64,000 nt of DNA from Cetorhinus maximus (taxonomy: Eukaryota): the NCBI RefSeq assembly GCF_964194155.1, contig NC_135900.1, forward strand, positions 20,336,001-20,400,000. Reading direction: 5' to 3'. This document shows, one piece after another, positions 1 through 64,000 of the stretch; positions within the stretch are counted from its first letter, which is position 1, and each line of letters starts with the position of its first letter. The notes under the pieces are model-generated. The model had not been told where the DNA came from. It searched no databases and worked only from the letters and a program-made list of their open reading frames with translations. A program made the position numbers and the translations under genes.

Positions 1-245
1 CCAGGGATGGTGATGGTGGTGTCTGGGACATTATCTATAAGGTATGATTCCGTGAGGATGACTATGTCAAGCTGCTGCTTGACTAGTCTGTGAGACAGCT
101 CTCCCAATTTTGGCACGAGCCCCCAGATGTTAGTAAGGAGGACTTTGCAGGGTTGACAGGGCTGAGTTTGCTGTTTTTTCCGGTGCCTAGGTCGATGCCA
201 GGTGGTCTGTCTGGTTTCATTCTTTTTTTTAATGACTTTGTAGCG
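1..245 (-). mobile_element. 5' part of a CR1/L2-group LINE ('family B'), start of the APE endonuclease domain
   Basis: Minus-strand translation NIWGLVPKLGELSHRLVKQQLDIVILTESYLIDNVPDTTITIPG matches the APE N-terminal motifs (N-x-x-G-L ... D-I-V-x-L-T-E). Runs off the window edge. Confidence 0.8.
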
Positions 246-528
246 ACTTGCTAGAGGGCATTTAAGAGTCAACCACATTGCTGTGTGTCTGGAGTCACAT
301 GTAGTCACCAGGTAAGGACGGCAGATTTCCTTCCCTTAGTGAGCCAGATGGGTTTTTACAACAATTGGCAATGGTTTCATGGTCATCATTAGACATTTAA
401 TTCCAGGTTTTTATTGAATTCAAATTCCACCATTTGCTATGGCAGGATTTGAACCCAGGTCCCCAGACTCATTACCCTAGTCACTGGATTACTAGCCAGC
501 AACAAGACCACTACGCCATCGCCTCCCC
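246..528 (-). mobile_element. tRNA-derived head and body (same as the common SINE here), running directly into the LINE ORF at 1-245
   Basis: Reverse complement begins GGGAGGCGATGGCGTAGTGG (A box) ... GGGTTCAAATCC (B box). Body is homologous to the copies at 2184, 17740, 47610 and 59320. Confidence 0.8.
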
Positions 529-711
529 AATAACCTCTTCAACCATCTGTTACCTCATCAAAAAAACCCAATCAAGTAGTTAAGCACAATTTAACAAATT
601 TATGCTGGATTTTCTGTAATTAATCCACGCTGGTCTGAGTGACTATTAATTTTGTCCTGAATCATTGTTTCTAAAAGTTTTCCCACCACAGATGTCAAAC
701 TGACTGGATGT

Positions 712-1133
712 TAGTGAATGGGTGAGTGGATGAATGGGTAGGGTGAGTAGGTGGGTTAGATAAGTGAGTGGTGTGGTAGATGGGTCAGGTTGGCAGGTGA
801 GTGGTTAGGGGGTATTCGGGTGGTTAGTCAGGGAGTCAGTGTGAGTGAATGGGGTGAGCATTCTGGAGTTACCCAGGGCTTAGACTAGGTTTCTTCTGTC
901 CAACATTTCCTGGATAACTATTCAGGTGAATACATCGGAAGTGTCCGAAGTCTAACTCAGAGTTGGAGACTTTTGTGGAGGGTCCCGGGGAGCAGCGGGA
1001 TTGCCCATCTGAAGTTGAAACTTTCTGGGCAACTCCCATGTAGGTCAGCATGTCATGACTGCCACAGGGTCCTGGCGTGCTTCTCCGGTCATACGTCTGG
1101 TCTCTGATGATCCAGAGACGGAAGATTTAGGCC
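712..1133. mobile_element. Partial copy of an unclassified TIR-bounded (MITE-like) repeat with a G-rich tract
   Basis: About 860-1133 aligns by eye with about 22660-22934 (e.g. tctaactcagagttggagac, gcatgtca). Both follow a GGT/GGG-rich tract and end in GAAGATTT(A/G)GG(C/T)C. Confidence 0.65.
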
Positions 1134-2183
1134 AATGTGTTTCCAAAAGCATTGGAGATAGGGAAAAACCAGAAAAAATAGAGAGGAATAAAACAGAAAA
1201 AAAGTCAGGAAAATAGGCATAAAGAAAACAGGAAGAAAAGGCAAAGAAAAAAAGGCAGTGCTACTGGTTTTCCTAATTGGTTGGAATCCGTTTGGATTAC
1301 ATAAGCTCCTCTCAACAGAATTGTAAAATGTTTAGTTTGTGTCAGGAGTAGGCATTTCTTTTTATTGAATCACACATGACTCAGTCAGATTATTCCAAGC
1401 AGAAGGACTTACTTTGCCTATGTTTGGAGCAATGTATAAATAAGCTGTTTCTTCTTTTCATTTTCCATGCCAAATTCCAATTCTGGCAATAGCCAGTTCT
1501 TTAATCTCCTTCAACCCTCACATCTCTGTCTCCAAGTGAAAGAGAAAAAAAATGAAAAAATCCACTAATGAGTGTAGCACAGATCAAATGTTTCCCATGC
1601 CACTGAGTTTGCCAATTTCAAACAAATGAATTTAATGGTATAGATAGGATAGCACTGACTGATTTGACTTCCATTCTTGAGTTGACCTTTTAAATGTTGA
1701 TTGAGAGTTGAAGAGCAGGAGAATGGCAGACTGTCAATGGAGAGTAATGCAATGATTTACAATAGCATTGGTCATGGAATCTGGTTTGGCAATGCAGTTA
1801 ACAGTATGTGTGGCACAGTTAGTGGCTGGCTGAAGAGCCAGGTGGACAGCAGTGGGCCAAAAGTGATCTTCAATGATAAGTAAAATATGATGGAGTGGAA
1901 AAAGGGTAGTCAATCTGATCTTGTCTGTTTCCCACCAGGAAGATGAGGTTGATCTGACCTATTGTGACTGACTGGAACAATAAAATTCAATATATTGAGG
2001 TACTACTTGGATGCTAGCAGCTTGAGGCTTTGGAAAGGCCCATCAACTCAGTTGAGGAACTGCCTACGAATGTGGCCTGGGAGACTGAGGGAAAATAAGT
2101 TTTTTTTTTTGAGATTTTAGATGATTCAACTTTTGGTTTCATTTTTATTATTACTTACCGTTTTATCAGCAGCACAATCAGTA

Positions 2184-2460
2184 GGGGAGGCAGTAGCATA
2201 GTGGTATTGTCACCGTACTAGTAATCCAGAGACCCAAGATAATGCTCTGGGCACCCGGGTTCAAATCCTGCCACGGCAGATGGTGAAATTTGAATTCAAT
2301 AAAAGTCTGGATGATAACCATGAAATTAGATTTTAAATGAGATGAAATGAGTCGTAAAAACTAATGTCCTATATGTGCTTGATTCTTAAAAATGCCCTCT
2401 GAATAAGGCAATAAATGCTGGCCTAGCCAGCGATGCCCAATACCCACGAACAAATTTTTT
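2184..2460 (+). mobile_element. tRNA-derived SINE with a 3' tail shared with LINE family B
   Basis: GGGGAGGCAGTAGCATAGTGG (A box) ... GGGTTCAAATCC (B box). Tail GGCAATAAATGCTGGCCTAGCCAGCGATGCCC. Confidence 0.85.
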
Positions 2461-2790
2461 TTTAAAAAGTTAAGCTGAATGTGAATAATAACTTTGGGGT
2501 AACAAGTGAAGAACTTTGGGGCAACCAAAATGAAGAACTTAAATCTAAATCTAATCGCACTCAAATATAAAGTGTGGTTGTAAAGTCCCCATTCTAATCT
2601 TGGAAGAGAAAAATTGTATGTGAATCATAACTCTACCACAGCCTAATTTACTATTTGAATCCAATCCTGGAAGCTTAGAGTACAGTATTGGATCCCATTT
2701 CATTATTATAGTTTTGACCGCAAATAGTTCTGAATGTTGAGAATCAGTGCTATTACTTTCTCAGTACTTGTATTTTCATCTTTTATTTAA

Positions 2791-3126
<336 letters not shown>

Positions 3127-3169
3127 TAGATATCCTGTAATATTTATTTGACAAAGAAAAATTATGATA

Positions 3170-3915
3170 TTGTAAAAGCAGAAAAAATTGTATGTCAGGT
3201 GCAGGAACAGAAAGACCTGGGTGTATATGTGCATAAATCATTGAAGGTGGCAGGACAGGTTGAGAGAGCAGTTGATAAAGCATACAGTATCCTGGGCTTT
3301 ATTAATAGGAGCATAGGCATACAAGAGCAAGGAGGTTATGTTGAATTTCCATAAGTCACTAGTTTGGCCTCAGCTAGAGTATTGTGTCCAGTTCTGGGCA
3401 CTGCTCTTTAGGGAGTATGTAAAGGCATTAGAGAAGATGCAGAAAAGATTCAGGAGAATGGTTTCAGGGATGAGAAACTTCAGCTATGAGGAAAGATTGG
3501 AGAAGTTAGGATTGTTTTCCTTAGAGAAAAGACTGTTGAGAAGAGATTTGATAGAACTATTCAAAATCATAAGGGGTCTGGGCAGAGTAGATAGGGAGAA
3601 ACTGTTCCCACTCTTAAAAGGATCGAGAACGAGAGGGCACAGATTTAAAGTAGTTAGTAAAACACGCAAAAGTGATATGAGGAGAAACTTTTTTTTACAC
3701 TGTATGGTTAGGGTTTGAAACACTCCACTATGGTGGAGGCAGGTTCAATTGAAGCATTTAAAAGGGGACTAGACTGTTATCTGAAAATGAAGAATGTTTC
3801 AGGATTACTAGGAGAAGGTGGGGAATGGCACTAGGATAGTTGTTCATTTGGAGAGTCACTGCAGGCACAATGGGCCAAATGACGGCTTCCTACGCTGTAA
3901 CAATTCTGTGATTTT
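3170..3915 (+). mobile_element. CR1/HER1-type LINE 3' fragment
   Basis: ORFs 3148-3354 and 3338-3718 (KDLGV...PQLEYCVQFW...SYEERLEKLGLFSLEKR...RTRGH). CR1-type tail gggccaaatgacggcttcc...attctgtgattt. Confidence 0.9.
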
Positions 3916-5221
3916 GTAATTACCAAACTTCATAAAACTTGCCAACTTCCTACAAATTTTGCCAAATTCTTTCACCAGTGCATCTTAATCATGCATGAGC
4001 ATTTCTAGCACTAAAATCAGTGCCCTCTTAAATCAGGAGGTCCAAAGTGTGGAACATGTGTCAACTGCAGCCCTGAGTCCTGGCAATCCAGCCCACAAAA
4101 CCTACAGAATTCAGCCGTATTTGCATTTATAGTTATTGTTCAGCAGTTTGGAATATTATGGCTCTGAAGATTTGGAAGGGGCTGTAGTTAGTGTTGCTGC
4201 CTCATTAGTTCTAAATCAGAAACTGTGATTATAACTTGACTGGCAAGGATAGGGTTTGACTTGAATCTTCAATGCCTCTACAATGGGAACAAAATGTTGG
4301 GATTTCTTTAGAGTGAAGGAATCTCCTCCTTGGGTCCAGAGAGTCTCTTTTGTAAGGAGAGATGAGACACTAGCAGAATCCTTATTGTCTGTCTGGAGAA
4401 CCATGATGTATAATGGTAGAAAACTATTAATACTAAGATAACCACCTATAATCAGTAACTGACATCCGTGAGAGTAAATAACTGCTTTGAGGAATATGCT
4501 CATAGTGTGTATTTGTCTTTTGACCCTAAGATTAACTAGTTACCCTATTTTTATATGGTAAATGATAATTGCAATCCTTATTCAGGGTTTATGAGATGAA
4601 TTTCTAAATCTTGGAAACATCAGTTGTGGACCTAAGGTCAAGCTGCAATTATGCTACGGAGAAACAATTTGTACTGTTAAAGGACTGGTATATAGCAGAA
4701 ATATATCTTAAAAAGCAGCTGATGGGATATCTGAAAATGAAATTGTTTCAATTATATCAAAATTGCAGCCTTACACATTCAATTCCTGCAATAAACCTGT
4801 GAAAAAGCAGTAAGCTAATATGTATCAAAATTACCTGCAATTAACAGGAGAATGTATGTGCTTTCACAAAGTAGAACACAAGATAATTAACTCAAGGTTT
4901 TTTTTAAACAATGTTCTTTTAAGACAGCTAACTAAAAAGATACCATTCATCACAGAAAAAAAGATCAGTTTTTTAGCATTCAAACTTGTGGCAAGGAGCC
5001 TCAAGTATCAATCAGGCATATTGGGAAATTGCCCATATGTTTTGATCCAAAATGCTGCCAGATATGCAATGGTGGTCATACTAAACCTCTGCCCAGTGAC
5101 AGGTCCATGTGATCTGGTTAACATGGAGAAAGAAACCTAAACTGAAACCTATTGAAAATCCAGTGACAGTTTTCACACAGTTTTGACATAGAAAAGGGAG
5201 AGCTGCTTTTAGGACACAGAC

Positions 5222-5250
5222 ACAGAGAGAGAGAGAAGAGAGAGAGAGAG
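5222..5250. repeat. (GA)n microsatellite
   Basis: cagagagagagagaagagagagagagaga. Confidence 0.9.
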
Positions 5251-5489
5251 AATACAGCTACTGCTGTGAAGAGCTGGGAAAGACTGTTTTTGGGAATCTG
5301 ATTGGCAAATAAAAGAGGCACCATTGTTGGAATGTGATCTCAATACTTATTCACATGTATGTTCATGCATGTATACTTTAATCTTTATACATTTGTTGGT
5401 GAAATGGTAGGGTGAAAAGTAGAGTGTGAGCATTTTTTAATTGTTTTGGTGCTTTATCATCTTGGTTATGAAATAGTGGTAAGATGTTA

Positions 5490-6695
5490 GGTAGAATCGC
5501 TAAATGATGCAGAACAGAAAGAGGTCATTCGGCCCATCGTGCCTGTGCCCTGTCTTTGAGAGAGCTATTTCCCCATAGCCTTGCAAATATTTCCCTCATC
5601 AAGTATAAATCCAATTCTCTTTTGAAAATTATTACATCTTACTCTGCAAGAATTACAGAATAGTAATATTGGGGGACTTCAATTATCCTAATACAGACTT
5701 GGTTGCTGACAATGTGATAGTAAAGGAGGAGATATGAAAGAAATTGAATAGGATAAAAATAGATACAGTAAAAAGGAGGTACTCAACAAAACCGTTTGTC
5801 AATGCCTGAATATATCTAATTTTGCTAAGGGAAGCATTGCCTTTCTTTTCCCCCTGATGGGAATTTCTCTAATCTGTACCCAAACCATCTCCTCTTTGAA
5901 GGCCTCCCATTGCTCATTTACGGTTTTACCTGCCAATTTTTGATTGCAATTCAACTGGGTCAGATCCCTTTTCAGCTCACTGAAATTAGCTCTTCTCCAA
6001 ATTGAGTATTTTCACATTTCGTTTTTTTTTTTACTTGTCCTTTTCCATAATGACTCCATCCTAATAACATTGTGATCACTGTTTCCCAAATGCTCCTCCA
6101 CAGAAACACGTTCCACTTGTTTTCCCCAGACTAGATCTAGTATTGCTTCCTTCCTCATTGGGCTGGAAACATACTGATCAAGAAAGTTCTCTTGTACCCA
6201 TTCCAGGAATCCCTCCCTTCTCTGGCCATTACAATGTTATTTTCCCAGTCCATATTAGGCTAATTGAAGTCCCCATTATCACTACTCTACAGTTCTTGTA
6301 TTTTTCTGCAATTTTTCTGAACAGTTGCTCCTCTCTCTTTCCTACTAGTTGGTAGCCTAGAGTATACACCCAATGGTATAATAGCTCCTCTATTGTTCGT
6401 TAATTCTAATCAACTAGATTTGTGTCTTTTGACCCTGAAGTACATCATCCCTTTCTAGTGTTGTAACAGTAACTTTGATCAATACCACCACATGCTCTTC
6501 CTTTTGTCCTTTCTTATCTTTCCCGATGATGTTGAGTTACATAGAATCTACAGCTCAGATTTTGGTTACATAAATATCACAGAATCACACAATACAGAAG
6601 AGGCCCTTCGGCCCATCGAGTCTACACCGACACGTGAGAAACCCCTGACCTACCTACTTAATCCCATTTACCAGCACTTGGCCATAGCCTTGAAT
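5490..6695. mobile_element. Cluster of degraded CR1 fragments (3' tails and APE pieces, both strands)
   Basis: Minus-strand CR1 tails at about 5500-5630 and 6575-6695 (ggcccttcggcccatcgagtc). GDFN-type APE coding remnants (gggggacttcaattatcc; ttgaagtcccccattat). Confidence 0.65.
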
Positions 6696-7724
6696 ATACA
6701 CAAAATATACCCATAAGAAGTACATATGTATCAGGGTATGTAAGACAATTTCAATGAAAATGGTGCATATGGCTAAAACAGTGTTGCCTAAGCCACACCT
6801 ATACACAGGTAGAGATGGACAATACTGTTCTAACTATTTTAACTTGTTTTAACAGTTCTTTGTGTCATGTTCTGAATTTTGATTGGGCAGCATGTCTTGG
6901 CTCAGTGAAGCAAGGGTTGTACACTAGTCTATAATGGTAAATTCATTAAAACTAAAGGCTCTCCTCTGCTCTCCCTGGGTACCTTATTTTCATACCTGCA
7001 CATCCATCTTTTACTTTCCTAAGTGGGATTTAGGATTGCTTGGTCCTGGCACTGCTCACATTAGAGTCTATTAGGCTTCTTAAGTCAGTTGGACTTATTG
7101 GTAGGTGTCTGTTGTGAAATATTTCAGCAGTTTATTGAGGGCTACATTTCCAGTAGAAGAAATTGATGCTTTGAAGTCTGAACAACTACTTGTTCCACAA
7201 AATAGCTGTAAACCAGGATAAATTGTTATTAGTTTGAAAGGCTGAATCAAAGTAGACTCAAATGCTGGAAAATGCACCAAAAAAATGTCGAGAAAACAAA
7301 AGTTCTGGGGTGGAAAGTCCGTGGTTCTGCAATCTTAGTAAATAAGTCTCATGTCTTCAGCTGTCTCATCCCCTATCAAAAATTTCTAAATCTATCATAG
7401 CTGCAAAATGTTTTTGTATTTTTTCCTACAAATGACTGAATTTTTACTTGAGTATATAGGGTAAGCAAACTGTGCACTAAGTTATGACAAGTAATAAAGT
7501 TATAACAAGTCCATGTCCTTGCATTTTCTGTGCAAATGCTGGCTTGCAGATATCGATCAATGATATACTCGTGGCTGTTTTCTGGTTATGAACTTTTTCG
7601 GAGCTGGTTTCTGCTTTTCTGGTTGCTGGAACTTTTTCTGCTGCTTTTGATCAGTGGAATTGCAAATGCTAAATTAATGTACATGTCCAAGGAAAAGAAG
7701 AAAAATAATTCTTAGTTTAAATAA

Positions 7725-8090
<366 letters not shown>

Positions 8091-8461
8091 TGACTAAAAG
8101 ATGTCGTGGAATGAACCAATTAACGGTACTCCAGTACTTGATTGATGTGGAGCTGAATGCCCCCTTCCTTGGCTATAATATTCCTTAACCAAGAGGAGAT
8201 TACATCAATGAACATGTATCCTGCAAAAACCTTCATTAATGCATTGGAATGCTATTCCTCATTTCAACAGGCTGGCAAATCGATGAAACTTTCCAAACCA
8301 AGTTGGCAAGTTCACAGGCTTCTCCTAAAACTAGAAAATACAGTTGTCTGCTCAAAAATATAGTGCTCAACGGTTTAAGCTGTTGAAATACAAAACACGC
8401 TTTTGTGTCCAATTTAAAACTGTACTGGAGTTCCAAGTTTAGTAAGTGCACAGTTTGCTTA

Positions 8462-9078
8462 CCATATATAATCAGGTAAAAATCGACCCCTGACTTTTGG
8501 CCAAAAGATCCTTAATTTTGCATATACTTCGTGTAAAAGTCGACCCTCGACTTTCTAAGGACATTCCTTTCTGACTCAGTTTGTCATCTCACTCTGTGTC
8601 AGAGTAACACAGCAGATTTGAAGCGGGAGTTTTCTGATCTTTCTGCATCGCTGCTAGATCAAAGAGTGCAGCAATTCACCGAGATATCGAGGAATTTGAG
8701 TAAAAGTTTAATTTCTTGTTGAAATGATGGAGGTAAGATTGGGACAAATTTCAAGAGGCAGTGTGCATATTGAACTTTCCAGAAATGGAGCTAAGTTCAG
8801 AGCTGTCATGAACAGTCCTACGGCCCCATAGGAAAAGAAAAGGGATTATTAAAAACTTACATTTTTAGGTCTCCTTCTTGCTCCAAACCACTTCCTTGCA
8901 AGCCATGAGCATCTGAAACTGAGACTGAAAATCCAGCATGGTTCTCTGCTAGCTGTGAGCCGCAAGTGTCAGTAGTTGAAAGTGAATCCCTTGAAAACAT
9001 TGCCTCCATAAAGTCGACCCCTAAATTTTTTGCTAAAAAAGGGTCTCAGAACTTCGACTTTTACACGTGTATATACAG
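8462..9078. mobile_element. Non-autonomous Tc1/mariner-superfamily (Tc2/pogo-like) DNA transposon in the last TMEM19 intron
   Basis: TA target-site duplication (8460-8461, 9079-9080). Imperfect TIRs CCATATATAATCAGGTAAAAATCGAC and reverse complement CTGTATATACACGTGTAAAAGTCGA. Subterminal AAAGTCGACCC repeats at about 8537 and 9010. Confidence 0.7.
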
Positions 9079-9086
9079 TATTGTGA

Positions 9087-9359
<273 letters not shown>

Positions 9360-9904
9360 ACAATTTTAAAAAAAAAGGAGTATCATGATCATTTGTTGGC
9401 ATAAAATATTGCATACGAATATTGCATTAACAAATAGCTGACTGAATTAAAATGAAGATAGATTAAAATACAGCTCAATTTTGTTGAAGTGAAAGACATA
9501 TCTTCACAATCTTATTTTGAAGATTTATTTATTGCTCTTTTAGACATGTTACTTGGTTTCTTCAATCAAAAAGCCTAGTCCTAATCATACATTAATTCTG
9601 AGCAGACAGTGCTTTTATTGCAATAGATATTGTTGCATATTTATATTAATGATTCTTTAGGGAATGCCTCCTTTAAAGTAGATAACATACTTACATTTTG
9701 TAACAACTCATACATTTGCATAATATATTTTATTTAGGCAGAAGACTACTGATCCATCTAGACCACTCTTCTAAATCACCTGCTTGTTTCCTTACTATGA
9801 TTCTGAAACTATATCTACATTTCAAATTAAAGTTTATCAAGTCCGTTTTTTATATCCTGCCATGGTTTTCTGTTCAACCATCTTTAGTAGTATCCCTACA
9901 AGTT

Positions 9905-10445
9905 TTTTTTATATTCACTTGTGGGCATCACTGGCTAGGCCAGCATTTATTGCCCATCCCTAATTGCCCTTGAGGTGGTGGTGAGCTGCCTTCTTGAACA
10001 GCTGCAGTCCATGTGTTATAGGTACAACCACAGTGATGGCGGGGGTTGGGCGGGGGGGGAGTTCCAGGATTTTGATCCAGCAATAGTGAAGGAACGACGA
10101 TATGTTTCTAAGTCAGGATGGTGTGTGGCTTGGAGGTTGGTGGTGTTTCCATGCATTTGCTGCCCTTGTCCTTCTAGATGGTTGTGGGTTTGGAAGGTGC
10201 TCTTTGAGGTGTCTTTGGTGAGTTCCTGCAGTGTAACTTGTAGATGGTACACACTGCTGCCACTGTATGTCATAGTGGAGGGAGTGAATGTTTGTGGATG
10301 GGGTGCCAATCAAGCTGGCTGCTTTGTCCTGGATGATGTTGAGCTTCTTGAGTAGCGGATTTCGAACCCGGGTCCCCAGAGCATTACCCTAGGTCTCTTA
10401 ATTAGTAGTCCAGTGACAATACCACTACACCATCGCCTCCCCCCG
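9905..10445 (-). mobile_element. Composite element: tRNA-derived head fused to the last ~450 bp of LINE family B
   Basis: 10357-10445 is the SINE head (A box TGGTGTAGTGG, B box GGTTCGAAATCC). 9905-10353 matches the LINE 3' end at 36455-36900 (TIAGSKSWNS motif and tail). Confidence 0.8.
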
Positions 10446-10446
10446 G

Positions 10447-11482
10447 ATGCAACAAGTGGTGTGCCACAGGGATCAGTGCTGGGGCCTCAACTCCACAAAT
10501 CATATAAATGATTTGGATGAAGGGACCAAAGGTATGGTTGTTAAATTTACTGATGACACACAGATAGGTAGGACAGTAAGTTGTGAAGAGAATGTAAGGA
10601 AGCTACAAAAGGATATAGATAGGTCAGATGAGTGAGCAAAGACCTGGCAAATGGAATAGAATGTGGGAAAATGTGAAATTATCCATTTTGGCAGGAAGAA
10701 TGAAAAAAAAAGCTTATTGACTAAGTGGTGAAAGATTACAGAGCTCTAAGATGCAGAAGGTTCTGATTGTCTTAGTGCATGAATCACAATAGGTTAGTAT
10801 GCAGGCACAGCAAGTAATTAGGAAAGCAAATAGAATGTTATCATTTATTGAGAGAGGAATTGAATGCAAGAGAAGGGAGGATATGCTTCAGTTATACAGG
10901 GCATTGGTGAGACCAAATCTGGAGTACTGTGTACAGTATTGGCCTCTTTATTTAAGCAAGGATGTAAATGTGTTGGAAGCAGTTCAAAGAAGGTTTACTA
11001 GACTAATACCTGAAATGGGCAGATTGTCTTATGAGGAATGGCTGGACAGGCTAGGCTTGTATCCGCTGGAGCTTAGAAGAGTAAGAGGGAACTTGACTGA
11101 AACATAAAAGATCCTGAGGGGGCTTGACAGGGTGAATGTGGAAAGGATGTTTCCTCTTGTGGGAGAATCTAGAACTGGGGTCATTGGGGGTCACTGTTTA
11201 AAAATAAGGGGGCTCATTTAAGACCGAGATGAGGAGAAATTTTTTCTCTCAGAGGGTTGAGAGTCTTTGGAACTCTCTTCGTCAAAAGGCAGTGGAGGCA
11301 GACCTTTTAATATTTTTAAGGCAAAGGTAGATAGATTCTTGATAAGTAAGGAGGTGAAAGGTTATTGGGGGTAGACAGGAATGTGGAGTTGAGGTGAAAA
11401 TCAAATCAGCCATGATCTTCTTGAATGGTGGAGCAGGTTTGAAGGATCGAATGCCTACTCCTGCCCTTAATTCGTATGTTTG
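10447..11482 (+). mobile_element. CR1 LINE 3' portion (RT C-terminal half and tail), degenerate
   Basis: INDLDEG...KFTDDT; LYRALVRPNLEYCVQYW...LGLYPLELRR. Tail tcagccatgatct...gaatggtggagcagg...cctactcctg. Confidence 0.9.
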
Positions 11483-11789
11483 TTACCACTACCTAACTAA
11501 GGGGTGTGACTGCTTCCTGAATCAAAGAGATAGCTCTTCCACTCTGTGATGCCCCACGTTGTCTGTGTCTTGGACTCCAGCTCAACAACTCCAAACTGAA
11601 TTTTCCCCAGAATCAGACACATATTGCAGATGTGTTTGGGACTGTGATACTCTCCACAAACTCTCACATGCTGCAGTTGCAGCACCGCCAGCTCTGCCAA
11701 CTCTAGCTAAACCTGTTTACATATTTAATACATTAATCTTTATATGAATATAATCAATTTAATTTTTCTTAGCTTTGTTCCCAAATTAC

Positions 11790-13055
11790 ATGATATAGGA
11801 CCAACACTCACTTTGTTAACTCTTTTCTCTTATCAGTAGAAACTCTTACTATCTGTCTTTATATTTCTAGTTAGCTTCCTCTCATGCTCTTATTCTCCCC
11901 TTCTTATTAATCTTTTAGTCATTTTCTTTTGCTGTTTTTTATATTCTGTACAATCTCCTGACCGGCCACCCATCTTTGAGCAATTATATGCTTTTCTTTA
12001 AGTTTGAAACTACCTTTTTTAGTTAACCAAGGAAGATGGGTCCCCACCTTGGAATTTTTCTTTCTCATTGGAATGTATCCATTCTGTGTCTTCCAAAATA
12101 TCCTCTAAAATGTTCATCACAGCATCTCTTGACCTGTCCCTTAACCTAAATTGCCAATTCACTTTCACAAGCTCTGCTTTCATGTCCTCATAATTGCCCT
12201 TATTTTAAGTTTAAAATACTACCCTTAGACGCACTCTTCTCTCCCTCAAACTCGATGTAAAATTCAATCATATTATGATCACTGCTACCTAGGGGTACCT
12301 TCACTATGAGGTAATTAATTAACCCTATCTTGTTAGTCAATACCAGGTCTAGTATAGCCTGTGCTCTGGTTGGTGCCAGAACATGCTATTCTAAGAAACT
12401 TTCCCAAAAACATTCTGTGAATTCCTCATCTAGGCTCCCTTTGCCCATCTGATTTTGTCAGTTTCCATGTAGATTAAAATCTCCCAATAATTGCTGTACC
12501 CTCCTGACAAGCTGCCGTTATTTCTTCTTTGATACCACATCCTACCTTGTGGTTACTGTTAGGTGGCCTGTACACCACTCCCACAAGTGACTTCTTGCCT
12601 TTATCATTCCTCATCTCTACCCAAACCACTTCTATATCCTGGTTTCCTGAACTTAGGTCATCCCTCTCTATTATGTTACTATCATCTTCAATTAACAGAG
12701 CCACACCTCCACCTTTTCTTAGCTTCCTGTCCTTCCTAAATATCACATACCCTTCAATATTTAGGTACTAATCTATGTCATCCTGCAGCCATGTCTATTA
12801 GATTGTACTTATTTATCTCGATTTGTGATATCAGCTCATCTGTTTTGTTTCAAATACTAGTACATTCAGATACAGAGCCTTAAGTTTTGTCCTTTTTATA
12901 ATTTTTGTAACCTCTAGCCTTATCTGCTGATTTTCTCTTAGATTTGTACTCTGTGTACCTTCCTGCCATTGTCTGTTTATCATTTCCCACAATAATACCT
13001 TCCTCTCTTGCCTTGTCTCCACTTTGATTTACCACATTTTCCTGAATTTGATCCA
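11790..13055 (-). mobile_element. CR1 LINE ORF2 APE-region fragment
   Basis: ORF 12474-12746 (FRKDR...GGGVALLI...VWVEMRNDKGKKSLVGVVYRPPNS); ORF 12831-13022 (LKALYLNV). Confidence 0.85.
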
Positions 13056-13720
13056 GGTACAGGTCTGGTTAGTGGTGAGGGACAGGAAGGTGTCACTGCA
13101 AGTCAGGCAGGTAAAGGGGCTGCAGATAGAGAACAGGAAGAGCCTCAGCCTTTGCCTTTATCCAACAGGTAGGAGGTTTTGCTGCCTGTGTGGATGAGGG
13201 AAAAATCTGCAGGGTAGATGCCTATGGCACTATGGTACAGGAGGCAATTCTAGTGGGAGGTGTGAAAAGGAATGTGATAGTGGTAGGAGAAAGTATAGTC
13301 AAGGGAATAAATGCTGTTCTCTGCAGCCACAACCAGGAGAAGGCTGTGTTGCCTGCCCAGTGTCAGGGTTAAAGACATTTTCTCACAGCTGGACATGATC
13401 TTGGAGTGGATTGGGGAGAATCCGGTTGTTACGGTCCACATAGGAACTAACCACATGGGCAGAATTAGGAATGAGATTCTGCTGAAAAAGTTGGAGGAGC
13501 TAAGGTCAAAATTAAACACAGAATTTCGGATGATAATCTCTGGATTGTTGCCCAAGCCACACGCAAATTAGCATATGGTCAAACAGGTAATAAGGTTAAT
13601 TTTTAAAGCATAGCTGCAAAGGTTTCATTCAATTCAGGGGGCACTGGCACCAGTACCAGGGAAAGAGGGAACTGTTCCTTTGAGATGGGCTCCACTTAAA
13701 CTGGGCTGCCAGTGTCCTAC
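13056..13720 (+). mobile_element. CR1 LINE ORF1 remnant (SGNH esterase-like)
   Basis: VIVVGESIVKG, CCLPSVRVKDI and VTVHIGTNHMG motifs, typical of the CR1 ORF1 esterase domain. Confidence 0.75.
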
Positions 13721-14111
13721 CAAACATTAAAAAAAAACATAATTCACGGAAATATACATTTTAAGAGATTAAAAACCTGATAGAAAAAGTGATCCAACTG
13801 TGACTAACCAGATGTTAACGATGGTATTAGACTAAAGGGGCTTGCAATGTTGTCAGAAAGAGTAGTAAGCCTGAAGATTGGGAGGATTTTAGAGTTCAGT
13901 GAAGGATGACCAAGAAATTGAAACAGAGAAAATAGAATATGAGAGTAAACCAGCAAGAGCATAAAAACTGATTTTAAAAGCTTCTATAAGTTTGTAAAAA
14001 GAAATTTGCTAAAGTAAATTATATGGGTGTGGGGGGGGGGGTGGAAATGGCAGAGAAGTGGTAGAAGTATTCTGGAGAAAGTAAGGAAACCAGGGTCAAA
14101 TGAGAATGAGG

Positions 14112-14313
14112 TGGGACTGGTTAACTCAGATGGTTAGAGTGTAATGCTTAATAGTGCCAACAGCATGGGTTCAGTCCTTGTACCAGCTGAGGTAGTTCAG
14201 AGGGCTTGCCTCTTTTATTTGCCTCATCGTGATATGGCATCATGGAAAGATTGTTTGAGATGGAGATATATGGAGAGCCATGATCAGCAACTGAGGACAT
14301 TTTGAAGAGAGAC
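14112..14313 (+). mobile_element. tRNA-Ile(AAT)-like SINE or tRNA retrocopy with a 9-bp TSD
   Basis: Head GGACTGGTTAACTCAGATGGTTAGAGTGTAATGCTTAATAGTGCCAA...GGGTTCAGTCC resembles tRNA-Ile. Flanked by AGAATGAGG at 14103-14111 and 14314-14322. Confidence 0.7.
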
Positions 14314-15683
14314 AGAATGAGGAACTGTAAAGAAATAGTAAAAACTTCAATTTATATTGCCTGTTTCATGTCTCAAAAGTGCTTTATAGCCAATTAAGTA
14401 CTTTTGAAGTGCAGTCATTGTTTATAATATAGTTCTGGAGAAATTAATGTAATTAAATGCTGACAAACGCCCCTTCCTGATGGCCATCATCCTTATGTTT
14501 TAAATAAGGTGACTACAGAGGGAGTGGATGCTTTGGTTTTCCAGAATTCCCTAGATTTTAGAATGCTCACCACCAATTATAAAGTGCCAAATGTAACCCA
14601 ACAATTCAAGAAAGGTGGGACAGAAAAATATGGATCGGTTAGCTTGACATCTGTAGTAGAGAAAATACCAGCAGCTATTATGAAGGATGTAGTAACAAAG
14701 CATTTAGAAAATAACTGGGAAGAGTCAATGTGGATTTATGAAAGGAAATGGTGTTGATAAATCTAGTCAGAGTTCTTTGAGATTGCAACTAATAAGGGGG
14801 ACCTTATTAGTAATGTTTTTGGATTTTAAAGAAGTACTTAAGTGTTGTACAAGAGGTTATTACACAAAATTAGGGGTCATGGGATTGGAATTAATACACT
14901 AACATGGATTGGGAATTGGTTAATGGAAAGAAAACATAAATAGGAATAAACAGAACATTTTTAGATTGGCAGGCTGTAATTAGTGGAATTGAGCAAGGAT
15001 CTATGCTTGGGCCTTACTTACAATCTATACCAAAGACACATGAGATCAGAGTTTAATATATCCAAGTTTGCTGATGATACAAAACTAGATGCGAGAAAGC
15101 TGCGAGGAGGATGCAAAGAGTTCACAAAGGGATATAGACAGGTTAACTGAGTGGGCAAGAACATGCCAGGTGTGATATGGAAACATTTGAGGTGATCAGC
15201 TTTGGTAGGGAAAATAGAAATGCTGACTATTTATTGAATGGTGGGCGACTGGGAAATGTTGATATTCAGAGGGACCTGGGTGTCTTTGTGCATGAGCCAT
15301 AGAAAGTTAACATGCACATACAGCAATCAATCAGGAAAGCAAATGGTATGTTACTCTTTATTATGAAATAAAGTATAAGAGTAAAGAACTCTTACTGCAA
15401 TTACATAAAGCTTTGGTGAGACCACTCCTGAAGTACTTGTACAGTTTTGGTCTCCTTGCCTCCTTGACTTAAAGGGAGTGGAATAAATGTTCAAAAGACA
15501 GATTCCTGGGATGGGAGGATAGTCATATGAGGGGAGATTGAGTATTCTAAGCCTATATACCCTAGAGTTTAGAAGATGCTCATTGAAACATAAAAGGCTT
15601 GACAAGTTAGATGCTGGAAGGATGTTTCCCTTAGCTCGGGAGTCTGGAACTTGGGCCACAGTCTCAGAAGAAGGGTTCAGCCA

Positions 15684-17205
15684 CAAGAATACAAAAATTA
15701 GGAGCAGGAGCAGACCATATGGCCCATAAAGCCTGCTCTGCCATTCAATACGATCATGGCTGATCTTGGGCTTCAACTTCATTCTCCTGCCTGCTCCCCA
15801 GATCCCTTAATTCCCGGAGATACCAAAAATTTGTGTATCCCAGCCTTAAATGTATTCAACAATGAAGCATCTACAATCCTCTTGGGTAGAGAATTGTAAA
15901 CATTCACAACTCTTTGAAGTAATTTCTCCTTATCTCAGTCCTAAGTGATTGGCCCCTTATCCTGAAACTGTGCCCCCCATGTCCAACCAGTGGAAATAAT
16001 CTCTCGGCATCTACCTCAAAAAGCCCCTTCAGAATTTTGCAGGTTTCAATAAGATCGCTTCTCATTCTTCTAAACTCCAGAGAATTTCTGCCCAATTTTC
16101 TTAGCCTTCCATCATAGAATAACCCTCTCATCCCAGGGACTAATCTAGTGAAGCTTTGCTGCACCATCTCTAATACAAGTATATCCTTGTTTAAATGTGG
16201 ACACAAAACCAGTATTTCAGATGTGGTCTCACCAAATCCCTATATAATTGCAGCAAGACTTCTTTATTACTGTATTCCAATCCCTTTGCAATAAAGGCCA
16301 ACATGCCATTTGTCTTCCTAATTGCTTGCTGCACCTGCACGCTAACTTTCTGCATTCCTTGTACAAGCATACCTGTCTCTTTGAACATCAACACTTAGAA
16401 GTTCCACACCTTTTTTAAAAATTCTGCTTTTCTATTCTTACAATCAAAGTGAATAACTTCACACTTCCCTACTTTATACTCCATCTGCCAGCATGTTGCC
16501 ATTCACTTAACCTAAGTATATCTCTTTAAGGCCTCTCTGTGTCCTCCCCACATCTGATCTTCCCATGTAGCTTAGTATCAACAGCAAACTTTGATACATT
16601 ACTTTGTTTCTTCATCTGAGTTGTTAATATAGACTGTAAATAACTGAGGTCCCAGCATTGATCCTTGCAGCACTGCACTATTCACTGCCTCCCAATTTGA
16701 AAAAGCCCTATTTATGCCCCTCTCTGCTTTCTATCCATTAACCAATCCTCTATTCATGCTAAAATATCAACCCCAACTCCATGAGCCCTTATTATGCCCA
16801 TTAACCCTTTGTGTGGCACCTTATCGAATGCCTTTTGGAAATCCAGGCATACTACATCTACTGGTTCCCCTTTATCTACGCTACTAGTTACATCCTCAAA
16901 AAACTCAAATAAATTTGTCAAACAGGATTTCCCTTTAGTAAAACTATGTTGACTTGTTCTAATCATACTATGCTTTTCTAAGTGCATTGCTAAGACTTCC
17001 TTAATAATAGATTCCAGCACTTTCCCAACAACTAATGTTGAGCTAACTGGTCTGTAGTTCACTGTTTTCTCTCTCCCTTCTTTGTTGAAAAGTGGTGTAA
17101 CATTTGCCAACTTCCAATCTAATGGGACCATTCCTGAACCTAAAGAATTTTGGAAAATCATAGCCAGCACATCTGCTATCTCTGCAGCTATCTCTTTTAG
17201 AACCA
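15684..17205 (-). mobile_element. 5'-truncated CR1 LINE nested in opposite orientation inside another CR1
   Basis: ORF 16754-17206 (VPLDWKLANVTPLF...NYRPVS...DFQKAFDKVPH); ORFs 16191-16394 and 15904-16206; tail at about 15690-15770. Confidence 0.9.
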
Positions 17206-17739
17206 TGAAGAATTGAGATGAGATATTTCTTTGGCAATTTTATCTTAGAGGGCTATGAATGCTCAGTGTTGAGTATACTTAATGGTGTTAAGGAATTCAA
17301 GGGATATGGGATAAGTGTGGGAAGGTGGACATGAGGCAGAAGATCAGCCATTATCTTATTGAATGGTGGAGCAGGGTCAAAGGACCAAATGGCCTACTCC
17401 TGCTCCTATTTTATATGTTCTTATGAACTTTCTTGGATAGAAATTCTTCAGACCTGTGGAAACCTATTGAACATTGTTGACCTCTTCTCCAGGGAGTGAG
17501 TTTGCATAAGCATTGTACAATTGCTGTTTAATAAAGTTAAATATTAAGTTTCTTTTAAGTATCAAAATAATTTAAGCACAACTCTATGGTGAATATACTG
17601 GAACATCAAATTGCATAAGATTTAAACCAAGAATGTCCAAACTTTTGCTCTTTTTAGGCCATATAGTGCACTCAAAGCCTCAGTGATCACATATAAAAAT
17701 TAAATTTGTATTTTCATTTATCTGAATATATCTCCAGTT

Positions 17740-17990
17740 GCTGGCATAGTGGTATTGTCACTGGACTAGTATTCCAGAGACCCAGGGTAATGCTCTGGGG
17801 ATCCGGGTTTAAACCTCACCATAGCAGATGGTGAAATTTGAATTCAATATAAATCTGGAATTAAAAGTCTGATGATGACCACAACACCATTGGTTCCTAA
17901 ATGCCCTCTGAACAAGGGCAATTAGGGATGAGCAATAAATGCTGGCCTAACCAGCGATGCCCACATCCCATGAACAAATGATTTATAAAA
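17740..17990 (+). mobile_element. tRNA-derived SINE (same family as 2184)
   Basis: TGGCATAGTGGTATTGTCACTGGACTAG... and tail AAGGGCAATTAGGGATGAGCAATAAATGCTGGCC. Confidence 0.85.
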
Positions 17991-18299
17991 AAATATCTTG
18001 GTGTTTAGATTTAGGATTTATTCACCAATGAGGCGATCGTACTCAAAACAACCGTTTCTTAACCCCCAAAAATTTAACTGAGCAAATTCATAGCTAAGAA
18101 ATATAAACATAAGTAGGACTGAGTTGCCCCAGTTTCATGGGTCACATGTGACACAGTCTGCAGTTTGGACATTCATATCAACTACAATACATTAAAAATC
18201 AAACATTTATAAATACAGATATTTGATTTTAGTTTTAAATTATATGAAAATAAGTTATGAAATTATACAAAGAAAGAACTTATCCAGTAACACCTATTG

Positions 18300-18640
18300 T
18301 GTCTTCAGGATCTCATTGCCCAAAGTACTTTTTCAACGATAGTCACAGTTCTAATTTAAGCCGATATGGCACAGCAAAATCCCACAAACAGCATTGAGAT
18401 AAATTGACCAGATAATCTCTCTTTGGTGGTGTTGGTTGAGGGTGAAATATTGGCCAGGCCACCAGGAAAAATCCCCCGTTCTTCATCGTATGATGCCATA
18501 TGATCTTTTACGGCCATCTGAGAGGATTAACAGGATCTCAGTTTATCATCTCACCTGAAATATAGATTGCTGCACTGCTAGATTATGTGCTCTCAACTTT
18601 GACTGTGATGTGAACCTGCAATCTTCTGGCTTAAAAGGCA
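18300..18640 (-). mobile_element. Degraded Deu-domain SINE (SacSINE1/AmnSINE1-like)
   Basis: Homologous to 51145-51580 (aatattggccagg, gatcttttac..catctgagagg, cccacaaacagca). Confidence 0.6.
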
Positions 18641-19149
18641 GATGCAGAAAGATTTTATGGAGAACTATGTATGAAATGTATAAATTAGAAAAGTGGATTG
18701 ATTTGCCTGGGCAAATTCAGTTTAAAAAAAAAGGCTGCTGTGAAGTCTGTTGTGTGTGAATAAAACTTTTGTTTGCTATAACATGTGGATAAATATTCTA
18801 TGTAAGGTTTTATTGAATTAAGATAGTGTTCAGAATATGAACTATTTTGCACAGCATTGTTATACAAAATCCAGTAAAATGTTCACACTTTTTGATGTAT
18901 TTAATCCGTATTCTTTCTCTCTTGATAATACAACAGGATTGTTTCTCTAGGATGTGTAATTATTTTGTATAAAATTGTTTGTACTTTAAAAAAAGTACAA
19001 ACTGAGATCTGACTATTTTGTTTAAATATGCACCTTCAATTGTGTGAAATAAAACAAATGTTTTAAGTGAGCAATTAATAAAATTAGCATAACTACACAC
19101 AGGTCACACTTGAGTTGCAGCTCATTAATCACTTGGAATTATACATTCA

Positions 19150-20000
19150 TAAATATTATAGCACAGGCAGAGGCCATTTAGCCCATTATGTCTGAAATGT
19201 TGTTTTGCTTTTCAACTGGAACTATTCCCTGTCCTTTACCCACATTTTTTTTAATATTCTTTTCAAATATTCATCCAATTCCTTTTTTAATATTTTTTGA
19301 AATATGCTTGAATAGCTACTTGTAATAAATCTCATGTTTTAATCTTTTATGTAAAAAAAAAGAAATTGATGACCTTCATTTTTCTAGCAGTGATTCTGAG
19401 CCTATGTCCTCCCCACCCTGGTACTAATTCACCAACCATTTGGACAGTCTTGCGCTGTCATAACTTTCAAATCTTAGATTCAACCTTAAGTTTGTCTGCT
19501 TTAGTAGAAAAAGTCCCAATATTTCAAGTATATTTTAAAGCCTCCCTATGTAACTTTAATATGGTGTTCCTTATTATAACCAATCCTTGCTGCACCTTTC
19601 CTACAGATCTAACATGTTTCCAATAACAAATACCTAGAACTGCATTCAGTAGTCCAGCTGTGTCCTTATTAATTTCTTTCATAATTTCAATATTACCTCA
19701 TTGCTTTTATATTCAATGTCCCATGTAGAAAACTTTTCCACCTCACTTCCATTCTTAAAGGTTTATGTATCCATATTACTGCATACCTCTATTCTTCCAA
19801 GCTATTATGAAGCTTATTTGTGGAAATACTTCCTTTTTCATGTTCTTTTTCCTAAAGTGCATTCTAGCATATTGATTTGCATTTTCCACCAATCTGACAT
19901 TCCACTAAAAAGTCTGTCTTTTTACAATCTCCTGCATTCTTTCTTCCAGTTTACCATATTCCTAATTTGGTATTGTCAGAAATACTTCAATATCATTCAA
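19150..20000 (-). mobile_element. Very old CR1 3' remnant
   Basis: Tail-like ggccatttagccc; gaactgcattcagtagtccagctgtg is the reverse of a PQLEYCVQF-like coding segment. Confidence 0.55.
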
Positions 20001-20004
20001 CAAG

Positions 20005-21300
20005 TTGCATTTATACAACATTTTTAACAGAGTAGAACCTCAAGGGGTTTCACAGGAGTGTAATCAGACAAAAATTGCCATTGAGCCAAAGAAGTGTCAT
20101 GAACACTTTAATCACAGAAAGCGGTTCATCAAGGACATAGGACATTTTGGAAAAAATTGTGTTTTAAAAGACACTCCTTTAAAGGGTTAATGCAGGACTT
20201 TGATTGCTATTCCTGGAAAAAGCAAGCTTTTAAAAGAAAGGGAAATTAAGCAGTTGAAAAAAAAACTGTCAACCTCCTGGTCTGGCTGAACTGTGTATGG
20301 AGGGGGTCACATGGGGTTTATGGCTCTGGGGGAAAATAAACATGCCTGGAAGACACTGTTTTAAAAGTGGGTTTTGGTTTTGCTTTGAGAAGAGAGGGAC
20401 CAACTGTTTGAGAAGGAAGACAGCAGCCTTTTGCAGTCCAGAGCCAGTCCACAGCCGGAAGTGAATATAAGCTGCTCCTGAGATGCTCTACATGCTGGAA
20501 CAGAGTACCCTTGAGTATTCCATGAGTCCGCTTGAAAAGCAGTGCCAGAGTCATTATTGTTTCGCGGATCAATGCTAAGAGACCAACCATATAACCCAGA
20601 TGCCGTTTCAAGAACTCCACCATCTATCCTTTGCCTTTGAACCACTGACTTTGGCTGAATTCCTCCATTTCTATTTTTATTTCATTGTTTTTTGTGTGTG
20701 TGAGAGACATAGGGTATCTCAAAAGAGTAATTAGTATAATTTCATATTCCATACTGTATGTTGATAAGCTTTGCCTTTCTATTTGACAAGACTGGTTTTA
20801 CAGTAAACTAATAAGTTTGTTATTTATTGAAAGAAACCTGGTTAAAGTCTCTTTTATTCTGGGTAACCGTAATGAAGGTAAATAATTGGTGAGTGAACTG
20901 AACATTTAAACCAATGTTGCAAGTAGTGGGGCTAGATCAGCTGTGCAATTCTCCGATTCCGGTCGTAACAGAAGATGATATTAGGATGGGTGACTGAAAG
21001 CCTGGTCAGGGCTAGGTTTTAAGGAATGTCTTAAAGGAGGAGAGAATTCCAGAGCTTTGGGCCTAATAGCTGGGGGGGGCGGTGTGCAACAGACCAGAAT
21101 TGGACAAATGTAAAGTTTTCTGAGAATTCTAGGAATGGAGGAGTTACGGGGGTCATAGAGGGATTTGAACACAAGAATGGGAATTGTAAAATTGAAGCTG
21201 GTTGGTAGACTGGGGGATTGGACGGGGGTGGTGGCTGGCAGACAATATAGGTCAGTGAACACATGGTTGATGGCTGAATGGGATTTGATGCAAGTCACAG
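20005..21300 (-). mobile_element. L2-type LINE 3' end, split by the solo LTR
   Basis: Tail motifs ttgcatttata...cacaggag...gagcca|...gatattagg..ggtgact..aagcctggtc recur at 40596, 43170 and 44640. PILVFKSL motif in ORF 20981-21310. Confidence 0.65.
20095..20970. mobile_element. Solo LTR (876 bp) with a 4-bp TSD
   Basis: Begins TGTCATGA, ends TCGTAACA (TG...CA, short inverted ends). GAAG on both sides (20091-20094, 20971-20974). Removing it restores the L2 tail. Confidence 0.8.
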
Positions 21301-22174
21301 AAACAGACAATTGTTACAGCACAGGAGGAGGCAATTTGGCTCACCATGTCTGCGTCGGCTCTCCAAATGAGATTTCACCTAGTGCCATTCCCCACCTTCT
21401 CCCCATAACCCTGCATATTATTTCTTTTCTTTTCAGATAATAATCCAATTCCCTCTTGAATGCCTTGATTGAACCTGCCTCCACCACACTCTCAGGCAGT
21501 GAATTTCAGATCTTAGCCATGCGTTACGACAAAAAATTTCTCTTCATGTTCCATTGTTTCTATTGCCAATTACCTTGATCCTTCCACCAGTGGAAAGTTT
21601 TTCCCATTACTCTGATCTCATGATTTTGAACCTCTATCAGATCTCCCTCAACCTTCTCTTCTCCATGGTAAACAATCCCAACTTCTCCAAGCTATCTATC
21701 TAGCTGAAGGAAGTTAGAATCAGGGCAGCAGAATTTTTAATGAGCTTGTTTTTGGAAGATAGGAGCCCAGCAAGAGAATATTGGAATTGCTGAGCCTGGA
21801 AGTAACAAAAGCATGGTAGACAGTTTCAGCAGCAGATGGGCTGAAGCAGGGTTTATGCCTACTCTTAAATTGTTTCTAGAAATTTAAAACAAAAGACGCC
21901 CCAGCAAAGGTCCTTGGTACACTCCACAATCTACATTCTCTTAATCCATGGAATATCCATTAACCTGCTTTCTATTCAAGAGCCGACTCTCTCATCTAAT
22001 CGGTTACATTGCTTTCAATACCATTTTTATAGCAAGTCTCTTGCTAGCTCTTTTTTCCCCAATGCCAGATCACAAATGATAGATCTTTCAGTTAATTAAA
22101 GTTGACTCACCAAATAATGTCACTTAACATATTGGTCCATATCTGATGCTTCCATGTATATGTATTGGAAGTTT

Positions 22175-22934
22175 GGTCCAGATCTTCTGAGGAGCGGCAA
22201 TCATCGTCAGGTTGCTGTTCCCCTTGAACATTCCCCCAACTTGACGCTGCTCCTCATTTCTTCCAGAAATGCAGAGCACAGTGTCCCTTGGAGAACTCCG
22301 TCGCAGTGCAGCAGAGTCAGTGGAAGACAGGACGTGCCGCCTTTGTATGGCACGAGCTGCCATATGGTAAGTTTAAAGGCCCAGTTGAGTGTTAGTGAAT
22401 GGATGAATGAGTAAATGGGTGTGGTGGTAAGGTAGGTGACGTAAGCGGGTAGGGTAGATGGGTGAGGTGGTAGGTGGAATGGAAGGTGGGTGATTGGTAG
22501 ATGGTTAGGGTGGGTGAGGTGGTTGGTGGGTAGGGTGGCAAGTGGGTAGGGTGGAAGTTGGGTGAGGTGACAGGTCGGTGAGTTGGTAGTCAGGTCAGGG
22601 GGAAGTTGGGTAGTCGGGGGAGTAGGGGTGGTCAGTCTGAGTGATTGGGGGCAGTTCTGTAGTTATCTAGGAGTTAGACTAGGTTTTAAACTGTCTACAT
22701 TTCCTGGGCAACTATTCATATAAGCACATCGGAACTGTGCCAAGCCTCCAACTCTAACTCAGAGTTGGAGACATTCGCAGAGGGTCCTGGGAGCACGACA
22801 ATTGCCCATCAGCAGTTTCAATTTCCTGGATAATTCCCACGTAGTTCAGCATGTCAGGACTTCCGTAGGGTCCCAGTGCTCATCTCAGTCTTAAGTACAG
22901 TCTCCGACGATCTGGGGACCAGAAGATTTGGGTC
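22175..22934. mobile_element. Unclassified TIR-bounded non-autonomous element with an internal G-rich tract
   Basis: Left end GGTCCAGATCTTC vs right-end reverse complement GACCCAAATCTTC (10/13). Homologous to 712-1133. G-run tract at about 22415-22660. Confidence 0.6.
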
Positions 22935-23264
22935 TATTTATTGACACTCTGGAGAAATAGTGCCATCTGCACCTACTCCTTGCAGATCATTGGTGCTACT
23001 AGTCAATATCATTAGATAACGAATAGTCCAATAAAGCTCTCGATGGCTTTTGCAAGTGTGGAGTTCAGGCTGATCCTCAATGTATCTCCCGCAGCATTGT
23101 TAGCTCCCACTCCAGAGGCCATTAATGTTCTTGGAAACTCTTCCGAGTGACTTAATTCTGCTGAAATTTCTCAGGCTGTCACTGTCTCCAGAGTGTTCTT
23201 CCAGTGTGAGATTTTCTGCAATATATTGAAGATGTGGGCTATGCTGCCTGTCCACTTATCCATT

Positions 23265-24350
23265 TTTAAAAATTCATTCATGGAATGTGGGCATCACTGG
23301 TAAGACTAGCTTCTATTGTCCATCTCTAATTACACTTGTGAAGATGATGATAATTCAACTTCTAGTACTGCTGTAGTCCATCCAGTGAAGGTACACCTAC
23401 AGTGTTGATAGGTAGGGAGTTCCAGGATTTAAGATAATGTGTGACTTGGCGAAGTACTTGTAGGTAGTGGTGTTCCCATCCACCTCCTGCCCTTATTCTT
23501 ATAGGTAGAGATTGTGGGTTTGAGGGGTGGATCAAAGAAACCTTGGCAAATTGCTGCATTTTGTGTGTGGTTCCGTAGAGAGTGAATGTTTAAGATGGTG
23601 GATGGAGGGCCTACCAAGAAGTCAGTTTTGTCAAAAATAGTGATGAGCTTTTTGAGCTGGAGCGGCACTCATCCAGGCAAGTGCACAATATTCCATCACA
23701 CTGCTGACTTGTTTCTTGTATATAGTGGAAAGCTTTAAAGGAGTCAGGAAGTGAGTCACTCACCAGAGAATATCCAGCCTCTGACCAGCTCTTGTAGCCA
23801 CAGTATTTATGTGCTTGGTCTTGTTAAAGTTACAGTCAATGCTAACCCCCTAGGATGTTGATAGTGGGGAATTTAGTGATGGTGATGCCATTGAATGTTA
23901 AGGAGAGACAATTCTCTCTTGTTGGAGATGGTCATTGTCTGACACGAATCAGCCCGAGCCTGAATATTGTCAAGTCTTGCTGCATGGACTCCTTCATTAT
24001 CTGGAGTGTTGTGAATGGAACTGAACACTATGCAATCATCAACAAACATCTCCACTTCTGACCATATGATGGAGGGAAGGTCCTTGATGACACAGCTGAA
24101 GATGGTTGAGTACTCCTGCCAGTGATTGGCTCCAACAACCACAAGGTTGTTTGGCCTTAATTGTCAAGAGCAGTCATTTTCACGTCATTTCTGGAATTCC
24201 GCTCACAACCCAGACCGAACATGGATGAGCAGGTTATTGGTGGCTAAATACTGCATAATAGCACTGACGACAACAACTGATTACTGAGAATAGGCTGATT
24301 GTCGGATTGGATTTTTCCTTTCATTTGGAATAGAACAGACCCAAGCACTT
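23265..24350 (-). mobile_element. LINE family B 3' fragment, degenerate
   Basis: TIFSCVIKDLPSIIWSEVEMFVDDC (RT FADD region) and KSWNSLP. Homologous to 36455-37004 and 39716-40595. Confidence 0.8.
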
Positions 24351-25119
24351 CCAGGGCTGGGGAAACCAAGGAAGTGAAGGAAGTTGAGCCAGATCCAGCG
24401 GGTTGATACTTTTCCAGTGCTATTTGTGGGCCAGGAGCAGCAGGAATATTACCCTTGGCCTCCCAAACTTACTTTTATAGCCCTTTTTGGGCTCTTTCCA
24501 ATTTGTCTGAAGCTGATGCAATATTGGTCACAGCAGTGGTTTTTATTTGCTATAAGTAAGACTTAATACATTGCAGTATTTGAGCAGCAGTTTACAAGGA
24601 GCAATTAAGAATTACTTTACTCCGTTGGGTAGAGGTTGTGATGTTCTGATCCACATTCCCACTTCAGCTTGTCCATGTCCACCCTCCAAGTGTTTGCTTT
24701 TGAATCTTCTACGCTGATAGTGGATGCAAGCTTATAGTTATAGCCCACAAACAGGCACTTGCAACAGAATTCATCTGATCCTGTTTTCTCCTAAACTCCC
24801 CCTCAAACTATCCAATTACATCAGTGATATATACAGGTACAGATGAAGCTTGGGCCTCTCTCATCTCTCTATCTAATCCAGTGTTCTTCATTGCAAGGCC
24901 CTCGAGCCAGTGTCGGCTCCCTGACTCTATCCATCCATTTTCCGTAACCACTTTATCCACAGAGGATCAACCATTGGTGTCATGCAGTTTTTTGCCCTAA
25001 GTGAGTTACTGGAGTAGTAAGCAATGATAATTTAGTAGTCGATGTGGCTCTCACACTGCAGGAGTTTTGCTAAAGTGGCCCTTGCTTGAAAAATAGTGAT
25101 GACAACTGAATTAATCTCA

Positions 25120-25215
25120 TAACAAAAACAAAAATACCTGGAAAAACTCAGCAGGGCTGGCAGCATCTGTGGAGAGGAGCACAGTTAATGTTTCGAGTCC
25201 GAATGACTCTTTCAC
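25120..25215 (-). mobile_element. Solo Penelope-like terminal repeat fragment with a degenerate hammerhead motif
   Basis: Homologous to 25549-25650 and 62259-62365. Confidence 0.75.
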
Positions 25216-25548
25216 AACGGCCAGAAGTTCATCAAGTGATCTACAGCTAATGAATTACTTCTGAAGTTGTAATGTAGAAAATGCAGTAGGTAATTTGGCT
25301 ACAGCAAACTCCCGCAAAGAGCAATGTGATAATGACCAGATTTGTTTTTGTTGTGATGCTGATTTAGGGATAAATATTGGCCAGGACACCATAACTTCCT
25401 CGCTCTTCTTCAAAAGGCTATCATGGTATCTTTTACATCCACTCGAGAGTTTAACATCTCATCTGAAATACGAATAATGAACAGCCCCGGGAGCGATGGA
25501 ATGACAAACATGTCATGGAACAAAGAAGCAAAGGGAGTGGTAATGGTA

Positions 25549-27840
25549 CAAAAACAAAAATAGCTGGGAAAACTCAGCAGATCTGACAGCATCTGTGGAG
25601 AGGAAGACAGAGCTAACATTTCAAGTCCGTATGACTCTTCATCAGAACCGAAGAGAAATAGAAATGAGGTGAAATATAAGCTGTTTAAGGGGGGTGGGAC
25701 AAGTGGAACTGGATAGAGGGCCAGTGATAGGTGGAGGCAAAGGAGAGATTGCCAAAGATGTCATAGACAAAAGGACAAAGGGGTGTTGACGGTGGTGATA
25801 TTAGCTAAAGGATGTGCTAATAGTGACATTATGGGTAGAAAGCAGGATGAGCAAGTGACAGATGGCCCTAGTGGGGGTGGGGTGGAGGAAAGGAATCGAA
25901 ATATGCTAAAAGGTGGAGATAAAACAATGAATGGAAATAAATTTTAAAATAACAATAGAAATAGGCGGGAAAAGAAAAATATATTTAAATATATATAAGT
26001 ATTAGAAAAAAGGGGATCGGAAAGGGGGTGGGGATGGAGGAGAGAGTTCATGATCTGAAGTTGTTGAACTCAATGTTAAGCCTGGAAGGCTGTAAAGTGC
26101 CTAATCGGAAGATAAGGTGCTGTTCCTGCAGTTTGCGTTGAGCTTCACTGGAACATTGCAGCAGGCCAAGGATGGACATGTGGGCATGAGAGCAGGGTGG
26201 TGTGTTGAAATGGCAAGCAACAGGGAGGTCTGGGTCATGCTTGCGGACAAATTGAAGGTGTTCCACAAAGTGGTCACCCAGTCTGCGTTTAGTCTCTCCA
26301 ATGTAGAGGAGACCGCATTGGGAGTAGTGAATGCAGTAGACTAAATTGAGGGAAGTGCTGCTTCACGTGAAAGGGGTGTTTGGGCCCTTGGACAGTGAGG
26401 AGGGAGGAAGTAAAGGGGCAGGTGTTGCACCTTCTGCAGTTACATAGGAAGGTGCCGTGGGAGGGGGTTGAGCTGTAGGGGGTGATGGAGGAGTGCACCA
26501 GGGTGTCCCAGAGGGAATGGTCCCTACGGAATGCCGACGGGGGGGGGAGGGGTGAAGGGAAGATGTTTTTGGCGGTGGCATCATGCTGAAGTTGGCGGAA
26601 ATGACGGAGGATGATCCTTTAAATGTGGAGGCTGATGGGGTGATAAGTGAGGACAAGGGGGACAAGGGGGTTCTGGGAGGGAGAGGAAGGTGTGAGGGCA
26701 GATGCGCGGGAGATGGTCCGGACATGGTTGAGGGCCCTGTCAACCACCGTGGGTGGAAAACCTCGGTTAAGGAAGAAGGAAGACATGTCAGAAGAACTGT
26801 TTTGGAAAGTGGCATCATTGGAACAGATGCGATGGAGGCGAAGGAACTGAGAGAATGAGTTGGAGTCCTTACAGGAAGCAGGGTGTGAGAAGCTGTAATC
26901 AAGGTAGCTGTGGGAGTTGGTGGGCTTGTAATGAATATTGATGGCCAGTCTATCACCAGAAATTGAGACAGAGAGGTCAAGGAAGGGGAGGGAAGTGTCA
27001 GTGATGGACCATGTGAAAATGATGGAGGGGAGGAAATTGGAAGGAAAATGAACAAATTTTTCCAGGTCCAGACGAGAGCATGAAGCGGCACCGAAGTAAT
27101 CATCGATGTACCAGAGAAAGAGTTGTGGGAGGGGGCTGGAGTAGGACTGGAACAAGGAATGTTCCACATACCCCATAAAAAGGCAGGTATAACTGGGGCC
27201 CATGCGGGTACCCATAGCCACACCTTTTATTTGGAGGAAGTGAAAGGAGTTTAAGGAGAAATTGTTCAGTGAGAGAACAAGTTCAGCCAGATGGAGGAGA
27301 GTGGTGGTGGATGGGCATTGTTCAGGCCTCTGTTCGAGGAAGAAGCGGAGAGCCCTCAGACCATCCCGGTGGGGGATGGAGGTGTAGAGGGATGGTCTGG
27401 ACGTCCACGGTGAAGAGGAGGCGGCTGGGGTCAGGGAACTGGAAATTGTTGATCGGAAGTAGGACGTCAGAGGAATTGTGGATGTAGGTGGCAAGAGACT
27501 GGACAAGGGGAAAGAGAATGGAGTGAAGATAGTAAGAAATGAGTTCCGTGGGGCAGGAACAGGCTGACAGGATCGGTCTGCCGGGGCAGTCCTGTTTGTG
27601 GTAATGGTAGTTGTAAAGAGACAAAATATTGGTCCAGAGTGAGTGTAAATGCCCGAATGATAATCATTAAACTATACAACCCATCGCATCCACCTTTCTT
27701 CGGTTCTGAAGAGTCATATTCGACTCAATAGGTTAACTCTGTTTCTCTCTCCACAGCTGCTGCCAGACCTGCTGAGTGTTTCCAGCACTTTTTGTATTTA
27801 TATCTGATTTCCAGCATCCGCAGTATTTTGCTTGCATTTT
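25549..27840 (-). mobile_element. Penelope-like retroelement (RT + GIY-YIG), 5'-truncated with an inverted terminal repeat; inactive
   Basis: RT motifs SLYTSIPH, KGVAMGTRMGPSY and YIDD (ORF 26619-27506, premature stop). GIY-YIG C-terminus RLGTLQPSRLNIEF. Terminal repeat at 25549-25650 and an inverted copy at about 27695-27840. Confidence 0.92.
25610..25650 (-). ncRNA. Minimal type I hammerhead ribozyme motif in the Penelope terminal repeat
   Basis: Reverse complement CGGTT-CTGATGA-A-GAGTC-ATACG-GACTT-GAAA-T-GTT-AGCTC. CUGAUGA and GAAA boxes intact, stem II present, stems I and III weakened. Confidence 0.65.
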
Positions 27841-28049
27841 AGTGGAGATTCAATAATCAACCGTTAACACATGTTTGAAGTGATAGCATAATTGGGTTTA
27901 ACCTAATACCACGGAAGAATAATTTAACAAGCCGGGGAGAGGGCACATGCACGACGGCCAAATCAGAGAATGAAGTGTAGGGTGAACACGAACAACAGCA
28001 TTGCCATTTAAGTCAGCAGCTCAAACTAGCCTTATGCCTAAATTATTCT

Positions 28050-28460
28050 TACTGGGTTAAGCGTCCTGACCGCAAGGGGAGGGGCACTTGCAGAAAGATG
28101 TATTTTTTTTTAAACCCACGGGGGCGCAGGCCAACAACTCTCTTTTTGCTCAAAGCGAAAGGGCGAGTCCAGCTCAGCGCTCTGCTTTGATCAAACGACG
28201 GCAGCGGTCTCCATGGAAACCGGGAGGCGGGGGCCCCCGCCCACCCGCTGGCGGTTGGTCACGGGAGCGGGAGGGGGAGTTTTTACCGCGCGCGGCGCCG
28301 ACCGTTCGGAATCTTGTGATGATTTGAACGGCCCCGTGGAACAGGCCAATGAGGAGTGGCAGAGCCGATGACGTACGAGCGTGTCTATAAAAGTCTTGCC
28401 CTGAAGTCTGGAGCCAACGGTGGTTGAGTGTCTCCTCGTTCCTTGTTTAAAAAGTGGCGC
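28050..28460 (+). promoter_or_regulatory. CpG-rich promoter of the novel small gene
   Basis: Densest CpG cluster in the window. RFX X-box GTCTCCATGGAAAC 28207-28220, GC boxes about 28222-28245, TTTGAA 28323-28328, CCAAT 28346-28350, CRE-like TGACGTAC 28369-28376, TATAAAAG 28386-28393, TTTAAA 28446-28451. Confidence 0.8.
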
Positions 28461-28481
28461 TCTCACATTGAGAGAAAAGAG
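28415..28481 (+). other. Probable non-coding exon 1 of the novel Spo12-motif gene (start approximate)
   Basis: Starts about 25-30 nt after the TATA box and ends at a strong donor GAG|GTGAGA. No ATG. When spliced to 31522 it puts an in-frame TGA (28469-28471) upstream of ATG 31530. Confidence 0.65.
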
Positions 28482-30984
28482 GTGAGATAGTTTGTGGGTT
28501 GTGTAAAGCTGTATATAATAATCAATTGTTATGACATGATATGAAATGATAATTTGTGGCGGTTCGTTGCCACCCGTAAGAATTTGTGAACTCGTGGTAA
28601 GGACCTATTCAAACGAAAATAGAATTTGATCTCCGAGTTTTGGTTTCAATTGTGACTTTTGTTTGTATGAGTTCTTGCTCCTGACAACAGGGTGATAGTC
28701 TTAAAATGAATGGAAAGGTTCCTTTGCCTCTATTCAAGCAGCATTAATGCAGAGAGTTTTTTTTTCACAGCCAGCCTAAAGTTAGCTTTCCCCTGATGCA
28801 GAGAAAAGTGACAATAGTGTGGTGGTTTAAGCGGGCCGGTTTCGTGTCTGTAACATTTGGGGTTTTGACTGAATCGCTTGTGCATTATTTCTGAGATGTG
28901 TGTCTAAAGCCATGGCTAATTTTTCCACCTAGCTGTCTCAGCCACTTTTTTTTTTTAATTTTCTTTGGTGATTTGTAAGGGGGTGGGGCTTGCCATTCTG
29001 CTTAAATCCTCCTTTTTATGATTTAACCCTTTTAAACCCTCATTCTAGTGAAGCTATGCTGTGACCTCCTTTTCTGTCCAGAAATGGATGCATTGTTCCT
29101 GACAGGCGTTTGACCCAGACAGTACAACTGGATGGAGCATCACATCTCTTGTATTTCATCCACTTGCAATAAATAAACATTCATCTGACCTTTTTTGTAT
29201 GTGGGTAGGGGTGAGGAGTCTTAAGTTAAAGACAAAACAAGAAGAACTATTTGTACAGTGGAATATGCTGTCAGTGATCGAAACAGATTGTTGGCATTAA
29301 AAAAAAATGTGATAGTTCAAATTCTTTCCTTTCGATCACCTGAGGAGTCACAGTGGATTAGGACTAGTTGTAAGGAAGATTAACACCAACATTAGTTGGA
29401 CGGAAGATTTTTTTCATTTGAAGTTTTAGTCAAAGGTTTTATTTTCCTTTAAATTTGACATTTGTCTCTTGCCACTGTTGTGCTATCATTTTTTACATTT
29501 TAGAGATGAGCAGTGATAATAGTCAGGAAGTGTTTTTTTTCTGGTCTTAGCATGAATGAATCAAGCATGCATCTTGTAATTTGTTTTTATAATCCCTTAC
29601 TTGATTTTTATTATCCTAAATCCAAAATTGGAATTATGCTATCTAATATCCTACCTGGCCCTCCCCTCAAGTTCAGGGTAGTTGACTTTTCCCCCCTCTG
29701 CTTGTTTCTTAGAATCAGCCTTAGCCCTCCTGTGTATCATGAAACTACAGCTAGATACAGTCTCACCAAAGCCAGATGCATATTTCACTCTCTTAAAAAC
29801 TCTAAATAGGCAGTTTTAGCCAACGAAGCATTCTGACCTCTTCCTCATCTGTTGCCTCAGGCAAATTGCAATATAAAATATAATCCACTTGTTCTTCTAC
29901 CTAGTATGATTTATGACATTTAACTTATTTATGCTAGATATGAGAAATGAAACTTTAAAATTGCCTAGATTTTAATTAAAACCTATTTTTGTGGAACACA
30001 TGGAAATTTTGTAAGGGACATATTCTGAATTTGGGAAACAGTATGCTAAATTACAACTTGACTATCTCAACTTGGATTTTTAAGAGCACTTTGCAATAAC
30101 TTTATCTAATATAGCTTTGAAAGGTACATACCTAAAGCAGCAGATGAGCTTACAGCTGGAGACTCTTTGCCTACACTGCTTGCAAAGAAGTACAGTTCAA
30201 AGATGTTGTTTTGGGAGTTAGAGGTAAATTAGGTTAAAAGCATTCAGTGGATCCTGAAAGGCTGTTGTCAGATGAGTCGAGCTTGAAGTTCCTCTGGTTT
30301 CAATCTATCGGTATTTGCTGAAGAGGGGGTTGGTTGCACTTTGGACCTTGTGTGCTTTACAGTTCTCCCTCCCCCACCAACTTCAACAGCCTGTCCTAGT
30401 TTTGACATGAAGGGTTTTACTTGCATGTTTAAGGTTCATCACCCTCGTGCTTGACTAGCCTATAATCCTGTTGAGTGATCTGTGATTGCTTCGACTATTG
30501 CATGCTCCGAAATCTTTAAAATGGTCACCTTTGACATGCACCACATCTAATCTAGGACGGTTGTGTATTTCTGGAATGTGTTAATTCCTTATTTTGTGAC
30601 CTAGTTAGATTCTTAAACTAAAGCTCTTGCAGTAACCAGTTAGCCTTGTAGCATTTGGTCTGATTGGAGTATAGATCAAGCAACCTAAAGGGCCAATAAT
30701 TCCGTTACGATCAAAATTTGAGTATTAAGACTGAAAAGAGCATTTAATTTGGGATGTGCCAAGCTTGACTTTTAAATCTAGAAATTTGTAATAGGACGAA
30801 CTGAAGGAGGTAAGGAGTTTCTCAGTATTGAGTCTTAAAATTTTGGTTGGTTGCTTGCTTCTCCATCTGAGCCATCTTAAACTAGAGGGTAAGACACTCA
30901 GATGAGTAGCTAAGTTACTGATGGTTACAAAACAACTTGATAGGTACAGTTTAAACAAATACATTTCCTTTTATGCAAACATAC

Positions 30985-31390
30985 ATACCAACATACAAAT
31001 TAGGATCTGGAGTAGGCCATTCAGTCCTTGAGCCTGCTCTGCCATTCAATAAGATCATGGCTGGTCTGATTTGTAACCTGAACCCCACATTCCTGCCTAC
31101 TCCAATAACCTTTCACTCCCTTGTTAATCAGTCTATTTAGCCCTGCCTTAAAAATATTCAAAGACTCTGCTAACCACCCTCAGAATTTCTCCTCATATGT
31201 CTTAAATGAGTGACCCCTTATTTTAAAACAGTGACCCCCACCCCCGATTCTCCCACAAGAGGAAACATCCTCTCCACGTCCGTCCTGTTGAGACTTTCGA
31301 TCTTAAAGGTTTCAATCAAGTTGCCTCTTACTCTTCTAAATTCCAGTGGATACAAGCCTAACCTATTCAACCTTTCCTCAGAAGACAGCC
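30985..31390 (-). mobile_element. CR1 3' end in intron 1 of the novel gene
   Basis: ORF 31218-31442 (EERLNRLGLYPLEFRRVRGNLIETFKI) and CR1 tail ggagtaggccattcag...ccattcaataagatcatggct. Confidence 0.85.
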
Positions 31391-31529
31391 TGCAATTTTT
31401 TACACCTTTTTTGACTATGGAATGTGGCATTGTAGCCTCCAATACTTGTTTTGTCTATGGATGCATACATTGAACAGTATCAGCCGTAACCTTTTTTCCT
31501 CTGCGTTCTTTTCTCTACCAGATTTTGAA

Positions 31530-31621
31530 ATGAACACAAGCAAAGCTTTGACTAAGCACAGTGACCCAAACCAACAGCCCCCAACTCCAAGTTTAACAAA
31601 GAGAAAACAGGCACAGGAGAA
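31530..31621 (+). CDS. Novel Spo12-motif protein, first coding exon (exon starts at 31522)
   Basis: Long polypyrimidine tract + CAG (31520-31521). gaaATGa start. Encodes MNTSKALTKHSDPNQQPPTPSLTKRKQAQE(K). Donor AA|GTAAGC, phase 2. Confidence 0.8.
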
Positions 31622-31697
31622 GTAAGCTTTTTAAAATTCAAACAATTGTGACATGCATACATAGTATTCACATACTAACTACATTTTTCATCTTTAG

Positions 31698-31781
31698 GAA
31701 ATTCTTCCGAAGTCCAACTGACAGCATGCTTTCTCCATGCTCTCAAAGGCTGATGAAACCAAAGCATGTGAACCATACAGA
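31698..31781 (+). CDS. Novel Spo12-motif protein, second coding exon (Spo12 signature)
   Basis: 76-nt intron with a perfect TACTAAC branch point (31673-31679) and tctttAG. 84-nt phase 2-2 exon encoding KFFRSPTDSMLSPCSQRLMKPKHVNHT(E). Donor GA|GTAAGT. Confidence 0.85.
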
Positions 31782-33148
31782 GTAAGTTCTTGCAATGTGT
31801 AATTTTAACATTAGATATTCTATGTAAATTACACAGGCTTAAATGGCACATTTTAAGTCTTCAATAACTAAATGGAAAAATGTGGCAACTGAACTTGGTA
31901 TCTGTAGTTATCAAGTAGTTGGGGTGGCTTTTTGAAGAATGGAATTCACTTTGCTTCTGCAATATAACTTATAGTCAAGAAAACAGCATACTGACTAATT
32001 ACATCATGTGATCATAATGGTGAGTTGATATTTGTGTACCATTAGATGTTTTTGAGTTATCAGTTACCTTGGAAATTAATTACAAGAACGTGCCAGCTTT
32101 TATAGATGAGCTGCAAGACTTTCCCAGATGTCTCTACTCTGGACCATTGTGGAATATAATGTTGGCCCCAAAGGTCACTGGGATGAAGCTGTTGCTGGTG
32201 ATCTCCCAAAGGCTTACTACTTTTGCTCCCTATGGAGTCAGGGGAATAGTTTTAGTACATTTCTTTAAACCGAAAAGGCTTAATGGATCCACTTGCTGCA
32301 CACTTCATTGGGTACTGATTCAGCATTATTTTCATTGTTAAATTTGTGTAATAGCGTCAGCTGAGATGGATCAGGCTTCAACTGATCTTGAGCCCAGCTT
32401 TTAAAGTGCACAATTCTGAAAACAATATAATCTTGGTTTTCTTAAATTTTGTGCTTCAGAAATTGATCTCTCAACTATTGCCTCTAGTTGAGGACTTCCT
32501 GCAAACTGAATAATTGAATTTCAAATGTAGCTAATTTCCCATGGGATCTTCTGCTAGCTTGAAGCCACTCCTGTGGTTTCCCTCATTAATGTTTCAATCT
32601 TCAGTTATCTGGCAGGAAAGAGCTGTTTAGAGATCAAAGTGGCATCAGCCAAACCACTTTTTTTTATTTTTGGTTCAAGTCTCAGTATAGACCAGCCATT
32701 CCAGTTACAGGCCTGGACAGTAGCCCTCTTGTGGTATTGCTAGGAGTTTAAAACTGGACACCAAAATGGGCCTGTTTTTCTTCCCCTTTATCATGGTGAT
32801 GAATGTTTTGAAGTTGATTATTTTCATAGATATACTTTAACATTGATTTGCCTTAACTTTTAGTTTGAACACGAATACTATTGAATTGGCTATTAAACAG
32901 CTATCTGAACCTGTAGAACAGTTGAAGTAGGAGGTATGCACTAGTTTTGCAATTATTATCTATGGGAATTTGACTAAACCACAGATGAGAGGTTGCTGTA
33001 TAGTGGTACACATTCTAATGTGCTGTCATAAGAATAACATCCCACATAATTGAATGATAGTAGGTAGACACTTAATGCTAATTAGAATATCAAAAGATTA
33101 CTTTTTACATAAATGTTGATAACACCTGTTGTTTAAATGTGTCCTCAG

Positions 33149-33260
33149 GCTTCAAAGCAACGAGATTACTACCCAAGTTCATGAATTCTCTTTTGGAGAT
33201 AAAGAGAATGATTTTACTAATCTGGAACAAAGACTTTCTTTTGGAAGAAGTACTAGTTAA
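33149..33260 (+). CDS. Novel Spo12-motif protein, terminal coding exon (KEN box)
   Basis: gtcctcAG acceptor. Phase-compatible open frame LQSNEITTQVHEFSFGDKENDFTNLEQRLSFGRSTS, stop TAA at 33258-33260. Confidence 0.7.
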
Positions 33261-33503
33261 CTTTATTCTTTGGATTTTCTTCTTTTGGAAAGGGTAACAA
33301 TATTTTTGATCTTGTACAGAGAAACATACATATTCTATTTCCTTTCAAATGTAACTCTATCTCCAGGACTAGCTATACTTTAAACTGGATGCTTTTTACA
33401 AGGTGCAATCCTCTAACTTCAGTGGGATAGTTGCAATTTTTTCACTATTTATGCTGTTACTTTATTTTGTCAACTAATTGTACAGGTGTATTTTGATCAC
33501 TGA

Positions 33504-33509
33504 AATAAA
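33504..33509 (+). terminator. Candidate poly(A) signal of the novel gene
   Basis: First AATAAA after the stop, about 245 nt downstream, in U-rich context and before repeats resume at about 33690. Confidence 0.55.
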
Positions 33510-33689
33510 AGAAGCTGTATCTAATATAATTATACCATCGAATGGTATGATCTTACACAGTGACAACAGCCTGAATCAAGTTATTCAGCTTGTGCATTGG
33601 CAATCAAACCTTCAGTATTGCAACACATTCAATTAGTATCAAAGCTTAGTTCTTCAGTAGTACTTGGAAACAAAATTTAAGCTTTCAAC

Positions 33690-34790
33690 AACAACTTGCA
33701 TTAATTGCAACATTCCATGGTGTTTCACAAACAATGTCAGACATTTGACAACCAAAAAATTAGGACAAATGACAAAGCTTTGTCAGAGGTGGATTGTAAG
33801 GAAAGCTTGAGAGAATTCCAGGGCTTGGGAGCTGGACAATAAAGCACAGCTGCTCAGTGGTGGAACAATGAAAATTTGATAAGAGCCCTAAATTGGGAGA
33901 GCAGAGACTAAAGGTTGTAGAGCTAGACAAGGGGTAAAGCTATGAAAGGATTTGCATACAAGTTTTAGCACTTTTTATATTTAGAGGTTTTGGGTGCACA
34001 GGAAGCAATGTAGTGAATTGATGAGTGGACAGGACTTGGTGTGAGGTAAGGTATGGGCAGCAGAGATTTTGATCTGCAAATTTGCAGATGGTGGTAAGTT
34101 AGCTGGGGAGCATTGGAGTTGTCATACCTGGAGGCAACTGACAATGGATGAGAGTTTCAACAAACCAGCTGATGCAGGCATGGAGGTGGTTTTGTTATGG
34201 AATTGGAAAAAACTGTTATAGGAGACTAAGGTTGCAAATAGTTTCACTCAGACTCTCCCCAGGGAGGGGATGGAGTTTATGGTAGAAAATGAAGACAATG
34301 GTTTCGGTCTTCACTACTGCTCAATCAACAAGTTGCTGGACAGGTCATGACAAGTTGAAGGCAGTGGAGAGATCAGAGATGTAACAAGGTAACATGAACA
34401 TATTTGTATGAGAAAGTAGGATAAATATTTTTGTGTAGCTATGGATTTCCATCCCCATAGGAATACAAGAATGGGAATAGGCCATTCAACACCTTGAGTT
34501 TGGTTTTAATTTGTATCTGCTTCCACCACCCTTTCAGGCCATGCATTCCAGATCATCATAGCTGTGTCAACAAATGTTTATGTTGCTCTGGCTCTTTTTG
34601 CTATTACTTCAAATGTTGAAGGAGAACAGCCCAGCTTCTCCACCTAACTGAAATTTCTCATCCCTGGTACCATTCTAATTGATCTGTTCTGCACCCTCTC
34701 TCAGGACTTGACATCCTTCCTGAAGTGTGGCACCCAGAATTGGATGTAATACTCCAGCTGGGACATAACCAGTGTTTTTAAAGTTCAGTA
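33690..34790 (-). mobile_element. Degraded L2 3' remnant followed by a CR1 3' remnant
   Basis: caacaacaacttgcatt tail and gacttggtgtgagg..ggcagcagag motifs shared with the L2 at 45485. CR1 tail and gtgtggcacccagaattgg at 34460-34790. Confidence 0.55.
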
Positions 34791-36454
34791 TTTAACACTA
34801 GCTGTTTTCTGCACAAGTTATTATTTCCTTTCTCTTCTGTAAGATTGCAGTTATGTTGCGCAGTGCAAAAAGTAGACACCACTTACAAATTGTACTGGGA
34901 GATACAAATTTCATGATCTGAGAGCAAGGGCACTGCATCTTGTTTGTATATCTCATTCTGCTTCTGAGTTTCCAGTTTATGCACCAAATTTGGAAAAGCA
35001 TCAGAAGTTGCCCTCAAATTTTGGGTTGAGATTCAGTTCCCTTCAGTTATACGCCAAGCAATGAGATGACTTTCTTCAGAGACTTGCACTGCATTTTAAT
35101 GTATTCCAGAATTTGATCAACATCTAACTGGTATTATACATGCATACTAGTTTTTATGTGTATGCAAAATTGCTTTGTATTAGAAAATTTGTTAATATAG
35201 CTGTTCCCTAACATCTTTAATTGTGGTGTCTATCCAACATATTATAAATATTTTCTTCCATTGCACAGATCCAAGAATTTTGAAATAAAATGTTCATTCA
35301 AATTGTCATATGAGAGTTAATTCATTTATTCTGTTACACAATACTTAAGTGTCAAACACATTCACAAAATCATTACTGGCTGAGAGGATTTTTGAGGTAA
35401 AATATCCAGGATTATATTCATTAGTGCAAAGTTGAGATCTAATTGTTTTGAATTTTTACAGATACAATACATTTAATTGAATCAGCTATTGAACTTAATG
35501 CTGCCTAAAGTATGGCAATTAAATCAGTAACAAAAAAATTGTTGGATTATAGTCAAAACATAGGACTGGAGTAGATAGCTCTGATTAGAGAGGCAAGAGT
35601 GACATCATAGAAATAGTACTTTAAACACAAAAGGAGACTATAGGCTTAAATCCAACAACTTCTCTCCTTGCTACCTTTGCCTTCTGAAGTAGCAAGCTGC
35701 ATCTTGCTAGGCCTATGCACATCCTGGACGTTGAGCTGGAAGGGAATCGTGAATTGAACTAGGGATGACAATTCAGGTTGTGTGTGTATATAGCAAAGAT
35801 CTAATTTTCAGCTGAGGTGTATGGGATTAGATAGGACTCTTGTACTTAATTTTAAAACAATTTGCATATTGTTATTAGTTTCAAAAGTGATCCAAAAAGC
35901 CCTGAACGTCATTAAGTCCTCCATTAAAAAGGATTATTTATATTTTAGAGATCATACATTTGGTAAACTTTATCAGCACCAGTTTTTAAATGTTTTTGCA
36001 AGTGTAAATTATGGAATTTGCTCAGCAAAACTTTGACAAAAAATAAGAGCTGTATCATAAAGAATTTGACATTTTTGTTAAGATAAATGGAAATGCAAAT
36101 GGTGTAAACCTAAACTGTTGACGAAGATCCTTAATATATTAAAACAAAAAAATCAATTATCCTAAACTAACTATTTCCTTTTATATAATGCTTTTAATGT
36201 AATAAAACATCCCAAGGTGCTTAACAGGAATGTTATCAAAATATGACATAACTTTGCAACAGCTTGTGTACATATAAATATCTATAGTACCCATTAACAT
36301 ACCTGCTCCCTTGCCCTGCTCCTGAAGCATCAGCAGACAATGAACCAAGGACCTGCCTTTGGGCAGAGTACATGAATGAATGAAAATGATCATTTAACAT
36401 GCTATCAAGCAATATTTGACACTGAGCCACAAGGAAATGTTTTTTCATATTCCT

Positions 36455-39400
36455 CCATGGGATGTGGGCTTTGTCGGCTAAGCTGGCATTTATTGCCCAT
36501 CCCTAATTGCCCTTGAGAAGGTGGCAACCTGCCACCTTAAACTGCTGCAGTCCATGTAGTGTAGGTACACCACTGTTGTTTGGGAGGGAATTCCAGGATT
36601 TTGACCCAGCGACAATGAGGGAACAGTGATGTATTTCCGAATCGGGATGGTGTGAGGCTTGGAGGGGAACTTTCAGGTGGTGGTGTTCCCTTGTATCTGC
36701 TGCCCTTGTTCTTCTAGATGGTAGCGGTCGTGGGTTTACAAGGTGCTGTCTGCGGACTATTGGTGAGTTCCTGTGGTGCATCTTGTAGATGGTACACAAT
36801 GATGCCGCTGTGTGTCGATGGAGGACGGAGTGAATGTGGGTGAGGTGCCAATAAAGCAGGCTGTTCTGCCTTAGATGGTGTTGAGCTTCTTGAGTGTTGT
36901 TGGAGCTGCACTCATCCAGGCAAGTGCAAAGTATTCCATCACACTCCTGACTTGTGCCTTGCAGATGGTGGACAGGATTTGGGGGATCAGGAGATGAGTT
37001 ACTCACAAAATTGTTATGGTGTAGAAGGAGGCCATTCGGCCCATCATTTCTGCACCGGCTGTCTGAGCATTTTAACTTAGTGCCAATCTCCTGCCTTTTC
37101 CCTGTAACCCTGCACATTGTTTCTATTTAGATAATCATCCAATGTCCTCTTGAATGCCTCAATTGAACCTGCCTCCACCACACTTCCAGACAGTGCATTC
37201 CAAACCCTAACTACTCACTATGTGAAAACGTTTTTTCTCTTCTCGCATTTGCTTCTTTTGCAAAATACTTTAAAACTATGCCCTCTGATTCTCGATCCGT
37301 TTATGAGCAGGAACAGTTTCTCCCTATCTACTCTGTCCAGGCCCCTCATTATTTTGAAAACTTCTATCAAGTCTTCTCTGAGCCTTCTCGTCTCCAAGGA
37401 AAACAGTCCCAATTTCTCCAATCTTTCCTCATAACTGAAGTGTCTCATACCTGGAACCATTCTCGTAAACCTCTTCAGCACTCTCTCCAATGCATTCACA
37501 TCTTTCCCATAGTGTGGCACCCAGAACTATACACATTACTCCAGCTGAGGTCTTATATAAGTTCATCATAACCTCCCTGCTCTTGTACTCTATGCCCCGA
37601 TTAATGAAGCAGAAAATACTGTATGCTTTAGAAAAAGTTCTCTCTACCTGTCCTGCCACCTTTAATGATTTTTGTACATATACACCCAGATCTCTGTGCT
37701 CCTGCACACCCTTTAGAATAGTATCCTTTAATTTATACTGTCTCTCCATATTCTTTGTGCCAAAGCGTATCACCTCACACTTCTCTGCATTGAACTTTAT
37801 CTGCCACCTATCTGCCCACTCCACCAATGTGTCAATGTCCTTTTTGAAGTTCTATACTGTCCTCCTCACAGTTTACAATTCTCCCAAGTTTTGTGTTGTC
37901 TGCAAACTTTGAAATTGTCCCCTGCACACCAAGATCTAGATCATTTATATCTATCATGAAGAGTAAGGGTCCCAATATTGACCACTGGGGAACTCCACTA
38001 CAAACCTTTTTCCAGCCTGAAAAATACCCATTAACCATTACTTTCTGTTTCCTATCACTCAGCCAATTTTGTATCCATGTTGCTACTGCCCCTTTTATTC
38101 CATGACCTATAACTTTCCACACAAGTCTGTTGTGTGGCACTGTATCGAATGCCTTTTGGAAGTTCATATACACCACATCAATGGCCTTGCCCTCATCAAC
38201 CATCTCTGTTACCTCTTCAAAGAACTGCAGCAAATTAGACACAATTTTCCTTTAACAAGTCCATGCTGGCTCTTCCGAATCGATCCAAATTTTTCCATGT
38301 GATTATTAATTCTCTCCCGAACAATTATCTCTAGAAGTTTCCCCACCACTGAAGTTAAACTGACTGGTCTGTAATTGCAGGGAAGATCTTTACAAGCATT
38401 TTTGAACAAGGGTGTAATGTTTGTAATTCTCCAGTCCTCTGGCACCTCCCCCGAATCCAGGGAACATTGAAAGATTATGGCCAGTATCTCTGCAATTCCC
38501 ATTCTCATTTCCTTCAATATTCTTGGATGCATCTCATCCGGTCCCGGTGCCTTATCAACTTTAAGTACCGACAGCTTATCCAATATCTCCTCCTTATCAA
38601 TTTTAAACCATTTTAGTAACTGAATTTCCTCCTCTGTTAACATGGCCCTGGCAGCATCTAACTTGTAGGTAAAGACAGATGCAAAGTATTCATCTAACTC
38701 TTCAGCCATGCCTCTTGCCTCTATGGATAAATCCCCTTTTTGATCCCTAATCGGTCCTACTCCTCCTTTTACCACCCTTTTACTATTGATGTGCTTATAG
38801 AATACTTTGGGATTTCCTTTAATGTTAGCTGCCAGTCTTTTTTCATAATCCCTCTTTGCTTCTCATATTTGCTTTTTCACATCCCTTCTGAACCTTCTGT
38901 ATTCAGCTTGGTTCTCAATTGTGTTTGCTACCTGACACCTGTCGTATGCACACTTTTTCTTCTTTAACTTAATTCCTATCTCCTTTGTCATCCAGGGAGC
39001 TCTGGATTTGTTTGTCCCATCCTTTCCTTTTGAGGGAACATACCTTGACTGTGCCTAAACCACCTCCTCTTTGAAGGTAGCCCATTGTTCAGCTACTGTT
39101 TTTCCCACCAACCTTTGGCTCCAGTCTATCTAGTCCAGCTCCGTTCTTGCTCCATTGAAGTCTGCTCAGTGCCAGTTGATTATTCTTACTCTGGATTGAC
39201 CAATATCCTTTTCCGCCGTAATCCTAAATCTTTTGATACAATGATCACTGCCTGCTAAATGTTCCCTGGCTGTCACTTGATGTACTTGGCCCACCTCATT
39301 CCCAAGAACCAGATCTAGCAGTGCTTCCTTTCTTTTTGGACTGGACACATACTGCTGTAGGAAATTCTCCTAAACACAATCTAGGAATGCTTGTCCCTCA

Positions 39401-40595
39401 CTGCCCTTTACACTACCACCATCTCAGTCAATATACAGGTAATTAAAGTCCCCCATTATAACTACTCTATGACGTTTACACCTCTGTAATTTCCTTGCAG
39501 ACTTGTTCATCTATATCCTTCCCACCAGCTGGCGATCTATACATTACACTGGGCAATGTAATTGCACCCTTCTTGTTCCTTAGCTCTAGCAAAATTGATT
39601 TTGTCCTTGAATCCTCTAACACACCCTCTTTCTCCGGCACTGCAATACTCTCCTTAACCCCCCCCCGCTTTTTTCCCTTTCCTATCTTTTCTGAACACTT
39701 TGTAACCAGGAATATTTACTCGCCGCAGGATTCCTAGCCTTTGTCCTGCTTTTGTAGCCACAGTATTTATATGGCTAATCCAGTTCAGTTTCTGGTTAAT
39801 GGTAACCCCCCAGGATGTTTATAGTGGGGGATTCAGTGATGGTAATGCCATTGAATGTCAAGGGGCAATGGTTAGATTCTCTCTTGTTGGATATGGTCAT
39901 TGCTTGGCACTTGTGTGGCACAAATGTTACTTGCCACTTTCAGCTCAAGCCTGGATATAGTCCAGGTCTTGCTGCATTTGGACAGATCCTGCTTCAGTAT
40001 CTCTGGAGTTGCAAATGGTGCTGAACACTGTGCAATCGTCAGTGAACACCCCCACTTCTGAACTTATGATGGAAGGAAGGTCATTGATGAAGCAGCTGAA
40101 GATGGTTGGGTCTAGGCCACTACCCTGAGGAAGTCCTGCTGTGATGTCCTGGAACTGAAATGATTGACCTCTAACAACCACAACCATCTTCCTTTGTGCT
40201 AGGTATGACTCCAACCAACGGACAGGTTTCCCCTTGATTCTCATTATCTCCAGTTTTGCTAGGTCTCCTTGATGCCATTTTTGGTCAAATGCTGTCTTGG
40301 TGTCAAGGGCAGTCACTCTCACCTCACCTCTACAGTCTAGCTCTTTTGTCCATGTTTGAACCAAGGCGTAATGAGGTCAGGAGCTGAGTCATCCTGGCAG
40401 AACCCAAACTGAGCATCAGTGAGCAGGTTATTGCTAAGCAAGCGCAGCTTGATAGCACTGTTGATGACCCCTTCCATCACTTTATTGATGATCGAGAGTA
40501 GACTGATGGGGCGATGATTGGCTAGGTTTGATTAGTCATGTCTTTTGTGTACAGGTCATCCCTGGACAATTTTCTACATTGTTGGGTAGATGCCA
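36455..40595 (-). mobile_element. LINE family B (CR1/L2 group) RT and 3' end, split by a CR1 insertion at 37005-39715
   Basis: ORF 39945-40364 (LDTKTAFD..WH..., GLPQGSGLDPTIFSCFINDLP...FTDDC). 3' end and tail at 36455-37004. The two halves join at a duplicated TTACTC. Confidence 0.88.
37005..39715 (-). mobile_element. CR1/HER1-type LINE, ~2.7 kb of ORF2 (APE C-terminus, RT, tail), frameshifted
   Basis: ORFs 39166-39348, 38209-38775 (KAPGPDEMHPRILKE, NYRPVSLTS), 37832-38242 (GVPQWSILGP, KFADNT), 37429-37827 and 37218-37520. TSD TTACTC at 36999-37004 and 39716-39721. Confidence 0.93.
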
Positions 40596-40985
40596 CATAT
40601 GAGGACAGATGATCAAAAGCTTGGTCGTAGGTAAATTTTAAGGAACATCATAAAGGAGAAAAGAGATGCACAGAGGTTCAGGGAGGGAATTTCAGAGTTT
40701 CGGGTTTAGGAAGCTGAAGGCACAGCCAGAAATAATTGAGTGATTAAAATCAGGGATGCTCAAGAAACCGGAATTTGAGAAGTGCAGATATCTCAGATGG
40801 TTGTGGGGCTGGAGGAGGTTATGGAGATACGGGGGTGGGGGTGAGGGGAGGCCATGGTGGAATCTGAAAACAAGGATGAGACTTTTAAAACCGAGACATG
40901 GCCAGGCCTGGAGCCGATATAGGTCATTGAGGGTGATGGCGAACGGGGTTTGATACAAGTTAGGATATAGGCAGCAAAGTTTAGT
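40596..40985 (-). mobile_element. L2-type 3' fragment
   Basis: FKSLILVFRFHHGL..PYL.NLLQP...RYLH, an L2 ORF2 C-terminal signature. Confidence 0.7.
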
Positions 40986-41169
40986 TGGCATCAATTATTT
41001 GCCAACGTGGGGCATATCCTGTATCTCAAAGGTTGAAAACGAGAGCTCACGTGAAATCTTTGTTTTGTTCAGTGCTGTATACTGAAGCACAATTGGAATT
41101 TATTTTTTTGGAGGGAGGTATCGTGTTGCCAAGGTGCAATGGAAATGCGTGCTTCCTTGTTGCTGCAGC

Positions 41170-41385
41170 CCCTGCCTAGCCCCGCCCCCCACCTTCCTGA
41201 GCTGTCAATCAGAGCCTGTTCCCTGGAGGGCTGACGCAGGAGGAAGGAGACGCCATTAGACAAGAGGGCAGCAGCTTGTTTACTGTCGCTGGCCTGACTT
41301 ACTTCCCACTTCCAGCAGCTCTCTGCCGTCAAGGGTCTCATGCGATTGTGTCTGAGCTTTGCTGAGCTGCATTTCTCTGCTGATA
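41170..41385 (+). promoter_or_regulatory. RAB21 proximal promoter and 5' UTR
   Basis: GC box CCCCGCCCCC at about 41180, CRE/ATF-like TGACGCA at about 41232 and ETS-like CTTCC motifs directly upstream of the ATG. Confidence 0.5.
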
Positions 41386-41526
41386 ATGGCGGGTGCCGGC
41401 GCCGGGGGCGGTAAAACCTATTCGTTTAAAGTTGTCCTGCTGGGGGAAGGCTGTGTGGGAAAGACATCTCTGGTGCTGAGATACTGTGAGAACAAATTCA
41501 ACGATAAGCACATCACCACGCTCCAG
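41386..41526 (+). CDS. RAB21: Ras-related protein Rab-21, exon 1
   Basis: ataATGg start. MAGAGAGGGKTYSFKVVLLGEGCVGKTSLVLRYCENKFNDKHITTLQ (P-loop GEGCVGKT, diagnostic of Rab21). Donor CAG|GTTCGT. Confidence 0.97.
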
Positions 41527-43401
41527 GTTCGTCTTCCTCCTATTTCTCTTCCACTTAGTTTCCATTTCCCTCAACCCTCATTTGGACCCTTTGCCTCCTT
41601 AAAGGGGTCAGTCTTCCCAGTAAAGAGAAGGCCCTCGTGCCAAACGTCGATTGTGAAAATCATCTTTCATTTCCTATTGCACAAATATATTTTAAATGCC
41701 AACCAACTGGCTGTAAGTTGCGTGACTTACAAATATTTGTCTTGCCAGAGTATTTGTTGCAAGAGAACAGTGGTTGAAAGTGCAATAATCCCTGCATGTT
41801 TTTAGGGAGCTGGCAGGAGGGGAAGCATTTTCGCCCCTCACGGTTACATTAGGGGTCCCTTACAGTTATTTCGACATACTCCTCAAATGATCGATTATCA
41901 CTAGCATTTGTGCCACGCGTTATAATTTCAGTCATTAAGGGACGCCAAGTTTTGCCTCAAAACTGTTCTCAATCTCAGAATATCACAAATGAAACCTAAG
42001 ATTTATACATTATCGCATTGAGTTTATGGATCATTGTAACTTTTTGTGTATAAGACCATTTTTTAAAGGCGTGTACAATTCAGTGAATCATTCAAACCGG
42101 AACTTCCTCATCTAATGCTTTTTTGGGTGTGTGGGGAAGAATTTGATAAGTCACTAAAAAAAATATAGAATTTGCTATCGTAGGTTCGCTCCTTGCATTA
42201 ACCTCTGAGAAGTTACGTGTTATCCTTGCATAATTTTTGGTAATGAAAAACCAAATTTCACATGACAGTAGGGCTTGGTCAGGGGGTTTTGTAATTCCGT
42301 TTTTATTTAACTGCTCATGTTCTACAGAGTAATTCAAATGACTTGATCTTTGAGTATTATTCAAGGAATAAAATGAAAATAATACTGTGCTGCACAAATG
42401 ACACATGGTTAAATTTCTGGAATACTGATTTTTGAAAGATTACTGATTATTGCTTTAGGTAATCTGTTCACTGTTCAATCCATTTTTAAGCAACAAATTT
42501 GATTCTGCAAATGGTTGTTTCAGAATTAATGCAGCTTGGAAAGACAGCTAGAGGCATATAAAAATGACAGGCAAAAGTTGGTAAATACGTAATTTCTCCA
42601 GTATTTTTGTCTCTAATAGCATACATTTCATTCATTTCAAACACTTGCTTTGAATGTTGCTATTAACCTTCCTATATTTTATATTGCAGCCTGTGCTCAC
42701 AATCTCTTTTCCGTTCATTCAAATTTGATGCTAAAAATGAAACTTCCTGTTTTCTGTTGGTAATAAGTTGAAAATTGGCCAGTGCCTTTGTCAGTTATGC
42801 AGTTAAAGATTAGAACCCTTAATTTTAATTGTATTTTAATAGTCTTGTGCAGAAGAAATAAATGTACAGAACTTCTTACGCTGGTTGACCCCATCACACT
42901 AATTAATTGATTTCAAATTTGTTGCACTTTTAGTCAAACTACACTCAATATTGCTAATTTATATTTTCTTGTGTTCAAAGGAATTGGAGTTAAGTTTCAT
43001 TGCCCTTATACTGCTTTCACAAAAATACAAAGAAGGTTTCAGTATACATTGACGGTATAGTTAAAAAGGCATATCAATAACCCATTTCACAAGCATTCTG
43101 AAATAGAAAGACTTGAGGCTACCTCCGGGTTGCAGGCGCATAACTCAGATTTCATGAACCAGAGCACCATCAACAACTTGCGTTTATATAGTGTCTTTAA
43201 CATAGTAAAACATCCAAGGTACTTCACTGAAACATCTACCAGATAATATTTGATACTGAGCCGCATAAGGAGATATTAGGACAGGTGACTAAAGATGCAA
43301 GTTTGAAGTGTGTTAAAGGAGTGGAGCAAGAAATGGTGAGGTTTACAACAACAGCTTAAATTTATATAGTGCCTTTAACATAATGAAATGTCCAAGAACT
43401 T

Positions 43402-44634
43402 TGAATTTTTTGAGGAGGTGACCAGGTGTGTAGATGAGGGTAGTGTAGTTGACGTAGTCTCTATGGATTTCAGCAAAGCCTTTGACAAGGTACCACATGA
43501 GAGACTTATAAAGAAGGGAAATGCACATGGGATACAGGGTAATTTGATAAGGCGGATTCAAAATTGGCTTAACTGTAGGAGACAGAGGGTGATGACAGAA
43601 GGATGCTTTAGTAACTGGAAGCCAGTGGCGTATCACAGGGATCTGTGCTGGGTCCCCTATTATTTGTCATTTATATAAACGACATAGATGACTATGTGGG
43701 GGGTAGGATTAGTAAATTTGCGGATGACACAAAGATTGGCCGGGTGGTTAACAGTGAGGTTGAGTGTCTTGGGCTGCAGGAAGATATAGATGGGATGGTC
43801 AAATGGGCAGATAAGTGGCAGATGGAATTTAACCCTGAGAAGTGTGAGGTGATATACTTTGGAAGGAGTAATTTGACAAGGAAGTATTCAATGAACGGCA
43901 TGACACTAGGAAGTTCTGAGGAACAAAGGGACCTTGGCGTGTGTGTCCATAGATCTCTGAAGGCAGAGGGGCATGTTAGTTGGGTGGTGAAAAAGGCATA
44001 TGACACTTGCCTTTATCAATCAAGGCATAGATTACAGAAGTAGGGAGGTCATGTTGGAGTTGTATAGAACCTTGGTGAGGCCACAGCTGGAGTAGTGTGT
44101 GCAGTCCTGGTCGCCACATTATAGGAAGGATGTGATTGCACTGGAGGGATTGCAGAGGAGATTCACCAGGATGTTGCCTGGGATGAAACATTTAAGTTAT
44201 GAAGAGAGGTTGGATAGACTTGGGTTGTTTTCGTTGGAGCAGAGAAGACTGAGGGGCGACCTGATCGAGGTATACAAGATTATGAGGGGCATGGACAGGG
44301 TGGATAGGGAGCAGCTGTTCCCCTTAGTTGAAGGGTCAGTCATGAGGGGACATAAGTTAAAGGTGAGGGGCAGGAGATTTAGGGGGGGATGTGAGGAAAA
44401 ACTTTTTTACCCAGAGGGTGGTGACGGTCTGGAATGCACTGCCTGGGAGGGTGGTGGAGGCGGGTTGCCTCACATCCTTTAAAAAGTACCTGGATGAGCA
44501 CTTGGCATGTCATAACATTCAAGGCTATGGGCCAACTGCTGGTAAATGGGATTCGGTAGGTAGTTCAGGTGTTTCTCACGTGTCAGTGCAGACTCGATGG
44601 GCTGAAGGGCCTCTTCTGCACTGTGTGATTCTGT
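43402..44634 (+). mobile_element. Relatively young 5'-truncated HER1/CR1 LINE in RAB21 intron 1
   Basis: DFSKAFDKVPH, LGPLLFVIYINDID, KFADDTK and SYEERLDRLGLFSLE motifs. HER1-like tail gatgggctgaagggcctcttctgcactgtgtgattctgt. TSD GAACTT at 43396-43401 and 44635-44640. Confidence 0.93.
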
Positions 44635-45484
44635 GAACTTCACAGGAGCATTATGGAACAAAGTATGACACTGGGCCACATATAGAGATATTAGGTCAGA
44701 TAACCAAAAGCTCAGATAAACAGGTAGTTTTTAAGGAGTGTGTTAAAGGAGAAAAGTGAGGTTGAGAGGTTTACAGAGTACATTTCAGACTTGCGACATA
44801 GACAGTTGAAGGCAGGGCCACCAATGGTGGAGTGATTAAAATCAGGGATGTGCAAGTAACTGTGACATTTGTGGTGTTGAAGAAGATTACAGATATGGAG
44901 AGGGGCGAGGTCATGGAGGGATTTGGAAGCAAGGTTGAGAAGTTTGGAAAGGCTGCATTTGCTGCCAACGCTGTGCATGTGCAGTTGTAAGTGCGGCCAC
45001 CATCTTCATAGGAGGCAATGTGCAACAGGGTGCATGCGTGGCCATCACAACCTGGAATTGCAAATATTACACTGCCGGCAGCATCAAGTTAACACGTTTT
45101 ACTAAAGAGAAGTAGCTTCTTTATAATGTTTGCAATTGCGGCCAGCCTGCAGTTTCTGAATCTCCTGCTTGGAGTCTCTTTCCTTTAATCCCGGGTCTGT
45201 CACCGGGAACAAGCCATGGAGTTGCAAACAGAATTGTGGCCATCATTGGGTGGATCAGAAACATCCCCTATCTCTCCATTACGATCCCCAGAAATTGCAA
45301 GGAGGCCGTGCCCCCACTACCTGTCAGCCACGGGGCTGGGTTCAGGATCCAAATAAGATCAAACCGGCACTGTCTCCTGCAAATTATGTCATTGACTTCT
45401 GCGCATGCTTGCATAAGTGCGTATGTGGGAAGGTGGCCATCTTGCGTTGGTACGTTTTAAAGACACGTTTTAAAATCAAGACAT

Positions 45485-46830
45485 TGTTTGACAATGTAGG
45501 TCAGTGAGCACAGGGGTAATAGGGAAACATGACTTGGTGAGAGTTAAGACACTGGCAGCAGAGTTTTGGATGACCTCAAGTTTACAGAGGCTAGAATTTG
45601 GGAAACCAGCCAGGAGTGCATTGGAATAGTTGAGTCTTGAGGTAACAAAGGTATAAATGGGGTTTTCACCAGCAAATGAGATGAGATGGACAAGTTGGGT
45701 GTTGTTACGGAGGTGGAAATGGGCGGGCTTAGTGATGGCATGAGTAGGAGGTTGGAAGCACATGTCGGGATCAAATGTGATGCCAAGATTTAACAAACTA
45801 GTTTAATCTCACACTGTGTTGCCAGGGAGAGGGATGGAATCAGTAGCTGTGGAACAGAATTTCAAGTGGGAAATGAAAACAATGGCTTCAGGCTTCCCAG
45901 TATTTAATTGCATGAAAGTTCTGCTCACCTTGTACTGGATGTTGGATGAGCAGTCTGATAATTTAGCAACAGTGGAAATTCAAGAGAGGTGGTGGTGAGG
46001 TGGAGCTGCTGCCATCAGCGTACATGTGCAAATCAATGTTGTGCCTTTGCATGATGTCACAGAGGAGCAGCATGTGGATGAGAATAGGGGACCAAAAATA
46101 GATCCTTGGGAGGGCACAAGAAGGAACAGTGCAGGAGCAGGAAGTAAAGCCATTACAACTGATTTTCTGACTATGTCAGATAAAAATGGAGCCAAGTGAG
46201 AGCAATCCCACTCAGCTGGACAACAGTGGGGAGGCGTTGGAGGAGGATAGTAGGGTAAAGCAATTGAAGGTTGCAGACAGGTGGAGGAGGACGAGGAGGG
46301 AAAGTTTACTGTTTTTACATCTACAAAAGATGTTATTTATGACTTTGAGAATTGTCTCGGTACTGTGGCAGGGCGGAAACTTGATTGGAGTGATTCGAAC
46401 ATGGAATTCTGGGAAAGTGGGATTGGATTTGTGAGGTAGCAACATGTTCAAGGACATTTTATGGGGAAATGGAGGTGGAGATAGGACAGTACTTTGCAAG
46501 GACGGTGAGTGAAAGCTTTTTTTTTTGAGGGGAGGTGTTATAACAGCAGATTTGAAGGCGAGGTGGACAACGCCTAAAGAGAGAGAATAATTTACAAACC
46601 GGCTAACATGGGGAAGGAATTCCAAGTGGCTGAAGTCATGGCCACCATTGGCAGAGTGCTGAAAATCAGGAATATGCAAAAGATGAGAATTTGAGGACTG
46701 CAGAGATCTTGGAAGGGTGATAGGCTGGGTGAAGTTAGAAGGGTGAGGTCATGGAGGGATTTGAAAACAGGGATGAACATTTTAAAATGGAGGCTTTGCT
46801 GGGTGGGGGAGCCAATCTGGATTAGCAAGT
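45485..46830 (-). mobile_element. L2 LINE RT fragments (3' end continues at 44641-44945 and 43345-43395)
   Basis: HSTETILKVINNI, LLHLSATF, SQGSIFGP, SRLNYSNALLAG and KLEVIQNSAASVL...ITPVLTDLH are L2 ORF2 signatures. Confidence 0.85.
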
Positions 46831-47395
46831 ACAGCTAATAATATAACTGATCTGTCTATTGCATATCCATAATTTTGTTTCCAGAATCACAATATGAGAA
46901 CTAACTAGATTGTGGTACCTATTGGCCAAGACTAAACATGCTAAATCTAATACTACCCTCCACATACTGCAACTTTAGCAGTTGCTAACCCTTTGGAACT
47001 TGGCAACTGCTCCGTTCTCTACTAGGGGACCGGAGGTGAAACTAACATGTGTTTTATCAGTGACATATTTTGGTTGGTTCTTGAAGCCATCCTTGAAAGG
47101 GGCCTGTCAACTCCTCAACTGGGTCAGTTTCATTTCTCTGCAGTGATGTTTTTTTTCTCTCTTTCAGAACTGAACTGTTTTTTGTCAGTAAATTTAGGGA
47201 AGTTTCAAATTACATTCAGCTCAATGTTAAAGACTGCATCTCCTCAAACATCCACTGTGCCCACTTTGTTTTAGTTAAACATTGTTCTGTTGTTTTGTTT
47301 TTCTTTCAGTTTTGTTTTCTTTGGCTTCCTGTGTGTAATAGTTTTTACAACAAAGATATTCAATCTGTAGTTTCACAAGCTCTGTTCATTTTTAG

Positions 47396-47455
47396 GCATC
47401 ATTCTTGACCAAAAAGCTGAATATTGGAGGCAAAAGAGTAAATATTGCAATTTGG
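47396..47455 (+). CDS. RAB21: RAB21 exon 2
   Basis: ttttAG acceptor; ASFLTKKLNIGGKRVNIAIW; donor TGG|GTAAGT; 60 nt. Confidence 0.96.
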
Positions 47456-47609
47456 GTAAGTACTCTAATTTATTACAAAGTGTTTGTGACCAAATTAAGC
47501 TAATTTGATTTAGATTTAGTGTTGGTGTGGAATAATTCCAGATTTGCACCAAAGCTTGGATTGTATAAAGTAAAATTAGGTGTTAAACATGAACTAATCC
47601 CCCCTAATA

Positions 47610-47905
47610 GGGGGAGGTGATAGTGTAGTGGTATTGTCACTGGCCTAGTAATCCAGAGACCCAGGGTAAGGCTCTGGGGACCAGGGTTCGAATCCTACCA
47701 TGGCAATGGTGAAATTTGAATTCTGTAAAAATCTGGAATTAAAATTCTAATGATCACCATGGAACAATTGTCGTAAAACCTGTTGGTTTTACCTGGTCTG
47801 GCCTATATGTTGACTCTTAAATGCCCTCTGAACAAGGGCAATTAGGGATGGGCAATAAATACTGGCCTAGCCAGCGACGCCCATATCCCACGAACAAATT
47901 TTTAA
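47610..47905 (+). mobile_element. tRNA-derived SINE (same family as 2184)
   Basis: GGGGAGGTGATAGTGTAGTGG...GGGTTCGAATCC and tail AAGGGCAATTAGGGATGGGCAATAAATACTGGCC. Confidence 0.88.
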
Positions 47906-48864
47906 AAATTCCCACGGAAGAGGAGTGAGCCGCCCTTCTTTAGGAAGGAAGTTTAGAAAGTTTTGCGCCACTTCACTCTGGGCTTTTAAGGAAGTTCAAA
48001 CTACATCTATACTCTAACTGCAATATCTGTGCAAAGCAGAACTGCTCCTCTAATGATGCTAGTTAAACTTAAACTAGAGAAACATTTAGAAAATTATAAA
48101 TGTGCTTAAATAAGAGTTGAATGGGTTTTGTAAATTAATTTCCTCTACCTTCATCTAAAGCTGTTTTTGATGTCAGATTGTAATGGTTTTGTTTTGGTTG
48201 TGATTGCCGTACTTACTTTAATCCTTTTTGTTGCAAGCTATTTGAAAAAGAATTAATCCATAATTATTTCTGGAATATAGATAAAATTGTGCCCTTGTTT
48301 GGTTCCATTCCCACCTGTTGGAGCACAGCCCGTGCAACTCCAGCAATAGTTTCATTCACCTTCAGGGTCCCCTTAGGATCTGTCCTTGGCCTCCTCTTCC
48401 TGATGTATAAGTTGTTCCTTGGCAATATTATCTGCGAGCACAAGAGCAGCTTTAACATATAAGCTGATGCTGCCCAGCTGTACTTCATGACAGTCGTGGC
48501 TGCCATTGCACTATTGAGGCTTGTTAAGTCTCTGCCTCTGCCAACTCAATATCGCAAAGGTGAAAGCCATCATCTTTAGCTTTCTTTTTCCATTAACTCC
48601 AGCTCCACGTCCTCTTAAGTTATTTCCTGGTGAATCAGATGGTTTAAAGTCTTGATATCATGTTCAGTGTGATCTGGAAATATGAAATTTCATCAAGGTG
48701 GCATACTTCCATTTCATGTTTTTCCTCTACATCTGCTCAAACCCTTATTCATACCTTTTGTCATCTCCAGTCTTGAACAACTATATGTTTACCTTGCTGA
48801 CCTCCCATCCTCCACTATCCGTAATCCCCAGTCTAAAATTTCGTATCTGTCCTCTCTTGTCCTG

Positions 48865-49740
48865 ATGTGTATTCTTCTTGGGCAGTCCCTCAGGATTGAG
48901 GATGTATTGCGTTTCACTGTGTTCTGAGATAGCTGATAAGTCCTATGCATGATCTGCAGACTTTGCCATATACAGGGTAGGTGGTGCTTGGAGGGTCATA
49001 CAGAGGAGGTGTTGGAGGTTTTTTGCACTCTCTCTGTGCCTCGACTTTGCCTCTGTGTGCTCCCGCCAAAGTGTCTCTGTGTTTAGTGCCTTCCCGAATG
49101 AACCTTCTCCGTTTTGGCTGGTCAAAGCCATGGGCTCCCATGAGTTGGCAGGGAATGTTTGATCTCTTCAGGAATGCTTTGAGCACATCTGGAAAGCATT
49201 TCCACTGTCCTCCTGGGAGCCTCCTGCTGCAACTGAGCTCAAAGTCAAACAGTTGCATCAGAAGCCTGATGTCATGCATACACATGACATGCCCTCCCAG
49301 CGGAGCAGGTTTTGAGTGATTAGCTCCTCTATGTTGGACGTGTTGGCTTGGGAGAGAATGTTGGACCACTTTTCCTGCTGCCAAATTTGAAGAACCTTGC
49401 AAAGGCACCACTGGTGGCACTTCTTCAGTGCTTTGAGGTGCCTGCTGTAGATTGGCCAAGTCTTAGAGGCATACAGGAGCGCCAGGATCACTGTTGCCTG
49501 GTAAACCATGACCTTGATCTCAGGTTTGAGACCCTGGTCCTCAAATACTCTCTTCCTCAGTTGGCCATAGGCTAAGATAGAACATTGAGGCCGAAATTCA
49601 TCAAAGCGTCCAATGCCTGCATTCGTCAAGAGATTCCCAAGGTATGGAAAATAGGCCATGTTTTCCAGGGTCATGCCATTGATATTAATCAATGGGGAAG
49701 GCATTGAACTGTGGGATCTGGTGGGAGAAGACCTTAGTTT
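48865..49740 (-). mobile_element. RTE-clade LINE 3' fragment, inserted next to a degraded plus-strand L2 (about 48270-48850)
   Basis: ORF 49258-49704 (FPYLG...AYGQLRKRVF...TVILALLYASKTW...LLRWEG) and C-terminal Zn-knuckle remnant GKVCRSCIGLISYLRT. Confidence 0.85.
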
Positions 49741-49942
49741 TTCGGGTGTTTAGTGAAAGTTCCATAGTGGGTCCCATACTCCCAAAATATTCCAAGTTCC
49801 ACCCACCCTGATACCATCAGCCCACTATTTTTGGCAGTACTTCGTCCCCTTAATTGGAACCACACCGCTGCATCTCTCTCCACTTTAAGCCAGAACCCAT
49901 TACCGTGACTTAGCCTACTGTTGCCTAACTCTGACTTCTTGA

Positions 49943-50197
<255 letters not shown>

Positions 50198-51144
50198 TGA
50201 AGAATTTATGCATAAAGATACAGTTGAGCCTTAAAGCGGCATGGTTCCACAATTTTCCATAATGACATAAGTATCCGTATCATCAAATTGAGTATTGCAA
50301 AAGAGAAATGCCATGATGAGTTGCTTTCATTTGGATTTTGCGAAATTCTGTTGTCCTTGTTAGTTTGAATTCATGAATTATACAAATAAGCTCATGCTTT
50401 GGCAGACACAAAGTGAAAAAAATGACGTCAGCCCCAAAATGATTCGACCCATATAACACTTGTTGTGCACAATTCTTAGGCATCCCTTTGCACTGCTACC
50501 AGATGATGATTGATGTGCCTTGTTGATTTATGTAGTGTCTATTAAGTAGCTGCAACTACGTCTATAGAAGCTATTGTATGAACAACTTGTAGCATAACTT
50601 GGACTCTAAAAGCGTCAAGGGGTACGGGGAGAGTGTGGGAGTATGGCTTTGAGATAGAGGATCAGCCATGATCATATTGAATGTCAGAGCAGGCTCGAAG
50701 GGCCGAATGACCTATTCCTGCTCCTGTTTTCTGTGTTTCTATGTTTCTAACAGATTTATCAATAAAAATAATAGTACAAAATTATGAAGTATGCTTTGCT
50801 TTAAAAGTTATCGTGGATCTGCTAGTCTTTGATCGCTGGGGATTGAAACAATTTTCTTATTATTCCTTTTTCCCTATGATTATATTCATCCTGAAAATGG
50901 ACAAAAAAATAGAAGCTGTTTGGTTAATTGAATTTTTCTATGTTGCATTTTGAATATTTGGGATTCTTAAGTTCTGTTCTTTCCCAACCCCTCCCCTTTC
51001 TTTGAGAGAGACTTGATGGAGTGATTGTTTTGTACACAAAATCTCAGCAAGAGAAACTAAAAATTTCAAAACAGAGTCTCTTCCTCAAACTAAGATTGTC
51101 CTGAAACAGCTTATAATTTTCTCTTAAGAAATATGGAAATGAGA

Positions 51145-51580
51145 GATGTGTATTTATGTAGCACCTTAAAGCTATTCCAAAGAGCTTTATTTTTAAAGTG
51201 TAGTCACTGTTGTTATGCAAGAAACATGTCATCCAACTTGTACACTGCAAGCTCCCACAAATAGCATTATGATACTAACCAGAGAATCTGTTTAATTTTT
51301 TTTAGTTGGGGGAATGTTGATTGTGGGGTAAATATTGGCCAAGGCAGAGGTAACTCTCCTGGTCACCTTTGAAATAGTGCAGTGGGATCTTTTACATCCA
51401 CCTAAGAGGTCAGGCGAGGTCTTGGTTTAATGTTTGATCCAAAAGATGGCATCTCTCTAACAGTGTAGCACTCCCTCAGTACCGCACTGAATTTCAGCCT
51501 GGATTTTTGTGTTCAAGTTATGGAGTGGTACTTGAACCCTCAACCTTCTGACTAGGAGGTGAGAATGCCACAGCTGACGC
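51145..51580 (-). mobile_element. Deu-domain SINE (SacSINE1/AmnSINE1-like), near full length
   Basis: tRNA-like head on the minus strand (GTCAGAAGGTTGAGGGTTCAAGT). Central gggatcttttacatccacct...acagtgtagcactccctcagtac resembles the Deu domain. Related fragments at 18300, 25230-25480 and 55205-55420. Confidence 0.7.
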
Positions 51581-51676
51581 TTAGATGAAAATGTATATTT
51601 TTTTAAAATGCTGAAATCGTTAATGAATGCTAAAACTGTACACTGATATTTACAAAATCTAATGCTTTGTTCTTAG

Positions 51677-51740
51677 GTGAAAAATTGGGTGAAAGAATTG
51701 CGGAAAATGTTGGGAAATGATATTTCTTTATGTATAGTGG
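51677..51740 (+). CDS. RAB21: RAB21 exon 4
   Basis: ttcttAG acceptor; VKNWVKELRKMLGNDISLCIV(G); donor G|GTAAGT; 64 nt. Confidence 0.96.
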
Positions 51741-54121
51741 GTAAGTGTTCATCTCTTTGTCAGCAAATAAATCACATTTATTGTTTCCAGATTGGGTAAT
51801 GGCCTGAATTTTAGTTTGCAGGTGTGTTCTATATTGTAGGGGCTGAGGGTGCGTGTGCTGTTCTGAGGTCGTGTAACCTTGGAAGCATGAGTTTTCTGGG
51901 TTTTGAATTTTTTTTTCTCTATTGGTCCCTGCCCACAGCCAGCCTGACAGTCTGTTTGATAGCAAAACCTACATCACAAGATTGCAGCTGAGTTGCTGTG
52001 TGAGCTGTTGTCAGGGTGGTTTTGGGGGGTTATTGTGGGAGAGCTAACTAAGGGGGTTGGGGAGTGGAGTAGGAAGAGAAAGATTGCAAGAAGGGAGGGG
52101 GAGTGGGCGATGAAGAAACATTGAAGGAGAGTTGGTTGGGAATGCGGGCTTTACTTGGTAACTCGTTGGGCCTGCAAAAAGTATTTGTCCTCCTAGCCCA
52201 CAAGCTGTGCTATAAAGGCATTTATTCCATGATTTGGCCCTTCCCATCTCCTTTTACCTGCCAAATTTCCCGAGGCCTGGAAGTCAGACCACCTGTGATT
52301 AAAAATAAATAGAATCATTGTTAGAGTGAAGGCACGTGTCCTCATCAAAATATTTAAATGACCAACTTGCTTATTTTGTGTGTATTTGACTAAAAGTGTT
52401 TCACTTTTTTAGACCGTTACTATTTGTGGAGCAATAAGGTCACTAGATGCCCCCAAAATGATACATCTCATTGTCCACAGGACATTGATATGAAAATGCA
52501 ACCTCTGACCAGAAAGCTGGTCACTGAGCCAAATCCTTTGTTTTTTTAGGAATGCATGAGGGTGAGATTATCCTGGGGTATTTAAGCTAAGAAAAGGTTA
52601 AAAGATTCTCAGTTTTGTTTTAATGAAACATATTTTCCCGAACTTTTAAAAACATCTTGTATTTTAAAACACTACATGAGAAGATTTCTTCTATATATTA
52701 TTTTTAGCGAAATTGAAAATAGTCTTTTGCATGTATGATCTTGCTATGGGTATTGTCGAGAAGAATCTTTTCCCTACTGTCAAATGCCTTTTTGCACTTC
52801 TTATTTGCACGTCAAAAGATTGAGGAAGACATCTAGTACACTGGCCACACAATTATGCAAACTGTTATGCCATACACTCAGCTTGGTATAAATCTCAAGT
52901 TGCTTATGATATTAGTCACAAGGATAAAGGTTTTAAAAGTCTATCTTTATTAGTTTAAATCATCTTTTTAAAAAAAAACAGAAATTGAGCCAACTTTCAA
53001 TTTTATGTTGCATGAATATCAAAATATTTTTGATCACCAATCTAACATCTGCAGCACAACTAATAATTTGGTCATTAGCCATAGTCCACGAAGGACCGCA
53101 AGCAGCCTTGTCCATTAAAGAGAGATACAATTGGGTTACAGAGCTTGAGGAGCACCACTCCACGTTAAGCTTGGGGCAAGGCAAGGAGGCAGGCCTTTGT
53201 GCAAAATACTTTCAAGTGGACAAAATTTTCCCAATTTAGTGTAATTTTCAACTGAAAACTATTATCCATTATTATTGATGTGCCTGAAACTTGGTTAGAT
53301 ATTGTTGATGAATCCAAAGTGGAGTTCAATGGTTAAAGGAAATTTGGTACATGGCTAGGGCATATTTCTGTAACTCCTTTGTTTTGTTTTCAAAAAAAGG
53401 TGATTAAGCTAGTGATGCTGTTCTTTTAAACTTTCTTAATCCTTGGATTCATATTTTAAGTAACAACATATTGAGAGTTGCAATCTTCCCACTGATGCAT
53501 GATTGTAAAAGTAAGTGAAATTTGAAGAATGGTAAGGTCAGAATCCAGTTTTTTTAACTTTAGAGTGGAGATGTGGCTTCCTTTTTAATGCATTACTAAT
53601 TTATGTTCCTATTTTATCCAAGTGAAATAGTTCTGACATTTTTTTCCAGTAAGTTGTCACCAGTGTTATAATTTAGGATTGCAATACAATGGTAACTGTC
53701 ATGAGTATCAAATTATCAAGCAGTGAGACTAATGTCCAAGTGTTAGAATTCTAACATGATCATGGGATTTGGATTTTGAAATAGCCAGAAACAAAAGTTC
53801 AGTTTAAGAACTTCATCTAAATCACAAGATTGCGATCAGCCCTCCAACAATATGCCCTCAGTGAGTGTGTTTTGTACTTGAGCTAAAACTTCTTTGAAAC
53901 TGTAGTGTACTAATGAATGATTTAAGGTAATTATATCAGACATCAAGCATAATAAAGTAATATTCTTTGCCTTTATAAAGATATCTGTAAATGGACTACA
54001 GTGTTTTCCAGTTGTGCTTTGTGATGAGTTTGCTCAAACCTGAGCCCAAATACCAAATAATTCTTTAAATTTTACATTGGATATTTTTACAGTTTAATTT
54101 ATAGACCAATTTAGAAAATGA

Positions 54122-54220
54122 TACAAAAACAGAAAATGCTGGAAAAGCTCAGCAGGTCTAACAGTATCTGTGGAAAGAAATGCAGAGTTAATGTTTCGAG
54201 TCTGTATGACTCTTCAGAGC
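54122..54220 (-). mobile_element. Solo Penelope-like terminal repeat fragment
   Basis: acaaaaacagaaaatgctggaaaagctcagcaggtct...gtttcgagtctgtatgactcttcag, homologous to the other terminal repeats. Confidence 0.75.
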
Positions 54221-54499
54221 AATGATACCGTGGAATAACTGCCATGGCCCACTGAGTCTAGCATTTCTACGCAATTTAAAATGAAAGTAGCAGGCTAGTG
54301 CAGCGGCACAGCTTCTTGGGTATGCCATGGAGCAGCAAGATGCAATTTAAAACCCAGGCTCGTTGCCAATGTAAACCAAGAGCTTATATATTTGCCCATA
54401 AGGGACAGTGTACTGGATTGGAAGTTTCCCTTACTACTTTTGTGTATTTCATCTTGGTGTGATCAAAAATACTAATTGGATGTTGTTAAGAGAAAATTT

Positions 54500-55205
54500 A
54501 ATGTTTTATAAGTTAAGAGTTTTGATGGAATGATATCCCCTCTGGTAGGGGAGGTGACAGGGAGTCATCTGTTTAAAATTGTTGCAAAAAAGAGTGAAGA
54601 GAGAAGTTAGCAGAAATCTCTTCACGTAGAAGATTGTTAGAGCATTGAATGCCTTGCCACAGGTAATGTTTGAGGCAGAGACCACTGCATTAATGCATCT
54701 TTTAAGGAAAAAGTGGTATGTGTTTGAAGTAGAAAAAAAAAACTCAGTTCTGGGAAGAGAGCATGGCAGTGGGATTAGTTTTGAACTGTTCTTGGGAACA
54801 GCTAGTGCAAGACTTGATGGGCCAAATATAAACATATATCTTCTCGTCTAGAGATATAATAAATAAGAGCAAGTGTAGGCCACTCTGCCCTGTGAGACTA
54901 CTGCATCATCCAGTATGATTGTGACTGGTCTTCTAACTCAACTCCACATTCCTGCACTTTCCCAAACCCCTCAATACCCAAACATCTATCGATCTCTGTC
55001 TTGAATATACTCAATGACTGAGCATCCACAGGTCTCTGGGGTAAAGAACTCCAAAAATAATGAAATTTCTCCTCACCTTCAGTCCTAAATGGCCAAGCTC
55101 TTTTTGTCGACTATGGCCTCTTAATTCTAGACACCTAAACCAGGGGAATCATTCTCCCAGCATCTACCCTATCGAGCCTCTTAAGAATCTTGCATGTTTC
55201 AATTA
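54500..55205. mobile_element. Two tail-to-tail CR1 3' remnants
   Basis: Plus-strand remnant at about 54500-54845; minus-strand tail gtaggccactctgccc...tcaactccacattcctgc at about 54870-55205. Confidence 0.6.
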
Positions 55206-55860
55206 AATGCTGTAAAAGACCTGCATTCGGATAGCACCTCTCACAACCATTAGATGTCCCAAAGCATTTTCATCAATGAATTACTTTTGAATTGTAGCCA
55301 CCGTTATAATGTAGGAAACTTGGCAGCCAACTTGCGTACAGCCAAATTCCCACAAACCGCAATATGATAATGACCACATAATCCATTTTTGTGACATTGA
55401 TTGAGGGATACTGGTATGAATTACCTTGTCTGCCATATCAAATCTGTTATTCACTATTTTCAGTGGTGAAAGTTTGAATTCCCATGCAACTGGTTTAAGC
55501 ATAAAGATTATCTGAATTTTCCAACAGTTTTATGATTGTTGAACTTTCTAAACATCTATATTGTCTCAAGTCTATTTCCAAAACTTACTTACATATAAGT
55601 ATGTAGGATTTTAATTATATAAATATCTTGAGTAAACACACATATATATTTAATTAATAAGTAAGTTTTTGGTTTTCATTATTAGACTGATGGAAGCATG
55701 GAATGGTAAAAATCCCAGAATCTTACTCTAAACAGAATTTGATCCTGATTTAAAAATAATTGGCCGTGATTTTAAAGATTAGTGGGCCCTTTGTGTATTA
55801 TAACTAATTAGAAAGCATTGTATTGCTGTAACTAATATTTTTGTGCTTTTTAAAAAACAG

Positions 55861-55915
55861 GTAATAAATTAGACCTTGAAAAGGATCGTCATGTATCAGT
55901 GGAAGAAGCAGAGGT
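55861..55915 (+). CDS. RAB21: RAB21 exon 5
   Basis: aaacAG acceptor; (G)NKLDLEKDRHVSVEEAE(V), containing the G4 NKxD box; donor GT|GTAAGT; 55 nt. Confidence 0.96.
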
Positions 55916-56021
55916 GTAAGTGCATAACAAATTCTATCATTCTCTAATTACACTGACTGTGTTACATAATCACCCTTTAATAATGTAGATACTTGACATC
56001 AACTGACTTACATTTTTACAG

Positions 56022-56110
56022 GTATGCGGAATCAGTTGGAGCAAAACACTTTCACACATCAGCCAAGCTGAACAAGGGAATTGAAGAACTATTTCTTGAT
56101 CTTTGTAAAA
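56022..56110 (+). CDS. RAB21: RAB21 exon 6
   Basis: 106-nt intron, ttttacAG acceptor; YAESVGAKHFHTSAKLNKGIEELFLDLCK(R), containing the G5 SAK box; donor A|GTGGGT; 89 nt. Confidence 0.96.
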
Positions 56111-56988
56111 GTGGGTGAAATTTTGCCTGTTATTTACTTGACATGATGTAATGGATGTTAAAAGTTTGGTTAAAAGTGTTAAAATCCCATTTAACTGTCA
56201 GGAGTAACAAAGGACTCTTCAACATTTCAAATGTATCATCTCCAATAATTCAAATGTCTGTTACAAAGTGCAAACACTACTTTGTATAAATTTTAAGTGG
56301 ATTATTAATTTTGGTGCAGAAATGTTACTGGAATGCTTTTATTCAAAATTTCAGCTGATTTTAACACATTTTGTTAGTCACATAGAAATGTTGAATGGGT
56401 GCAACCCTTTCCAAACATTGCAAAACATTTCTGACACATCCTTTTAGCTATTTTGATGTTTTGTTTCCAAGAAATGTTTTCAGTCTGTGAACTTCACTAT
56501 TTAGGCAACTTAGTCCCATCCCCCTTCTTAAGGTTCCTTTTTCTTCGTGTCCGCTTCTCTTTCACATGAATTCTGTTTCTACCACTATTTCTATTATAGC
56601 ACTCCATATCATAAATCTGCAAAAAACAAAAATTCTCCTACTGCCCCCCCACCCCCTCTTTATTCTTTTGTTGCTGATAAATTTATGCCCTCTGGTCATG
56701 TCATTCAAACCGCTCATCATTTTGAACACTTGTATCTGATATTCTCTAAACTTGTACTAAAGAAAAAAGCCCCAGTCTCTCTTGTCACTGCTCATAACTA
56801 AGGTCCTGTATGAGAGGTACCATTTTAGCGATCTATTCTGCATCTTCTTCATAATTTTCATGTGTTTTCTAAAGCAAGGAACAAAAACTGTGTGTACCAT
56901 TTTCTAATCAATGTTTTTCTTTTAAATATAGATTCAATGTTACCTCTACTTTTGTACTGAATGAGTTTTCTTTTTGTTCCATATTTAG

Positions 56989-57122
56989 GAATGATAGAAA
57001 CAGCTCAAGCAGAAGAAAGGGCAAAAGGCAATGGCAATGGCCAATCTGCAAACACAAGACGAGGTGTACAGATAGTTGACGATGAACCCCAACAACAGAG
57101 TAGTAGAGGATGTTGTTCTTAA
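56989..57122 (+). CDS. RAB21: RAB21 exon 7 (terminal)
   Basis: atatttAG acceptor; MIETAQAEERAKGNGNGQSANTRRGVQIVDDEPQQQSSRGCCS, stop TAA at 57120-57122; double-Cys prenylation motif. Total CDS 651 nt, 216 aa. Confidence 0.96.
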
Positions 57123-58326
57123 CTGACCAAAACTGTTGAGCTCTGTTTTTGAAATGAAGACTGCCATTTGCCACATCACATTTCTTATCAGCAGAATGTT
57201 AAGTGTTTTAAGATAAAACTCACCTTTATAGGACTAAAAGTGCTAAACAAAGTGGAATGTGTGACCAGAAGGTTTTTTTCCTCTTTTTTACACTTGTCTG
57301 AACAGAAATGATCAATGGCCTTTGTCATGAACCTTATTTAGAATTGTCTTTTTTAATTGAGAAGCTGTATAATTTGCATGAAGCATCTTAGTATGTAGAA
57401 GCTCTAATTGTATTGTCCTTTTAAAATCAGATCTCTATTATTTAATAACTTATGTACATGTGTTGAATAGTATGCATTTGACTGGTTTTGAACAATTACT
57501 AAATGTGCAAATTCAGTCAGATTTTATAGTTTGAGCAGGAATTTGCACAAGGCTCTCCCTATTACGAGTTTATTCCAATCTGTCCCTTTAATATGGTGAA
57601 AATATGCATAGAAATTTCATATTAAATATTTTGCCCATTTTACCATCCTTGTACATGTTATAAACTTTCAGTTTTTCCAAGAGCCTTTGTGAATAGGGAT
57701 TGAAAACATTTAAATAATGGCCCAGCTTTTGCTGTAACAAAGGATCTAATTGCAGCTGCTGTGAGATTTGTCCTTGCATGGCAAATTGCTGAAAGTGTGA
57801 ATTGATAATGCTGCTATGAGGAAAACATGGCGTCTGGGGCCTGAATGAACAGAGCAAGCAAGTAAATCTCCTTAACCAATCAGGTTGAAGGATTGAGGTG
57901 GGGTTGTGGGTGGATAAAGGAACAATGAAGAAGGAAGTGTAAATTACTGATGAATTCTATTTCAAATTAGATGGAGAAAGAAAGATTGGATTTAGAGGGG
58001 GAAGAAAAGAGACCAAGGAAAAGTACACTTAAAACAAAATTAAACTTTATATTTTTAAAATTGTTAGCAATTAATACCTGAAGTAATGCAATTCCACACT
58101 TTTAATAGTTAATTTTCAATGCCAGAGGTCATGGATGGCAATAATTGACAGATATTACATCTTTTAAAAGATATTTGCATTTGTAGTGACAAAAATTAAC
58201 TTTATGACAATTTTAGCTTGTGTGCAGTGTACAAATACAGCAACTTCACAGCATTCATTGCACATCAGTGATGAGGCAAACTGTGAAATGCCATTTTCAT
58301 GAAGTTAACTCAAACAGCAATTTTAA

Positions 58327-58545
58327 GAAACAAAAACAGAAAATGCTGGAAAAACTCAGCAGGCCTAACAGCATTTGTGGAGAGAAAAACAGTTAACATT
58401 TCTAGTCCATATCACTCTTCTTCAGCTCTGAAGATCTCAGTTAACTCTGTTTTTCTCTCCACAGATGCTGTTAGACCTGCTGGGTTTTTCCAGCATTTTC
58501 TGTTTTTGTTTCAGATTTCCAGCATCCACAGTATATTGCTTTTAT
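58327..58545. repeat. Inverted pair of Penelope terminal repeats forming a palindrome
   Basis: 58327-58397 is the near-perfect reverse complement of 58440-58512. Confidence 0.88.
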
Positions 58546-58713
58546 CCCAGCAACTTTAAGATATTGGTATTAACTATGGATCAGCTTCTCTCCTGAATTT
58601 GCTGTACCATGTATTCTTAAATAACAGCAAAAACCATTAGTCTGTTACTTTGATGGTAAAATCTGGGCCATTGTTTCTGTCAAAATACACTCCTCATCTC
58701 AACTATTATTTTA

Positions 58714-58719
58714 AATAAA
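58714..58719 (+). terminator. Candidate RAB21 poly(A) signal (another at 58969-58974)
   Basis: First canonical AATAAA seen after the RAB21 stop; an ATTAAA variant lies earlier at 57621-57626. Confidence 0.4.
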
Positions 58720-59319
58720 GGGGGTGAAATTGGTCTTTGGCAGGATGCCAACGGGCAGCAGCCCGTTTTGCACACAATCTGAAGACCAGTTTCAACTCCA
58801 CATATTTTTGGAGGTGAAGTTATGCTTTGCAAATTGACCCACAAAGGTCTGAAGAAATGTACAATTTGTTAAATGTTTTGTCTGCAGTGTCTGTGGGGAG
58901 AATGTTTTATTTGATTATGGTTTAAAAGTGCAATGCAAAATTTCTTACCTGTAAATCTAAATCAATGTAATAAATGCACTAAAGAGTCATCTGTTGTTCT
59001 AAGCACTGCTAGGTGTTTCCTTGACTGGGTTTTCTTGCATAATACATCATATGCATAGTATACCATATTAAGGGAATTGCAATGTATCTTAACCCATTTT
59101 GAAAAATGGATGTTGATTGTAACATAACTGCAGTGGTTATAAGGTAGGTTTTGATTGCTATGAACTGATCTTAAATCATTATTAGTGAAGTTAAGTATTT
59201 TACTAGCAAATGATCTCTGTAGTGAACATGTTCTAATCGTACTGCATTTTGGGCAGACGTGTCTAAGAACTGTGAAGCCATCTACCTCAAGCTGACCATA
59301 GAATGATCAAGTTTAACAG

Positions 59320-59675
59320 AGATGGTGGTAATGACTAGACTAGCAATCCAGAGGCCCAGGCTAATGCACTGGGGACAGGGATTCAAATCCCACCATGGCA
59401 GCTGGTGGAATTCGAATTCAATTAATAGTGACCATGAAACTATCACTGATTTGTCCTAAAAGCCCATCTGTTTTATTTAATGTCACTTAGGGAAAGAAAT
59501 CTGCCATGCTTACTTGATCTAGCGTACGTGTGACTCCATACCCACAGCAATGTGGTTGATTCTTAACTGCCCTCTGAAATGACTTAGCGAGCCACTCAGT
59601 TCAAGGGCAGTTAGGGATGGGCAACAAATGCTGGCCTTGCTAGTGATGCCCATGTCTCATGAAAGAATAAAGAAT
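59320..59675 (+). mobile_element. tRNA-derived SINE, longer variant
   Basis: B box GGATTCAAATCCC. Body ...gccctctgaaatgacttagcgagccactcagtt joined to the tail caagggcagttagggatgggcaacaaatgctggcc. Confidence 0.85.
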
Positions 59676-60564
59676 TTTTTTTTAATATAACTTTCAAGGG
59701 CTAAATTCGAGATGAGAAGATTTTAAAATAAATGGATTGAAGAGGGATATTCCCAATTGGAATATTCTTTAAAAAAATGGTGCTGGTCATCTTTAAAATC
59801 AGCAAGCTCAGACAAGCTATATCCTGAATGGATTATCAAACAAATAAAAAGAACAATAAGGAAGGAAAATTATGTCTACAAATTCTCCATCAAGGAGAAG
59901 GGGTTCACTGAAATGAATACAACATCACATATAAACAAGTTAAATGGGTGATCAGAATGGCCAAGAGAAACCTAGAAGAATATGCATATGTATCAACAAA
60001 TTGAAACAATAAAATATATCAATGTAGTAGAGCAGTGGCAGAGAATGCCTGTAGACATTAAAAGCTGCAATGAGTTTGAAATTCAGGATGGGCAAGTAAT
60101 AGTAAATATAATTGCATCATCCCAAGAGAAGATACAAGCAATATTTCTCCAGGGAAAAAGTATCAAGACAAAATTCAGGACTTTGATGTAAATGAGATGG
60201 AATACTTAGATAAACTGAAAAGATTTATCCCTGAATTTTGACAGGGACTTGCAAGAGACTAATAATCATTAAGAAATCAATGAACTCTGAAGATGCTTTG
60301 GCATTGCAAAATGGCTAATGCATGGGTTTCTATTTCAAAAAGGGTGACGAGCATGGTCAACTATGGAGCCATTATCCTTTTAGTTCTGCGTAACAATTTT
60401 GTTGATTATCAGGACTCAACTCGAGGATTATCACGGCAAAAGCAATCTAGTAAACTGGGGAACACTTCTTTAGACAACTTATTTAACTCATGTCTTTTAC
60501 CTAATAAAACATCCCAAGGTGTTTCACAGGAGAAATATAAAACAAAATGTGACATTGAGCTAGA

Positions 60565-60815
60565 TTTTTTTCTCATTCTTCATGGCATGTAGGCATCGCT
60601 GATGAGGCCAGCATTTGTTGCCCATCTACAGTTGTCCTCGAACTGTGTAGCTTGCTAGGCCACTTCAGAGGGCAGTTAAGAGTCAACCACTTTGCTATGG
60701 GTCTGGGGTCAAGTGTAGATCAGACTGGCTAAGGATGGCAGATTTCCTCCCCTAAAGGGCATTAGTGAACCAGATGTATTTTTACAGCAAATGATAGTTT
60801 CATGTTCAGTATGAT
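60565..60815 (-). mobile_element. tRNA-derived SINE body and tail; its head part appears again at 62195-62256, so the copy was split by later insertions
   Basis: ggccagcatttgttgcccatc...gagggcagttaagagtcaaccac...ggcagatttcc. Head remnant gaatttaaattccacc..catggtgggatttgaaccc at 62200-62256. Confidence 0.7.
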
Positions 60816-60892
60816 TGAGTCTAATGTTACAGACAGGAGATGGACAGTTCAAACTGCATTGATTTCCTCTTACCACCTGTCTGTAAGCAGAT

Positions 60893-61235
60893 AGAACCAT
60901 AGAAAAGTTACAGCACAGGAGGCCATTCGGCCCATCTTATCCATGCCAGCCTGAGGACACCCAGGTGCCCTTTCTAATTCCACCTTCCCGCACCCGGCCC
61001 ATAGCCCTGTAGCTAACAGCACTTAAAGTGCAGATCCAGGTACATTTTAAAAGAGTTTAGAGTTTATGCCTCTACCACCAACTTGGGCAGCGAATTCCAT
61101 ACACCCACTACCCTCTCCTTAAAAAATTTCTTCCTCATTTCCCCCCTTCACCTTCTGCCACTTATCTTGAATCTATGTCCCCTGGTTCTAGAACTCTCCA
61201 CCAGGGGAAACAATTTTATCCTGTCTACTCTATCA
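60893..61235 (-). mobile_element. CR1 3' tail fragment
   Basis: atagaaccatagaaaagttacagcacaggaggccattcggccc tail, followed by RGHRFKI-type coding remnant. Confidence 0.75.
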
Positions 61236-62258
61236 CCCCTCAGATGTTTTGAATTTTTAAAAAAAGAACACATGGTGGCCTGCGTTCCCAATTCCTCTTT
61301 TTTTGTGTGATCCAATTGTACTAATAATAAACAGCAAACCCGAGTTCGGATTAACTCGAAAGGTTAGTTTACACATTCAAAACCCAAAAAAAGGAGTGTT
61401 CATCACTTCCCACTCCAGTAAAAAGTTGGGGTAGCAAAAAGAAGTTTTGCAGTATAAAACCAAAGAAAAATGAATATTAGTTCACGTGAGTTCCAGACTC
61501 CAGAGGGTATTTCCTTTGTGGTGGAGTTCCATTCCAATGAGTTTCTGGTTGATTAAATGATACGAAAACCCTTGCAACAAATGATGCTGCTGCACGATAG
61601 ACCACGGTAAGCATTGGTAAACATTGATCAGAGACTTTTAGAATCAAGCAGGCTTTGTGGAGTTGAGACTGCTTATCCAGCCTGGCTGCTGGTGTTCTGT
61701 CCACATTTTCTCTCCATAATGACTTCAAAAGGGTTGTTTATCCAACGTCTGGAATTGGCTTTGATTTCGGGACTGAATATCTCATTAGTTGTTGAAAGGG
61801 GTGCCATCTATGTTGAGGGTCTGGTGTTTGGGAAGCCATTGTCTCACTGACTCCGATAGCAAGGTTGGCTTATCAAATGCAAATGCCATCCTTGTAGTTC
61901 TCTTCGAAACTGGTCTGAACAGTCCCAGGGTGGGATATGAACCTGTTGGTAGCTCTGTAGGCATAACAAGATGGACATTCCAGAAACTGAGAAAATAATC
62001 CTTTGCCCTTGAAGCTTCTGGGGATCGCTCCTGGAGGGATAACCTTTGATTAGGTAACTTGTAGCAGCCATCTTAATTTTTTTTTTGTTCAGAAAATGTC
62101 CAGTTTAAAATAAAAATAGCAATAAGGATAATGTGTTTTTAAATATACGGTGTTGGGTTTCTTTTCCGTGTCGTAGAAACCCAACGCTAGTTTTGTATAA
62201 TTGAATTTAAATTCCACCTGCTGACATGGTGGGATTTGAACCCATATCCCCAGAGAAG

Positions 62259-64000
62259 TAAAACAAAAACAGAATTACCTGGAAAAACTCAGCAGGTCTG
62301 GCAGCATCGGTGGAGAAGAAAACAGTTGACGTTTCGAGTCCTCATGACCCTTCGGCAGAACTGAAGTATAGTTAGGAGAGAGGTGAAATATAAGCTGGTC
62401 TAAGGTGGGGGGCAGGGGGAGAGAGAAGTTGAGGGTGGGGTGGTTGTAGGGATAAGCAAGCAGTGATAGGAGCAGATAATCAAAAGATGTCACAGACAAA
62501 AGGATCAAAGAGGTGTTGAAGGTGGTGATATTATCTAAGAAAAGTGCTAATTAAGAATGGATGGCAGGATACTCAAGGTACAGCTCTAGTGGGGGTGGGG
62601 TGGCAAGACTAACAAAGTATTAGTCGTAGATTTAAAAATAATGGAAATAGGTGGGAAAAGAAGAATCTATATAAATTATTGAAAAAAAAAGGGAGGGGGA
62701 AGAAACGGGGTGGGGATGGGGGGAGGGGGAGTTTAAGATCGAAAGTTGTTGAATTCAATATTCAGCCCGGAAGGCTGTAAAGTACCTAGTCGGAAGATGA
62801 GGTGTTGTTCCTCCAGTTTGCGTTGGGCTTCACTGGAACAATGCAGCAAGCCAAGGACAGACATGTGGGCAAGAGAACAGGGTGGAGTGTTAAAATGGCA
62901 AGCGACAGGGAGGTTTGGGTCTTTCTTGCGGACAGACCGCAGGTGTTCTGCAAAGCGGTCGCCCAGTTTGCGTTTGGTCTCTCCAATGTAGAGGAGACCG
63001 CATTGGGAGCAACGAATGCAGTAGACTAAGTTAGGGGAAATGCAAGTGAAATGCTGCTTCACTTGAAAGGAGTGTTTGGGCCCTTGGACGGTGAGGAGAG
63101 AGGAAGTGAAGGGGCAGGTGTTGCATCTTCTGCGTGGGCATGGGGAGGTGCCATAGGTGGGGGTTGAGGAGTAGGGGGTGATGGAGGAGTGGACCAGGGT
63201 GTCCCGGAGGGAACGATCCCTACGGAATGCCGCCGGGGGGGGGTGAAGAGAAGATGTTTTTGGTGGTGGCATCATGCTGGAGTTGGTGGAAATGGCGGAG
63301 GATGATCCTTTGAATGCGGAGGCTGGTGGGGTGATAAGTGAGGACAAGGGGGACCCTATCATGATTCTGGGAGGGAGGAGAAGGCGTGAGGGCGGATGCG
63401 CGGGATATGGGCCGGACATGGTTGAGGGCCCTGTCAACGACCGTGGGTGGAAAACCTCGGTTAAGGAAGAAGGAGGACATGTCAGAGGAGCTGTTTTTGA
63501 AGGTAGTGTCATCAGAACAGATGCGACGGAGGCGAAGGAACTGAGAGAATGGGATGGAGTCCTTACAGGAAGCGGGGTGTGAGGAGCTGTGGTCGAAGTA
63601 GCTGTGGGAGTCGGTAGGCTTGTAATGGATATTGGTGGACAGTCTATCATCAGAAATTGAGACAGAGAGGTCAAGGAAGGGAAGAGAAGTGTCAGAGATG
63701 GACCATGTGAAAATGATGGAGGGGTGGAGATTGGAAGCAAAATTAATAAATTTTTCCAGGTCCCGACGAAAGCATGAAGCAGCACCGAAGTAATCATCGA
63801 TGTACCGGAGAAAGAGTTGTGGGAGGGGGCCAGAGTAGGACTGGAACAAGGAATGTTCCACATACCCCATAAAGAGACAGGCATAGCTGGGGCCCATGCG
63901 GGTACCCAGAGCCACACCTTTTATTTGGAGGAAGTGAGAGGAGTTAAAGGAGAAATTGTTCAGTGAGAGAACAAGTTCAGCCAGACGGAGGAGAGTAGTG
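62259..64000 (-). mobile_element. Penelope-like retroelement (RT + GIY-YIG endonuclease), near-intact within the window, extends beyond the edge
   Basis: ORF 63220-63915 RT (GTRMGPSYACLFMG, FLRYIDD, PFLDL). ORF 62733-63917 C-terminus has CxxxxCxxC and GIY-YIG (NLVYCIRC...LYIGET...RFAEH...E...GLNIEF). One frameshift in a G9 run at about 63235-63243. Terminal repeat at 62259-62365. Confidence 0.95.
62323..62363 (-). ncRNA. Minimal type I hammerhead ribozyme motif with a core substitution
   Basis: Reverse complement CAGTT-CTGCCGA-A-GGGTC-ATGAG-GACTC-GAAAC-GTC-AACTG. Perfect stem I (CAGTT/AACTG), stem II, palindromic ACGT stem III and GUC site, but CUGCCGA in place of CUGANGA. Confidence 0.7.

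Follow-up and report, generated by a model that had tools for sequence, protein, structure and literature searches.

A spliced Spo12-family gene in a shark and its possible role as a Cdk1-switched inhibitor of PP2A-B55

Results

A four-exon gene between the TMEM19-like and RAB21-like genes

The window (the whole stretch of 64,000 nucleotides of Cetorhinus maximus DNA that was analyzed) carries a TMEM19-like gene and a RAB21-like gene, the first coding exon of the latter being at about 41386. Between these lies what is almost certainly a real and independently transcribed gene of four exons (about 28415-35305, plus strand) coding for a largely disordered Spo12-family protein of about 95 residues. 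Its features, with the evidence for each in parentheses, are as follows.

28200..28399, plus: promoter-like CpG-rich stretch with CCAAT at 28346 and TATAAA at 28386, adjoining the 5' exon upstream (composition and motifs; putative function)
28415..28481, plus: 5' non-coding exon, start approximate (~28415-28424), donor GT 28482-28483 (sequence; indirect contig support)
31522..31621, plus: start-codon exon with ATG 31530, 30 codons plus 2 bases, T-P...K-R-K-Q block (contig pieces 31520-31621 in runs X1, X5 and X15, 31532-31621 in X8)
31622..31697, plus: intron of 76 bases, GT..AG, containing TACTAAC 31673-31679 (joint 31621->31698, 'skips 76', in 4/4 runs)
31698..31781, plus: Spo12-domain exon, 27 whole codons at 31699-31779 (PF05032 match; 84-letter pieces in X1 and X5; a side of 84 at both joints in X8)
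31711..31764, plus: Spo12 core, S-P-T-D-x3-S-P-C-S then basic residues (Pfam match, exon residues 5-22)
31782..33148, plus: intron of 1367 bases, GT..AG (joint 31781->33149 in 4/4 runs; depth 0 in 31930-32665)
33149..33260, plus: last coding part, 1 base, 36 codons and TAA 33258-33260 (translation, contigs)
33201..33209, plus: K-E-N motif, candidate APC/C degron (exon translation; aligned in relatives)
33261..35305, plus: 3' untranslated region of about 2 kb, AATAAA at 33504 and 33838 read through, AATAAA at 35284 the probable main signal (contigs, AATAAA positions)

The first-pass annotation had described three phase-compatible coding exons with GT-AG sites and a TACTAAC branch point, and the window sequence, translations of the single exons and the contigs all agree with it. 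The two coding introns have their donors at 31622-31623 and 31782-31783 and their acceptors at 31696-31697 and 33147-33148, the TACTAAC lies 17 bases before the first of these acceptor AGs, and the reading frame is preserved at both junctions via split codons (AA/G and GA/G). In the spliced leader no ATG comes before the one at 31530, the 5' non-coding exon having none, and an in-frame TGA (28469-28471) precedes it in the spliced reading. Both coding joints were found in cDNA-like contigs from all four sequencing runs (X1, X5, X8 and X15, with four organism labels), in which the introns had been precisely removed; that these runs are RNA is only a guess, as none is recorded as such. Exon depth was 62-75 in X1, X5 and X8, and depth was zero across the intron bins 31930-32665 in all four runs.

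The two ends of the transcript were located by less direct means. The stretch 28200-28399 has a GC content of 0.645 against 0.40 for the window and a CpG observed/expected ratio of 1.09 (neighboring 200-base bins, 0.14-0.89), and judged by composition it may serve as the promoter. The proposed 5' non-coding exon is present as sequence with its donor GT, and its support from contigs is indirect. Contig 11 of X15 has 58 letters upstream of 31520, and the X15 depths of 0.24 (bin 28250-28433) and 0.93 (bin 28434-28617) equal the depth of that contig (3.7) spread over about 12 and 46 letters, which would place the upstream letters at about 28422-28481. The joint 28481->31522 was not among the joints listed, and 52 upstream letters of an X5 contig had no match on the stretch.

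At the 3' side, the AATAAA reported downstream of the coding exons does occur at 33504, but it is not the transcript end, as contigs run through it: those 2157-2344 letters long span 33149-33750 and continue beyond 33750. If collinear, the X15 contig, with 2157 letters from 33149 onward, ends at 35305, 16 bases behind the AATAAA at 35284-35289, and by this computation the transcript probably ends there. Contigs of 2.2-2.3 kb fit the sum of the 5' exon plus 100, 84 and about 2157 letters. These sizes, together with an end that follows an AATAAA and leaves about 6 kb to the start of the RAB21-like gene, argue for a self-contained mRNA.

The middle coding exon encodes a Spo12 domain

When compared with Pfam, the middle exon by itself (27 residues) matched PF05032 (Spo12) with an E-value of 7.5e-8 and 32.6 bits, well above the gathering cut-off of 20.5; when we scale this to the window translated in all six frames (~4,700-fold), the E-value becomes ~4e-4. 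Coding exons 1 and 3 gave no Pfam match, and no family except PF05032 was found at E-values of up to 10 for the exons, 0.01 for two database shark proteins and 0.001 for 15 aligned relatives; the Endosulfine/ARPP19 and FAM122A families gave no profile match among the exons or these relatives. All 15 relatives matched PF05032. In the window exon and in both database shark proteins only positions 2-19 of the 35 in the profile are aligned, and hence the yeast domain is not recognizable in its C-terminal half; in the window protein that half may have diverged or be absent.

The core has two S-P sites of Cdk consensus with a spacing of exactly 7 residues, and both S-P pairs are invariant in the 15 sequences, as is the whole of S-P-T-D-x3-S-P-C (S36, P37, T38, D39, S43, P44 and C45). 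The first-pass annotation had likened S36/S43 to S118/S125 of yeast Spo12, a spacing that is also given in preprint 10.1101/2025.10.28.685054. A second block of conservation lies in the start-codon exon, where T19 and P20 are found in at least 90% of the 15 sequences and K24 and R25 are invariant. Mites have the Spo12 core motif as well, and among Atlas clusters the Spo12 clusters of Ascomycota and Streptophyta lie nearest (0.91; 215 of 256 features shared); both findings support the earlier suggestion that the gene is ancient.

Orthologues in sharks, sturgeons and a toad

Two sharks, two sturgeons and a spadefoot toad have full-length relatives with the same layout, as do oribatid mites, all entered as 'hypothetical proteins'. 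The database orthologues are chiPu_0000836 (Chiloscyllium punctatum), scyTo_0000167 (Scyliorhinus torazame), AOXY_G10201 (Acipenser oxyrinchus), HHUSO_G9707 (Huso huso) and CAH2277898-901 (Pelobates cultripes), and the three-part coding layout is common to all five species. These known entries (two shark, two sturgeon and three toad) have a precomputed PF05032 match, as do both sharks, or a clear one. Exon by exon, identity to the window protein is 30/30, 25/27 and 33/37 for S. torazame and 28/30, 25/27 and 28/36 for C. punctatum, and the frame is intact in both; for sturgeon the start-codon exon gives 19/30. The S. torazame model has 24 extra N-terminal residues, which appear to come from reading through the acceptor region of intron 1.

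The PF05032 match above the cut-off, the spliced contigs and the intact-frame relatives with a conserved core thus establish a real Spo12-family gene in vertebrates, as had been proposed. We found no paper describing an animal Spo12 member in the literature searched, which has few subscription journals, but the sequences are already in the databases as hypothetical proteins. The gene is therefore new as a characterized entity and not as a sequence.

Short motifs and predicted structure

The K-E-N of the window protein occupies the same alignment columns in both database sharks, both sturgeons and the 80-residue toad form (five of the six vertebrate sequences of alignment A1) and is absent from the 99-residue toad isoform and the invertebrate sequences of the 15-sequence alignment. 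It may act as an APC/C degron; yeast Spo12 is listed among the known APC substrates (PMC3128521). Phosphorylation of budding-yeast Spo12 is reported to require a cyclin-docking LxF motif, for which the same source gives a consensus (PMC6620034). By the criterion taken from it, a position 20-40 residues from the phosphosites with a P/(N,E)/(K,R) flank, the L-S-F near the C-terminus is a weak candidate: it lies 44 residues after the second serine, matches one of three flank positions and is found in the alignment only in the three sharks, being absent in sturgeon and toad. The predicted structure of the C. punctatum orthologue (alignment A1) has a mean pLDDT of 59.1 with helices at 20-31 and 44-50, the rest being unstructured. 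S. pombe Spo12 is described as likewise small and disordered with short helices beside the phosphosites (10.1101/2025.10.28.685054).

Discussion

A candidate PP2A-B55 inhibitor

A Spo12-family gene for which Cdk1-switched inhibition of PP2A-B55 is the most likely mechanism is, in our judgment, quite probably the best explanation of the locus as a whole. The mechanism itself we put forward tentatively. According to preprint 10.1101/2025.10.28.685054, Spo12 of S. pombe, once phosphorylated by Cdk1, inhibits PP2A-B55 stoichiometrically, its primary site and an S-P exactly 7 residues N-terminal (S47/S54) being predicted to lie at a basic patch and the active site, with the same placing predicted for S118/S125 of S. 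cerevisiae. The PP2A mechanism comes from this one preprint, the structural part of which is AlphaFold3 modeling. Both S-P sites and their spacing are kept in the shark protein, and the helix that follows is predicted in the C. punctatum orthologue. By analogy, Cdk1-cyclin B would phosphorylate the two invariant serines, and the phosphorylated core with the basic residues beside it would dock between the B55 and catalytic subunits. The phosphatase would thereby be blocked stoichiometrically, with the Spo12 protein as a slowly turned-over pseudo-substrate, giving Cdk1 a direct positive feedback as cells enter and leave mitosis or meiosis. After division, the APC/C would remove the protein through the conserved K-E-N of the last exon.

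Three other readings were weighed against PP2A-B55 inhibition. The core might merely be a good substrate of Cdk1 and PP2A-B55, or a docking peptide for some other partner (for example, a nuclear import or chromatin factor that binds the T-P...K-R-K-Q block), with no inhibitory role. The N-terminal T19 P20 K24 R25 block, which the Pfam model does not cover and to which no role has been assigned, and a Pfam domain matched over only half its span are in keeping with such a peptide, which we nevertheless consider rather unlikely, for nine residues are invariant from mites to sharks within an otherwise free-running disordered protein. That argues for a tight, specific interface of the kind that preprint 10.1101/2025.10.28.685054 predicts for the PP2A active-site groove. 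The reading on which the open frame and its Spo12-like motif are chance, the transcript being non-coding, untranslated or part of a neighbor's, draws on the shortness of the protein, the lack of Pfam matches to exons 1 and 3, the runs not recorded as RNA and the few differences to organisms A-C, which give no power for dN/dS. Its likelihood is close to nil, and for practical purposes we regard it as refuted by a profile match exceeding a curated cut-off, a frame and motifs kept in sharks, sturgeons, toad and mites, a start codon that is first in the spliced leader behind an in-frame stop, and contig sizes that fit an mRNA ending well short of the RAB21-like gene.

The first-pass annotation had transferred to the shark the FEAR role of budding yeast, in which phosphorylation of the two serines by Cdk would help to free the CDC14 phosphatase from its anchor in the nucleolus during anaphase or meiosis I. 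The window itself is silent on CDC14, and we know of no vertebrate counterparts of the yeast proteins Fob1 and Net1. The S-P sites kept here are those needed for timely release of yeast Cdc14 (Tomson et al. 2009, via PMC6620034), but the partner named in yeast is Fob1, a Net1 interactor (PMC2605245). Moreover, S. pombe Spo12 is reported not to regulate localization of the Cdc14 homologue Clp1, and the same preprint proposes that even the yeast FEAR function acts via PP2A inhibition (10.1101/2025.10.28.685054). A FEAR-type role is hence quite improbable, and PP2A-B55 inhibition fits a vertebrate better.

Spo12 has so far been described in papers on yeasts only, and preprint 10.1101/2025.10.28.685054 calls sequence homologues in more complex eukaryotes hard to identify and offers FAM122A merely as a possible functional counterpart. 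Here a conserved cell-cycle microprotein is present in genome annotations under the name 'hypothetical protein'. It is possible, though doubtful, that a third kind of PP2A-B55 inhibitor was present in ancestral vertebrates, namely a true Spo12 orthologue that Cdk1 activated directly and the APC/C cleared. It would have been kept by cartilaginous fishes, by sturgeons and by one or more frog lineages, and lost or changed beyond recognition in teleosts and amniotes. If so, the fission-yeast 'Spo12 loop' would be a cell-cycle module of ancient eukaryotic origin that plants and arthropods also have, and vertebrate eggs and embryos would allow direct tests of the role of Spo12. With a spliced shark gene for a Spo12 domain and core residues all kept in sturgeons and frog, the question of an animal 'Spo12 loop' becomes directly testable.

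Comparison with known systems

The closest known proteins are the PF05032 proteins of fungi, Spo12/Bns1 of S. cerevisiae and Spo12 of S. pombe, which like the shark protein are small and mostly disordered and share with it the S-P-T-D-x3-S-P-C core, the two Cdk-consensus serines exactly 7 apart and the short helices beside the sites (predicted in the C. punctatum orthologue). The APC may also link them, yeast Spo12 being a listed substrate and the shark protein having a candidate degron. In contrast to the fungal proteins, those of animals match only profile positions 2-19 of 35 and add the upstream T-P...K-R-K/R-Q block beyond the Pfam model; the shark protein is without a convincing LxF cyclin-docking motif, and its gene has three introns. 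The database 'hypothetical proteins' have the same three coding parts, the core and a K-E-N in the tail, the second toad isoform being without the last. ENSA/ARPP19 (Igo1) and FAM122A (PABIR1), the known animal PP2A-B55 inhibitors with which preprint 10.1101/2025.10.28.685054 compares Spo12, are also small disordered proteins that occupy the groove between B55 and the catalytic subunit, as is proposed here for the shark protein. They have no sequence relation to it, PF05032 being the only family matched, and whereas Greatwall activates ENSA/ARPP19, Spo12 would be activated by Cdk1 directly.

Structure and splicing of the small gene

The gene encoding the Spo12-family protein is carried by the plus strand, and all of the elements proposed in the first-pass annotation (exons, splice sites, branch point and downstream AATAAA) were present in the stretch 28300-33600. 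Upon sequence reading the split codons at both coding junctions preserved the reading frame.

Coding parts of the gene
31522-31621, plus strand, exon with the start codon (ATG 31530; 30 open codons and two bases)
31622-31697, plus strand, 76-base intron between exons 1 and 2 (GT 31622-23, TACTAAC 31673-31679, AG 31696-97)
31698-31781, plus strand, exon 2 (27 whole open codons by translation)
1367-base intron between exons 2 and 3, plus strand (GT..AG)
From 33149, plus strand, last exon (36 further codons, TAA 33258-60)

The separate 5' exon lacks an ATG and contains an in-frame TGA (28469-71). Translation of the spliced message therefore has its earliest possible start codon at 31530.

The last exon plus downstream sequence (33149-33509) was present in 19 of the 23 sequencing runs listed (eight studies), with at least half of the sampled words found in 16 runs. 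None of these runs is on record as RNA and the RNA status of the small runs is a guess. Contigs from four runs (X1, X5, X8 and X15, drawn from four studies and labelled as organisms A-D) were aligned to 28250-33750. Both coding junctions, 31621/31698 (76 bases skipped, GT..AG) and 31781/33149 (1367 bases skipped, GT..AG), were found as joints in all four runs as the first-pass annotation had predicted, and the third junction it had proposed, 28481/31522, was not among the joints listed. In X1, X5 and X8 both joints fell within single contigs (2327, 2344 and 2262 letters, respectively, at depths of 62-75), and the bins of the second coding intron (31930-32665) had a depth of 0 in all four runs. 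The joints together with the empty intron bins are the pattern of cDNA, unlike that of genomic DNA. In formal terms the contigs could also derive from a retrocopy. X15 calls for care: it showed zero differences from the window and may stem from the same source, in which case its sequence is not independent and the spliced form is still demonstrated.

A 5' non-coding exon upstream of 31522 was supported indirectly. Contig 11 of X15 has 58 letters upstream of 31520, and the depths of the first two X15 bins (0.24 and 0.93) equal the contig depth of 3.7 spread over about 12 plus 46 letters, which would place the exon at about 28422-28481. Alignment began at 31520 rather than at 31522 because the 5' exon ends in the same 'AG' as the acceptor. 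In X5, 52 upstream contig letters could not be placed on the stretch at 88% likeness. Two spliced X15 contigs covered 31520-31621, one identical to the window (depth 3.7) and a second (depth 2.5) having six differences in 102 letters, including 31586 T>C, plus 123 upstream letters that could not be aligned to the stretch. This divergent contig could represent another allele, a paralogous gene or a different organism sampled in the run.

The region directly 5' of the 5' exon looks like a promoter in its composition and motifs: 28200-28399 has a GC content of 0.645 (window, 0.40) and an observed/expected CpG ratio of 1.09, with CCAAT at 28346 and TATAAA at 28386. TTTGAA at 28323 fits the consensus of the cell-cycle CHR element; as this word lies upstream of CCAAT and away from the start site, we do not claim it as a CHR.

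Intron 1, between the 5' exon and the exon with the start codon, contains a high-copy interspersed repeat (31010-31390) as judged by summed contig depth, which ranged from hundreds (X1) to tens of thousands (X5) across the four runs. It matched hundreds of contigs partially, with many internal 'joints', and probably belongs to a family derived from SINEs or LINEs and transcribed in abundance. Near 34480, the 3' UTR contains a similar word (…GGCCATTCA…).

The first-pass annotation had ended the gene at the AATAAA at 33504. This end must be moved: the contigs read through it and extend beyond the aligned stretch (28250-33750). An X15 contig of 2157 letters starting at 33149 would, if collinear, end at 35305, 16 bases behind a third AATAAA (35284-35289). 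This gives a 3' UTR of about 2 kb, with its end computed from the contig size. The contigs read through the first two of the three signals (33504, 33838 and 35284), and short-UTR isoforms may exist besides the long form.

Membership in the Spo12 family

The exons were translated and searched separately, and full-length comparisons were made with database orthologues. Exon 2 (27 residues) matched Pfam PF05032 with 32.6 bits, above the curated cut-off of 20.5 (E=7.5e-8), over profile positions 2-19 of 35, about half of the domain. Exons 1 and 3 gave no Pfam match and hence membership rests on exon 2. When the stop-free stretch 31597-31782, which contains exon 2, was the query, a single protein was recovered, the 92-residue chiPu_0000836 of Chiloscyllium punctatum, which has a precomputed PF05032 match. 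This protein as query in turn led to scyTo_0000167 of Scyliorhinus torazame. The PF05032 match and the orthologues support the reading proposed earlier, a Spo12-family protein in a jawed vertebrate, and the observation of the gene itself was confirmed.

A filter-free phmmer search of 1.84 billion representatives gave 12 proteins at E<=0.001, two of them spurious. The matches included hypothetical proteins of the sturgeons Acipenser oxyrinchus and Huso huso (80 residues), the toad Pelobates cultripes (80 and 99 residues) and the mite Medioppia subpectinata, the remainder being ENA, JGI or Logan records. P0007 (622 residues) and P0008 (635 residues), which are internally repeated with six and four matched stretches and lack the S-P-T-D...S-P-C core, were dropped. 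The 15-row alignment A1 consisted of the phmmer set minus these two, plus the S. torazame protein (P0002) and the cluster members P0015, P0016 and P0017. A profile search returned 15 proteins among 3926 candidates, the new ones being Oppia nitens LOC128956990 and a few more. It failed to return the sturgeon and toad proteins and P0013, although all were in the query alignment, indicating that its word index misses true relatives. Hence, the absence of teleost, bird and mammal matches from the protein searches proves nothing, small genes often being unannotated and the profile search incomplete.

All 15 sequences of A1 matched PF05032. Residues K24, R25, S36, P37, T38, D39, S43, P44 and C45 were invariant (n=15), and T19, P20, L49 and K51 were kept in at least 90% of the sequences. 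The nearest ESM Atlas clusters were Spo12 clusters of Ascomycota (0.91 and 0.90), followed by a Streptophyta cluster (0.88) of 138 members, 59% of which have PF05032. Thus, plants also hold Spo12-domain proteins, and no paper on these was among the literature matches listed. The Atlas search with PF05032 excluded gave no usable match, nor did a profile search of the PDB yield any match at E<=1. Given the conservation within A1, the PF05032 matches and the Atlas clusters, the Spo12 family is old and widespread and the window gene is its shark member.

Identity of translated exons to the window
Source: exon 1; exon 2; exon 3
S. torazame: 30/30; 25/27; 33/37
C. punctatum: 28/30; 25/27; 28/36
Sturgeon: 19/30; 13/18; 6/11

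Over the three coding parts the differences from the window amount to about 2 letters in organism A, 1 in organism B and at most 1-2 in organism C, versus at least 5-8 differences plus a 3-base gap over 490 bases of UTR. The coding change among the differences listed, 31586 T>C, is synonymous. As these organisms are near-identical to the window, the comparison has no power for dN/dS.

P0002 begins 24 residues upstream of the common Met. Since the end of its extension (…D-F-E) equals the translated window leader behind the intron 1 acceptor (31510-31529), residues 1-24 are probably an ab initio intron read-through rather than real protein. The two toad isoforms (P0004/P0005) share their first 58 residues; the aligned KEN closes the 80-residue form, and the 99-residue form has a different tail lacking it. 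If real, such a splice form without the degron would be of interest. Outside the Pfam model, on the upstream side of the Spo12 core, lies a conserved T-P-x3-K-R-K/R-Q block (residues 19-27 of the C. punctatum protein, P0001; window about 31584-31610) within a predicted helix, which could be a third Cdk site together with a nuclear-import or B55-contact element.

Neighbouring genes

TMEM19 and RAB21 had been named as the flanking genes. This held at the family level (DUF92 and Ras), the gene names themselves being only plausible.

Matches flanking the small gene
2791-3126, plus strand, DUF92, above cut-off
7725-8090, plus strand, DUF92, above cut-off
9087-9356, plus strand, DUF92, 19.8 bits, below the cut-off of 27.5
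Frame 41356-41802, RAB-like first coding exon (Met about 41386)
49943-50197, plus strand, Ras family

DUF92 is the family to which TMEM19 belongs. The small gene forms a unit of its own, and its message stops about 6 kb short of the RAB-like start. Long open frames at 3317-3715, 10417-11104, 15907-16394 (minus strand), 43379-44479 and 62736-63999 (minus strand) resemble fragments of reverse transcriptase or LINEs, among which …YEERL.RLGL.SLE.RR.R.DLIE… tails recur, and include a 395-codon frame (62736-63920, minus strand). Such repeats make up much of the intergenic region from the TMEM19-like gene to the small gene.

Discussion

No published animal Spo12-family protein was found: in the literature searched (full text, main texts, few subscription journals) naming of a Spo12 family, domain or homologue was confined to 3 papers, all on yeast. 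PMC5473564 was discarded because 'SPO12H' in it is a sample label. A recent preprint states that sequence homologues are hard to identify in complex eukaryotes and gives FAM122A as a possible functional relative (preprint 10.1101/2025.10.28.685054); its conservation alignment (extended data) may contain non-fungal Spo12 sequences. Public protein sets have included the orthologues for years, under an automatically assigned PF05032 label, so the gene is an uncharacterised addition to an established family rather than a kind of its own.

The same preprint describes S. pombe Spo12 as small and disordered, with Cdk1 phosphorylating it at S54; it binds B55 (Pab1) and behaves genetically as a stoichiometric PP2A inhibitor (preprint 10.1101/2025.10.28.685054). 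In its AlphaFold3 models the basic patch that receives the phospho-serine lies between B55 and the catalytic subunit, the active site is occupied by another S-P serine located exactly seven residues towards the N-terminus, and the same placement is predicted for S118/S125 of S. cerevisiae Spo12. Both S-P sites with their seven-residue spacing, the Cys following the second S-P and basic residues on both sides were kept in the shark protein and in each of the 14 other animal sequences. The first-pass annotation had suggested a Cdc14-releasing role. We prefer a Cdk1-activated inhibitor of PP2A-B55 because B55 and the PP2A catalytic subunit are highly conserved, whereas to our knowledge Fob1 and Net1 have no vertebrate counterpart. 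Fob1 is described as the budding-yeast Spo12 partner and a Net1 interactor in PMC2605245.

In the favoured scheme, which for the animal protein we infer by analogy at each step (phosphorylation, PP2A-B55 inhibition and degradation), Cdk1 would phosphorylate the S-P serines and the protein would then inhibit PP2A-B55, until APC/C cleared it after division via a candidate KEN. In A1 the K-E-N at 33201-33209 has an aligned counterpart in the two database sharks, the two sturgeons and the 80-residue toad isoform, and the invertebrate relatives and one toad isoform lack it. Degradation of Spo12 was reportedly found to be APC-dependent by Shah et al. in 2001. Removal by APC/C is a reasonable inference from the aligned KEN and the status of yeast Spo12, which PMC3128521 lists among the known APC substrates.

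With the shark gene, the Spo12 loop becomes testable in vertebrates. In budding yeast an LxF cyclin-docking motif is needed, according to PMC6620034, whereas the candidate here is weak and found only in sharks, and was dropped as evidence. In a low-confidence AlphaFold2 model (mean pLDDT 59), most of the C. punctatum orthologue is disordered and helices at residues 20-31 and 44-50 lie next to the sites, which fits the description of S. pombe Spo12 in the preprint.

What the first reader, a model, noticed from the sequence alone, without database searches (positions are those of the whole stretch)
33149..33260. KEN box and cyclin-docking-like motif in the C-terminus of the novel protein
Seen in sequence: D-KEN-DFT-N (KEN at 33201-33209) fits the extended KENxxxN/D degron. 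The C-terminal QRLSFG resembles an RxL/RLxF cyclin-docking motif. The N-terminus has an extra TP site and a basic KRK patch (possible NLS). Established: KEN boxes are APC/C-Cdh1 degrons, and yeast Spo12 is a nuclear, Cdh1-degraded protein. Inference: these motifs independently point to a CDK-phosphorylated protein that is degraded in G1. Short linear motifs also arise by chance.
Basis: partly seen in the sequence, partly recalled or inferred. Interest (0 to 1): 0.7.

Follow-up and report, generated by a model that had tools for sequence, protein, structure and literature searches.

The report
Regulatory tail of shark Spo12-like protein
This stretch is the last coding exon of a small spliced shark-type gene related to the yeast cell-division regulator Spo12, and it carries two short motifs that likely act as a destruction tag and, less surely, as a handle for the mitotic kinase, but neither role is tested and the few relatives available cannot yet tell the motifs from chance.

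Summary
The motifs are there and in frame. 33149-33260 is the terminal coding exon of a four-exon, 95-residue Spo12-family gene (PF05032, 29.3 bits, cut-off 20.5) between TMEM19 and RAB21. Its splice joints appear in contigs of five studies and in two intronless retrocopies. KEN (33201-33209) has the favoured D before it but lacks the P at +3. It is kept in two other sharks, but 28 of 36 exon columns are invariant, so that says little; 0 of 37 non-shark homologues have a KEN after the core. QRLSF is not an RxL motif. It is LxF-type, the class through which yeast Spo12 docks mitotic cyclin; it resembles human cyclin B1 LxF binders but misses two features all five share. It also fits a PP1/Aurora site. 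The TP plus basic patch is the best-conserved extra feature (17 of 37). Best reading: a CDK1-switched PP2A-B55 inhibitor, as shown for fission yeast Spo12, whose tail likely sets its switch-on and removal. The scan found this gene twice before in other genomes; the tail motifs are the addition here, and they are untested.

The parts
28323..28391 (+). Core promoter candidates: TTTGAA (CHR-like, 28323), CCAAT (28346), TGACG (28369), TATAAA (28386)
   Evidence: Sequence; TTTGAA in 2.1% of shuffles of 28200-28400; element names recalled, function untested
28398..28481 (+). Exon 1, 5' untranslated
   Evidence: Matches the 5' part of retrocopy L003; contig of X1 joins this region to 31520; GT at 28482
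31522..31621 (+). Exon 2; ATG at 31530; residues 1-31
   Evidence: joint 31621/31698 GT..AG in 6 of 8 runs laid
31584..31607 (+). T19-P site and basic patch (KRK, residues 24-26)
   Evidence: TP followed by a dibasic patch precedes the core in 17 of 37 non-shark homologues
31698..31781 (+). Exon 3; Spo12 core with S36-P (31711-31716) and S43-P (31732-31737), seven residues apart
   Evidence: PF05032 E 7.7e-07, 29.3 bits over cut-off 20.5
33149..33260 (+). Coding part of exon 4, residues 59/60-95 and stop (the finding)
   Evidence: joint 31781/33149 GT..AG in 5 of 8 runs; retrocopies
33198..33209 (+). Candidate KEN box with D at -1 (D76, KEN 77-79)
   Evidence: kept in P0004 and P0005; consensus from PMC3690534
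33222..33242 (+). LxF-type motif L84-x-Q-R-L88-S-F90; also fits an RVxF-like/Aurora site at S89
   Evidence: invariant in three sharks; compared with PMC6620034 and PMC12356897
33261..33524 (+). Short 3' UTR ending after AATAAA (33504-33509); a longer form runs past 33700
   Evidence: Both retrocopies stop at about 33524 before an A-rich run; contigs of four runs continue past 33700

Best explanation
The stretch is the last coding exon of a spliced 95-residue Spo12-family gene, and its unstructured tail carries a KEN and an LxF-type motif that likely time the protein's activity: LxF would dock cyclin B-CDK1, and KEN would let APC/C-Cdh1 destroy the protein after mitosis. Shown: gene structure, frame, family, motifs, purifying selection on the gene. 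Inferred by homology with yeast Spo12: CDK1 phosphorylates S43 and S36 (equivalents of S54/S47 in fission yeast, S125/S118 in budding yeast), and the phosphorylated core binds and inhibits PP2A-B55, reinforcing the mitotic state (about 0.7). Inferred from motif shape only: KEN is a working Cdh1 degron (about 0.5); the LxF docks a mitotic cyclin (about 0.3). The confidence below is for the tail working as such a timing module through at least the KEN role.
For: Pfam Spo12 over cut-off; Atlas features 0.91, Spo12 clusters. Splicing in five studies and two retrocopies. Since the retrocopies arose, the parent took 5 synonymous and 3 amino-acid changes on 56 and 229 sites (binomial p 0.01) while the retrocopies took 2 and 10; its exon-4 protein changes all fall in residues 64-68, none in 69-95. 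KEN has D or N at -1 in 3 of 3 shark proteins, the favoured residues in a set of 46 validated KEN boxes (PMC3690534); the tail has pLDDT 45-56 and no secondary structure. The three-residue deletion in Chiloscyllium lies between the two motifs and spares both. Budding-yeast Spo12 needs an LxF C-terminal to its CDK sites for Clb2-Cdk1 phosphorylation (PMC6620034 section 11); 3 of 3 Eremothecium/Ashbya homologues show it 30 residues after the first SP, and 11 of 11 proteins of one unnamed group carry [KR]L[DN]F N-terminally (15 of 37 in all, 1.8 expected). The shark L-x-Q-R-L-x-F matches the cyclin B1 binder from DNAH7 at five positions. Fission yeast Spo12 binds Pab1/B55 in an S54-dependent way and acts genetically as a PP2A inhibitor (preprint 10.1101/2025.10.28.685054).
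Against: Motif conservation does not exceed background: 28 of 36 exon-4 columns are invariant; chance that three given columns are invariant 0.46, that the six motif columns are 0.19, that a run of nine occurs 0.61. KEN follows the core in 0 of 37 non-shark homologues and occurs anywhere in 1 (2.8 expected). No P at +3; no D box in the protein. Fission yeast Spo12 showed no major change in level through the cycle. The LxF meets only one of three flanking preferences of the yeast consensus (two required) and lies 45 residues from S43, outside the stated 20-40 optimum. All 5 human cyclin B1 LxF binders have a hydrophobic residue at P-3 and an acid just after F; the shark has E and none, and the WEE1 peptide with the same L-x-Q-K-L-x-F frame was not a significant cyclin B1 binder. 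0 of 7 mite-type homologues (P0008-11, 14, 15, 23) have [KR]LxF. No bony-vertebrate orthologue was retrieved, so the key conservation test is open.
Confidence: 0.45

Rival explanations
1. The gene is a real Spo12-type regulator, but the two tail motifs are passengers: chance matches in a K/E/N-rich disordered tail that look conserved only because shark proteins change slowly.
For: 81 of 95 positions are invariant across three sharks, so motif invariance is expected. KEN arises in 3.7% and [KR]LxF in 6.5% of shuffles, and many motif classes could have been tried. KEN absent after the core in 37 of 37 other homologues. Fewer than 15% of strict RxL matches bound a cyclin, and 3 of 6 further LxF peptides bound cyclin B1 (PMC12356897).
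Against: Indels and parent-lineage amino-acid changes in exon 4 avoid both motifs; D/N alternation at KEN -1 stays within the consensus; LxF recurs in the family far above composition (15 of 37 against 1.8, though in related clusters).
Confidence: 0.28
2. R-L-S-F is not a cyclin handle but an RVxF-like PP1 docking site, or an Aurora site at S89 that switches such docking off; PP1 would then remove the CDK phosphates and release PP2A-B55 at mitotic exit.
For: Residue 87 starts a match to [RK]x(0,1)[VIL]x[FW] and to [RK]x[ST]-hydrophobic (both patterns recalled). RV[S/T]F motifs bind PP1 and are blocked by Aurora B phosphorylation (PMC8786283). Basic residue after the motif and no acid suit PP1 better than cyclin B (recalled). 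The protein's family regulates phosphatases.
Against: L stands where the motif has V; the patterns are loose (15% and 49% of shuffles); no PP1 link is reported for Spo12 in the passages I read; the homologues' motifs have N or D, not S, at the x position.
Confidence: 0.17
3. The KEN makes the protein an APC/C binder that competes with substrates (pseudosubstrate) rather than a substrate.
For: Small disordered protein with a KEN near its C-terminus and few lysines next to it (sequence); KEN boxes serve this role in Mad3/BubR1 and Acm1 (PMC3690534).
Against: No D box (RxxL absent) and no ABBA-like match to the recalled pattern; known inhibitors use several motifs together; the conserved part of the protein is the Spo12 core, not the KEN.
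Confidence: 0.05

Closest known systems
Saccharomyces cerevisiae Spo12 (FEAR network; LxF docking to Clb2, PMC6620034)
   Same: Spo12 core with two SP sites seven residues apart; an LxF C-terminal to them; small and disordered; yeast protein listed among APC substrates low in G1.
   Different: Shark LxF is 45 residues from the second SP, outside the 20-40 optimum, and lacks P at -3 and N/E at -2. The three Eremothecium/Ashbya homologues retrieved have no KEN. The budding-yeast degron was not established from any paper I could read.
Schizosaccharomyces pombe Spo12 (Cdk1-activated PP2A-Pab1/B55 inhibitor, bioRxiv 10.1101/2025.10.28.685054)
   Same: Same core and site spacing (S47/S54 against S36/S43); similar small size class; predicted short helix after the second site (H44-50).
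   Different: Its level did not vary much through the cycle; the preprint's main text has no occurrence of KEN, vertebrate, metazoa or human. B55 binding is untested for the shark protein.
Human cyclin B1-binding LxF peptides (PKN2, DNAH7, CDC42EP1, DBF4; PMC12356897)
   Same: LxF with K/R at P-1, no basic residue at P-2, Q at P-2 as in PKN2 and DNAH7, L at P-4 as in DNAH7, S at P+1 as in CDC42EP1.
   Different: E at P-3 where all five binders are hydrophobic; no acid after F where all five have one.
KEN-box substrates of APC/C-Cdh1 (consensus of PMC3690534)
   Same: KEN with D/N at -1 in a predicted unstructured region.
   Different: No P at +3 or +2; no D box; degradation untested.
ENSA/ARPP19 and FAM122A (vertebrate PP2A-B55 inhibitors)
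   Same: Likely the same target enzyme and a similar active-site-blocking mode, by analogy in the preprint.
   Different: No sequence similarity to Spo12 according to the preprint; ENSA/ARPP19 are switched through Greatwall, Spo12 directly by Cdk1.

Membership tests
Spo12 family (PF05032) | Match over Pfam's gathering score | tested here: met
   29.3 bits against 20.5, E 7.7e-07, on exon 3 alone
Spo12 family (PF05032) | Two SP sites seven residues apart in the core | tested here: met
   S36-P, S43-P; spacing stated for both yeasts
Spo12 family (PF05032) | Small, disordered, short helix at the core | tested here: met
   Model of P0004 on a 5-row alignment: mean pLDDT 59.3, helix 44-50 only; shallow alignment, so low confidence is partly expected
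Spo12 family (PF05032) | Phospho-dependent binding and inhibition of PP2A-B55 | not testable with these tools
   No intact B55 sequence was in hand; needs a bench assay
KEN box degron | K-E-N core with D/N at -1 | tested here: met
   D, D, N in the three shark proteins; consensus
KEN box degron | P at +3 (consensus preference, not obligatory) | tested here: not met
   T in the window, S in P0005, E in P0004
KEN box degron | Conservation above the local background | tested here: inconclusive
   3 of 3 sharks, but p 0.46 given 28 of 36 invariant columns; 0 of 37 non-shark homologues after the core
KEN box degron | Cdh1-dependent ubiquitination lost on KEN mutation | not testable with these tools
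   Bench assay
RxL cyclin-docking motif | R or K two residues before the core leucine | tested here: not met
   Q at P-2; no [RK]xLx{0,1}[FL] match; definition from PMC12356897
Yeast-type LxF motif (Clb2) | Essential L and F | tested here: met
   L88, F90
Yeast-type LxF motif (Clb2) | Two of three of P-3, N/E-2, K/R-1 (the paper's search rule) | tested here: not met
   E, Q, R: one of three
Yeast-type LxF motif (Clb2) | 20-40 residues from the CDK site | tested here: not met
   45 from S43 and 52 from S36 in the window; 42 from S43 in P0004
Human cyclin B1 LxF-type motif | LxF with K/R at P-1 and a non-basic P-2 | tested here: met
   Q-R-L-S-F
Human cyclin B1 LxF-type motif | Hydrophobic P-3 and acid after F (5 of 5 binders) | tested here: not met
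   E at P-3, G-R-S-T-S after F; the mutational-scan tables were too large to read
PP1 RVxF motif | V (or I) after the basic residue | tested here: inconclusive
   L; fits only the looser recalled pattern, which 15% of shuffles also fit

The most novel reading that the evidence does not exclude
Cartilaginous fishes keep the whole yeast Spo12 circuit in one 95-residue protein: a cyclin B-specific LxF handle that brings CDK1 to two sites, a phospho-switched core that blocks PP2A-B55 without Greatwall, and a KEN box that lets APC/C-Cdh1 reset the loop in G1. It would be a third kind of vertebrate B55 inhibitor, beside ENSA/ARPP19 and FAM122A, with its own on and off switches.
Probability: 0.2. Interest if true: 0.75.

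Novelty: new member of a known kind. Interest (0 to 1): 0.45.

Why it matters
PP2A-B55 timing sets mitotic entry and exit. A preprint has just made Spo12 a direct CDK-to-B55 feedback in yeasts and could point to no sequence homologue in animals, proposing FAM122A as a functional stand-in. A spliced vertebrate Spo12 with candidate docking and destruction motifs can be tested at once in Xenopus extract with three point mutants. If the motifs work, vertebrates have a Greatwall-independent B55 brake with built-in timing. If not, the gene remains of interest but this particular finding is a pair of chance matches.

Tried and rejected
RxL label: rejected. Different terminal exon: rejected. Joined contigs coming from retrocopies rather than the gene: rejected, since they differ from the window at only 0-2 places per short exon and run past 33524 where both retrocopies stop. 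Retrocopies as conservation evidence: rejected, they evolve neutrally (10 amino-acid to 2 synonymous changes; L003 has a frameshift), and the N before KEN in L002 is its own mutation. Organisms A and B show no listed difference in 33149-33260 but are too close to inform. No listed holder is on record as RNA; the RNA label is the tool's guess. Runs X2 and X8 did not cover the exons. Three protein searches, one profile-free library scan with 30 residues and one metagenome scan gave no ray, chimaera or bony-vertebrate orthologue; the word filters are strict (2, 2 and 201 candidates) and one search covered only 117-2000 residues, so this is not absence. P0006 (repeat protein, no aligned stretch) was dropped before the census of 37. 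The Pfam search of the own genome missed even this gene. PDB sequences: no hit. Atlas search of the tail alone: best 0.78, under the bar. No complex was predicted: the genome search gave cyclin genes only in exon pieces and no whole cyclin B, Cdh1 or B55 sequence was in hand. Shah 2001, Tomson 2009 and Grether 1999 were not held. One search had the exon 3 end off by one; corrected.

Full report
The observation. The interval 33149-33260 is an exon: AG at 33147-33148, an open frame of 36 residues and TAA. With exons 31530-31621 and 31698-31781 it gives 288 bases, 95 residues and one stop. The protein holds no [RK]xL and no RxxL match, so the RxL label fails and there is no D box.

The gene is real and this exon is used. 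Of 8 runs laid (of 16 listed), 6 show the joint 31621/31698 and 5, from five studies, the joint 31781/33149, both GT..AG. The RNA label of these runs is the tool's guess, but the contigs differ from the window at only 0-2 places per short exon and run on past 33700. Two intronless copies elsewhere in the genome (L002, L003) have the same joints, L003 also the untranslated exon 28398-28481, and both stop near 33524 before an A-rich run, 15 bases after AATAAA. Using them as a reference, the parent gene has taken 5 synonymous and 3 amino-acid changes on 56 and 229 sites (p 0.01 against neutrality) plus one codon deletion, whereas the copies took 2 and 10 (Fisher p 0.06 between the two). Neighbours are TMEM19 (DUF92 exons at 2818-3081 and 7776-8000) and a Rab whose exons start near 41389 (the name RAB21 is from my recall of the sequence and from note e1-8585416).

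Family. Exon 3 matches Pfam Spo12 at 29.3 bits, cut-off 20.5; the Atlas gives Spo12 clusters at 0.91 and 0.90. The closest proteins are unnamed predictions from Chiloscyllium punctatum (P0004) and Scyliorhinus torazame (P0005), so the window is most likely from a shark. A model of P0004 is unstructured but for a helix at 44-50. A 2025 preprint (10.1101/2025.10.28.685054; abstract and sections 6, 8 part 1 and 10 read) shows that fission yeast Spo12 is phosphorylated by Cdk1 on S54, is found next to Pab1/B55 only when that site is intact, and behaves genetically as a PP2A inhibitor; S47/S54 and budding-yeast S118/S125 are seven residues apart like S36/S43 here. I came to this paper through two earlier notes of this scan on the same gene in other genomes. 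That the shark core inhibits B55 is inference.

The KEN box. For: D or N precedes KEN in 3 of 3 shark proteins, the favoured residues in a consensus built from 46 validated KEN boxes (PMC3690534, passages); the region is predicted unstructured; [DN]KEN appears in 0.36% of shuffles; a three-residue deletion in Chiloscyllium falls just after it and spares it; budding-yeast Spo12 is named among known APC substrates that are low in G1 (PMC3128521, one passage; Shah 2001 seen as a title only). So KEN is at best a lineage-specific addition. I put it at even odds.

The second motif. It is LxF-type. In budding yeast an LxF C-terminal to the CDK sites of Spo12 is required for its phosphorylation by Clb2-Cdk1 and for FEAR activation (PMC6620034, passages and section 11). 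I see that motif 30 residues after the first SP in 3 of 3 Eremothecium/Ashbya homologues, and [KR]L[DN]F near the N-terminus in 11 of 11 members of an unnamed group; 15 of 37 carry [KR]LxF against 1.8 expected, but these are a few related clusters, and 0 of 7 mite-type proteins have it (6 of the 7 have a P/S-L-D/N-L stretch instead). The shark motif meets one of three flanking preferences where the paper asked for two, and is 45 residues from S43 where 20-40 is called optimal. Human cyclin B1 binds LxF peptides lacking a basic P-2 (PMC12356897; passages, sections 12 and 15, supplement file 4). Of 7 LxF-type peptides listed, 5 bound cyclin B1. The shark sequence shares L-x-Q-R-L-x-F with the DNAH7 binder, and L at P-4 is reported to favour cyclin B over A. 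But all 5 binders have a hydrophobic P-3 and an acid after F, the shark has neither, and the WEE1 peptide with the same frame bound cyclin F, not significantly B1. One passage reports that Glu at P-3 raised B1 binding in a BRCA2 RxL peptide. The mutational-scan tables, which bear directly on this, were too large to read. The same four residues fit a loose PP1 RVxF pattern and an Aurora site (patterns recalled; RV[S/T]F regulation from PMC8786283, passage). Cyclin docking about 0.3, PP1/Aurora about 0.17.

The N-terminal features. TP followed by a dibasic patch just before the core is present in 17 of 37 non-shark homologues, including mites and a nematode. It is better conserved than either tail motif and is probably part of the working core in animals; an NLS role is untested.

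Independence. The CDK part rests firmly on homology, not on these motifs. The joint shuffle figure for [DN]KEN with [KR]LxF is 0.017%, but it is post hoc. A CHR-like TTTGAA, CCAAT and TATA box before exon 1 (2.1% of shuffles) would fit G2/M transcription (recalled), a weak extra hint.

Novelty. Family, motif classes and yeast mechanism are known. In search listings for Spo12 with vertebrate (30 of 62 listed), with homolog and metazoan (25 of 28), with PP2A, B55, inhibitor (10 of 10), with TMEM19/RAB21 (10 of 17, none holding Spo12) and with shark (0) I saw no title or abstract opening on a vertebrate Spo12; the library lacks most subscription journals. The gene carries the Pfam label in public databases and was noted twice before by this scan; a search of the notes for Spo12 with KEN box found none holding all words. 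Verdict: observation confirmed, interpretation partly supported, new member of a known kind, interest 0.45.

Noticed in passing
L002:1233-1798 (-), G000:C10; L003:1375-2019 (+), G000:C12: Two processed copies of the gene, 92% and 95% identical over exon 4. L002 keeps a full open frame but has 5 amino-acid and 0 synonymous changes of its own; L003 has a 2-base deletion. They imply germ-line expression of the short 3' UTR form.
   Followed up: yes
window 31520, run X4 and L002 5' flank: The loose 5' end of the X4 contig nearly matches the genomic flank of retrocopy L002, so that insertion is shared with organism B and may be transcribed, or the contig merges the two loci.
   Followed up: partly
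window 33504-33524 and beyond 33700: Two 3' ends: retrocopies stop after the AATAAA at 33504, while contigs of 1.5-2.5 kb run on; likely alternative polyadenylation.
   Followed up: partly
L001:939-1392: An unnamed Spo12-family gene appears to have a phase-2 intron five codons before the first SP and another phase-2 intron after the basic stretch, as in the shark gene; read by eye, not confirmed by transcripts.
   Followed up: partly
proteins P0036-P0042: Seven unnamed proteins fuse a Spo12 core to a Maf/HAM1-type domain (PF02545).
   Followed up: no
proteins P0016-P0022, P0024-P0027: A group of 11 unnamed proteins with the Spo12 core at the very C-terminus and a conserved [KR]L[DN]F 99-165 residues upstream.
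   Followed up: partly
protein P0007 (and P0012, P0013): Three tandem Spo12 cores in one 260-residue protein.
   Followed up: no
window 28280-28391: GC-rich promoter with E2F-like, CHR-like, CCAAT, CRE-like and TATA elements in a row (names recalled).
   Followed up: partly
window 31000-31400 and 26000-27700: High-copy repeat in intron 1 (hundreds of contigs pile up) and LINE-like stretches upstream; not examined.
   Followed up: no
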